DNA of 63,335 nt, filler included, from Phoronis australis (GCA_002633005.1; 6 parts of 6 records of this genome joined end to end with filler, not necessarily neighbours in it), one strand, 5' to 3'. Positions 1-63,335 are shown, counted from the whole stretch's first letter. Translations and numbers: made by a program. Notes: generated by a model not told the origin, from the letters alone.

Positions 1-1838
1 GATGTGACTCTGATGATAGTTAAGTTCTAAGTATGTCTAAGGATTAAGTACAATCGCTATGTTTTATTTGTATACTTACATCTTGTGAAGCATACACAGG
101 TGTGAACCTATTTTTTATATTGGTGTTCAGTTTAAATACATGAGTTACCAATAATAAACTTTCTAGTTCCTAAGCCAGATTTAAGTCTTTTTTCCAAAAT
201 GGATGTGACAATACCAATGATGTATTCTCCGTAGTCCACATTTTCTTTGTTATTTCAACAGGCCAAATCTCAAAAACTAAATGAGGATACTTCACAAAAA
301 TTTAACCTGATATTCCATATGTCATGTTGATTCTAATAACCGAAATCTCAAAGCTGAAATGAAAACTTCATAAAATGCCATTTCTGAAACAAAAGTGTGC
401 ACCCTGAGTGAAAAAATGCAGATTAGCACTTTTTAATTTTCACGCCTACAATTTTTTAGTTGACAAATTAAGGGCCTTCGATCCTCAAGCAGCCTCCATA
501 AATCTAACGACACATCTAGTTAAAAAGTCCCTACCTCAAAGCCACACCCTTTCAAAATGTACCCCTTCAAACCATAACATTAAAAAAACCGGACCCTAAT
601 AAAGCTGGTATTGTTAGTTGTGCTACGGCATGCCGTCACTAAGACATATTGTTCGAATGATAAGTATCTGCTTTGACAACGCAAACAAAACACTTTTTTC
701 ATATCGAAACCGATACCAGGAAATGGTGAGTCACCAGTCTAAGGTCAGGCGCTTGTTCGTGATCTCTATTAGATACATGTATGTCTACATGAAGGATATG
801 CAGTCTTGATGAACAGAATAAGAAAACGACAACTGAGTGAAATGAACGTCAGAAAACGTGTATTTTCATTTTGCAAACCATGAACTGCACAAGTTGGACA
901 GCCGGCTCGCCGGGTTAGCATTTAATTCGGGCCTAAGTTTCAGTGGTTCTACACAAGGAATAAATGTGCTCAAATCAATCGTGCCAGAAATCAGAAGATT
1001 TGGACAATATTTAACATATGCAATATAATGAGGTGACAGTGAAGTGACCCAGCATGGCTGCGGCAAGCACTTAAGTCGCACAGCACGTATTCAAGCGTAC
1101 GCGGCTGTTGTAATTATAAACCGCAAGCGCGATCGACATGCTGACATCGACATTGCTAGCATCATAGACAATTCAATTAATGGTTGAACAGAGCACTGCT
1201 TTAATTGCTGAATCAGTTTGAGCCACTGAATAAAGGTCAGTATCTACTGCATTCAAAAAGCCAAAGGCAGGAGTCCTCGATTGTCAACTCATGTAAACGG
1301 AACACCAGGGTTGATAAAACGAGCACTTCGAAAATGAGCGGCCGAACGCGTGATTGAAATGCCAGTCGGAGCGAGCGAAATAGACCTGACGGCATTTCTT
1401 GTGTTCGAACTGGCCTTTGCTGTGGTTGCGGGGAGTACCACAGAGTATTTTTCCTTCCAAAAGTGAAACGTTTTGACGTTGTGGCGGGACAGCCAGACAA
1501 ACCCGCCAAATCGTAGGCCTATGCGTCCAATTGTTTAACCAAGTAGGTAGCTTTAAACAGTTTTTGACGCCGCTATTTAGTTTTGAATTGAGTCAATAAG
1601 TTGGCAACAAAACGTTTTACAAAATAGCAGCTACAAACCTTAGGATGAAAAAACTCCACCTAGCAGTCCGACAGGTTTGAAAGATACGTCCATACGTTGT
1701 GCTGTCGTGTGAGGATGTGGCGGGATTTATCGTCTGAAAAAAACACCCCCTGCAGCTCTTCAAGTGGCCAATCAACAAAGGCTTTCATGTCACGTGCTAT
1801 ATATTTTCTATATATAACTCACTTGTCATGTAACCTGC

Positions 1839-1997
1839 CAGTGCCTCCCGTTCAGCAACGCTAGGACCTCGCTAAAAAGCAAGACTTTGCGAGATTACGT
1901 GAGATATTGCCGTGTATTATTAATCAGAACACGTGACATTGACTAGCTTTTAGCTAGGTCCTAGCGTAGGTCCAAGCGTCTACTGAACGCACGCCTG
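1839..1997. mobile_element. MITE (family A), ~155 bp
   Basis: Inverted ends GTTCAGCAACGCTAGGACCT ... AGGTCCAAGCGTCTACTGAAC. A clear second copy lies at 44695-44849 and an interrupted third at 2242-2640. Confidence 0.7.
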
Positions 1998-2241
1998 GTT
2001 CCCGGGCATCACAAGCTGACGTCACGGATATTGCTTGCCCAACCAACCTCGAAGGTCTGTGCAGGAGACTAACTTGTCAGGTTGCTATTTATGAAGGACT
2101 ACTACGTAACATTTCGTGAAAATGACTACGTAAATGTCAGCGGGGGATATTGAAATTTCCAGCGTTTCCAAAGAATAATCAGAAGACAAATGAATCATGT
2201 GCACAGGTGGCGCTATCTTATTGCCAGACCTGGGTAGAACC

Positions 2242-2640
2242 GGTTCAGTCAACGCTAGGACCTCGATAACATCATGCACGCACCCAGCCTTTAGTTGGCG
2301 GGGGGCTCGAATTTCTGACCAAGTGGATCTTTTGCTAACAAAAAAGCCAGATGACTAAAAAAAAAACGGGGTACCATCTTCAGTTCTGTGGACTGTGCGT
2401 CTGCGCCTTTTTAGTGGACTTTCGTCTCGTTTCTCTCGGACTTTTTGTTTCTCTGGGGCGGACCTTTTTGCCCACTTCGCGAAAATGGGGGGAGGGGGCT
2501 CGTTTCTAGTCCCCCGAGTCCCCCCCGGGTGCTCGCATGAACATTCAAGACTTCGTGAGATTTACATGAGATATTGTTCTGTATTTTTGAACACGTGAAT
2601 TTGGATATATTTTAGCGAACTAAGTTAAGCGTTAAGGAAC
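2242..2640. mobile_element. MITE family A copy interrupted by a younger insertion
   Basis: Left end GTTCAGTCAACGCTAGGACCTCG, then the internal CAAGACTTCGTGAGATT...GAACACGTG segment resumes at ~2546 after the insertion. Confidence 0.6.
2273..2539. mobile_element. non-autonomous DNA transposon with 13-bp TIR and 5-bp TSD
   Basis: TIR CATGCACGCACCC / GGGTGCTCGCATG (11/13 match). Perfect AACAT duplication at 2268-2272 and 2540-2544. Confidence 0.75.
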
Positions 2641-2659
2641 TCCAGGTCTCAGGGTTTAA

Positions 2660-5600
2660 GAACAATTCCATATAAAAACCAGATGGTGGGCTATATATGC
2701 AAAATCACCAATTTTTTTGAAACTTAGCATATCAGCTGGCCTTGTCAAAAGAAACCTGAGCCTGAATTTTTAAGAGTTTCCGAGTTTTTTTTAACCCTTT
2801 TTACGACCACTTTGTACTTTTTCCGAAAAATAGCAAATAATAGTACTTGGAAGTAGGTGACATTTTGTCAGCAACAACACATCATCGCTTCACGCTATAG
2901 AAAAAATAACTATATAGCAGAAAGAAGAAAGAATAACGTACAAGAAAAACTAGTTCGGATGTATTTTTTGATTTTTTATGTCCTCCCATTTTAGCCTACA
3001 AAAATGTCATTTTCACTGCTTATTATTAAGGCCATTTTTACGCATTTTTATCACTCTCCCAAATCTATATCGGATTTTTTTGGAACATGAGTTAACTTCC
3101 ATCTGTTACTGCTGTCTTTGTTCAGCCCAACGCAAGAATAAAAAATCTTGTCTCTTTCATAGTTTTTGTGCTGTCAGTTTTTTACATAACTCACTTACAC
3201 ACTTTTCTGCCAATCTGTGACTGTCAGTTTGATTAAAAGACTCTAGGAGGCGCTACTCGATTGTGCAATTATCTATCGACCAAAATGCCAAATAGAACAA
3301 ATATCATTCGTTTTGCTACATTAGTGACGAAGGAGATCATGGGAAGCTGTATGAGAGATTTTTTCTTCGCGGATTTTCAGTTTTGCTGGTGCAAAAATAA
3401 AAATTTGTTATAGGATTACAGAAATCAAAAAAGTCAATTTTAATGTACTTATGAGTTAATAATACAACCCCATCACCATCTCATACTTCAGAGAAGCAGG
3501 TTTTATTCTTATTAAGGGTGCCCATTACCCATTGCTTGGCCAGTTTTCAAACACCGTAACTGACTAAGAATCCCACGCACTGCCTGCAGTGCATGCTGGT
3601 CCATTTTCAGACCTCCTGGTCAAATCCCTGTATGTGCGCATGAAAAAGTCCTCTAAAACTATTAGCAAAGTTCATACTAAAACTAACCAAGATCTTCGAG
3701 ATCACACTTGAAAAGAGGACGGTGGATACGAGCAGAAGTGTCGTGTTATTGGACATACAAAGTGTCACGCAATGCTTCTTGTACTACACAAAAGCGACCG
3801 AGCATGGTGGCATTGCGCCAGTGAAATTTGCAATTTCAGAAAAATAACAGGTACGGATATTTACGATTGAAAACATAATAGTTTCAGTGATATCCAAGAA
3901 ACCGGCTTTCCAAACCAGTATTTAAGCAATTGGGTGTTGTTGCGACTTACCAGCTAAAAGTTTCACAATATGTAAATTCCGTTCATGCGGCGGACTCAAA
4001 AGCACAGTTTCTTGTAGGTATGCTAGGTTTAGTCTATGATCATTTCTACACAACACTTCAAAAAACTGTATTTTGTTTGAAGAAAACAAGAGCTACTGAA
4101 ACACAAAGTCTTTTTATTTTGCTCAGTACACATGTCTAAGATAGACGTTTCTCAAAACTAGATAATCACTCCTTTAAAAATCTCAGAAGTTTCAAGAGAA
4201 TCAATCATGTAAAAAGTATGCTTTACGAGTCTCAAACAGAACATAAAACAAAAAACGCTAGTAAAAAGTGACAGAAGATTTCAATGCTGACCATCAGTGG
4301 CTTGGATTATTTTCCCCAAACGGCCACCACTCAAATCTCTCCCCCATGGAAGCCCCTAACTCGCGTCATATTCCATTTTTTCCAATTTCGCCCAGGGTGG
4401 GCCCCAGTTCCCTAGTTATGATAATGATGACCACAACAATATCGTAAGAATAGACAACAACGAAAACATGTTCATAATTTCCTCGGTTTATGATGATAAC
4501 TCATTCATGACTTCAAGCTCCAACTCATTCATTGAGGCAAACTCGTGGGCAGCAGCAGCATCAGCATCTTCAATATTCTGAATATTTCCGATTCGAAACG
4601 CGACAACCATACGGGAAAAAATCCAGCAATCTGCTACTTCGACAGCCACTCTTCAGAGGAGAAAACTTTTCTTTGCTTATTCCTGGCTTCTCGCATCATC
4701 TGTTCACAGCCTCAGCTGGCTGTTGTTTTCTGCCTGACTGTTCACCTTCAGAAAATATATCACTGGGTAAAATCTTTACCTTCTCAGAGAAGCGGACCGC
4801 TTTTCTAGTACTTTTCAGGGCCCTATCCTGCGGCGACTTGATCAANCACCTTCAGAAAATATATCACTGGGTTAAATCTTTACCTTCTCAGAGAAGCGGA
4901 CCGCTTTTCTAGTACTTTTCAGGACCCTATCCTGCGGCGACTTGATCAATAACGTAAACGGGGGACAACTCAGGTGATGATACAGCTGTGGATGAAATCT
5001 CGGATTGTCTTGAAATGTGGTCGAACTGAGTCTCGTTCTGGAGGGATGATGAATGAGCACCAACATCCAAGTGCACACTTAGCTCAGCATCTGTAGGAAA
5101 AGATTTCGAGCACCCATAGTGTGTGCATGTGAACTTTGAATGACGTTCATGGGATACCAGCCCCGACTCAACCCTTGGAGTTGTAAAACACTCGAGTGTT
5201 GCAAGGTCAAGACTTTTCAGAGGCAACAGTTTACATGACTTGTTGATGACAAGTTTTCCCTCCCCTACTCTATGGGCCTTCAATGCTCGAATGCCATCTG
5301 CGGAATACTCAAAGTTTGTCAGCACACTTATCCCTGGGATACTGTGCTTGGGGAGGACCTTTGGGGCATTCACACTACAGGACGACACCTAACAGCCTTT
5401 GACATCTCCTCTAGACTCTAGCGCATGTTTCAGGTCGAATGCATTTTGAACGTTGTTGCCTTCATTGACGAAGTACTTGGCATGGGCCTTCAAGGGTGCG
5501 ATTTTCCTGTCACAGATGTCTTTTCCCTTCTGACTTTCACTGAAGTCGTAACGCAGAATGGAGATGCCGGTGTTACCAGATATATAGAACAAATGAATGA

Positions 5601-7751
5601 GAAGGGCGGCTGAATGGTAACAATTGGCATTGTCGGAGTGTAGGAAAGCTTCCGTTATTTGTGGATCCCTAGCTTTCACCTGCCTTAGCACATCTAGCGT
5701 TAAACAGCAAACAGTGAAAAAGTCTTGCTTGCAGGCATCTAGAGTATGGATGTAAGTATGTACCTGAAATACAATAATTATGTAAGTCAAATAGGTCAGC
5801 TAGTTTAAAGAACTACCTTATTATATCTTATTACTACCTAAACCGCAATCACGCCACTCAACTTCAAACATGGTTCGTCTCAACACGGTTATTATATCAG
5901 TAGCTCCTTCAAAACATTTCTAGGGAGGGGGGAAATTTCCCCTTCACAAAGATATGAAAATCATCCACAAGTACAAAATGGCTTCAGTTAAAATGAAGGT
6001 CCGGGTGCAAAATCTACTAAGAGAAAAATAATGCATCACTGTCAAGCTTTTGTTGGGAAATGGCAAGAAAAAGACTAGATATTAAGTGCACACTCCCTGT
6101 ATCTTGTGACTGTTACAGTAAATCAATATACTAAAAAGGGGTAAAGGCAACAACAGTGTTCATCACTGGCTTTCTGTTTAATATTGAGCACATCTGTGAA
6201 TTACTTTGTAACACCTTGAATACTAGTTGAGGATTTATTTTTACCTGATGGCTTTCACCTTTCTTTGTGATACAAGCCGCCACGTGCCATGACATCCTTT
6301 TTNTCAAGCTTTTGTTGGCAAATAGCGAGAAAAAGACAAGATATTAAGTGCACACTCCCCGTATCTTGTACTGTTACAGAAAATCAATATACTAAAAAGA
6401 GGTAAAGGCAACAACATTGTTCATCACTGGCTTTCTGTTTAATAGTGACCACATCTGAGAATTACTTTGTAACACCTTGAATACTAATTGAGGATTTATT
6501 TTTACCTGGTGGCTTTCACCTGTCTTTGTGATACAAGCCGCCACGTGCCATGACATCCTTTTTTCCAAACCAGTCGGACTCTGCTTCACGGAAACTGATG
6601 GGTATGAACTTCATTGCAAAATCTATTACAACCAAAACATTGTGTGGGGTGAGAGATGACATCAGATCCTGTTTTGCTTGTTCCTGGTTTATCCCTCTGA
6701 CAATATGCTTTGTGTTCTGGAAAACAGCACGTCAATTTTTTTCTAAAACCAAGTCCAATTTCATGTCGATGTGTAAAATATATCACGGCGTATTTCCATT
6801 GGTTTGCCAGTCCAACCTCCTATCTCCAGCTCTGGCAAAAATCAGCTGTAATTCCGATATACTTTCAAACTTCTGTGGCACTTTGCACGACTTCAGATGA
6901 CTTCTGACGTCTTTAACACAGCTAATGAAGGCTACATTTCCTCCGCGATTACACTTATGTAACGAAAATTAACCAAATGTACAAGAAGGAAATTCCTCCA
7001 TATTCTTTGCAGTGACAGGAAGTGCATGTAATCTCGAACCCTAAAGTGCTATTGATAAAGTTAAATGAAGAATGGAGTGTTTTAGAAAATTGGGGTCTCA
7101 AAAGTGACATTTAAATTTTTGTGATATTGCATTGTTGATATTAGATCATATATTTTAGGTGATATCTCTAAACTAAAAGAGTAGCCTCAATTCTCAGAGT
7201 AAGGCCACATCACAAAAATGCCCAAATTCGAGGACCACGTTTAGCACTAAATATATAAGAGACACGTTTTTTTAAAGACAATTATCAAAGTTCAATCTTA
7301 GAAGTGTCTACACAGAGAATTTCAACTTCAAATATATTCCGATATAGCAGGCAGGTTAAGCAACATCTTGCAACTACTGACTGGCCAGAAAAGTGGTTTC
7401 GGAGTTTTCTCCCCTGCTGGAAATTTAATTGTACCTATGAGTTGCAAATTTCATTTTCTTACTAACCTTACATGAGTCTTTATGACCATCAATGTCAAAC
7501 TTTGTCACCAGTTTTCCAAGTCTGATTTTTTGCTCTTCAAAAAATGCAGTTTTACTGACATGAAAAAATGCAAAATATGCCTTTATAGCCAAATAGGTCA
7601 TATCTCGGTAACCAAAGGTCATTGAGTGCAAATATTGCAGCTGTGTACTTTGGGCCAGCATTCCAACACATGCACAAAGTATTAGCTCTGTATGAATTTT
7701 TGAGTATATAGTGATTTTTCATTTTCATATGGTTTTTATATGGAATCATTC
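2660..7751 (-). mobile_element. decayed DDD DNA transposon, Sola3-like, TTAA target site
   Basis: 26-bp TIRs GAACAATTCCATATAAAAACCAGATG / CATATGGTTTTTATATGGAATCATTC (23/26), each abutting TTAA (2656-2659, 7752-7755), enclosing a transposase pseudogene. The superfamily label is inferred from motif recall plus the TTAA site. Confidence 0.75.
4590..6900 (-). pseudogene. intron-containing transposase pseudogene (DDD core + C2H2 finger)
   Basis: Motifs VVIDFAMKFIP..RE.ESDWFGKK/MSWH, FLHSDNANCYH, YDFSESQKGKDICDR, the C2H2 finger CTHYGCSKSF...HLDVGAH and C-terminal RFSEK...EEWL..QIAGFFSR. Phase-0 GT-AG intron 6505->5764. Stop at 5389-5391, frameshift near 6560 and further stops. Confidence 0.8.
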
Positions 7752-10700
7752 TTAATAATAGCACAAGATGTTGTAGGGCATTTTTGGTGTCATGGGACCG
7801 TTGACATTTGCAGAATCAAAAACAAGGAAATAGATCACGAACTGTTACGCAAAAAATAAACGATAATGTAACTCGTTATTCGCCACTCTATAAATTCAAC
7901 AATAACGTTCTTAAGGCAACCCTATGGTCATTCAAGATAGAGGTATGTTTTTCAGAAGTTGTATTAAGTGCAGTTATAAGAGTATTTAATCAAGAAAGGA
8001 AAATATTTGAGACTAATATCATATAATGTAATGCCTATATAGGTTGCGTGAAACACAATTAAAGCAGCATTTAGCAGTTTTGCAAGCATTTTTGACGCAA
8101 AACGAACTGCGCATAGTTGAACAAAACATTTTTAGTAACATTACCACATTTATATCAAATAGCAGAATTTTGCTTTTTTTGCAAAATAGGAAAATTGCAT
8201 CATTTGTGGCTATTAACATTCGCTGATAACTTTACATAGGTTCCTTGCAAGGCATTTAAAGTGGCACGTTTCAGTTCAGCTCGTTACGATTAAGATGGTG
8301 TAAGGATACTTGGCATTACTGAGGCAGTTGACATTCTCAGGATCAGAAAAGAGAAAATTGATCGCGAACAGTTACGCGAAGAATAAGCGAAAATATATCA
8401 GCCAATGAGTTCAACAATAATGGTCTAAGAACAGCCTCATGGTCAGCCAAGATAGAAATTAATTTTTAAGAATTGTATCGATTAAACATAGCAGTACGAG
8501 AATTTGATCCACTAAAGCAAATATTTGAGACATATTGCATATAATGCAATGCCAAAATAGGTTGCATGCAAGATATTTAAAATGATAGGTTCTGATAAAG
8601 CTAGAAGTGTGTTTTAACGCATCATCACTACGTATGCACGGCTTTCAAGTCGGCTCAATTTCTCTGAAAATGCTTTATACATAAAAGACTGAGGATGATA
8701 AGCATAGAAAAATGTACTGATTTCATACCTGAGGCAGTATGGATGTTGGAACCAAAACAGTCATTTCCATCACTGAGTTCAGTGTAACGAAAGAGTTATA
8801 GACCTCCACCTCAAGTGCACGAGAGGGCACTTGGTCGAGTTTTCTTTTGTAATGCGGCTCTTCTTTAAGATAAGAAACAAATTTAAACAGTTCCTGGAGA
8901 CGAGCATATTTGTTATTGATAAAGATAATATCAGAGAGATAATCACGGTTTCGTCACTAAGTCCAGTGTTACGTTGGAGCTATAGACATCCACCTCAAGT
9001 GCGTGAAAGGGCACTTGGTCGAGTTTCTTTTGTAATGGAGCTCTTTTTTCAGATAAGAAACATTTTAAACAGTTCCTGAAGACGAGCAAATTTGTTATTG
9101 ATAATGATAACAAGATAAGAGAGATAAGCACGGTATCGTCATTGAGTTCAATGTTACGTTGGAGCCATAGGCGTCTACCTCAAGTACGTGAAAGCACACA
9201 TGGTCAGCTACCTTAATGTCAGTAGAAATGACATTCGCAGGATGCAGGATGCAAAGTTGGGAAATTGCATCACCTGTAGGTGTTGACATTCACTGATAGC
9301 CTTACATAAGTTGCTTGCAAAGCATTAAAAGTGACACGTTCCTATTTAGGCACGTTGAGTTTTCTAACGCGCAACAATCTGCGCACATTTTATGTAATAC
9401 TACTTTGTGGAATATCAAATATAAGAATTTTGTTTTCAACCTGTTATTTCAATAATTACTTTAATCGTAATAGTAGCTTAAGATGCTGTAAGCTTATTTT
9501 GGCATTACTGTTGCAATTGACATTCGCAGGATCAGCAACAAGGACATTGATCGCGAACTTTTACGCAAGAAGTAAATGAGAATGTACATTTTTACTTGAT
9601 AAATTCAACAATAATGTTCTAAAGATTGCCTCATGGTCATTCAAGATAGAAAGTGTTTTTCTCATAAAAACTCAATTAAATTTTACTTCTTCGTCAGCCA
9701 AAATAAAAAGAAATGTTTTAACAAATTGTATCAATTACGTTTAAGTATCGTAATATTAGTGATTAATCCAGTACGTGAAATATTTGAGACCAATTTCACA
9801 TAATGCTATGCATATAGAAGATGCATGCAAGCATTTTAAGTGACACGTTCCAGTTAAGCTTATTGTAAATGACAAATTTCGTTTATTTAGTTACGTTTCT
9901 GACACACAGCAAATCGCACATACTTTAACAATGCCTTTTAAGTAACATTGTGACGTTTAAATATCAAAAAGCCGAATTTTGATTTTTACTTTCTTTTACC
10001 ATTGTCATTTCTGTAATTAATTGTATTTTTATAGTAGCTTTAAATGGTGTAGGGATATTCTGGCGACATCTTTTGCTCTTGACATTCGCTGTCAATTTTT
10101 TGCCTACCAGATGAAAAAAGAAAACATGTTATTAGATATTGATAATCATAACACAATAACTGAGATAAGCAAAGTAGCTCTGGCACCAAAACAGTCGTTT
10201 CCGTCACTGAGTTCAGTGATTCGTTAGACTTATAGTCGTCTACCTCAAGTGCATGAGAGTGCACTTGGTCGAGTTTTCTTGGAATCCGGCTTCTCTTTAG
10301 ATAAGAAACATTTTAAACTGTTCCTGCGAAAGGGCATATTTACTCCTTGATGGAGTTTTCAATTCCTCTGCCGTTATGTATGGCGGAGTTAAGAAATCTG
10401 TTTTTCATTTATTTTAAACGCTGTTACGTTTTAAACATATGAAAAATAAAGCAGTTTAATGCAAACATCAATTCTTATAAAAAGTATTCTAAAATTAATG
10501 ATTTAATACTTATTCAAATTTGTTTGTTTGATATGAAAGAAAATGGTAACTGAGACACAATTGTAAGTGAAACTTGTCTTTACTAGCGTAAAATACTCAT
10601 TCACAGAATCAGAAACCGGAAATTGATCGCGAACTTTTACGCAAAAAATAAAGGAGAATGTACATTTTCATTTGATAAATTCAACAATAAAGTTCTAAAG

Positions 10701-11116
10701 ACAGCTTCATGGTCATTCAAAATGGAAAGAATTTTTTATTAACAACTGTATCAATTAAGTGTTAGTTCTTGGTCAGACAAGATAAAAAGAAATAGTTTTA
10801 TGAAATAGCATCAATTAAGTTTAAGTATCGTAATATTAGTATTTGATCCAGTAAGTGAAATGTTTGAGACCAATTTTATAAATTCAAGGCATATTGAAGA
10901 TTCATGAAAGACATTTAAAGTGACACTTTTCAGTTGAATTGTTGTAAGCGACAAATTCCGGTTAAGTTAATTAAGTTTCTGATGCACAACGAACTGCGCA
11001 TAGTTTAACAATGTTTTTTAGGAACATTATGACATTTAACATCAAATAGCAGAATTTTGTTTTTTTTTCGGATAAAGTTAGTAGCGTGTTTTAACGCATC
11101 ATCAACTGCGTATGCA

Positions 11117-12241
11117 CCACAGGCGCTTGGGCTTATCGCAAATGACGTCACTCTATAATATATATAAGAAAATATAAAGGTTGGACACTCGAAATCTATT
11201 TAGCCGAGGCTCCCAACTTCAACCGTCCAAAATCCAAATAAAATCTGCGTGCACCTCCCTCAATCTGGTGTTGCATAAACCTTCGAAGCCTTATCTTTTA
11301 TTCCTAAATCCCATTAACTGTCTTTGTGAGTGGTGAATTGGCGATGGAATTTCCAAAACAATCTCAAAACTCTGAATTCAAGGACCTGAAATAGTAAACA
11401 TGGCGGATTTCTGTTGTGCTTCAACTTGTACGCCTGACGTAGGTGAAACTTCAAGTTTGAGCAAGCAACCTATATTTCAAATTCAATAACTCTAATCCAA
11501 AACTCAACTAATTGAGAATGTTAAAGTTAGTATTTTAATGATTATTTGTATCTTTATTCCACTGACGGTTCATTTTAGCCCTTAACTTAGAATTTTATTG
11601 CATAAACTGGCGTATCTTGTTTCTCATCTTGACACCACGCACTTTTTTGATTGAAACACAACACACACTCGGCCAGAAAACGCAGCCCGTGCAAGTATTA
11701 CGATGCGCGTGGCCGACGAGTTCACTCAATGGTTTTGGCCAAAAATAAAACCTTCATAAGAAATCACAGTACACAAAAAACTTCGCATATCAATACTGTA
11801 TCAGGATAATTTATATTTGACACAAATATGTGAGTAATTACATTTATTTGACAATAAAGTGCTCTCTGCTTCTCGTGATCAAGTAGTCGATGGATTGACG
11901 GCGAAAGCAGCGCGAAATTAGACTTTCGGATTTAGCTCGGGAGCGTCGGTCAAAACCCGGATGTGCGGAGACCGTCTACCATGACATCACGGAATCAGGT
12001 CCTTGAATTTGTGATTTTGGCATTCTTTTGGCATGTTTGTTGCCAAATCACCACTCGAAGGCAATTTGAAGAGATCAAATGAAAGAAGGTATTCTAAGAG
12101 TTGTCCGATGCTAGTTTCGTGGAGTTCCATGCACATTTGAGTAGAAAATTCTGAGCAAACAAATTTCGAGTGTCCAACCTTTAGGTTTTCTTATATATAT
12201 TATTGAGTGACGTCATTTGCGATAAACCCAAGCGCCTGTGG
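11117..12241. mobile_element. non-autonomous foldback-type DNA transposon with long TIRs
   Basis: ~80-bp near-perfect TIR (CCACAGGCGCTTGGG.TTATCGCAAATGACGTCACTC...GGTTGGACACTCGAAAT), with degenerate inverted similarity also at 11328-11410 vs 11975-12057. An empty-site homologue of the flank lies at ~8620-8650. Confidence 0.85.
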
Positions 12242-13289
12242 TACAAGCTGCCAAGTTCATAGTCATAGAGCAGTTTTAAAATTGGTTGTAATAAAAGTTT
12301 GAAAACCTTAATTCAGATGTTTTTTTGTGTTTGGGATGTTTATAGTCAACACTCTGTGACTCAATGACATTTTCAGCGTATGGTTCTGTGGCTTGCTGTT
12401 TTATCTCGACTGCCCGGCATTGCTCACTTGCCGTTGCGCAAAACATGCTCGGCAAAGAATTAGGCCCAAGACAAAAATCGGGGTTAAGCGGCTGTGTGCC
12501 ACTCGTCAATCAAGAATAAAATTTCGAGCCACGGCATAAATATGTGATAAAACGCTACAAAACAGCGTTGTTTCAATTCATAAACAATCACCTTACCAAA
12601 TTTCGTGGTGGAAAAACATTTATTTTTCATGCAAGATGTCCAAATTATCCTATTTATATCACTTGCAGCATCGCACTGCGGCACTATTCGGTCCCGTTGT
12701 TAGCGCGCAATGACTCAGTCGGCTGACAATCGTGACTTGGAAATCCGTCAAGTAATATAACGGCCTCTTTCAATATGCATCTCGTTTTTTATGGCCAAAG
12801 ATAGTGGCGGGATTCAGCACGCGCGTAGGGCCTATGTGCGACTCACCTGTCAATCACATGTTGGTGTCAAGGCAACATGCACTCCAAAGTGTGGTAACTT
12901 GCGCGCGTGCACCACTACAAAGTCACACATCAAAAGAAAACAGCGACAGTCCTAAGTAACAGAAACGGACGTGACTATATACTTTAAACCATTGCCTCAT
13001 TTCTCTGGTCTGATTTTTTCGAATATATGTTTTATCAAGTGCAATGCAGACGAAAATTTAGCGCGGCAGACAAAGTCGCTGAAAGCGGAGGTTTTGTCAG
13101 CGGCGGCATTTTTAAACTTTGCAAACATGGGAAGAAAATAAAGTGACAAAAACGTTCAAGTATTATATTTCGAAGTGAGTCCATGACCCAACACAATAAC
13201 TCGTTACTTTTATAATTGCAATTCACATTGCTAAACCACTGTCTCGGAGGCCCGGCCTTGTTGCGCTCATTGTAATCATTGATTTTTTT

Positions 13290-13513
13290 CTAAAAGTCGG
13301 GAAATGGCGCGTTTCCTTAGCACTGGACGCTAAATCTTCATTCTTTAAAAGTCAGGGATGGGCGCCTAACAGAGTGGTGGGCGCTTAATTGGAAATCATC
13401 AAAAATCGCAGCTAGGCGCTTAACCGAGCAGTCGGCGGTTAAATCGAAAATCTACCTAAAGTAGGGAGTGGGCGGTTAACTCAGTATGTGCGTTAACCCG
13501 AACGTTTACGGTA
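13290..13513 (-). mobile_element. terminus of a TA-flanked (Tc1/mariner-pogo-like) non-autonomous element
   Basis: Ends ...GTTTACGG|TA (TA-CCGTAAAC on -) with reiterated GG(C)GCTTAA subterminal motifs. Array sequence resumes immediately after. The other end was not located. Confidence 0.45.
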
Positions 13514-16500
13514 GGTTACGAGCAACACAATTAAAGCGACAAATTCCGGTTAAAGTAGTTGCGGTTTTGACGCACAACGAACCGCGTATAACTGAACATA
13601 AAATTTTAAGTTACATTACGATGTCTAATATCATATAGCAGAATTTTGATTTTTACATTCTTTTACAACTTCATTTCAGAAATCAAACATTTCTTTATAG
13701 TACCTTAAAATGATGTAAGGATATGTGGCGACATCTCAAAACAGAATTTTGTTTTTAACTTTTCTTTAACTGATATCATTTCAGTAATTAATTGGAAGGT
13801 AGCTCTGGCACCAAAAAAGTTGTTACCATCACTGACTTTAGTGTTACGAAGAGTTATAGACATCCACCGTAAGTGCGCGAAAGTGCACCTGGATGAATTA
13901 TCTTTTGTAATGCAGCTCTTCTTTCAGATAAGAAACTCTTTAAACAGTTCTTGGAGACGAGCATATTTGTTATTGATAATGATAACAAGAAAACGGAGAT
14001 AAGCACGGTTTCGTCACTAAGTTTAGTGTTACATTAATTACGTTTCTGGTGCACAACGAATTGCGCATAGTTTAACATTGCATTTTAAGTAACATTATGA
14101 CATTTAAAATCAAATCTTTTATTTTTAATTTCTTTTACCATCGTCATTTCAGTAATTAAATTTATTTGTATAATAGCCTTAAATAGTGTAGATATATTTT
14201 GGCGATATCTTTTCCTGTTGTCATGTACTTTCAATCTTTTGCTACCACCATCTCCAAGGCCATGTTTCACGCCCTATTTGTCCCCGCCCACAACGCCTCG
14301 ACTTGGGAATATGCATTTCTGAAGGAACGTTGAAAATATTGCTCGAGATTGAAAGGGAAACCCAGTTGCTTAGTGATATCCATATAGCAATGAGCACGGT
14401 TCTCCCCATATTCTAGCTTGGATATTCCGTGCTCTCTTGCAGTGTGTTTCCTCAAGATATCTTAATACAAGATGCAGATTATTACAGTATTTTTCATTTC
14501 ATAAGATCATTATCACCAAGTCATTGATTATTCTGGTATTTCTTAAAAAGATTTCATTTTACCTTAATATTTGTATTTGTTCCAATAAAGGAAATATTTG
14601 AAACCATTTTCAAATAGTGCAATGCCTATATAGGTTATATACATTTAAAGTGACGCGTTCCGGTTAAGCTAGTGGCATGTTGTGACGCACAACAAAAACA
14701 TATACTTTGAACACCCATTTTAAGCAACACTAAGACATTAAATATCAACTAGCAGTATCTGTTTTTTAAGTTCCCTCAGCCGGTAACAGAATAAGTTGCC
14801 TAGTTTACAACACACATTTCATTTCAAGTGCCAGACCAGGCTCATTTCTGAGAGACAGAAATTAAAGGCAAGACATAATGAAACAGAAACAGTGTTAGAT
14901 TTCTCAAATGCAAACAGTGCCTGATAGATTAGAAGAGCGAAAGAGTTTTTCTTTAAGATCGTCCAAAGAATGATGTCATAGTCACAAAGTTAAAGAAAGT
15001 CAATCTGATGAGATTAGCCAAATGGCATTTGTGATCCCAATTTCTCAATGTCATAATGCAATACTTATATAGTGTGCATGCAACACCTTTAAAGAGACAA
15101 ATTCCGGTAAAGCTACTTGTGATATCTTCAACATCAAAGAGATGAAGGAAGTTCCATAAATGGATAAAAAGTGCTTGAAAGATAAGAACGAAGGAGTCTC
15201 TCTTTAGGATCGTCCTTTTCGATCATTGGAACGTACACGTCTCGATAAAGACAAAAAGGTCATGATAGGTACAAAAGAAAAAGATGTAACTTGATGAGGA
15301 AAATGCTTCTACCATGCAAGAGCTACATACAAAAATTTTCCACATCACAGCAGATGTAAACAGAAAAATATGGACAGGAATTACAAAGAAACTTTTAAGC
15401 TCAGAGCAGGCTCATGACTAAGAGACAGAAATAAAGGCAAGACATAATGAAACGGAAACAATGTTATGTTTCATAAATACCAAGACAGTGCCGGAAAGAT
15501 TAGAAGAGCAAGATCGTCTAAGGAATGATCAGCTTCCACGACTTGCCAAAGTACGAAAAGTTTTTCAGAGTGAAGCTGCCAAATGGCATTTTTGATCCCA
15601 ATTTCTTGAAGTCAAAGTGCAATTCTTATATAGTGTTCATGCAACACCTTTAAAGCGACAAATTCCGGTAAAGCTAATTGCGAGATCTTACACAAAGAAA
15701 ATGAAGGAGGTTTCGCAAATGGAGAGAAAGCGCCTGAAAGATTAGAAAAACGAAGGAGTCAGTCTTTAGGATCGTCCATGCCGAATATTAGAACGTACAC
15801 GTCTCAAGAAAGACGGAAATTTCATGAAAGGTACAGATGAAAAAGATGATTTTTAAGAAATACCAAATTTTCTACAACATCAATTTCATCATAGTGTGAT
15901 ATGCATTGATAGCTTACATGCAAGACCTTTAAAGTGACACTCACCGGTAAAGGTTAACATGAGATGATCCACATGATAGAAGATGAAGGAGGTTAGGTAA
16001 ATGGATAAAAAGGACATTCTTAGGATCAGAAACAAGGAAATTGATCGCGAACTTTTACGCAAAAAAATAAACGAAAATGTACATTTTCACTTGATAAATT
16101 CATCAATAATGTTCTAAAGACAGCCTTATGGTCATTTATGATAGAAAGAATTTATTATTAACAATTGCTTCAATTACGTTTTACTTCTTGGTCAGACATA
16201 TTTAATTTTGGTAATCAGAACACGATCACAGAGCTGAGCATGATGGCTGTAGCACAAAAGTAGTCATTTACGTCACTGAGTTCAGTGTTATGTTGGAGGT
16301 TATAGACATCTACTTTAAGTGCGTGAAAGCTCACCTGGTCAGCTACCTTGATGTCAGTAGAAATGACATTCGCAGGATGCAAAATAGGGAAACAGCGTCA
16401 CCTGTGGCTATTAACATTCGCTGATAATCTTACATAAGTTGCTTGCAAGGCATTTAAAGTGACATGATCCGGTTCAGCTCGTTACGTTTCTGACGCCCAA

Positions 16501-17817
16501 CCAGCTGTGCACAGTTTAACAAAAACATTTTATGTAACACTACTTTACTGAATATCAAATAGTAAGATTTTGTTTTCAACCTCTCATTTCAATAATTAAT
16601 TTAATGTTAATAGTAGCTTAAGATGGTGTAAGGTTATTTTGGCGTTACTGCGGCAGTTGACATTCGCAGATCAGAAACAAGGATATTGATCACGAACTTT
16701 TACGCAAGAAATAAATGAGAATGTACGTTATTATTTGATAAATTCACCAATAATGTTCTAAAGATAGCCTCATGGTCATTCTAATAGAAAGAATTATCTA
16801 ATAAAAATTGTATCGAATAAGTTTTACTTCTTTGTCAGCCAAGATAAAAAGAAATGTTTTAAAAATTGTGTGATTAAGTTTAGGTATCGTAATAATAGTG
16901 TATGATCCAGTAAGTGAAATATTTGAGACGAATTTCATAAATACAATGCATATTGAAGATGCATGCAAGACATTTAAAGTGACACGTTCCAGCTGAGCCT
17001 GTTGTAAGCAACAAATTCCGGTTACGTTAATTACGTTTCTGATGCACAATGAATCGTGTATAGTATATCATTGCATTTTAAGTAACATTATAACATTTAA
17101 TATCAAATAGCAGAATTTTTATTATTAATTTCTTGTACCATCGTCATCACAGTAATTGATTTTATTTGTATAGTAGCCTTAAATGGTGTAGATAAATTTT
17201 GGCGATATCTTTGGCTGTGGTCATTTGCTCTCTATCTTTTGCCTACCACCAGCTCCAAGGCCATGTTTCACGCTCTACTTGTCCCCACCCACAATGCCTC
17301 GACTTGGGAATATGCATTTCTGAAGGAACGTTGAAAATATTGCTCGAGTATGGAAGGGAAACCCAGTTGCTTAGGATATCCATATAGCAGTGAGCACGGT
17401 TCTCCCCATGTTCTAGCTTGGATATTCCTCGCTATCTTGTAGTGTGTTTCCTCAAGAGATTTTCATAAAAGATGCAGATTATTACAGTATTTTTCATGTC
17501 TTGCGATCATTCTCATCAAGTCATTAATTATTCTGGTATTTCTTAAAAAGGTTTCATTTTAACGTAACATTTGTATTTGGTCCAATAAAAAGAAAATATT
17601 TGAAACCATTTTCTTATAGTACAATGCCTATATAGGTTGTGTACATTTAAAGTGACAAGTTCCGGTTAAGCTAGTGGCATGTTATGACGCAAAACAAGAT
17701 ACATACACTTTGACAACCCATTTTAAGCAACACTAAGACATTAAATATCAACAAACATTATCGTTTTTTTACGTTCCCTCAGCCGGTAACAGAATAAGAG
17801 AACGTAAAAAAACCGAT

Positions 17818-17824
<7 letters not shown>

Positions 17825-17869
<45 letters not shown>
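17825..17869. repeat. (CT)n microsatellite
   Basis: About 22 uninterrupted CT units. Confidence 0.95.
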
Positions 17870-17871
<2 letters not shown>

Positions 17872-20800
17872 CCTTTCCCTCTTTCTTAGTGTTGTGAAAT
17901 TAATGTGTGTGGAGCCGCAGTAGAGTAACTTTACACGTAAATAGCTCAATCGGTGTGAAATGCTCTATGCTCATCGAGTGTTTGGACAACAAGAATGATG
18001 TCATCGTGACAAAATTATGCAAAGTCAATCTGATGAGATTAGCCAAATGGCATTTGTGATCCTAATTTCTCAATGTCATAATGCAATACTTATATAGTGT
18101 GCTTACAACACCTTTAAAGAGACAAATTCCGGTAAAGCTATTTGTGAGATCTTCAACATCAAAGAAATGAAGGAGGTTCTGTAAATGGATAAAAAAAGCT
18201 TGAAAGATAAGAAATACGAAGGAGTCTTTCTTTAGGATCGTCCTTTTCGATCATTGGAACGTACACGTCTCATTAAGACAAAAAGGTCATGATAGGTACA
18301 AAAGAAAAAACATGTAACTTGATAAGGAAAATGCTTTCACCATGCGAGAGCTACATACAAAACTTTTCCATATCACAGCGGAAGTAAACAGAAAAATATG
18401 TAAAGAAATTAGAAAGAAAATTTCAAGCTCAGAGCAGGCTCATGACTAAGAGACAGAAATAAAGGCAAGACATAATGAAATTGAAACAATGTTATGTTTC
18501 ATAAATACAAAGACAGTGACGGAAAGATTAGAAGAGCAAGATCGTCTAAAGAATGATTACTTTCCAAAGTACGAAAAGTTCTAGAGGGTCAAGCTGCCAC
18601 ATGGCATTTGTGATCCCAATTTCTTGAAGTCAAAATGCAATACTTATAGTGTTCATGCAACACCTTTAAAGCGACACATTCCGGTAATGCTACTTGCGGG
18701 ATCTTCCACATCAAACAAAAAGATAAAGCAGGTTTCGAAAACAGAGAAAAATGTTTGAAAGATAGGAAGAACAAAGGAGTCCTTCTTTTGGATCATGTCA
18801 TTCTGCCAGTGATGACAATGCGCACTCTCTCAAGTATAGCTACCTTACGTGCCACAAAGAGCCCACTTGATGTTCCAAGATGGGAAGGAATAGCGTGGGA
18901 AAATAATTCTACCCGTACTGAGATTCAAATATAGCAGTTAATTACAGCCATCAATTCTAATAAAAAGTCTTGTTCAAAATTGATGATTAAATACTTCAAA
19001 TTAACTTTGTTTGATGTAAAAGAAAACGATGACTGATGCGTAATTATCACAAGAGCAAAACCTTCTGTAGACACTTAAGATCAACAATAATGGTCTAAAG
19101 ACAGTCTCATGGTAATTCAAGGTAGAAAGTATTTTTTTTTAAATTTTATCACTTAAGTTTAAGTACCGTAATATGAGTATTTGATCAAGTATGGGAAATA
19201 TTTGAGATCAACTTCATATAATGCAATGCCTATATTGGTTGCATGCAAGACAATTAAAACGACACATTCTGGAATTTGACATTTGTTTGAATACGAGAGT
19301 CACAAGCCAGCCGCCATGGCGAAACAGAAATTGATCTCTGGCAAGATTCAACTGTGAAGACATAAATGCTTCTAAAATATTTATGTCCTATTAGACATGA
19401 TAGTAGGCAAGAGCAACGCAGAGCGTTGAAATGCGCCCACAATTGCACCACATACGGTATCCTTCTAGGGTTGTTTATTGGTACCATAACCTGGCCAGTA
19501 GAGGGCATATATTTTGAATGTTGTACTTTGCAAAATGGAAAAGGCATGTAAGGCTATCTTGGCATCTCCTATGGCTGTTACCATTCGCAGGATCAGAAAC
19601 AAGGAAATTGATCGTGAACTATTAAAAAAAAAGAGAATGTTTCTCTTCACTACATAAATTCAACAGTAATATTCTTAAGACAACCTCATGGTCATTCAAG
19701 GTGAACGTATTTTTTTTAAGAAATTGTATCAAATTTAAGTACAGTTATACGAGTATTTGATCAAGTTAGGGAATTATTTGACACTAATTTCATATAATGC
19801 AATGCCTATAAAGGTACCGTGCAAGATAGTTAAAGCAACAAATTCCGATTAAGCTAGTTACGGTTCTGATGCACAATGAACTGCTAACATTACGACGTTT
19901 AATATCAAATAGCAGACTTTTGTTTTTAACTTTCTTTTACCATTTTCATTTCAGTAATTTATCTAATTTTTATAAAAGCTTTAAATGGTGTAAGATATTT
20001 TAGCGACATCTTTGACTATTGACATTCGCTATCAATCTTTTGCCTTGCTGGTGAGCAAGAGATGAACAAAGACATGAACTTTTGTTAGATTTAATGTCCT
20101 ATTACACATGAAAAAAAACTGGATAAGGAAAATGCTTTCACCATGCAAGAGGTACTTACAAAATTTTCCACACCACAGTAGATGTAGACAGAAAATTATG
20201 GAAAGAAATTATAAAGAAAATTTCTAGCTCAGAGCAAGGCAACACCTTTAAAGCGACACATTACATTGAAGCTACTTGCGACATCTTCAACATCAAAGAA
20301 GATGAAGGTGGTTTCGTAAATGGAGAGAAAGTGACTGAAAAATTTAGACGGTTTCTTTCTTTAGGATCGTCCCTCCCGATCAGAGTATACACGTCTCGAT
20401 TAAGGCGAAAATTTCATGAAAGGTACAAATGAAAAAAATGGTTTTCAAGGAATACCAAAATTTGTACAATATCCCTTTCTTAATACCATTGTGCAATGCA
20501 TATAATGCTTGCGTGCGATCTTTAAAGTGACACTCTCCGGTGAAGATTAACGCGAGAGCTTTCATATCATAGAAAAAGAAGATTTCGTAAATGGAAAGGA
20601 AGTTTTTAAAATCAGGCCTGCTTTGAATCGTCCGGTGTCTAATCTTTAGAGTGAACCATGCCCGATTTGTCGAGCAAGTGACGCATATCTAATAGCTTGT
20701 GCACCTAGTTATTTCCAAGAAAACGCATGAGCTTTTAAATAATCCACAGCTTCAGAAATCAAGAGACTAATGCAGGATACATTTTGCATGATGAATGCTA

Positions 20801-20938
20801 TTTATCAGTGGTCACGCATAATATGAACTTATAGCAATCTTCTTGTCTCTGATTGCAATGTGTGTCGAAATATGATTATGATCACAGGTATACAGAATTC
20901 ATATGTGTTCCAGTAATGGCGACAATGCGCACTCTCAG

Positions 20939-22436
20939 TTTTTTACTTGGCGGAATTTTTCCGCCAAGTATGTTGGTCTGACAGCAAGTTTTTTTTTTTT
21001 TACTTGGCGGAATTCTTCCGCCAAGTATGTTGATCTGACAGCAATTTTTTCTTTACTTGTTTGTTTGTTCGCACTCTACAGGTCTCAATTTTAGTCCGAT
21101 TTTCACAAAATTTTTACACGACGTGTAGATCGGAAAGTCCTAGAAGCCAATTGTTTTTGGTCATGATCGAATACAAAATGGCGGACATGGCGGCCATTTT
21201 GTATCCCATTTCACAGTCAAATGCTCGTAAAGGCCGCATTTTTCGACCTACATAGCTGAAAATCAGTACGAATATACTAAAACGCAGGTGCTACATTTGT
21301 GCAGAAAATCGTTGACTTCCGGTTCAAGATAGCGAAAATAATGGACGTGGCGCATGCACACCCCGAAATATGGCTAAAAACGTTTTCTCCTGTAGACGGC
21401 GCATTTGCAAACCAATCAGTTTCAAACTGGTCACGTGTTTGTTTAGTTCAATAAGCTATTATAAAAAATTATTGAACCGGAAATCACTTTCAAGATGGCG
21501 GCTGTGGGGCATGTTCACACGGTTTCAATCGCTCTGGTGTCGCATTTTTTATGGGAAGAGCAAATGACGTGAATTTTTGCATGTGGATTCCTTGAAGTAT
21601 GGCCTTTCAAAAAGTCTGCGAGAGCCTATTTCTCAGACTTACTGTTATCGAGTTATTTCACTTTGAATTTCAAAAAAATATGGCAAATTTTCAATTTTCT
21701 CGAAAAAGTTTTGGATTTTTGCCAAACTACCACTTGATATAGAGATTTGAACGGGCTTTCAGAAGACGTCTACTTTTTGAATTATTTGAGATTTTCGGAT
21801 TCCGTTGTTCCTTCGGTCACACGCAGCTGGCTGGCTTTCAGCTCACTTTGTTTTGGTTATGCCTAGTTAACCCAGACTGACCCAGCCAGCACTGTGCTAC
21901 TGTAAAAATGCCTCGTCCGTAATGTTGCGCCATATATTGTTCTTTATTGTAGTTGATTGTATGCTCTATCAAAGAACGTAGACGTGTGGACGGGCTTTCA
22001 GACGATATTTTCCATTTTGCGCTACAACGTCTACTTTTGAATTATTCGAGATTTTCGAATGCCGTTGTTCCTTCGGTCAACTATGAAGGACGCAGCTGGC
22101 TGGCTTTCAGCTCACTTTGTTTTGGTTATGCCTAGTTAACCCAGACTGACCCAGCCAGCACTGTCCTACTGCAGACTGGACCGTCATGTTGCGCCATCTA
22201 TTGTTCTTTATTGTAGTTGATTGTATGCTCTCTATTTGATTTCTTGGCTAGTCACATGAATGTTATCGTGTTTGCCAAACTATCACTTTAGATAGAGTTT
22301 TGAACGGGCTTTCATTCTTTATTGTAGTTGATTGTATGCTCTCTATTTGATTTTTTCGCTAGTCACATGAATGATATCGTGTTCGTCGTCTTTTCGATTA
22401 ATTCCGCCAAGTGTCGCTCCTCCGAGCTCTCTTGTT
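20939..22436 (+). mobile_element. non-autonomous Helentron-associated element (HINE/DINE-1-like)
   Basis: 5' T-run + subterminal IR CTTGGCGGAATT with a local inverted copy TTCCGCCAAG, then (GTTT)n and internal direct repeats (~21750-22370). The 3' subTIR AATTCCGCCAAG is followed by the hairpin GCTC-CTCC-GAGC and CTTGTT. Confidence 0.75.
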
Positions 22437-25400
22437 ATTTTATACTATTCTGCTTTTGAAAATCTCTCGGAAATTTTTAACTTATTGAAGATTCCACCAA
22501 TTTTAAAAGAACCTTTTTCAGTGAAAATTTCAAGGTTGAACTTCGAGTAGTCTATATTAGGTGAACTTACCGGCGGAGCTGAATATCGAAATCCAGATTT
22601 GGAAAGTCACGGGTCAGCCGCTATGAAGTCTAATTCAGTGTGATGACTTAACATTATATAACAGAAATCGGAATATTTTTATTCCTAATGCTGGTCTGGC
22701 ATCTATGTCCAGTCCATTTTAAAAAGTTCATAATTTGCGAATGTAGGCACGAAAATGGTGTTTTCGAACTAGGAGCAAGCAGGTGTTTTTCACATTTTTC
22801 ACGGAATAGTTTGGTGAGACGTTATACTGTTGACATGACAGCCAGGCCCAACATAGTGACCATCAGTGTAGTCAAGACGATCACATTGATGTTACTCGGC
22901 CATATTTCCGCTAGTATCTCCAGCGCAGCCGGGAATTATTTAAATCCACGAGTTTTAATATTAAACAAAGACGCAAGTTGGCTTCAAATAGCTTCAGTAG
23001 GCACTTCCGAGCACAGACCCACGCTGAGTTAATCAAGCATTACTAACGGCCTTGAGGTTAATATAGGGCCTTGTCGACATGGCTGTGTAAGTAGAAAATA
23101 TTTTAAATCCATGATTTCAACGTGGTAAATCATCTATTTTTTGAAAGTGGAACGGCTATGAAATTTGATATTTGACTTTATACCGATGTGTTGTTGAACG
23201 GGTCACGTGACGATGTCCTTTGACGAAATATTAAAGGTGCCATATGATGGTCCTTCCCGATTTATCACAGTAGTTTGTCTCAATAATATTTGCTTGATAA
23301 GAGTTATTATGCAAACATTGACGTAACTGAGACGCTGATCGAAAATCTGTAGTGTCGACAACTTGTCCAACCATATTATGTTAGGAGAGTTATTCAACAA
23401 GGCATTTTGAATGTTAAAATCAAGATAAAGAAGTGACACTTAGTTTCTCAGTGTTCTGTAATTGTAAATGGAGTATTTACCAGCAAATGTCTTTAGGTAA
23501 CTTACGTAATAAGAACATAAAAATCAGTCCTATTTCTTAATTTAGCAGTTGCTGGAAGCGTCTCAGAACTTCATCACAAGTTAAGGCTCCATATCACTGG
23601 CTGAAGCATAGAACAGACATTCCGTAGCACGTTTTGCATAAATAGACTTGTGAACGTAAGGTCGAGAATAATAAAGTGATTAACTCGAATCAGTCTTCAG
23701 TCTACCGTAGCACCGAAAGCTATTAACACCGGTCGGAAACAACCTGCCCCCACACATCCAAGGGTTGCATGCGCGCACCCAGGGACATCGAGAGACTACA
23801 ACGAGCTCTCCCATTTGGCGAATAGGGCAAACAGGACCACCACAGAAAAACAAAAGACACCGAAAAAGTAGAAAACGAGACAAAAGTCCACTAAAAACCC
23901 AGGAACAACCAAATTCGGCGAATGCACAATTTGTATCCCTGGCTTGTTCACCGCAGGGACGTCTTAAAGGGATTCCAAACCCGGTTTAAAAACGACTTTC
24001 CTATCCAATTTACTGAAGTAAAGTAATGCTCTCTAACCCTTGACAACACTCAAAAGTTTAAAGGGAAATGTAAAAACGTCCTTTGAAGACTGCTAAGCGG
24101 GCTGGCTTGACCTACGCCAGTTTTCAGCGAATTAAAAGGAAACTGCGGGGAAAGATCACCCACCATGAACCATAATATCCAATCTACGACATAGGGTATA
24201 TAGGTTTTTAGTTGATTCTTTCCTTAACTTCGAAAGTTGACGCCAATGAAAGGCCCATAGCCAGCATTGCGCTTTGGTGGTTCGATTTTCTTCAAAGGTG
24301 GACCTTTGATATTTTGGAAACGTCGACACAGGAGTTTTCGGTTTTGCCCATGAGGCAAAAACAAGGGAAGGGAAATCTGTATGCACGGCAGCGATGGCAC
24401 TTAGCTCTATGTTCCTGAGGTAAGACGGAATTCGTAATCCAGAAATGAGGACGCCGTGACGGTTGCTCGCAAAGAACGGGACTCAAATTCGGATGTAATG
24501 TTGTTCACAAAAGAACGTTTTCACGTTACTTCCTGCCAAACTTTCAACTCAGGCGTGTTTAAATGAGTGGCTACACCTCATTACATACTCGGAAGGAAAT
24601 ATTTAGTCGGAGATTTACTTGACGTAGTTTTCTGAAGTTTCTTACATCGCTGGAAATGGGAACAGCGCACTATTCCCGAAAGCTCACTAATTCGATGGTT
24701 CATTACTCCAAAAATATCTAAAATTTCGGACTCATGAGTAATTGTTAAACTTTTACATGTAAAAATAAACGACGTTTCGGTTATTAGATGCAGCTATACC
24801 GAAAACAACACCCAAGTAATAAATCACTGTTTGGATTTCATGCGCACGCAAAATTGCCCGCATATCTTACGAATACTGAAACATGAGTGCGTACTTGCAT
24901 TTCTAAAAGATAATGAAGTAGGAATATCGATGAATTATCAACCACAATACATTCATCTAGTCGATGTCAAGATCGCATCATTGCACAGCGCGACTTAAAA
25001 GATCAAGGCAATGGCGCTTCAACCTCATCCACCGGGACTACTCGCCGGACGGCTGGGTCGAAACTAAATGTAGTTACTAGGCTACTCTGTCCCTGACAGT
25101 CTTCACGAAAGTCCCATTCAGTCTTCTTAAATTTAAAACCGCCGTTGGTTGCCGCAACATGGACCCGTGCCCCAGATGTTGTCCCTAATTGAGAATGAGT
25201 CTACTTAGACTCAAGAATAACGATTGCCAGTTATTAGAGCTGTTATTGTAACCAATGTAATCAATGTTTTAGGAACCTTCGGAGTTGTGAACCTTCGGAA
25301 AAGGGACATGTAGCCATAGAAATCTTTTCCATCAACATTGTTACTTGAAGCTGCGAACCATTGACACTAAGTAAAGACTAACTTCGTTGATCAAAGTTTT

Positions 25401-26553
25401 AATTAGGTCTAAACTTACTTTTCCTAATAATGTGAACATTCGGGGATTTTTCTGTGCAATGAGAAAACGTGTCTGGTTTCCGAAAAACGACGGAGTAGTG
25501 AATGAACTTACCGTCGGCTTGTACTGAATTTTAAAGAACGCAATTCATGTCAAGCAACCAATCCACAATCAAAGTGGACACCGGATGGACAGAATCTTTG
25601 ACAATCACTTTCAATTCAAAATTAGAAAGTGCCTGCACTTGATCATACTTATATGCTAGAATGTACACCAAAGTAGCTGATAACTCCCCATTTTCTGATG
25701 TTTTGTCTCTTGGTCAATTTTAAGGCATTAACAGCGCACTACTTTTTGGGACTCCCTCGATGCTTGGCTATGTACAGACATTCGCTTCTAGACGCCCTTG
25801 TTACCCTATGGTGTAGCGACCACGCGCGATCAATGCCGATGAATACCATAAAGCTTTCTCTAATCTCCTCACGATCCAGTCTGTACGCACACACCACTCG
25901 GGCCGGGTACGGCCCGACGATTATGATTACTTTGAATAAGAAGCAAATTCAAAATTAACATTAATTTGATTGCGATTGTGGTTAGAAATAGTAGGGATCG
26001 GATAGGCTAGGACTGGACCTTTTACGCGGGGGTCAATCGAACACTGACCCTGACCGCCCCGCGGCTACGGGCCTTAATGAAGCATTAGCTGGTGACGGAA
26101 CAAAATCGACCATCTCGTCACCCGCAACCTAGAACCCTTCGTCATAGATACCCTGGCACATCTATGCAGCAAGGCTCGTACCTGTACAACTGCTCGTGGA
26201 AATGATAAGTAACTTGTGTGCTTGCAAGTACACGAGTACCATGTACTTGATGGATGGCCAACTCCAACAACACTGCAATAAATCAAAGTGGCATAGAACC
26301 AGCGATCAAATGTAAGGCCCTTACCACCACAGCTGTCTATTGCAATAAAGTGTAAATTTTGTACTTCAACAAGTTCACTGTGATCATAAATCCAAGCCGC
26401 TATTTTTTCTTGTGACTGAGTGTGCCATCGGTTGCTCAAAAAATCGTCATTATCTTGTTTTATACCGCATTATCAGCCTGACATGGCCAATAAAACCGTT
26501 AAATAACCCATTTAGTTATTCAACGCGCTGTGAATAACATTTTAGCGGGAAAC

Positions 26554-26613
26554 CAAGGCGGGTTTCGAACCCGCTCCGCAAGAGTTTCGAGTGATCGATT
26601 TAACCAATGAGAC
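26554..26613 (-). mobile_element. degenerate tRNA-derived SINE head
   Basis: On -: TCATTGGTTAAA (A-box-like) ... GCGGGTTCGAAACCCGC (B box in a T-arm hairpin). No full cloverleaf. Confidence 0.35.
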
Positions 26614-29600
26614 AAACATAGGTAGAGTTGAAGTCACGTGGTTTTAGTAGAGCGGAGTGGTCCGTCATCTTGATGATGAACCATGTTAGTCGAGATGCGT
26701 GTGTACTGTGTAGTATCTAGGAACCAATATTGGTAACAACGCGAGATTTCAAGTAAAAACTCATAGCTTTAATGTTAGGATAACAAGTGCAAACTAGGAT
26801 TCTTAGAAAATCATCCAAGAAAATCATTGCATACTTGTGCACTGAATTGAAGGGTCTTGGCACTTATCTTTAGTTATACCAGAAAACATCAAAAATAAAA
26901 TTTGATTTCCAGATTAGACCCAGAATCAATGATGTATTTTCTGGTCTTTCAAGGTTAAAAATTTGAAACTGAAATAAAATGTTTTTGTGGGTGAGAATTC
27001 GATAGCAGAAACAATGTTGTCCAGCTTCATTTGGTCCCTAGAACACCTACTTTTAATAAAAACACCATGTGTTTTACTTGACTTTCTTTCTTAGTCCGAT
27101 ATGTCTAAGGGTTAGGTGACCTTATTCTCTATAAGATATCTGTTGTTCTCTAGCAGCGAAGGAACACAAAAAGTGACTACAAGATTAATAGTTGTACATT
27201 TTTACAGATTGGACACCAATTTGAAGATTTATTAATATAGCCAGGTTATTAGGAACAGGGCAGGATCGAAGGAAGGGATACCCCAAGAATGGTACACCCC
27301 ACAATGTTATGTTGGGACGGTAGATCGGTTGTTTCTGTATACTTCAAGAGATGGGACAAATGTTATTATGTAGCCAGGCAAGCTATTAAAATCTACAACT
27401 GTCTTACTTGAGGAAAAACATCATTTTTATATTCTGTCCTCATTGTTTATGGTCTTCTAATACATACAGCGTATTCATGTCTGAGTATGTAGGACAGGGC
27501 AGATAGAATTTATTACCATTGAGTTTTGTCGTATTCATTTTGTGGTGGGGTCAATATAAATGTACTGGTAACACAATTGTGTGCCAGTAAATGTCGGATC
27601 CAACTGAATTGAGGGATTAAATTAGAGTTGGTTGAAATCTGACTTTTGCTGAAGTGGAGTGCATGAACCAGTACGGTACAGTACTGTCACGGTGTGATTT
27701 TACTGCGTAATGCTGATATTTTGAAATGAATATATTTTAAAATAAGTCAAACTTTATTGTTTGAAATGGTTACAGTATCTCAGTATGTCATTTCTGGGTG
27801 AACATTTTTGTTGTCCTTCTCGTTCTGGATGGCCAATCAGATGGAAGTGTGCTTATTATTGACAGAAAAAATATGCGATTCCGCACATCATGGTCGGATA
27901 AAAAGGGTACATTGATTGGTGTAAAAATTGATATTGGTAAAACCTAATAATGCGAACGCCTTTTTAGAACTCTAGTTCCGTGTATATACATGTATTACAG
28001 TCGGCGTGTTGATTTACAACAGAGTCTATGATACAACTGTTTGAACTGTGAGACCATGTCGTTTTTATCTGTACAAATTACCAGTTCACCACACTAAGAT
28101 GAATTAGGTACTCGGACAAGTAATACTACTTGTACATAGTTAAAGAAAAGTAGCGTATCACTGATTAAGAAACTTTCGTTGAGACACTTCAGCACCCCTT
28201 ACATGCGTTTTATTTTTTGAAAAAACGTCAGCATATTGATGTAATTATTATTCTTTGGTATAACCCGAAGTAGACAATTCCAATCACTTTTCGGGAAATT
28301 GGGTCTGTGCAAATGCCCACTTCGACCTCCGGCTTCGGCCGCCCAAGCAGTGGTATTCAATCGCAGCCACACGCGGCTAACCAATGAATGTGTGCGTATC
28401 TTACCAACCAGCTAGTACAGGATGTTTTTGGTGTCATTTGTGCATTCTTCTTTTTCATTGAAATACTTAATGTTAACATATCATTTTTTATAACTCTATC
28501 GTTTTGCAAAATTTTGCTCCTAACTTTCATTTAAACTGGCCTATGCCCTCAATTCCGAATATGCACATGCACACAAACACATGTACAGTTCCTTTGGTCA
28601 ATTGTTAAATACAATGACACAACTTTACATGCACGCATGCTGCTGCTTGTATGCTCATAGATTTCCATGGGTTTCTATTAATTTTTTTCCACTTAGTGTT
28701 CAAGTGCTTCACACGAACGCATGCCTCAAATCTTTTTGTTAAAAAAACCAAGTGGCGTCGGGTCAAGGAATTTTTAGACCCATACTAAAAACTTCGAAAA
28801 TGCAGTGATGTAATGGTGCGCCCGAAAGCGGTCCCCTGGACAGCTGATCGTCTTGTCGGCTTATAAACAACTGGGAAACAAGTACTAAACAATTAATGTA
28901 TAATACCATTTTCTAAACATTATACATTTTAGTGATTGTCTTTTCGACAAAACCTCCAAGGCCCTAACAGCACTCCATTAGATTTTCGGCCAAAGCGTTA
29001 AGATTTTTGTCTTTGCAATGGCTTATATTATCGTATAAGCACAAGTCACAAGTTTACATTGCTTTTTGTTACCAATATTTTAAAACCTCGTTAGTATTTA
29101 AAATTTCAAATTTTATTCTGAAAAATCCCCAGATTCCATAAGGCCACCGTGTTTAGTGTTTACATGTACATAGAGTTCATAATCAATATGGCGGACCTCG
29201 TGCCATGCGCTGTCTCTCTTGCGACGTGTCGTCTCTATGTATATAGCTAATTGGACTTAACCGCTGCGCAACTCAGTAGCTGACGTCATCGAATGTGAAA
29301 ATAGAACACTTAAATGAGCACGCGCAATAACGGCGTGTTCAACAAACGGCACGTAACTGTTTCGACATTTATACGCTATGAAAATCAGACACGCAATTTC
29401 AGTAAAAACGGCAACCTTAATTCAGTAAAATTTATCTGTCATTTTCTCTCACTTGTAAATCACCTATCTCCAGTTTTGAATGCGGGTAACGTGTCGTCGG
29501 GATCCTCAGCAACCAGTGGTGACCTAGTTTAGCAGACGATATCTTCACATTAGAAGCCTAGCATGATAAGACGGTGTAGTAAGCTAGACCAGTAGCATAA

Positions 29601-29620
29601 AACGTATTTTACAGATTCTC

Positions 29621-29838
29621 TTTATTACTTGGCGGAATTCTTCCGCCAAGTATGTTGCTCTGACTGCAAGTTTTTTTTTTTACTTGGCGGAATTCTTCCG
29701 CCAAGTGTGTTGCTCTGACAGCAAGTTTTTTACTTGGCGAAATAAATTTCGCCAAGTATGTTGCTCTTCCACTAAGTTTTTTTACTTGGCGGAATTCTTC
29801 GAATTCCGTCAAGTATGTTGCTCTGACAGCAAGTTTTT
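29621..29838 (+). repeat. tandemly amplified 5' end of the same HINE family
   Basis: Four ~50-55-bp units TTACTTGGCGGAATTCTTCCGCCAAGTATGTTGCTCTGACAGCAAGTTTT, matching 20941-21045. Truncated by the spacer. Confidence 0.8.
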
Positions 29839-29938
29839 NNNNNNNNNNNNNNNNNNNNNNNNNNNNNNNNNNNNNNNNNNNNTTAATTAATTAANNNNNN
29901 NNNNNNNNNNNNNNNNNNNNNNNNNNNNNNNNNNNNNN
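29839..29938. other. artificial contig spacer (also 32446-32545, 42493-42592, 58251-58350, 61702-61801)
   Basis: Identical 100-bp N-TTAATTAATTAA-N linker with stops in all six frames. Confidence 0.97.
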
Positions 29939-30265
29939 ACAAAGATATGTTGCACATAAGTACATGTATTTAACATATCTAAAAGGCAGTTGGCTCATTT
30001 TGTAGGGACTTTAACTGATTATCTTGATGGCAATGGTGAAACAACGAGTAAATTCTAAATACTAATCAGAAGTCGAAAACGAACCCCTTTCAATATCAAG
30101 GAAGATATATCACGATAACCTGCTTAGCAAAAGACTCAGTGGTACTCTTTGAAAGACTTAACTATGATAAAATTGATTCTCTTCTGGAGTTTAGGCCGCA
30201 AGATGCAGTTCAAACATGACGATGGTTTATTTTCTCTCTCAGTGAATACCACATAGCTCACGTAC

Positions 30266-30488
30266 CTTCGTTCCGTACATCTCCACCAGCATCCGCTGCT
30301 TTGCCTTTGCATATGGATCTTTCGGTGTAAGACAATTCTCATCATACACTTCGTCTAAGTAGTCGCAACCTATTGAAGAATCGGACACGATCTTTCCATC
30401 CACTTCCAGTACGGGAACCTTGCCAAGAGGATTTTTCTTTAAAAACCAATCTGGTTTGTCCCTCAGGTTGATATTTACCGTCTCGTAA
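30266..30488 (-). CDS. GSTO: omega-class glutathione S-transferase, internal exon
   Basis: AG/GT-bounded 223-nt phase 2-0 exon: YETVNINLRDKPDWFLKKNPLGKVPVLEVDGKIVSDSSIGCDYLDEVYDENCLTPKDPYAKAKQRMLVEMYGTK. In frame with the upstream exon. C-terminal exons are lost at the contig end. Confidence 0.93.
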
Positions 30489-31392
30489 CTAAAATGTAAT
30501 TAAAACGTCCATTCCTGATCTGTGTTCCTTAGAGCAATTTTCAACGAGTGAGTGTTTCGCGACAAAAAACTGGAGACCGTATACATGTAAGTAGCAAAAC
30601 AACCACCACTGAAGAGGCTGGTCCCACAAAATTCGCGGTTGCAGTTCCATTGACTTTTGTCCATACAGACAGACGGCATGGACACGTCATATTGCAATGG
30701 ATTGGGAGATTCCGGTCACCCGAACCTGAGTGAAACCAACCCACGAAACACAGAACATACTATTACATTATTTTCAGCAACATTTTGTCTGGATGAGTGA
30801 CCTTGCACAAATTGCAAAACGTAAACAGGGCAATAGGTGAAGATTTTCAATCACAAATCACCCCGAGTGTCTTGGGTTGTAAAACCTAGTCTTGGGTTTC
30901 TCTAATCAGCCATAACAGTTGCAGTCATTCCAAGAACCTAGACGGTTTCGCTGAAACGAATTGCGTATGACGGTACAGAGAGATAGCTTATCCTCACTTT
31001 CTGGATTTTGCTCTCATCAGCATCTTTGGTCATGCGTTCCTGCGTTTATGGGATTGGGTGATACAGACTTTGTTACAGTGATAACAAATCGTGATACACG
31101 GTAACGGTTGAGTCATTTTAAAAGACGACTGATCTGCCGTCACTGTTTGTGTCCTCTCTTTCATTTCTTTTTCCCAGTCTTTTATGATTCGCAGTGGACT
31201 ACCCATGCACCTGAATGGGCAGGACACACAGTGTGGTTTTTGGTTTCAGTATTCCAAATCCCATCTAGTAAAGTAACAACTGTCTTTACTCTAGTGATGA
31301 GCCGCCGGCTACAATCTCAAAATAATTTACAGTATATGGTCCAAGTGAAGCTCGATGTTGTCAGAGCTGCTAAACGGGAATTACCGTATATA

Positions 31393-31548
31393 CAGTGCTG
31401 TAGTGGGGCGTAGGTGCACGTAGGCGCAGCCAACCACCTTTTGGCATTTGAACGTAGCGCCTACGCTCCGTAAGTTACGTTCAGTGCTCGAGGTGATACG
31501 GTGGGCTTTGGGCGCCTACTTACCTCTAATTTTACCACTACAGCACTG
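31393..31548. mobile_element. hAT-type MITE in GSTO intron
   Basis: Perfect 14-bp TIR CAGTGCTGTAGTGG. 8-bp TSD CGTATATA / CGTATACA (7/8). Confidence 0.85.
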
Positions 31549-31620
31549 CGTATACAAGATCGTTACATAAAGTTATCACATGAACTAAAATGGACGCGAA
31601 CAAACAAATACCATTCTTAC

Positions 31621-31805
31621 ATGATTCCTTTGTGCGCCAAAACTAGTCTTGTTCTTTGCGCATATGGGCAAAATCTCATGCTATAGAGTCGCAGTTTGGC
31701 CGGCTGAAGTGTTGGTTCTGGTGTATCTGAAATTAAACGAAAGGGACATGTCAGTGCATCACATTTTAAAAGGACGCCCTCTAAAGTCTTTCCTTCGCTG
31801 TACAT
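31621..31805 (-). CDS. GSTO: omega-class GST 5' coding region (ATG at 31805; exon 31726-31621; possible 51-nt intron 31777-31727)
   Basis: MYSEGKTLE..TPEPTLQPAKLRLYSMRFCPYAQRTRLVLAHKGI contains the omega-class active-site motif SMRFCPYA. Donor GTAAG at 31620. Confidence 0.9.
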
Positions 31806-32721
31806 GATATTGAAAATCACTTTTATTTTTGATGTGCTTACTGACAAAGGTAAACTGGTATGTTTCGTTACCGACTTCAAAAACCGAACATTCTGAGCAA
31901 TGCACTCGTCTTTATCATTGGGGAAAGAAAAATAGCACTTGATTCGCCGCAACGGTTCTGGCCAATCAACGGGATATGGCATAGGTGCGTATCTCGAGAA
32001 AGTCTTGGATTTTTGCACGATTCTCTAGTCTTCGCAGACCCTGTGTGAAAAGATGATGAAGGACATACACAATAAATTAACCGTGTCCATGCTTTGGTTT
32101 GGGCATTTTCCCTGTATACGATAGGTACGGGAATGATAATGAAACGTATAGTGAATTGTGAATTTGTTTGACGCATTGTAAAACAGTAAAAATTTCGAGC
32201 TTCCGAGGGATGCTTTCCGCCAGTCTCTTCTCGTGGCTGCAGCCGTACAAGCCTCAAATGCATTCCTCAATCGGGATGTTTCAATGTTATTTTCCAATCA
32301 ATCGAAATCTCCGAGTATTAATTATTTTATTTTGTTAATTAACCAGGCGCCTTGACGCATTATCTTTACAGAATTGTACAAAGTGATAAAGAGGGTAGAT
32401 CCGGGCTGCGTTCAGGGGCGGATCCAGGATTTTGAGTTGGGCGGGNNNNNNNNNNNNNNNNNNNNNNNNNNNNNNNNNNNNNNNNNNNNTTAATTAATTA
32501 ANNNNNNNNNNNNNNNNNNNNNNNNNNNNNNNNNNNNNNNNNNNNAAGAGAGATTCAAAAACGGTTGAATCGCCTGTGGTCACTGTGGCCGGACGACCAA
32601 TGTTCGGTGTGAATGAAACCTTATTGAAATACTTTTTCGACGGCATTTGAAAGTTACAGCAACGTTTATTTTTCGAAAATTGTTACAAAAAGTAAATCGA
32701 TTCATATGAAGAAATAACGAC

Positions 32722-32770
32722 ATGTCGGTGCTGAATGGTAACGCTGCGATTACCGTGCTGATTCAGGCAG
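32722..32770 (+). CDS. predicted exon 1 (signal peptide-like) of a secreted TSP1-repeat protein
   Basis: ATG...MSVLNGNAAITVLIQA G|gtaaaa. Phase 1 fits the acceptor at 33281. Confidence 0.45.
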
Positions 32771-33017
32771 GTAAAATAACTTCTTAACGTTACAAAAATG
32801 GTCTCAACCTCTTCTGCACTCGCTAGAAATGTCCTAATGGTTGTAAAGAGCTGAGAACTTGTGATTACTCAGTTGAGGCCAAACTGATCAATGTGGGGTT
32901 TATCCGACTGGCGACATTTTATACGCGGTGATGGTGTTCTCAAGACATCATATAAAGCGGCGTGGTGCCAATGAATGGTATGAGACTTGCCAAATGAGGT
33001 GGAAGGCTAGTTTATTA

Positions 33018-33178
33018 CAGGGCGTAGCTAAGGTTAAAGAAGGGGGGGAGGCAAATCGTCCCGGGCATCTCCTCGTCAGAGGAGAGCAAGCGAGTAAAGC
33101 GCGAAGCGGGCGGATCAAAGTTACCGTTACTCGTATCATCCGCCAAGCTTAAACAATAATTAGTTAGCTACGCCCACG
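33018..33178. mobile_element. small MITE
   Basis: 12-bp inverted repeat GGGCGTAGCTAA / TTAGCTACGCCC. No clear TSD. Confidence 0.5.
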
Positions 33179-33281
33179 ACGCCAGATTATAAACACTCTG
33201 AACAAGACAGTGCAAAAATGGCACAACATAGTCATGTAGCCTAAAATCTGTTTGTGCAGGTGTCTTATTCTCTATTGGCAG

Positions 33282-33441
33282 TTGCCCTCCAGGCTGATGG
33301 TTCCTGTAGCAACGACGAAAAGACAGCGATAACCGGATGTTTGAATACATATCTGAACGCAGATTCGCACAGAAAAAATGAACTACCACTGGTGAAGTTG
33401 GGCATGAAACCTAAATGCTCAGATGTGGACACTGATTGCAG
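33282..33441 (+). CDS. predicted exon 2, Cys-rich N-terminal domain
   Basis: tctattggcag|...TGCAG|gtagga. VALQADGSCSNDEKTAITGCLNTYLNADSHRKNELPLVKLGMKPKCSDVDTDC, phase 1-2 (alternative acceptor at 33259). Confidence 0.6.
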
Positions 33442-34055
33442 GTAGGAGAAGTCAGACCTACAGCGGCGGGTCATTCCACTCTCTGGTCATTGTTATGTGG
33501 AGCCAGTGGCATAGCTAATGGATGCGCTCCGGGTGCATCCCGACAGATTGTGACAAGGGCGGAGCGTGTTCTTATTCCGCACGCAATCAATCATTGGGGT
33601 GTACTGTATCACATAACGTTTATATAAGTAGTCTTGAAGCGGATATAAAACCGCCTTTCACCAAAAAACTTGTGTCATCTTTTAGGGAATTGATTTTGAA
33701 TTAGTCACGAGTGAAACTAAACATTTCGTTATTGCTTCAGATGAGGCTAAAAAGATGTTTTGTCACGGCATACAATGACTGGTCAGGTTGCATGCACTCT
33801 GACTAATGTTTACATGTACGTGCAGTGCCAGATCACGCAACCTTTTGATATGTCCTTTTATGTGAAGTTTTGTGGAAATTTGAATGGCTCCAAAACCTTT
33901 ATCATTAATTTCTGGCGCTTTACATTCATATTCCCAACTGCATTTCATATTCCACGTCGTTTATTACAACTCTTGTGTGGAATGAGGTTTGCGTCTCTAG
34001 CATAAGTCGCCCATGCATGGTATTAGTTTTTCCCTGTTGTTCTACTTGACTTCTA

Positions 34056-34286
34056 ATATTTTATATTTTTAAAAAGGAAACATGCTTTATCCAAGGGCTG
34101 ATATACTGCACGGTCTTCAACAGGTTCTCACTCAGTCCCTTGCACACGATAACAAGTAAGACCAAGCTCAAAGGAATAGGAGCCATCTTTGTGCAATGCT
34201 CGAATGTCAGCCAGTGAAGCCAGGAGTTGAACCCAGGTCTCTCATGCGGGAGTCCGGAGCTCTAACCACTGAGCCACACTGGCTCC
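34056..34286 (-). mobile_element. tRNA-derived SINE
   Basis: Head GGAGCCAGTGTGGCTCAGTGGTTAGAGC...GGGTTCAACTCCTGGC with Pol III A and B boxes, a ~150-bp unrelated body and an A-rich tail. Confidence 0.75.
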
Positions 34287-34537
34287 TCAAATAAAAACAA
34301 AAGTACACATGCACAGCGGCATATATTGCCGCCTGCGGTGTTTTTCCTAGGGTTTCTCACTGAGTGCTTAAGAATTACTTGGTTCCAGAAATAACGAGAT
34401 ACGTGCACTAAAGCTGAAGTTCTCAATACTGACAATAGTCCACTTACAGTGTAGGTATGCATGGCAGGAGGTCAAGAGGTGCGCGCTTGTTATTCAAGAG
34501 TCACTTACTGCTGTCTTTGATATTCTACAATTTATAA

Positions 34538-35054
34538 AGTGCTTTCCCATTAGAGGCAAAACTTTGCTTTTACCGAGGTTTCGGTAAGTGGGAAAGATTA
34601 ACTCCGGTAGTTAATATGCAAGCGAAACTTCGCTTCAAATAATAGTATTTAAAGGCGAAGCTTCGGCACTCACCGAAACTTCGATGAGTGGGAACAGTCA
34701 AAGCGAGGCTTCGTCGAAGTAATCGGTAGAGGTCGCGACAACGATATACGATGTCGCGAGATTCCTTGTTGTACTTTAGCCGACGTGCTCTCAACAGACA
34801 CACGAAAATAAATAAAAGAAAGCATATCTGATGAATAAATGACACTTATCATTTTCACAAACACTCGTAAATGGCAGGAGAGCAATTTTCAGTTAGCCTC
34901 GAACCCACTGCTCAATATTTGTCTGAGAGTACGTGAATGAACTTCGTCGTCTGGTATCTTAGCGATAACGTCAATATCTCTTGTTAAGTGGGAAAGGTAA
35001 GCGAAGTTTCGGCAAAGCTTCAGTAAACCAAAGTTCCCCTAATGGGAAAGCGCT
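34538..35054. mobile_element. MITE with ~40-bp imperfect TIR
   Basis: AGTGCTTTCCCATTAG...ACTTTG / CAAAGTTCCCCTAATGGGAAAGCGCT, with internal CGAAACTTCG motifs in both orientations. Confidence 0.75.
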
Positions 35055-35859
35055 CATAGTTAGTCTCGAATCCAGATTCTATCTGGCATTAGAGTTTGGA
35101 ATATATCCCCAAAACGGGGCCATTTTGCAATATTTTTACAGAATTAAAATTTTATTTGTTTTGAAAAATGCGTATTTCAACCTAGGACCAATATCATATT
35201 ACTCCCGGATTTCAACATTTCATAGTGTTCCCATTCTGCCGTTTTCTGTTTGTTTTTTCTCAGACACCTGTTGTTCAGTGATTTCAATTTGTCTCTGTTC
35301 CTTTTTGAAATAAAGTACTGAACTAGAAGGTCAGCTGTACCGTGAACAGTACATGTAGGTATGGTGGTCACAACTCGTGTTTATCCTCTGAGTTTTGTCC
35401 CGCGTTAGGTTAAGAGTGTAACATGTTTTTATGCTCAGTTGATTTGAATGCACCCGTTGACCCCATCATTGGATTGCCGAGTAAAGAACCTGAAGTTACC
35501 CATCTCGAATGCTTTACTAATTGCCATGTCTTCGCTGAGGTTGAGTTTTAATTAGCACATTTATTTATCTAAACATCATTCAACAAAGAATGGACTCACC
35601 GGAGACAGCCCAAGAGTTGTTATCTCTGCGGCGAAAGATGTTAAAGTTGAGTCCCGGTGAGTTGCCAGCAGTCACTGGTACGGTGCGCGGCTTTAGACGC
35701 TCTGCGGCTGGGTTAAAGATCTTTTATAGGCCTAACTATCCCCAATTCCCGTACCAGTATGAATTTCAAAAAATAACTTGACTTGGCTGCGTCAGATGTG
35801 ATATGCGACGTTGATGTTGAAATTGCGCCATATTTTTTATGTTGATTTCCTTTGTTGGT

Positions 35860-36730
35860 TTATAATTCATATATTGCAATGTAGGCATCCTGGGGAGGCT
35901 TGGATGTACTTGTGACTGTAGAGTCGTCAAAATTTATCCATTCCCATGCTGACGATTTAACACAGCATGTATAATGACCACCCGTCGTCTTTCTTCCATG
36001 GTGTTCAATGACTGCTTTTATTTTGTAGCCGGAGAGGTCATACGAGGAAATCTTTGTGTTGATTTTTTCACCATTAGTCGCGGTACGTAAGATATGAATA
36101 CAAAGGTATTTTGGCGGTTTTACTAATGACCATGTGAGCTGGCCACTGAGACTATTACAGTTTGGGCAACTAAAGTCCTCGATGTCCAACGACGTCCACA
36201 AGCTGTGCCACAACTCCTGCATAGTTATTTCTTTCCTTAGCGTTGGGAGGTAGACGGTCAACTCCCAGTCTATCTGTGTTTTTTCCTTTGTTGTTGTGCA
36301 GTTATTACAGCTCCTAGTTTGCTTCTTCACGTGTTGGAAGGTACTAGTAACCTCAGACGTTACATTATCAGCGTTGTGAGCAAGTGTGTCAACGTGCCAT
36401 TGGTTCAGTAACCATAGTAAAAATTCATGGGCATCCTGTTGACTTCCGTTGCCAAGAGAGTTGTTCTGTAATCTTAGTTTATTCAAAATTTCAGACGGAG
36501 TTGATGTATACCTTTTAGTTGCTTCATATGTGTTCACAAGGATGGTTTTCATATTGTTTTTCTTGTTGATATTGTATTTGTGCCAGTTGAGGTTGCATGA
36601 AAAGATAGCTTGAAGTGTAGAGTTCACAAAACACGTGTTTCCAATATTGCAAAGACCAAATCTTTTATCTTTTGTTGATTTTTCGTTTGTCTTCCTTGAT
36701 ATCGGGGATGACGAAGTAGCTAATTGTGTT
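35860..36730 (-). CDS. ubiquitin-specific protease (peptidase C19) catalytic domain, 5' end open into gap
   Basis: Cys box GLCNIGNTCFVNSTLQ, QQDAHEFL, CxxC pairs CNNC and CPNC, PPKYLCIHILR, His box AVIEHHG..TGGHYT and W..FDDS.V. No stops or introns over 290 codons. Confidence 0.93.
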
Positions 36731-37362
36731 NNNNNNNNNNNNNNNNNNNNNNNNNNNNNNNNNNNNNNNNNNNNNNNNNNNNNNNNNNNNNNNNNNNNNN
36801 NNNNNNNNNNNNNNNNNNNNNNNNNNNNNNNNNNNNNNNNNNNNNNNNNNNNNNNNNNNNNNNNNNNNNNNNNNNNNNNNNNNNNNNNNNNNNNNNNNNN
36901 NNNNNNNNNNNNNNNNNNNNNNNNNNNNNNNNNNNNNNNNNNNNNNNNNNNNNNNNNNNNNNNNNNNNNNNNNNNNNNNNNNNNNNNNNNNNNNNNNNNN
37001 NNNNNNNNNNNNNNNNNNNNNNNNNNNNNNNNNNNNNNNNNNNNNNNNNNNNNNNNNNNNNNNNNNNNNNNNNNNNNNNNNNNNNNNNNNNNNNNNNNNN
37101 NNNNNNNNNNNNNNNNNNNNNNNNNNNNNNNNNNNNNNNNNNNNNNNNNNNNNNNNNNNNNNNNNNNNNNNNNNNNNNNNNNNNNNNNNNNNNNNNNNNN
37201 NNNNNNNNNNNNNNNNNNNNNNNNNNNNNNNNNNNNNNNNNNNNNNNNNNNNNNNNNNNNNNNNNNNNNNNNNNNNNNNNNNNNNNNNNNNNNNNNNNNN
37301 NNNNNNNNNNNNNNNNNNNNNNNNNNNNNNNNNNNNNNNNNNNNNNNNNNNNNNNNNNNNNN

Positions 37363-37695
37363 GCATTTAACCTAAATGCCAAGAGAGATGGATTCCATGC
37401 ATAAAGACTCTTGCTCCAGGATACATCAAGTGACATAACTACATCCCATCTGAGCCATAACCCTTGTTTGGCACAGCTATACAGATATAAGAGTGCTTTG
37501 TTTTCGTCGACTTCCTTTATACGTTTCGTTATAGATGCTCTATGTTCCTTGGTTGTCATGTTCTTGACGAATTTTCTATTATTTGTGTTATAACCCAAAC
37601 CTTTCCTGTCATTATGACTTATCGAATTACAAATTTCATTCAGAACTATATCCCTTTCTCTCTCTTCGAGTTCTTTTATGCCATTCCATAGTGTT
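37363..37695 (-). CDS. post-reverse-transcriptase region of a HERO-like non-LTR retrotransposon ORF (partial)
   Basis: LWNGIKELEERE...DRKGLGY...RASITKRIKEVDE...AKQGLWLRWD...VSWSKSLYAWNPSLLAFRLNA matches the recalled R.GLG / QG.W..W / .W..L / L.F pattern that precedes the CCHC knuckle and RLE in HERO-clade elements. Confidence 0.7.
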
Positions 37696-38491
37696 CAAAC
37701 ATTTTGCGATATTTCAGTAGTACAACGCTGTTGTTGTACCTACCTATGTTAAATCTAAAATACACGTGAAAGGTACATGACATGTAATTTTACGTTTTTA
37801 CTGTTCTGTGTGTTTGAGGGCCCCCAGCGTACTCTGTGTCCGGCTCAGATGCTAAAAGATTCTAAATTCGAGGGTAATTGACGTAAGGCGACTTTTGTCA
37901 CGTCTGTTGTCGTCTCGCAATAGAACTCGACGTCGGTTCACGATAAACTAACCAATTGTATTATTTATCGTCTTATATCTTACGGACACATCCTAGTGTA
38001 TTTTGTTAAAAAGCTGGTTACAGTATGCCAGTGGTTCAAAGTCGTTAAATGGTAGCTAAACAGTTAGCCATGCTGGGTGGACTTCAAAAGCTGTGACGCT
38101 AATACCTCGGCAGAAAACCAAGATCTCGGGAGATTCCGCGGGATATTGCCGTGAATTCTCAATGAGAACAAGTGATTTTGGCTAGATTTTTCTCGTTGCG
38201 TGACATTATTGAGCACTGTCCAGTCAGCCGTGTGTTGATCAACTATAGAAAAACGCTTTTCGCTATGTTGCTCGTTAAAAACGCCCTCACTCTATTGCCC
38301 AAATCACGAGGTTTTCGCTGCATTTATAAAAGACGTAACAACAGGTGTTTGAACGGGCATTATGAATAGCCAACACTGCTAATGGACGGTATAGCCTGTC
38401 CCGCCAACACGAGTTAGTTTCTGCGCCGGACGGTGCAGTATGTTCGGGGTCATCCACCATTCTCTGCTGTATTTTACACTTATTGTTTTAG

Positions 38492-38592
38492 TGCCTACAC
38501 CAGTTTGATAGAATGTATAAATGGACATGCGGGCCAATCCTTGAGCGCCTCCTGTCTGCCGTCTGTTAAATCGGAACTGGACAGTTTACTGG
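38492..38592 (+). CDS. predicted exon 3
   Basis: tgttttag|T...CTGG|gtaagt. AYTSLIECINGHAGQSLSASCLPSVKSELDSLL, phase 2-1, bridging the flanking exons in frame. Confidence 0.65.
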
Positions 38593-39960
38593 GTAAGTTG
38601 ATTACGTACAATGTCATGTTGTTTTATTGTGTCATGTTTCTCGTCTCTTATTTTATCTGCGGCCGGAAGTCAGAATGGCTATTAGAGTCCGACCATCTGA
38701 TGAAAACTGGCGTCGTGCGTTCCGTGGGCGCTGCCCCTCACGAAAACGCAAGACCGGGCAAGACTGCGCGAGATACTGCAATGTATTACAGGCTGTAACT
38801 TTGCGAGTTATGCGTTTGGGGAGGTCAGCCTAATTGGTTCACCAGCCGAGTAAGACAAACTCAACTTCATTGGTGGCTTGGTCTTAACAAAAATAATAAC
38901 GGCGCAATTTTCACAAATCATATAGAACAACAGCAACAGCTTCTCGTGTAGGATGGCGGGATCGAATCACGTCAGAGATAGCTGGAGAACCTGGAGAAAC
39001 GCAAGCCAATCACCCAAGATTTTGCAAGATATCGCCATGCGTTTGAAGGGAAACACGTGATTACTCCAGTTTAATAAGGCCTGGAACGAGATAAACAGAC
39101 TGAATTGCATTATTGACAATGGTTCTCTGCCACTGAAACAGAATTCAACTGCCCACCAGGTATTTTTAGGGTCTGTTCATGAGGATTTTTAATTTTTGTT
39201 GATATCAAAGTATTTTTCTTTTAGTTTTAAATTTCAAAAAACGATCTGTCAACTATTCGCCACTTTGCCGATTTTTCTCCCGCAAGGCAAAGCATGTCTC
39301 GTTGTTAGGTATGGTATTAGACATAGACGTAACACATTTCCTTATATGGAAAGTGTGACATTTGACTTTCGTCAGGATTTGTTTAAAAGATATTTTTGAC
39401 GAGTTTTCGCGTTCCATATCTCTTTATCTCACGGGATTTTTGTGTCTACAGAACACAGTCTTTTGAATTGTTGCTCTAACAGTCGGCAACCCAAGTCACA
39501 GGCAATGCATACATATGACATTTCCGAATTCGCAATTTTAAGTTGGCCGCCCCAATAAACTTTGCTGTGTTTTTAGTCGCTAATTGTTCCGATGCTCTTG
39601 TTGGTAACGGTATTAAATAAAGTCCAAGCATGATAAGAAATTTTATGAAACCGATTTTATGAGAGTAAATGGGATAACTCTATCTTCGCTGTAAACGGTA
39701 CGAAATGTAGCATAATTTTTAAAATTTTTATTTAATGACGTCACCAGTTCTCTGTTTTATTAAGCAAACTAAGCTTGCTACATGTGGGCTCCCTTTGACT
39801 TCAACGTTATCTCATCAAATTTTATCCAAAGTGTCAACAAACCCACCTTCCTACACAATGTATGACGACTTTTGATTTAAACCCCTTGTTGTTATGGCAT
39901 TGGTCTCAAGTTGTGCCTAATTATTGAAATTGGAGGTGATTACAGAGATTCAAGAGAATG

Positions 39961-40175
39961 GACAGTTCGTTATTTCTTGAGACCAATTACAACAGACAGT
40001 TCGTTATTTCTTGACACCAATAACCAACAGACAGCTCGTTATTTCTTGACACCAATAACCAACAGACAGTTCGTTATTTCTTGACACCAATAACCAACAG
40101 ACAGTTCGTTATTTCTTGACACCAATAATTAACAGACTATTCATTATTTTTTGAGACCAATAACCAACCGTCAGT
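39961..40175. repeat. 35-bp minisatellite, ~6 copies
   Basis: Unit GACAGTTCGTTATTTCTTGACACCAATAACCAACA. Confidence 0.93.
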
Positions 40176-40407
40176 TCTTTACAAACCCAAAAATCACTTT
40201 CCACCAGAGGAAGGAACAAGTGACGTCACAAGGCCGATTTAAACTGTCCAAATGCCAAAGGTAATTCTTAGGTTTTACTGTCGCTAGAAAATTAGAGCCT
40301 ATAATGGAATTTGCCTATACATGTAGATAAATAGATTACCACTTGATCTGTGCCCTCATTCATGACCGTTGTACTGCTTGGCTAGTCAGTCCTTTTGTTG
40401 TTTTCAG

Positions 40408-40500
40408 CAAACGAGCCTCAGGTTGGATACGGTTGTACGTTCGAAGAATACGGAAATAAGTGTCCAAATTTACAAGTTTCTATCGTTACAAGCATCTCCG
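40408..40500 (+). CDS. predicted exon 4
   Basis: gttgttttcag|...CTCCG|gtaggt. ANEPQVGYGCTFEEYGNKCPNLQVSIVTSIS, 93 nt, phase 1-1. Confidence 0.65.
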
Positions 40501-40942
40501 GTAGGTTTAGTCTATACTTAGCCTGAAAACGAAACACCCGAGTAAAAACGCGAAGAAGTAGGTAACGTGGGTGGAAGGAACATCTGAATTTTCCATTACA
40601 GGAAAGGCAACAACTTCTGGTTTAATTTAAGACACGTGCCTGCACAAGAGACATCCACCTGGGCCTACAACGAAGACCAGACGCACGCATCCTATGTGTG
40701 GAAATACATTGCATATATATTTCTGAAAGAAAATGTTATTTCGAATATATATCAAGCGCGTGATACTAAATAAAAATATAGGTTACCGCTTACTATTCCA
40801 TTTTGCGCAAGCCAATAAAATACATGGATTAAGTAATTAATAATCTATTCCTAGGCGGAATGCAATATGGCGATAAGATGAGCTTACGATCAGCCACTCT
40901 CTATGATTAAATACAACGAATTGCTTCTATTTGAATTTACAG

Positions 40943-41113
40943 TCGATGGTAACTGGACCGCTTGGTCCGAGTGGACAACATGCAACGCCTCTTGTGGTGG
41001 CGGCAATCAAACACGGAACAGATCTTGTAGCAATCCCGCGCCTTCTGGTGGGGGTAAGAACTGCACCGGTGAAAGCGTGGGTAGCCAGGAATGCAACATG
41101 CAACAATGTCCAA
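40943..41113 (+). CDS. thrombospondin type-1 repeat exon
   Basis: 171-nt phase 1-1 exon VDGNWTAWSEWTTCNASCGGGNQTRNRSCSNPAPSGGGKNCTGESVGSQECNMQQCP, with AG/GTAAG boundaries. Confidence 0.95.
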
Positions 41114-41354
41114 GTAAGGAACTAAAGTGGAATTAAAGCAGTGTACACGTATACTAGATGCAAGTTTCCGTAGGGCGGCGTTATGATGTGCAGTTTTCCA
41201 TTTAGTCATTTTCAACAGGATTCTTTCAAAATTTTCAACTTTACCAAGAGTTGGCTATTCATAATCGGAGTAAACGAGGGTTGCTGACTATATTTTAAAA
41301 CGTTACCAATTGTCTAGTTTTCTTAATCATTTACAAAACTATTATGGTTTGCAG

Positions 41355-41525
41355 TTAACGGAAGTTGGTCAACTTGGACTCAGTGGGGAGCGTGCAGTAT
41401 TGCGTGTGGCGGTGGTAATCAAACGAGGAACAGGACGTGTACTAATCCCGCTCCTCAACATGGTGGGTTGAACTGCACCGGGGAGAATGTTGAAAGCCAA
41501 GAATGCAATACCCACTCGTGCCCCA
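41355..41525 (+). CDS. second thrombospondin type-1 repeat exon
   Basis: 171-nt phase 1-1 exon NGSWSTWTQWGACSIACGGGNQTRNRTCTNPAPQHGGLNCTGENVESQECNTHSCP, with AG/GTAAG boundaries. Confidence 0.95.
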
Positions 41526-41910
41526 GTAAGTACAATTATGATTACATCCCACTCAGTCACGATGCTGCGAGACCGACTCGACGACGAGTCAGCTCTCCAA
41601 GAACTGCCAAACGTGAAGCGCGAATATCGATGACATTTCGTGAGTGCGCTCAAAAATAAACACTTAAACAAAAGTTTGGAAATTTGTGCTCACTCGCCCT
41701 GTTTTTATTATTTTTGTTATAATTAAATGATGTTGTATAACAATGAAAAGGCCAGTCATTTCCCTTTTCACTGATACCCCCTTCTGTCAATAAATGTTTA
41801 CTGTGTTTAGTAACTTTGCCGCCAGAGGGTGCTTGGTCTCAAAGTGAATGTTGCAAATTCAGTTGGAGCTAAATGTGTATTCAAGTTTGAGCATTCAGCT
41901 TTTTCAATAG

Positions 41911-42070
41911 CAATTACAGTGCTGGTTCTATAGTAATACACACTTATGACAATTACAGTGCTGGTTCTATGGTAATACACACTTATGACAATTACAGTGC
42001 TGGTTCTATAGTAATACACACTTATAACAATTACAGTGCTGGTTCTATAGTAATACACACTTATGACAAT
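41911..42070. repeat. 39-bp minisatellite, 4 copies
   Basis: Unit CAATTACAGTGCTGGTTCTATAGTAATACACACTTATGA. Confidence 0.93.
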
Positions 42071-44694
42071 GTGGCAACACTTTATTTTTTGAACAACTGG
42101 CTGAAAGACATTAGTGTTAGTCTGACTGATAGACAACAATGATACTGTCTTCTCAGTATCGGGTTGACCAAATTCGCAGTCATTACAACGACACCCCTTT
42201 TTTGCATTCTGTTGGTTGGAGTTTGTACTTCAGTTTGGAGATGACACTAGGAAACACTCCAAATTGTGCTGCTACAACATCCTGGGAAACATCAGCACCA
42301 ATTTGTCCAAGAGCTCGGGCCTTTTCTGTATTACAAAAACATAGCATACTTGGAGCCAGAACACCAGATTTTCACATTTGAAGAAAGCTGCAAACTGGGC
42401 ACTCCAAACACAATTTACAGAATTGTGATTTATGCTAAGCCTGCTAACAGCAGGAGTTCTATTCTATCATCCAGTCTCTCACAAATTTGGTGNNNNNNNN
42501 NNNNNNNNNNNNNNNNNNNNNNNNNNNNNNNNNNNNTTAATTAATTAANNNNNNNNNNNNNNNNNNNNNNNNNNNNNNNNNNNNNNNNNNNNGATTTAAC
42601 AGTTTTGATTTATACATATACATTTTATAGTTGCAAAGTGTTTCATAGCAATTAGTTTGTTCTAAACACACTCTGGTTTTACGTCAAGTGTCATGAGTTC
42701 GCAGAAATTTAAAGAGAGAGCACCGACTCTGACGAGCTTCTTAAAAAGTTCTTGCAAGTGACGTTCGATTCCATAGAGATCATGAAACATTACTTAGGAC
42801 TTGTATTTTAGGTCGTACGATAGTCCTAGAACATGCATACATGCATCTTGTTCTCGTCAGTAACTGATGAAATTAGTACACCAGAAGGTAACGATTCGCA
42901 CCCTCTAGGTTACGGATGATGTTTCCTAAAACTACTGGTTGTTCGATGAATTACATCGGAATGCTTTTAGTGAAAGCTTTTAATTCCGAATAGATTACTT
43001 GGGTCGAGGAAAGTTAAGGTTGTACTAAAGTCAAAAACCCCTCATACATATTACAGACAGATTTCAAGTAGAACCTTTGACAGCGGATGGATAAATCGAT
43101 GTTCTGTATAATTTTAGGAATTGGTATGAAGAGCTGGCTTCATAGTTTTTGGATATTTAGAAAATGTAAAATATTTGAGAACAGTTAATGGTTTTTGCTT
43201 AACATTACCAGCAATATTGAAACCGTGAACTGCGCATGCGCGAAAATCACTCGGTTAGCCCCCTTCAGGATACATGGGGTTCGCAGAAAACACAGCGTGA
43301 GGGTTTTATTTATGAAAGAATCACATTTGCCGATAGCACATAACATAGATAAGTATTTTGTTAAAAACGTGGCCAAGTTTCAGCAAAATTGGAAAAAAAA
43401 TGATGCTTAACATGATATGGTCAAAGTTTTGGCTTATTTTGTCGCTTCGATCAGTGGAATCGCCGCTAAAAACCCGAAAGTGCATGTGAGAAAACGATAA
43501 TTTTCGACCAAGCCTTTCATGTGCGGTTAGTTGCCGATAGACCCAACAGATATCAGTATAATCAAGATTGAACTGTAGGAGTTTGAAGAAAATTAGACAA
43601 AATTTTGTATTTAACATGGGGTGGCCGAAAATTGCCAATTTTGGCCTTTTGATATCAGTTCATCATCATAGACTATCATTAGTGGGTCTAGTTAGTTCGA
43701 AGTTTTTGGTTAAATCACTGATAATATTCACACCAGTATACTAATAAACGTTTTCTCTATATATAACAGTTTGAATCCCTTGTTCTAAGTAGTGCGTACA
43801 ACAGGGGTTGGCCCTTGACCGGCCTGGCCCGGCCCATAGTATGGGAGCCAAACTGAATTCAGCTCTAAACCAAAGTAGCTATGAGCGGAAAACTCACTTG
43901 AGGTGTTTACGATCCACTTCAGAGAAAAAAAAAAACTCGTTGTACCTAACAATAATTTGTTTCCGGGTACTTTGGGCATGGTTTAAAATAGAAAGGGGTC
44001 ATTACAAGTTGAATTTATGAGAATTGTACAGTTGCATTGCGAACTGAAAACTAGTCCATTGAGGTAGTGCGAGATAAGGCAACGAGTAAGGACATTTTTG
44101 ATTTGCTTACGAGTGGTGACTCATGATATATTGGTCAGACATCTGAACTAATATGTTTTGTCTTTCCTTTTTAACGGAATATATTTGAACTTTGGTAATT
44201 TTGGGCTACAAAATGTAGAACAACCTTCCTGGTGCTTCTCGCCAGTACTCGGACACGCGGAGAATGCAGCGCTAAACTGGTCCATAAGCGATGACCTAGT
44301 TTACGCAGAGAACCTGGCGGATGACCTAGTTTACGAATTGCTGGTAATGAAATATAAACAAAAGAAAAATAAATCTGTCGCCATTCCAAAACGCATAGGT
44401 GTTGAAACGCCTGATTTGTCTGTGAAGACATTTTGGTATTCATGTGAATAATTGGTGAAATTTAAGTGAACCAAAAATCGAGCTTAAATGATATGTTATA
44501 TTTTGCACAGGTTATGATTTCCGGTTATGGAGCGCAATTAGGGAGTCAGAAATGAAGAAATTGAGGGAAATTAAAAAAGAATGAATATTTTCCCATACCA
44601 TTTTTAAAAGGTAAGAATCTAAAGAACTAGTATAGGAAGTAGAAATTATTTTTAAAAATTGAGAAAATAAGGAAAAGTAGGAGCTCCACGAATC

Positions 44695-44849
44695 CTGCTC
44701 CCGTTCAGTAACGCGATGACCTCACTAAAAAGCAAGACTTCGGGAGATTTCATGAAATATTGTTATATAATTTAAATGGGAACACATGGCTTTGGGTAGG
44801 TTCAAGCTAGGTCCTAGCTTAGGTCCTAGCGTTACTGAACTAACGCCTG
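44695..44849. mobile_element. MITE family A copy
   Basis: Colinear with 1839-1997. Ends GTTCAGTAACGC / GCGTTACTGAAC. Confidence 0.7.
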
Positions 44850-47800
44850 ACTTCTATTAGAGACGGCGACTACCTTTAATGTAAGGGAGGTATGAAGCAC
44901 TATCCTCGAGACCAGCGATGTCAACAAACTACATGTAAATGCGGATTTGACAAATGTTACTGGTTAAATGTACTGCACGTACCTAAGAAAAATTGAGAAA
45001 CATTCACAATCATTTTTCATTCCATGTTTTTCTCACATCAATTTTATTTATATCTCACACCATTGTTGTAATTTTACCTCACTTTGAAGAAGCGGTAAAG
45101 AACAACAAAGCAAAAAGCGAACAGGTATGCTACTATATATACATGTATGGAAACGTTCTGCCTTCAAAGAGAAATAAATCGCCTTGCCTTTGTTTTTTTA
45201 AATACAATCAAACTTCTTTAATAAACCATGGGATTTTCAGTTTTCGAAAAAATATGATTTTAAACAAAATTGATACCTGTTATCATTATTCAGTTAAGGC
45301 CTGTTATGTAGTAATGCTTAAACTCTAATTCAAAATTCGAAAGTTTAAAATAGTGCCGTAGAATTGGTTGTCATCCCAAAATTGTCTTAACAATACTTAA
45401 TATGGAATTTGCCCTTAGTTGCAAACTTCTTATTCTACACAAACAAAGACTCACGCTAGTGAAAAAAAGAGTTAAGCATCCTTGGTCATTCACAGGGCAA
45501 GATTTAATCTAATGGGGCATGGATTTCCAAAGTTTGAGAGGCCCCATTGTGAAAACGGTGATTCTATGAAATTTAATTCATTCAAATCAGAGAATATTAG
45601 AAACAAATTCTAGGTCTGCATGGATTCTGATTTCTTATACAGTGTCGTCGATCAAATAACAATTGGAACCCTCATTTAGTTTATCAACATTTGACTATTT
45701 GATTTATTCCTTAGGTTGGTATAAATCTCACCATCATTGATGACACTGCCGTTAGATTTGAAATAAAGTTCGAGTAAGACGTAGTCCTAGTGGTCCTCAA
45801 TATCTTAAGTCACGGATTAATTTCTACCTGTGGCAAGCTCATTAATGATTTGCACGTGCAGTGTTGGCTGGACAGTTAAAGGTGCATGTGACTGCTACGA
45901 CTGGCATTTACTTGTTCTGAGTATACGATGGTTATTTTGTCACACTTTAACTCACATTTTGCTCTTCCTTCACTTTTCTTAAATACTTATTGCTGGCATG
46001 CGGAAAGTTTAGCGGAAAATTCAGGAGCTGTTCAAATATTTTGGATTTGTAAAAACGTTTAGCTAGTCGACATTCACTTTTCACCTGATTAATATAATGT
46101 GGAGTAGTTTGGCTGTTTGAACACAATATCATTCATTCCGTAATAGTCGCATGCAAACCGTGGATTTGGGGTTAAAACCATTGATTTTGTTAGTTTGTTG
46201 ATAACCGTCTCCACTTATGGTAGCCGTAACAGAAGGAAAGGTTAAATTTGAATAAGTTTCAACAGTCAATGTTAAGCGTCACCCAGTGGTGTAATACGAC
46301 TGTAGTGACCCTTTCCGGTGTACCATCACGTCCAAGCTTCACTTTTAAATCCATCGGCTTACAACAAAAAAACATTGAAATTGAGCTTTTAACTTCGCGC
46401 CAAGACTCGCATTTCCATTCCCTTAGCGTCAACGCTAAGTTGACACTAGTAACAAGTACGCCTAACCATTTCTAGCCCAAAACATCAATACAACCTGTTG
46501 ATGGTTGACTTTATAGTATTTGAAACAGCAGACGCACGTGACATGCACTAAACCATGACGAATTTATTAAGGGTGTTATATAATACCTTAATATTTACAA
46601 AAATCTGAAATTACGCAATTGTGCAACAAATATTATTTCTTCTTATAGAAATACAATTCACCTCCTTTGATATTTACTGTGATTAAGCTTAGCTCCGCCT
46701 ACCACGCACTGAGTTCTGTGAATGCTAATTTGTTTTTGAATGGCCGAGTGCACTCAGCTCGCTGAGACCACACTCGGGTTATCCGGCATGTTGAGGCCCT
46801 CCTGTGAATGTTGTCATACTGGTCGAATGTGATTTGTGTTGCTGGAGACTCAATACATCATTAAGTTATTATTTACTGTCATTTACGGTTTTGCTTTTAA
46901 TTTGTCTTTAATATGATCTACTTTCCGAGTTTATGTGTGTTTGAACTGTTACTGGGTATTATGTGTGTTCGAACTCCACGTACGATAAGACTGACAAACA
47001 TATCACAAGTAAAGCGTTGCGAAATAAAGTTTTATACTGTCCCGAGCAACATGTTCTTTGACTCGCATTCAACTACACTCTCAAATATCTCGTTTTGCAA
47101 AACTGTGTCATGTAAATGGACACAGAGATATTTCATGCTTGCCCAATGAAAGAAGACACGACTTTTTATTATTGTTCATTTCGTTATCAAATGATTGCGT
47201 CGTAATTGAAAGTACTAGTATACTGTTTTCTATATTTTCACACTTGTTTAAGTGTCTCAGTTGTGGTCTTTGCTTTAAATCCTAATTTACATGTTTTTTT
47301 CTTATTTACTGGTTATACTTGTAGACAGTGTGTACATTCAAATTTGTTGAAGAACAACATTAACCTTGATCAAAAATGGAGTAGTGGTATGCTGTTTGAA
47401 ATCAGGCTATGTTAGCACAATTGAGGTGCTGTCGTTGATTTTACGCGACGGGAAATCCCAGTTATCAAAACGGGCTATAACGATGGATGTCCTAGAGACC
47501 TGCAGAGGAAAGGTGGAATAAAGTACCATATTTTGTCCCAGTCACATTTACTTTGTGCACTTAAGGTCTGATGTCTGTCACTTGTGAGAGTCAAAAATAC
47601 TGTATGTGTAAAGTTGTCCAGATTTTAAAGGAATACTTGAGGGTACTGGAATTTACGTCACGTAGCCAGGTTGTCCCAGTTGAAGATATTCAGGACTTTA
47701 CGTTGCGCAGTTCTTGGTTGATTTAGGAACATGGTAAAAATATTAAACACAAACAATTGAGTCACACAAGGAGTACTAATGATTGTTGTAAGCAATGAAG

Positions 47801-48559
47801 GGGATCGAACACGTTTCGCATGTATAAGCAGTGTTTATTGGAACAAGTGTCCAGCAATAATATGCAAAAGGAGAGGTTTTGGTAAGAAATCTCACCTTTT
47901 TTCAGACCCAGACATAGAGAAAATTTTCTGATGAGATAAAGTGAGTGACCGCATGCATAAACACGTATACCCACTTCTAAAAAAGCGTCCCAACTCCATT
48001 GACCGCATGCATAAACACGTACAGTATACCCACTTCTAAAAAAGCGTCCCAACTCCATTGCGCCAAGATAGAGTGACCAAATTTGCAGCTTGTACTTCAA
48101 GTTTATTCACTGGTTTTGTTGGTGTTTTGTCACTCTTAATTTAATTTCAAATGCACGGGGGTTACTGTTGTCACCAGTTCCAGTGGTTGGTAGCATCTTC
48201 TGCCGTGCATTAAGAATGGGTGAGTTGCAGAAATAGATATTTCCAGATCAAAAATGTACCACAGACTCCTATAATACTCAAAAAGTTTATTTTTCAAAAA
48301 AACACTCTCTTTTTGCAGTTATAATAGTCAAGTCCCGGACACAGTAGTCCCGGGCTGATTAATGATAATAATTAAATCACGTAGATTCTGGAATGCCGTG
48401 CAGTTTCCGACATATAAAAAATAAAATAGTGAAATAGTAAAACTATGACCGGTATTATTTTTGCTGTCTATTGTATACCACTATTTGGTCCACTGTGCGA
48501 TTTCGTTTACATCCATCTATATGTTTCCGATAGGTAGTCTGTGTTATTCCCTTGGCAAA

Positions 48560-49332
48560 GTGACTGTACTTCGGGAGCAAGTTTTCTGTTATACAGAATC
48601 TGTTGAATGCACGACACTTTTCATTGTTCACGGTCTTTATTCCGTTGAGTTCATACTTTTTGAACAAAACTCTACTCTCTACTGAACACCATTAAAAGAC
48701 ACACGATATTTCGAAACATACTTGTTTCATTCCCAAGTGAAGATAAAATGACGCAGTAATGCCACCACAGAGTATAAGCTGACGACACACACAGTGAGAC
48801 ACGGCAGGTGTGAAATACTCCAGAGAATGACTTATGAATTGGGGTAACAGGAAAGTCACGCAAACAAGTGTAACGTGCGGCGCGACCCTGTTTGCTGCTC
48901 ATTCAAGATAGGCTTCTCAAAAGCAATTAAAAGGGACTCTAATACTTTCAAACGCAGCACATCTTGCTCCACGTAGCGAATTGACGTGTTTTCCACAATT
49001 TCTTGACGGGTGATTTTACATGCGTCGTATTGCAGAAAATGATCTTGAATTGCGCCATTTTGAAGATGCATGGATAACCGACGGGAAAGACTGCAAACCG
49101 TTTGACCAATGTAACATTGTTTAACGTTTGAACGAAGACACTCGTTCATAGGGCATACAAATTCATAAACAACACTACACTGTGCAACGGGGCGGACTTT
49201 CGCTTTAGAAATGTTATTTTTCATGACCAAGTTGGAGGGCTTCCTATTCCGATAATAAATGATAACATCAAGGTAATCGCCAGGCTTACAAACTTTAATA
49301 TTGTCCCTTAGGAGTTTCTTAATGGCGAACAC
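48560..49332 (-). mobile_element. Penelope-like retroelement 3' fragment (GIY-YIG endonuclease + pseudo-LTR)
   Basis: ORF 48856-49332 has VVYEFVCP..C....CYIGQT...L..RL..H...H...LESLLI....P.LN.Q. Downstream, 48560-48690 encodes KKYE...AFNRFCITENLLPKY, resembling a PLE ORF N-terminus. Confidence 0.88.
48702..48739 (-). ncRNA. degenerate minimal hammerhead-ribozyme-like motif
   Basis: On -: CAC-TTGGGAAT-GAAAC-AAGTAT-GTTTC-GAAA-TATC-GTG (stem I, stem II, GAAA box). The CUGANGA box is non-canonical. Position within the PLE pseudo-LTR is as expected. Confidence 0.4.
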
Positions 49333-49922
49333 CCGTCAAGAAATTGTGGAAAACACTGTCTGCTTTTTGTGAAATTATTGGCTGTAGTTAAATGGAGGGA
49401 CACGACTTTATTTATTTCGTCAATGGCTCGTGGTGATGCTGGGTTACACGAAGGTTTGCTATGGAACATAATGTATCGTATGATTGGTGCAATGTTTTAA
49501 TCAAGGCACGGTTAGTTCGAGAATGACAGTAAAATTATGATGAACCCTAGCGGTGGGTTACACGAAGGAGTGGTGTAGAACGCACAATGTACATCTACAT
49601 GTACACTGGTGGTGCTGGGTTACAAGGAGTGCTGTAGAACATAGAGTGCACACTGGTGATGAAAATAAATGACCACATTGATATAAGACTTTCACACACC
49701 GTGCTTCATCCATCGATCTCCGAAAATTCGATTATGTTTTGTTTTTAAAGCTTAACAATTTAGTATGAGGAAATATCAAATGTAGTACTTTTGATATTTT
49801 GATAATAAACACTTAACGTTGTTTGAGATGAACACGAAGGTGTAACTCGATGCAGGAATTAAAATATTTTTATATCAATTTGAATATTGACGATGTTTTG
49901 TTAAAAACACATACTTTGTGTA

Positions 49923-50891
49923 AAATATCTTAAATATCCTTAAATATCCTTAAATATCCTTAAATATCTTAAATATCCTTAAATATCCTTAAATATCCTT
50001 AAATATCCTTAAATATCCTTAAATATCTTAAATATCCTTAAATATCTTAAATATCCTTAAATATCCTTAAATATCCTAAAATATCCTTAAATATCCTTAA
50101 AGATCTAAAATATCCTTAAATATCCTTAAATATCCTTAAATATCCTTAAAAATCTTAAATATCCTTAAATATCCTTAAATATCCTTAAATATCTTAAATA
50201 TCCTTAAATATCCTTAAATATCTTAAATATCCTTAAATATCCTTAAATATCCTTAAATATCTTAAATATCTTTCAATATCCTTAAATATCCTTAAATATC
50301 CGTAAATTTCCTTAAATATCCTTAATTATCCTTAAATATCTCAAATGTCCTTAAATATCCTTAAATATCTTAAATATCCTCAAATATCCTTAAATATCCT
50401 TAAAAATCTTAAATATCCTTAAATATCCTTAAATATCCTTAAATATCTTAAATATCTTTAAATATCCTTAAATATCCTTAAATATCCGTAAATTTCCTTA
50501 AATATCCTTAATTATCCTTAAATATCTCAAATGTCCTTAAATATCCTTAAATATCTTAAATATCCTCAAATATCCTTAAATATCCTTAAAAATCTTAAAT
50601 ATCCTTAAGTATCCTTAAATATCCTTAAATATCTTAAATATCCTTAAATATCCTTAAAAATCTTAAATATCCTTAAATATCCTTAAATATCCTTAAATAT
50701 GTCAAATATCCTTAAATATCCATAAATACCCTTAAACATCCTTAAAAATCTTAAATATCCTTAAATATCTTTAAAAATCTTAAATATCCTTAAATATTCT
50801 TAAATATCCTTAAATATCCTTAAATATATTAAATATCCTTAAATATCCTTAAATATCCTTAAATATCCTTAAATATCCTTAAGTATCCTTA
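49923..50891. repeat. 10-bp satellite (CCTTAAATAT)n, ~1 kb
   Basis: Roughly 100 units with interspersed 9-bp variants. Confidence 0.98.
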
Positions 50892-52808
50892 CAAAACATC
50901 ACCGTTTCAAATTACTGTCAGAATGTAATTTTACCTTACTAATAGCCGTTCATTCAATTGACGTTTTGTCGAAACACACGTTTGTGTACCATTCTTTGGA
51001 CTCAAAACCTGGTTATAAACTATAATTAATATAAAACGTTTCTTGTCGGCAATGTGCACGTGTTACTCTGGTGTCTTACGTTATAGCATTACGTCTACGT
51101 CGTTCTGATATTTGGTCTCTGAAAAGTCACCACTGCACATTAATACGAGTGCTTTTACCTTGGAACCCTGTCCATATTGGTGAAATTTTTGATGATACCG
51201 ACTTGAACATGGCAGCAGATTGCTGTTAGCATAAATAACTTAAAGTACGTTGATAACCACTATGGCATAATTATTTCAGCCCTTCATCAGGAAATTTACA
51301 GTATATTACATAGCCATGTGAGCTGGCAATCCCAAATTGGTTGGATTATTAGAGCTTGCTGTCAAGAATTGACATGGGATTTGGCGGTAATAGGCAGTGC
51401 GGACCAAAGCAAATGCGGTTCGACGTGTTTTGTAGATAGTGTATAGAACTGCTTCACCATATTACAGTTTGACGATGTATTCGTCTTTGTAGCGTAGGCT
51501 TTTTTCCAACAATGTTCTAAGAGTCACTCGAATTTCGGTGGGGTCTGAGAGTATTGAATTTTTATCCGGCAAGTCACGCATATTCCCTGACAATGGAGGT
51601 TGGCTCTACCTTTCGTTTTGTCATGCACTGCTTGCGCTAACAACGGCTGATCTACAAATTCAATTTTTAGGTACCCGGATATTGCATTTGGCGGTACTCT
51701 AACCTGAACCTCTTTCCACAAGATATTGCTCCATCAATAGTTGTTATAGGGATAGAAATGATATCCGTTAGTACTCAGTTAGAATTGGAACGACGGCCAT
51801 ATCAATTCATGGGTTTCTTATTTATTAGATCTTATCAGCAATCGCCTCAATGTGGAGACTTCGACACACGTTGTCTTGGTATTTTTGAGTTTGCGCTGTC
51901 AATAACAGTCAGGACGGGAAGGAAACCCCGCCTTCAATAAATCGTACTCAAATTCGCGTAAACAAATAACAATAATATAACAAATATCTCCATTAAACAA
52001 ACATGGCGATGATACCGTAATGATGACGTATTATTGTCCCCTTACATGTGCATGTCAATAACTTGTGAAAGCCTGTAAATGCACGTCATCGACCGACGAT
52101 AAAAATACCCACCATTTGCCTTTTCCGACAGGTCGTGCCTTCGAAGACGGTCGAACTTGTACTCAGTGTTTGAAGTGCTTGACTTGGAAGCTGAAATTAA
52201 TTAATGTCATCAGGTTGTTCACTGCATTATTCAGAAAAAACTGGTTCACGAATCTGTATCGGATGTTGTGCAACAGGACTCATGACGTTAGTTCATTTGT
52301 TGAACATGACCACTTTTTGGCTGCTCTGTAGTAATCGTCTGTGATTTGAGCTCCCCCACAGAAAATGTCTGGTTGAGCTGGATATAATTTGAATATGATA
52401 TAGCCACGAAGTTTTACTCCCTGGGTCTACGCCCAATGTCGTTAGTGGCAAAGATTTGTGGAAGGGCGCCGATTTCAACGGCTTTCCTATGAAGTTCTTG
52501 CAACTAGCTGTCATTTGATTCAAATAACCAACATCAACGATCTTTAAAAATTGATGGGGTTTTATTTCGCAGGATGGCCTTAGTCATCTCTAGATACTAA
52601 CCATTACCATCAAAACAACAATGCAATGAGGATATTATTGATTTTAAAAAGTATACAAAATTGCAGACAAACCTGATCAGTACCAAACCATGATGAATTG
52701 ATTTGGATTGTTGTAAAAACTGTTTACAACCGGTACATGTATATTTGTAATACCACAATAGTTTAATGCATGTTAGAAAGCGAGTAGAAATAGTCATTTG
52801 TACTTTAC

Positions 52809-53259
52809 CTTCTTTTTCCGTCACTTTTCCTGATGGGAACTGAACTGAACTTCCTGCTTCAATCTTTAATCCTAATGGAAACAAACGAACAACAGTTTAC
52901 TATATACAGGGGAAGAAGGATGTCAACAAAATAGGCTTGGGCTTGGCACGATTTTTTCCTCTGGCTGCAAACACTTCTAGTAAGCAAAGTAAACCGAGAA
53001 ATAATCACACTCGTTTTTAATTCCAGATTTTTCTCAACCAAACTTTGATTTTTAGATTACACGGTATTTTTATTGAATGTGACGCATTTTGAAGAAAGAG
53101 CAGCAAAACAATAAATTGAAGAGGTAGGGTATGATACAAAAAATTGCATACCTGCCATCGTACCCTGTTTTTTACCTCTTCTATAGCTATACTCAAATTC
53201 ATCGGCACCATCATAGATATCTGAGATCTGTCTTTCAATGTTACCACTGACATCGGGAT
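52809..53259 (-). pseudogene. two phase-compatible exon-like segments (53259-53152, 52871-52809) of an unidentified gene
   Basis: AG/GT bounded, 108 and 63 nt: DPDVSGNIERQISDIYDGADEFEYSYRRGKKQGTMA + GLKIEAGSSVQFPSGKVTEKE. Neighbouring homologous segments contain stops. Confidence 0.4.
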
Positions 53260-56099
53260 CTGAAATACACAATTTACTGTAAAGAACAACATTAAAGTGG
53301 AGACCATAGAATTTACGGTTAAATATCAAAAACGTGAATGTTAAAATGGCCTCAGTACAATTATGTCCATAAGCAAAATAAAACTTCGCGTAGTAACGCA
53401 TGAATGCTGATCCCCTGCGTAAAGTACATGACATACATGTACATGTAATCCCACACAACAGGAAATCCTCAGAGCTAACATGTAACGCGACTCTCTAAGG
53501 CTTTTGTTGAACTTATGTGACAAAGTCTGTCCATATGACTCTGTCGTCTGCTTGATACAGTATCATCTTGCTAATGTGTATCATGAAGATCATTGTCACG
53601 TGACCTGATTCATTATGCACTATACTTGGTGACAAGTGTGACCATCTCTTTTTATTTCAACCTGGATGTGAGTGAAATCGGTGAAGACTAGGGGCGTGTA
53701 TTATCTGCAATTCTGCATGTACCTCACCTACATTGCACCGCATACAGAAGATGTATTTTCACTCGTCTTTTCGGATTTCGGCTAGTAAAAAGTCATATTC
53801 GAAAAGGGGCGTCGCAACTCCATTGCAGCAGGTGAGAGTGACCCAATTTCTAACTGGTATTCAACTTTTCTGCTAGCTTTTACGGTTGTTTTTCACCCGT
53901 AATTTCGAGTTCATGGAGTTAACGTTGTCACCAGTGCCAATGGTTGGTGGCATCTTCTGCCGTACACTAAGAATGGGTGAGCTACTGAAACAGATATTTC
54001 CAGGCCAAAAGGCTGCCACAAGCCACTATAATACTCAATGAATTTATCTCTCAAAGGAACCATCTCTTCCTGCAGTCATAGGAGCCAAGTCCTGTCCTTG
54101 TCAACATCCGAATTAGAAGTAACGCCTGCTCTACATGTGACATTTTATGGAAATGTTTCTCAGACCCAAGTAAGCACACATCATTATCACGTGGCATCTT
54201 GTTGCTAACCAACATGTTTTCCACATTTGGTATTTTTCCAGTGCTGGGAAAATTTGAGTTATTTTGAGGCTTTTGGTTTCATATCAATCTGCTTAGGTAA
54301 TATAAAGTAAAATAGTCTAGACATGATTTGTAAAATAAGTGGATTATGTTTGCCAAGAGTCGAGCCTGAACATATATGTTACTGTAAAATAAACCATTGG
54401 AAAATACACATGGTCAATAAAACAACTCATGTTATGGTTATCAAACCATTTACGCTGTCTCGTCCCTGTCGTTCAGGTAGGTGAATGGGAAGTAGTTCAG
54501 TCCAAGATTGCAAATTTCAGTTCTGTCGGTCCGGCGGCTACGAAATGTGTGATAGACAAGTTAGCGGAGAGGTACTTTACTCTTGGCGTTGGAAGCTGTG
54601 CATGTAATTATGACACCGTGTTTCTGCATTGTAATGTTTAGCTTCACCATTGTCTATATGCTTCCAATATTGCCTTAGGAATTTCAATTATTATCTCAAC
54701 CTATTGTTCAAGCGTGGTCTGAGGAGTGAACTGTTGCGTGCCCTTCTTGCTTAGTGAGCAGACGTGAACTGAATTGTCTCAACACCCTCGCCGACCAACT
54801 AGTACTTTCCCATCACAAATAACACTGCCCCTACAGGGAATACCTAGCATACCTAACAGAGAGTAAAAAATACCGTATGTGAAAAGTTGTCCAGATTTTA
54901 AAGGTATACTTAAGGGTGCTGAAGTTGACGTCACGTAGCCAGTTTGTCCCAGTTAAAGATATTTAGGAATTTACATTGCGCAGTTCCAGGTTGTGCGAGA
55001 TTTAGGAACAGGGTAAAAATATTAAACACAAACAATTAAGTCACAAATGGAGCAAAATTATTTGTTTTAAGCGAGGATATGGTCGGAACACGTTTCGCAT
55101 GTAAAATCAACCTTTACTGGAAAAGAAGGTGTCCAGTAATAATATGTCAGAGGCTACTACCACGTGAGGCGTTTGCAAGAATCATAACCGAACGAAAGAC
55201 AACAAGAGTTTTTGGTAAGAAATCTAACTCTTTTTCAGACGCAGACATAGAGAAAATTCCGTTGTTCAAGTCCACAGGGTAAACGTTGTCACCAGTGCCA
55301 GTGGTTGGTAGCATCTTCAGCGTGCACTAAGAATGGAATTGACATTTCTATGTCAAAAGTGTACCACAAACTCCTATAATACTCAACTTATCTTTCAAAG
55401 GAACCATTTTCTTTCCGCAGTTACAGGAGCCCAGTTCTGGCCTTGTTAACATCCGAAGTAGCAGTGACACCTGATCTACCCGCGACACTTTGTGGTATAT
55501 TTTTGCACGTGTCATTTTGTTGCTGACCACGTGTATTTTTGCATATTTGGCATTATTTTGTCCGAAAGAGCACTCGATTCATCAATTATGCAATTCCGCA
55601 CAAAGTCGACTATTTTGACGCTTTCAAATTCCTGCAAGACCTGTTGTTTAACACCTAACCACCACTAAACACAATACTTTCTTCCGACACGTCATCAATT
55701 TCATGCATCAATACGTCATCCGGCCTTCTCATACAATGCCTTGAGTGCGTGTTTTGACATGGCCCGAGTACTGCGGGTATTTTTTATCCAAAACTGCGCT
55801 TCACTCACTGCAAGGTCCTTATGAAATTTAGAAACTGCATTCGTATGAACGTGATTTCAAAAACAGGTGTACCAATTTCATGTTTTATGTTTGACTCTTC
55901 AGCTACATGTACTAGTAGGAAGATTTCGACGCAATCCGTTTTAGGAAGGTTTTTGAGATCTTGCGTCACTTGGTAGCAATTTTGTGTTATAATGAATATT
56001 TCTAGAAGCATGCTTTTGGCCGAACCATTTGCGATTATTCAACGATTTGCATTATTTTAATTTATTTTTATGTTTAGTTTGTGGAGAACAAGTGTTGCG

Positions 56100-56369
56100 A
56101 ACATAGTTTAACATTTAACTCTGCATAGAAATAAGAAAAATATCCTGGAGCACTGTTTGGTGTTACAAACATAGTTTAACATTTAACTCTGCATAGAAAT
56201 AAGAAAAAATTTCCTGGAGCACCGTTTGGTGTTAGAAACATATTTTAACATTTAACTCTGCATAGAAATAAGAAAAATATCCTGGAGCACTGTTTGGTGT
56301 TACAAACATAGTTTAACATTTAACTCTGCATAGAAATAAGAAAAATATCCTGGAGCACTGTTTGGTGTT
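56100..56369. repeat. 68-bp minisatellite, ~4 copies
   Basis: Unit ACATAGTTTAACATTTAACTCTGCATAGAAATAAGAAAAATATCCTGGAGCACTGTTTGGTGTTACAA. Confidence 0.95.
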
Positions 56370-57924
56370 CCAAAGATTGCTAAGGTTAGACTTGTCACAT
56401 AAATGTTTGCTAAACCATGTTTACTTGAAAATAGTAAAAAAACACCTACTGCTCTTTAAGTTCGGTTAAAATGTGGTTGTGTAAAGAAGTTGTTTAGCAA
56501 AAGTGGCTATGATTTTAGACAAGATATGTTTGAGAAACATCACACCAATTCCAAAATACAAAACTTAAAAATTCACATTTCTGAGACAAAATCAAAAGGA
56601 TTCCAGATATAAATCTTCACCATACATATCAGTCCGAGTTTCATATTAGGTGGCAATTTGCTTGAAATTATTGTGTACATCTGTTTGATACAAAACCGTC
56701 GTAACCTCAGTAAAAAAATTGGCATTTGATCGTGGTTCCCTGGGTCATGGTCACCGCTTGCTGATTACTAATAATAATTAAATCAAATAGATGCTGGAAT
56801 GCCGTGCAGTTATCGACGGATAAAAACATAAATTACTGAAATAGTAAAACTATGACCGGCATTGTTAATGCTGGTCTTCTGTGCGATTTTACTTACTTCC
56901 ATCTACAAATTTCCGGTAGTGTGTGTCATACATGTACCCTTGACCGAGAGCGCATTGCTCGAAGGGTGTTGAATATTTTAATATATTTTAGTACTGACGC
57001 TGATCGTTGTATTTCTACTAGTTTTATTGATTAAAGTTCGATATGATGTTAGGTCTAAGTAAAACTTTACTTATACAAGGTTTCACTCACGTGTCAGATT
57101 TACTGTTGAGCAAACTGACGGCTACATTTAGGGGCGTGCCTGCACAAAAATGACTCAGGTCCTCAACTTGCGGTCACGAGAGCGAACACAATTGTGACAG
57201 CTGTCAAAATCACGTAAGACGTTTTTTATGCATACACGTGGTCTTAGGAACATTGAAACTTGAAATCATTCCTGTAAAACAGATTCCTGAGGAATTTTTG
57301 GTATTCTGAAAGACACTAGAGCTGAAAAATAATAAATGGGTAATTTGGCAAGAACTTCTCTCACTAGACTCAATATGCTTCATACAGACAGCACTTTGTT
57401 ATGTCGCCGTTTCCCTATTTAAATTATAAGGCTGGTATCAGTGTCACCATCAAGGACTGCCGTTTGATTTGAAATAAAATTCGCGTATTAAGTGTTCTAG
57501 CTGGCCCTCGATGTTTTTCAGTCACAGTTAAATTCGAACTCGACAGACTTCAATAACTTGCGCCTGCAGGGTTGGCTGGACATTTTAATTTGCACGTGAC
57601 GGCTACGACTAGCATTTGCTTGTTCTGAGTATCTGAGTGTTGCCCATCAAACTTAAACCCACGTTTTGATCTGACTTCACTTTTCCTAAACATTCAGTGC
57701 TTGCAAGCGAGATAGCCAGATTCTTTGTTTTTCTTGAACTTGGGTCATTTTAAAGAAACAATTATTTGAAAATTAATCGTAACGTATACATGATGACATT
57801 TTGCCTTCAACAAGAAATAAATACGCTTGTCTTTGTTGTTTTTTTCAAAATACAATTAACCTCCATTGTTGTTTACAATGGTTTTTACAGTATTCAAAAA
57901 TGTGATTTTACACAACATGCTTAC

Positions 57925-58032
57925 CTGCTGTCGTAGCCACTTTCTGGTCAGATTTCTTGCGATACACAGCATGAGACCCATCAAGAGAGATTTTTGAGAT
58001 CTGCTTGTCAATGTCAGCAATGCCATGAGGGT
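57925..58032 (-). pseudogene. 108-nt exon paralogous to 53152-53259
   Basis: tatttcag|...GCAG|gtaagc. DPHGIADIDKQISKISLDGSHAVYRKKSDQKVATTA, with the same length and phase as its paralogue. Confidence 0.45.
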
Positions 58033-58350
58033 CTGAAATATAAGACTTACTATAAACGGCATGGTAAAAGTGGAGAACATTAAACTTACAAGGAAACACA
58101 TGATTGTAGTCTGCTTGATAGAAAGCCATCTTGCTAACGTATATCATGAAGACCATGGTCGCAAAGGCCTGCTTCATCGTGAATTTTCCTCGGTGACATC
58201 TGTGACCATCTTTTTGTATTTGTGAAATTGATGACGACTGCTGGCGTGTANNNNNNNNNNNNNNNNNNNNNNNNNNNNNNNNNNNNNNNNNNNNTTAATT
58301 AATTAANNNNNNNNNNNNNNNNNNNNNNNNNNNNNNNNNNNNNNNNNNNN

Positions 58351-61300
58351 TTAAGAAGTAAAGCAGAACTTGTGTTATTTAGCACTTGTTGATCTCATCT
58401 GCTAAAAAACGTTTGAGAATTGTCTCTGTAACGCCGATGTCATTGAGTTGCCGGGTGACTGGATGCGTGACAGTCTAACATGAGTTATTTTTGGGGGGAT
58501 TTGAGGGGTCGGTAAGGGTACGGAAGTGTTCACTATCAGTGGGTCATTTTGACTTTTAAAACACCAATTACGACTAATTTAATAACTTCCTCTTAAAAAT
58601 AACGCAAACGTGTTTACAGTATTAAAAACTTTCGGAAATAAGTGCCAGTTTATATTTCTTGCCGATGCTATGCTACCCGATTCATGAATAGATGGTTCCC
58701 AAAGACTAATCTTCGATGACAAGTAGTTGAATGTTGCGCGCTTCCTAGCCACGTGCTTCTAACTGAACAAAAGTCAAGTTTTTATTAGTCTTCGATTCAC
58801 GGCTTTCACATGTACAAAGAGATTTGGATTCCTGTTGAGATAGAAGATCTGTACGTGAAAGATACAATACAATCCATTTGACAAGTACGCTGCATCTTTT
58901 CTGAAAGGCCAGACCGTAATAGGGCACTTCCCTTGCAAGATCAGCAAAACTTGCGTTCTTTTTGATGTACGGCGGAAGTTTGAAGTGTAGCATAGTCACG
59001 GCTAAATATCGACATGGCGGCGAGGCTCGTGGTCTACAAATTTCGCGCATAATGATTTTTTCAGGACTGTCGGATCTTATTGATGAATTGAAGACGTTAC
59101 TATAGAATTTTAGAACTGTAGGTAAGGCATTTTTTGCATGTACACGGCGTTCATGGACTGGGTGCTTATTTTAGCAAAATTTGAAAACGCATGGGGAGGC
59201 GCTTATAGGGGCATGGGCACTTATTAGGGCGAATACGGAATATTAATTTAGGAGGCCCTGCTGTTTGGCTATCGTACTAATATAGGAGGCCCCGTCTGAA
59301 GTCCACGCAAGAGTGGGATCCACATGCTAGTATTTGTGGCCTCACCTTAAAGTGACTGAAAAGGAGGGCCGTCTATATTAATTTAGGCATAAAGGTGTAA
59401 AGGATTCTTGATAAGATACTGGCCGTGTTGATGTGTCTTTTTAGAAATGAAACTCTAATGTAATCATAAGTTAGATGGTCTGTTACCAAACTCGACGCTG
59501 TACAAAATCTGACATTGTGTATGTATTCGTAGTATTCAAATGATGATGAGAATAATATGTTTAAGATTTGCAGGATTGGTCACTTCCCAACTCGTGTTCA
59601 AAAAACTTTCTCAAGCAGGACTTGTATGTTTATTTGTTACTATTCAGTTGGCTAATCTTGGTGAAAACAAATAAGTGGCAAAATGCACAAGTTTGAGACT
59701 GCAATGGTAACTGCAATACATTATAGATTCATGCGAGTACTGGAGAACGGGTTTGGATTCAGTGACTGGACAAGAGTCTCTGGAAAGGGGATGAGTGGAT
59801 CTGTCCAGCTGACACTGGACACTTGGAACCCTAAATATGGTGAGTCTTGTCTATTGATGGCTGCATTGGGAATGGTGTATTAAAGTCACCTTCAGCACCT
59901 TTAAAGTGGAACTTGCACGCTAATTCCTTATCTCTGTGATTGGTGGGTCAAATTAGTTAGAAGCACAACATAGCGACGATGTGAATTTGAAGTTAGTTGA
60001 AAATTGCCAAATGTTTTTAAGAACAAGTTTTGAGTCGAAAATAATCCGCTGTGAATCGCTCATAGTGCAAAGGTCTATTTGCTGAATTTTTTGTTTTCAC
60101 ATTTACATGTTGTCAGTGAATACAACTGCACTTTCTTTAGCGTAGGTGATGTTCAAATAGCATTGTCGTTTAGTTCCTACTATACATTAACATAGGAGCA
60201 TGCCAATACATCTCTAAAAACCTCTGCTCAGTCAGTTTCTGTCTGGAATACACCAAATTTGCCGTGATTCTTTAATAGTTCCAGTTTTACACGATTACAC
60301 TTTCTACTGACGGTTTCCATGGCTACATTCCCCTCTGTGAACTTCATTCTCATTTGAAATTAATGAAAAGCCTTGTGGTGAAATTTGATTGACTGGATTA
60401 AGATCAATGATTGCTTCAAGGGAAAGATTCCCCACTCCTAACTTGTTTCATTTGAATTTGAAGTTTGCAACTACAGCTTGACCTGCTGAGCTCTGTGCGG
60501 AACGTTTTGTCGGAGAACTTCAAGAAAAAGTGGGAACTTACTATACAGTAAAAAATTTCAAATTCTAGAACGAAGAAAATATAACCTTTTGTTAGTTTCC
60601 TTGTTCCAAATTTTAGAGACTGTCCAAATTAGAAATTTTTGCCATATTACAAATTCTGACATTCCGTATTCACCGCAATAACCGCCCATGCCCCTATATA
60701 CGCCCCCCTCGCATTTTCAGACTTTGCTAAAATAAGCACCCAGTCCATGAACGTGTACGTGGGAAAAATGCCTTACCTACAGTCCTAAAATTCTACAGTA
60801 ACATTTTAATTTTATCAATAATATCTGACAGTCCTGAAAAAATCATTGTGCTCAGAATTTGTAGACCACGAGCCTCGCCGCCATGTCGGTATTTAGCGTG
60901 ACTATACACTTCAAACTTCCGCCATGCCTCAAAACAAACACAAAAGTTCTGCTGATCTTGCGAGGACCAATGGTGTGGCCTTTCAGAACAGAAGTAGTAC
61001 GGGATTGCTTTGTAGAAATTTCCCACTTTCAACATTAATCCAAATTTCTTTGTACATGTGAAAACTGCGAATCGAAGACTAAATAAAAAGCTTGGCCAGG
61101 AAGCGCGCGCTACTCACATGAACCTGTCATCAAAGACATTATTCGGGAACTATCAATTCATGAAACGGGTAGCATAGCATCGGTAAGAAATGAATATTGG
61201 CACTAATTTCCGACAGTTTCTAATACTACACAAAGTGTTCGCGTTATTTTTAAGATGAATTGTTTGATTAACCATAATTAGTATTTTTAAGCCAAATATA

Positions 61301-61480
61301 AAATTTCCACTGACAGTGAATGCTTACACACCCTTACACCGAAATATAACTGTCAGATTGTCCCGTACGCATCCAGCCACACGGTGACTAATATGGTCCT
61401 TACCGAGACAAATGTCGAACGTTTTTAGCACATGAGGCGGGCAAGTGCTGAATGAAACACGCTCTGGTTTAGGCCTACTA
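58351..61480. repeat. long diverged inverted repeat (arms ~58351-59240 and ~60661-61480)
   Basis: e.g. GGCGGCGAGGCTCGTGGTCTACAAATT (~59016) vs its reverse complement (~60857). Inner ends ...GAATACGGAAT / ATTCCGTATTC... Similarity runs out to the contig start. Confidence 0.9.
59727..59839 (+). CDS. candidate orphan exon between the inverted arms
   Basis: cattatag|...AATATG|gtgagt. Only one frame is open: FMRVLENGFGFSDWTRVSGKGMSGSVQLTLDTWNPKY. No family recognised. Confidence 0.4.
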
Positions 61481-61801
61481 CTTGTGCAAATTTCTTTAGC
61501 TACAATGCACATCTAGCTCGTTAGATTGCGTGGCTCTGGCCAAAAGACGGTCTCTGCTTTGGCAAATGAACTCTGGTGACACGCATGCGCTCGCTTACTC
61601 ACAAACGCTGACGAACTTCAAAACAAACGTCATGTGTCAACAACATGTGTGTTCAGACATTTTTCTCATGTTGCCGGTCATGTACATGGCATGATGTAGC
61701 ANNNNNNNNNNNNNNNNNNNNNNNNNNNNNNNNNNNNNNNNNNNNTTAATTAATTAANNNNNNNNNNNNNNNNNNNNNNNNNNNNNNNNNNNNNNNNNNN
61801 N

Positions 61802-63335
61802 TGTCCATAACAGCTGTTGATGACATCACAGGCAAATCCGTTTGCATATCCGAAGCAACAGAAGATGCCTGAGAAAACGAGCCTGTAGTTCCAGATATAT
61901 TTTGATGAGGAGTTGTGGTAGATAAGTCAGTAGAAGCTTCTAAATCAACAGTCGAATCGGAAGTTGTTGGTGTTACGGTATCAGTAAGTTTGTCTAATGT
62001 TGCAGTGGACAAGTCTTTTGATTTGCTAGACGTGTCATCTGGCTGAAAAGTTGTTTTTGCACTTTGCGAGCTCACTGAGGTCTTTACGTCTGACTTTGTA
62101 GTCATCTTGTCATGTGTTACCCCCGTCGTCTCAACACCTGGTGTTGAAACTGAATCATCTGTTGCAACAGTAGACAAATATGGTCTTTTAGTTTGTGTAA
62201 TAACTGTAGCTGTCCTAGAGACATCAGTGGGTATTTCCTTTGACATGGGAACGTTGTTAGTAGTCAAATCAGGCAGTGCTGATTCGCTGCTAGAACTAGG
62301 TTTCGTGGTGGTGCTTCCCATATCTGAGGTCGTTACACTTTTGTCAGTTACAGCATCAGAAGTTGTGGCAAACAATTTTGTAGTGACAGCAACGTCTTCT
62401 GTTGCCAAAGTCGAGACTTCACTTAGAGGCTTAACTGTTGTAACAACAATCAGATTATCCAATTTGGAATCATCTGAAATTCCCATATCTGAGGTCGTTA
62501 CACTTTTGTCAGTTACAGCATCAGAAGTTGTGGCAAACAATTTTGTAGTGACAGCGAGGTCTTCTGTTGCCAAAGTCGAGACCTTACTTAGAGGCTTAAC
62601 TGTTGTAACAACACTCAGATTATCCAATTTAGAATCATCTGAAACTTGTTTGGCTGTTGTTAGTTTCATGTCTGAGGAAGTAGTACTATCTTTAACTGGT
62701 GTTAATGATCTAACTGCAAAATCCGTTTGCATTGTAGAACTAACAGTTGTTACAAACAGTTTCTCATCGAGAGTTGTGGCAGGTGAATCTGTAGAACTAT
62801 CTGACTCAGCAGTTGTCCTCAAAGTTGCAGTATCGCCTGAAGTTATCGGTACTGTGGTAGCAGTGACATTGTCTAATGTTGAATCATCAGTAGTAAGTTC
62901 AACCCCATCAGTTGTTGTTGTACTCACTGCATCGCCTGTCACATCTGCATCCCCACTGCCATCAACTTCCAATGAGTCAATTGTAGTGGTCAAGTCCATT
63001 AATTTGGTAGACATAATACCATCCGCCTGAGAAGTTGTTAACTTTGAGCTTTGCGAGCTCATTGTGGTCATTACGACTGATGTCGTAGACATTGTGTCAT
63101 GTGGTACACCCGACGTTTCAGCAACTGGTGTAGAAAGAGACTCTTCAGTTGCAAAAGAAGACAGATATGGCGTTTGAGATTGTGTACCCATTGTAGTACG
63201 CTTAGAGATATCAGTAGGCACTTCCTTTGTCATTGGACCCTCCTTAGTGGTCACATCACGCGATGTTGATTCACTGCTAGAACTATGAGGTTCTAAAGTG
63301 GTGGTTCCAATACCTAACTTTGTTGCATTTTTGTC
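61802..63335 (-). CDS. mucin/proteoglycan-like Thr/Ser/Asp-rich protein, partial large exon
   Basis: Open frame of >500 codons from the window edge to the spacer, T/S-rich. Contains a near-perfect 55-aa tandem duplication, a diverged longer repeat and an EVDGSGD motif. Confidence 0.88.

Follow-up and report, generated by a model that had tools for sequence, protein, structure and literature searches.

To our knowledge, the proteins of retrotransposons with a restriction-like endonuclease (RLE) normally end at the endonuclease. A Josephin-like domain occurs in Dualen, and deubiquitinases on transposons are already known. According to the sections of PMC4640811 available to us, NeSL and Utopia carry an N-terminal Ulp1-like protease. 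Ginger1 with OTU/Ulp1 domains and a T. vaginalis transposase-C19 protein are described in the accessible part of PMC2836005, where a role in DNA repair is proposed for the OTU, Ulp1 and C19 domains of transposons. Helitrons carry OTU or VTD domains; the Helitron VTD deubiquitinases are active enzymes for which protection from the proteasome has been proposed, and the available portions of the Helitron papers list OTU and VTD, not C19 (PMC9741609). For a USP (C19) domain placed after an RLE we found no report in full-text searches of an open-access library, outside which Repbase Reports and most subscription papers lie.

Here we examined a locus on the minus strand of a Phoronis australis sequence of 63,335 nucleotides (the window, meaning the whole stretch analysed). 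Our preferred explanation, held with moderate confidence, is that the locus belongs to a dispersed HERO-like LINE family with a USP as its 3′ coding arm, likely in-frame behind RT-CCHC-RLE. The features on which the argument draws are as follows.

35563–37688, minus strand: 5′-truncated HERO-like RLE non-LTR retrotransposon copy, 2126 nt on the stated gap size (family ends, junctions, depth)
37363–37688, minus strand: post-RT linker coding fragment of HERO type, W..RKGLG..QGLWLRW..SW..LAFRLN (motifs, published alignment)
36731–37362, no strand: sized scaffold gap of 632 N, putatively holding a CCHC knuckle and RLE
36658–36730, minus strand: Ser/Thr/Lys-rich linker, residues 1–24 of the frame P0001 (P0001 translation)
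35860–36657, minus strand: compact USP/C19 deubiquitinase domain and stop (Pfam, PDB, Foldseek)
35563–35859, minus strand: 3′ tail common to many short copies (highest element depth in X1, X3 and X4; many 5′-truncation junctions)
35675–35757, minus strand: predicted P5-permuted twister ribozyme (descriptor match, fold)
35721–35728, minus strand: TATA-like box TATAAAAG in the would-be P1 loop (sequence; putative promoter role)
35594–35662, minus strand: second hairpin, whose 3′ arm holds a G/GTGAGT donor at 35600/35599 (fold; RNA read breaks)

Extent and copies of the element

The window was compared with eight of ten listed sequencing runs, namely six contig runs (X1, X3, X4, X5, X6 and X7) and two short-read RNA runs (X8 and X9). 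The interval 35563–37688 is a member of a multi-copy dispersed family with common 3′ ends and variable 5′ ends. Sequence is common to the copies as far as 35559–35564 and then gives way to unrelated flanks (2–5 contigs per junction, agreement 0.52–0.65), and 5′ junctions of copies in the contig runs lie at 35608, 35643, 35714, 35723, 35739 and 37688. An earlier reading of the window, made from the sequence alone, had proposed looking for just such dispersed copies with shared 3′ and variable 5′ ends. Summed depth in X3 rose from 2.4–5 over the flanks to values between 76 and more than 3000 within the element, with a gradient from over 1000 in the tail through 141–211 in the 5′ half of the USP to 76–115 in the HERO arm, and X1 and X4 slope similarly; summed depth is no copy number, and only its shape was used.

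The window copy is 5′-truncated, as its abrupt upstream end had suggested. Contigs of other copies part from it at 37688, which is therefore its 5′ junction, and the first two codons of the upstream frame (P0002) are flank. Beyond this point an X1 contig stays open in frame and reads KVKQFSTSKR before the W (read by hand); the two-contig consensus of X3 and X4 is noisier there and the frame is not open. At the other end the sequence-only reading went astray: it took an A-rich stretch near 35830 as the 3′ end, but copies match on for about 270–300 nt further, to 35559–35564, and the twister-like tail was missed as a result. Poly(A) is absent at the 3′ end at 35563, and a check for a target-site duplication gave none that was clear, the best shared word being 6 nt long and 10 nt from the 5′ junction. 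The 632-N gap had been taken as a sized scaffold gap and not a concatenation spacer, and this is correct: it is a plain run of N at 36731–37362 inside one scaffold (32546–42492), whereas the concatenation spacers elsewhere in the window have the form 44N-12 bp-44N.

Other parts of the window hold features of their own. Two open frames at 4927–5799 (minus strand) resemble a broken DNA-transposon-related gene. By eye, we noted a GST-omega-like exon at 31617–32024 (minus strand), thrombospondin type-1-like exons at 40882–41659 (plus strand), which hint at an animal host, and a repetitive frame rich in Ser/Thr/Val at 62047–63030. A 159-aa frame at 48856–49335 (minus strand), on another scaffold, has a GIY-YIG-like YIGQT by eye and is probably a Penelope-like remnant.

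The two coding arms and the gap between them

The left arm, P0002, is an open minus-strand frame at 37694–37365 that contains RKGLG, QGLWLRW and LAFRLN and runs into the gap, as previously described, although it has 110 codons and not 111. It had no match of its own in Pfam, PDB, Atlas or protein database searches. In a published alignment, of which we saw 22 rows (PMC5678591 supplement 6, part 11), W..GLG..QGxW at similar spacing is present only in the five HERO rows, and the closest row to P0002 by eye is HERO-1_PP; within those rows the motifs agree with the HERO assignment made earlier. Placement of the left arm in the HERO clade is supported, and is drawn from just the linker, the RT lying upstream of the truncation at 37688. 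Loose contig ends that extend from 37363 into the gap give IHDVLPTPA when translated in the P0002 frame (by hand), and the same gap-entry letters are found from this side in X1, X3, X4 and X6. In R2 a KXRINALP motif precedes the knuckle, according to the part of PMC5678591 available to us, and judged by its sequence IHDVLPTPA is the counterpart of that motif.

The right arm, P0001, is an open minus-strand frame at 36729–35863 whose 289 aa comprise a 24-aa linker and a USP domain. That this domain is complete, as had been claimed, is borne out by its match to PF00443 (E 1.4e-35) over profile positions 2–254 of 254. The closest solved structure in a PDB search is USP46 (E 1.4e-16), and the top Foldseek matches are USP46/USP12 (E 5e-10 to 7e-10), obtained with a predicted model of low confidence (pLDDT 51). 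The catalytic residues are N28, Cys33, His252 and D268/D269 (triad Cys33/His252/Asp268), with QQDAHEF at 97–103 and CxxC at 141 and 188; the first Met is residue 60. By these criteria the right arm is a complete USP (C19) domain and a predicted deubiquitinase.

In the full HMMER scan the closest single-domain relatives of P0001 are P0017 (35%), P0022 (40%) and P0031 (43%). The P0031 cluster holds a 428-aa protein, P0166, which comes from another source and whose USP is 36% identical to P0001. A quick tree of 109 USP domains, from which 11 fragments or near-duplicates had been dropped beforehand and others were lost for want of both boxes, united P0001, P0017 and P0166 in one long-stemmed branch (SH-aLRT 99). 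Several other candidates were set aside. Among 32 long matches, P0062 (RVT_2 with USP) and P0143 (Tc1-type transposase with USP) have near-identical USPs in the tree and look like gene-model fusions; the locus L001 holds a distant USP only (24%), L002 was a chance match in a phage contig, and further locus scans gave no match. We also observed a Helentron-like protein (P0029/P0168) that joins a PIF1 helicase and an AP endonuclease to a C-terminal C19 USP; in the quick tree the P0168 USP lies outside the group of the USP studied here.

At the start of P0166 a helix matches A...SY.I[FY]..R; 103 residues separate it from the USP, whose frame it shares. We take this pattern, which was fitted to two sequences, to be a presumed RLE-end motif. 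Among the 177 proteins compared it was found in one, and across 39 loci (518,174 translated positions) a single time, at the RLE end of L027. The L027 element was found by a motif scan in which the other 26 of 27 loci were chance matches and L027 was genuine; its zf-RVT and RVT_1 matches are weak, below the curated cut-offs. It occupies L027:2800–4641, a decayed RT-CCHC-RLE element amid eukaryote-like repeats on a 530-kb contig in a bacterial MAG, and the contig is probably host contamination. Pairwise BLASTP between P0166 and the L027 RLE found no significant similarity, so the P0166 helix counts as good circumstantial evidence only; P0166 suggests, at the level of sequence, that an RLE end and a USP can share a single frame.

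That the HERO arm and the USP are linked in one element was the core of the sequence-only reading, and we regard it as highly probable, with the join itself inferred across the gap. The arms share a strand, and the missing part is of a suitable size. In the L027 element 641 nt separate the Asp equivalent to that of IHDVLPTPA from the RLE stop; in the window element the gap exit lies 625 nt, and the USP start 698 nt, beyond the Asp, so a CCHC knuckle and RLE would fit the gap by length, and we infer their presence there. Depth falls across the gap without a step from the USP side to the HERO arm (50–67 then 28–43 in X1, 64–84 then 34–42 in X4, and the X3 values given above). Both arms recur with hardly a change in X6, a run under another organism label that is perhaps not independent; X7 has USP pieces only. 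On the other side, none of the pieces or joints listed spans the gap in any of the six contig runs (X1, X3, X4, X5, X6 and X7) or in the RNA runs X8 and X9, and no protein combining RT, RLE and USP appeared in sequence and profile searches that were limited by length, shared words and short contigs. A search for longer proteins containing P0001 returned 12 USP-only proteins among 1415 candidates, the same search with P0002 returned 0 of 64, a neighbourhood search with profile A2 returned 5 of 5164 proteins, none with an RLE family listed, and the best 150 HMMER matches included no P0002-like protein. The earlier claim of linkage has support from the gap-entry motif, strand, size and depth, but no contig or protein found joins the two arms directly.

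Two different repeats could instead meet within the gap, a HERO fragment on one side and on the other the USP/twister tail of another retroelement, for example a Penelope-like element of Naiad type with a pseudo-LTR. We judge this improbable. The tail described below does have pseudo-LTR traits, namely a promoter-like box, a ribozyme fold and an intron donor kept in DNA, such as are reported for Penelope-like elements in the part of PMC8557442 available to us, and the USP has about 1.5–2 times the depth of the HERO arm, which is absent from X7. Higher depth towards the 3′ end is, however, expected from 5′ truncation, the loose ends are uniform on both sides of the gap, and X6 retains both arms; the common strand, the fitting size, the smooth gradient and the presumed RLE-end motif ahead of the USP in P0166 also speak for one element.

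Granted a single element, we lean towards a single fused ORF that runs from the RLE into the USP. From 36730, 30 loose letters extend into the gap; they remain open in the USP frame, where they read LCNISKPEIE, and in one further frame (by hand). At the literal 632 N the P0002 frame and the USP frame are 2 nt apart, and the P0002 frame would stop at 36720; scaffold gap sizes are estimates and rarely exact, so the relation of the frames is doubtful either way. An unlikely but serious alternative is that the RLE protein ends at 36720 and the USP forms a separate overlapping 3′ ORF of the same element, with its own start in the gap, reinitiation or a frameshift. At the nominal gap size the upstream frame is in register with that stop, which would fall 636 nt after the Asp, near the 641 nt of L027; this rival frame is open in the loose end, where the sole variant seen is silent in it and changes a residue in the USP frame (by hand). 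P0017, moreover, was predicted as an independent ORF that has a Met of its own. Against a separate ORF stand the doubt over the gap size, the lack of a Met before residue 60 of P0001, the last ten codons of the rival frame, which are without the SY of the RLE-end motif, and P0166, in which the RLE-end-like helix and the USP occupy one frame.

Variation, transcripts and the 3′ tail

Among the variants listed (40 of 149 and 40 of 120), 47 in the USP frame comprised 22 silent changes, 24 residue changes and 1 stop, against an expectation of 21–27% silent (excess p 0.005 at 0.28). For the RNA runs the strand was calibrated by splicing at the donor, which makes “first mate +” the element sense. By this calibration RNA over the USP in X8 and X9 (30–78×) is mostly antisense, with 0–10× in the sense direction and 0–3× over the HERO arm. 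This RNA comes largely from a diverged, decayed copy, in which 19 of 41 and 12 of 42 reads show a 1-nt deletion and 29 of 57 carry a stop, and the X8 and X9 reads give no support for a USP mRNA. An expressed subfamily was observed over 35872–36587 that is about 90% identical, mostly antisense, carries a frameshift and a stop, and is largely absent from the DNA contigs listed.

A joint from 36699 to 35838 that skips the whole USP was also seen in DNA contigs (depth 20 in X3 and 8.8 in X4) and in two X9 RNA reads. The short side of the joint has only 29 letters, and its sequence beyond 36727 differs from the gap entry. This joint may represent a deletion derivative or a USP-less sister family, and its presence in DNA means that tail copies can exist without the USP.

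The tail itself can be followed into relatives of the USP. The C-terminal tails of P0017 and P0166 align to the element's tail DNA (0 of 300 shuffles as good, each), and P0017, P0166 and P0165 are the top three of 175 proteins against it. The TATA-like box reads P-I-K in the tails of P0166 and P0017, and one reading frame of the tail repeats the P0166 C-terminus (GIVRPIK). The short tail of P0022 gave no match to the tail DNA (42 of 300 shuffles as good), and no USP was present at 10 tail-pattern loci. By these alignments, two distant relatives, P0017 and P0166, have this tail motif after their USP as well.

These observations bear on whether the USP could be a passenger, transduced recently from a host or virus and carried along without serving the element. 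Its nearest Atlas clusters are compact giant-virus USPs (score 0.96–0.97), USP-less tail copies exist, and there is little sense RNA over the USP, as might be expected of a passenger. Yet the domain is intronless with its triad intact, silent changes are in excess, and in relatives about 35% identical the USP is succeeded by this tail motif too, all of which point to long retention. A passenger is very improbable, and we return to a USP that belongs to the HERO-like family.

The tail holds a predicted twister ribozyme, with putative self-cleavage at U-A. Its layout consists of a 9-bp P5, P2 CCCA/UGGG, L1 UAA and GAUAG, T1 CUA/UAG and P4 GCG/CGC, and the predicted cut lies between 35715 and 35714. 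The core elements are present (NAA, P2, GC of T2, P4, L4 with T1 and AAGC, and GA with the T1 strand), as is the outer stem in the RNA fold. A descriptor modelled on the layout in Table 1 of PMC8501958, as far as that source was available, and written after the candidate had been seen, gave one match in the 63-kb window and none in 100 shuffles; searches of Rfam with E limits of 1 and of 10 returned no match to twister. P1 is weak, since 35738–35716 does not fold alone. According to the available part of PMC8501958, twister cleavage without P1 occurs but is inefficient, and the first rows of its Table 1 mostly have T1 CCC/GGG and P2 CUCC/GGAG.

Sense RNA depth in X9 drops from 183 to 33 near 35711 (DNA depth in X4, 266 to 250), and an X5 contig has a junction at 35714. 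A TATA-driven start near 35728 would look similar, so the RNA drop could be explained equally well without cleavage. A variant at the predicted cut was carried by 60 of 94 spanning sense reads and 26 of 67 antisense reads (p 0.002), which come from different copies.

The second hairpin (35662–35594) shares a short motif with the twister-like unit, and family variants, at 35657 and as an insertion at 35653, leave the hairpin intact or lengthen it (by hand). At 35600/35599/35598 RNA reads break into varied sequence, in 166/77/60 reads of X8 (303 reads) and 134/59/34 reads of X9 (227 reads), and no DNA contig ends at 35600–35598 among the rows listed (24 of 116 and 20 of 68). The G/GTGAGT donor is apparently used in RNA. 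It appears to be joined to many different downstream sequences, some of the joined forms being seen in X8 as well as in X9, and it is possible that tail copies have been exonised as 5′ exons of host transcripts.

Proposed function and relation to known elements

For the HERO-like family with a 3′ USP, we propose that the USP would act on the element's own protein, or on its surroundings or nearby chromatin, removing ubiquitin there to keep the retrotransposition complex alive. Target-primed reverse transcription, begun near 35563, is the likely means by which the family spreads. We regard the tail as a likely pseudo-LTR-like module: the TATA-like box and the predicted twister cut near 35715 would create an RNA 5′ end, with onward splicing from the donor at 35600. 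Since 150 nt of inserted DNA lie beyond the predicted cut and 37 nt beyond the donor, the template would be an uncut or unspliced RNA, or else a tandem or circularised one, a speculative suggestion. A bolder version is doubtful in our view: a HERO-type LINE lineage present in distant hosts, whose RT-RLE-USP polyprotein deubiquitinates its own integration complex and whose twister-bounded pseudo-LTR tail yields unit-length and possibly circular RNA in the style of Penelope.

If a C19 domain has indeed been retained after the RLE, LINEs would, like Helitrons and large DNA viruses, counter ubiquitin-based control. The USP offers a small enzyme open to assay and mutation, and the twister-like, spliced tail, which seems to provide diverse downstream sequences with 5′ exons, makes the definition of RNA ends in HERO-type elements directly testable.

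Comparison with described elements places these features as follows. NeSL/Utopia-1_TSP, as described in the available sections of PMC4640811, is likewise an RLE LINE with a ubiquitin-family cysteine protease, but its protease is of the C48 deSUMOylase type and N-terminal to the RT, whereas that of the window element is C19 and 3′ of the RLE position. Ginger1, the T. vaginalis protein, Helitrons and the Helentron-like P0029/P0168 resemble the window element in having a terminal deubiquitinase domain on a mobile element, C19 in two of them; they are DNA transposons, in contrast to a retroelement here. Zebulon, which reportedly has partial tandem copies, is alike in its terminal module. A tandem or duplicated tail is not visible in the window copy, owing to its truncation. 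The coding arm of Penelope-like elements is GIY-YIG and that of the window element RLE-type; neither a PLE RT nor a GIY-YIG endonuclease was seen in the readable part of 35563–37688 (the gap at 36731–37362 being unread). The Penelope-like pseudo-LTR, in the portion of PMC8557442 available, is similarly a terminal module with a ribozyme, a promoter-like signal and an intron donor.

The twister T-variants of Perere-3 (RTE clade), as given in the accessible part of PMC8501958, share with our candidate a core within a non-LTR element and UAA, GC, GUCxxAAGC and GAxxG. The Perere-3 ribozyme is of type P1, at the 5′ end and of shown activity; the window candidate is P5-permuted, in the 3′ tail and predicted only, with both strands of T1 altered at two pairs and a weak P1. 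The closest likeness in the coding arm is to HERO-1_PP, HERO-2_DR and HERO-1_BF, with which the window element shares its post-RT linker motifs and their spacing in the parts of PMC5678591 supplement 6 and PMC4640811 available to us. Like the HERO clade, it has dispersed 5′-truncated copies and room for a CCHC knuckle and RLE, and to these the window element adds a USP domain and a twister-like tail.
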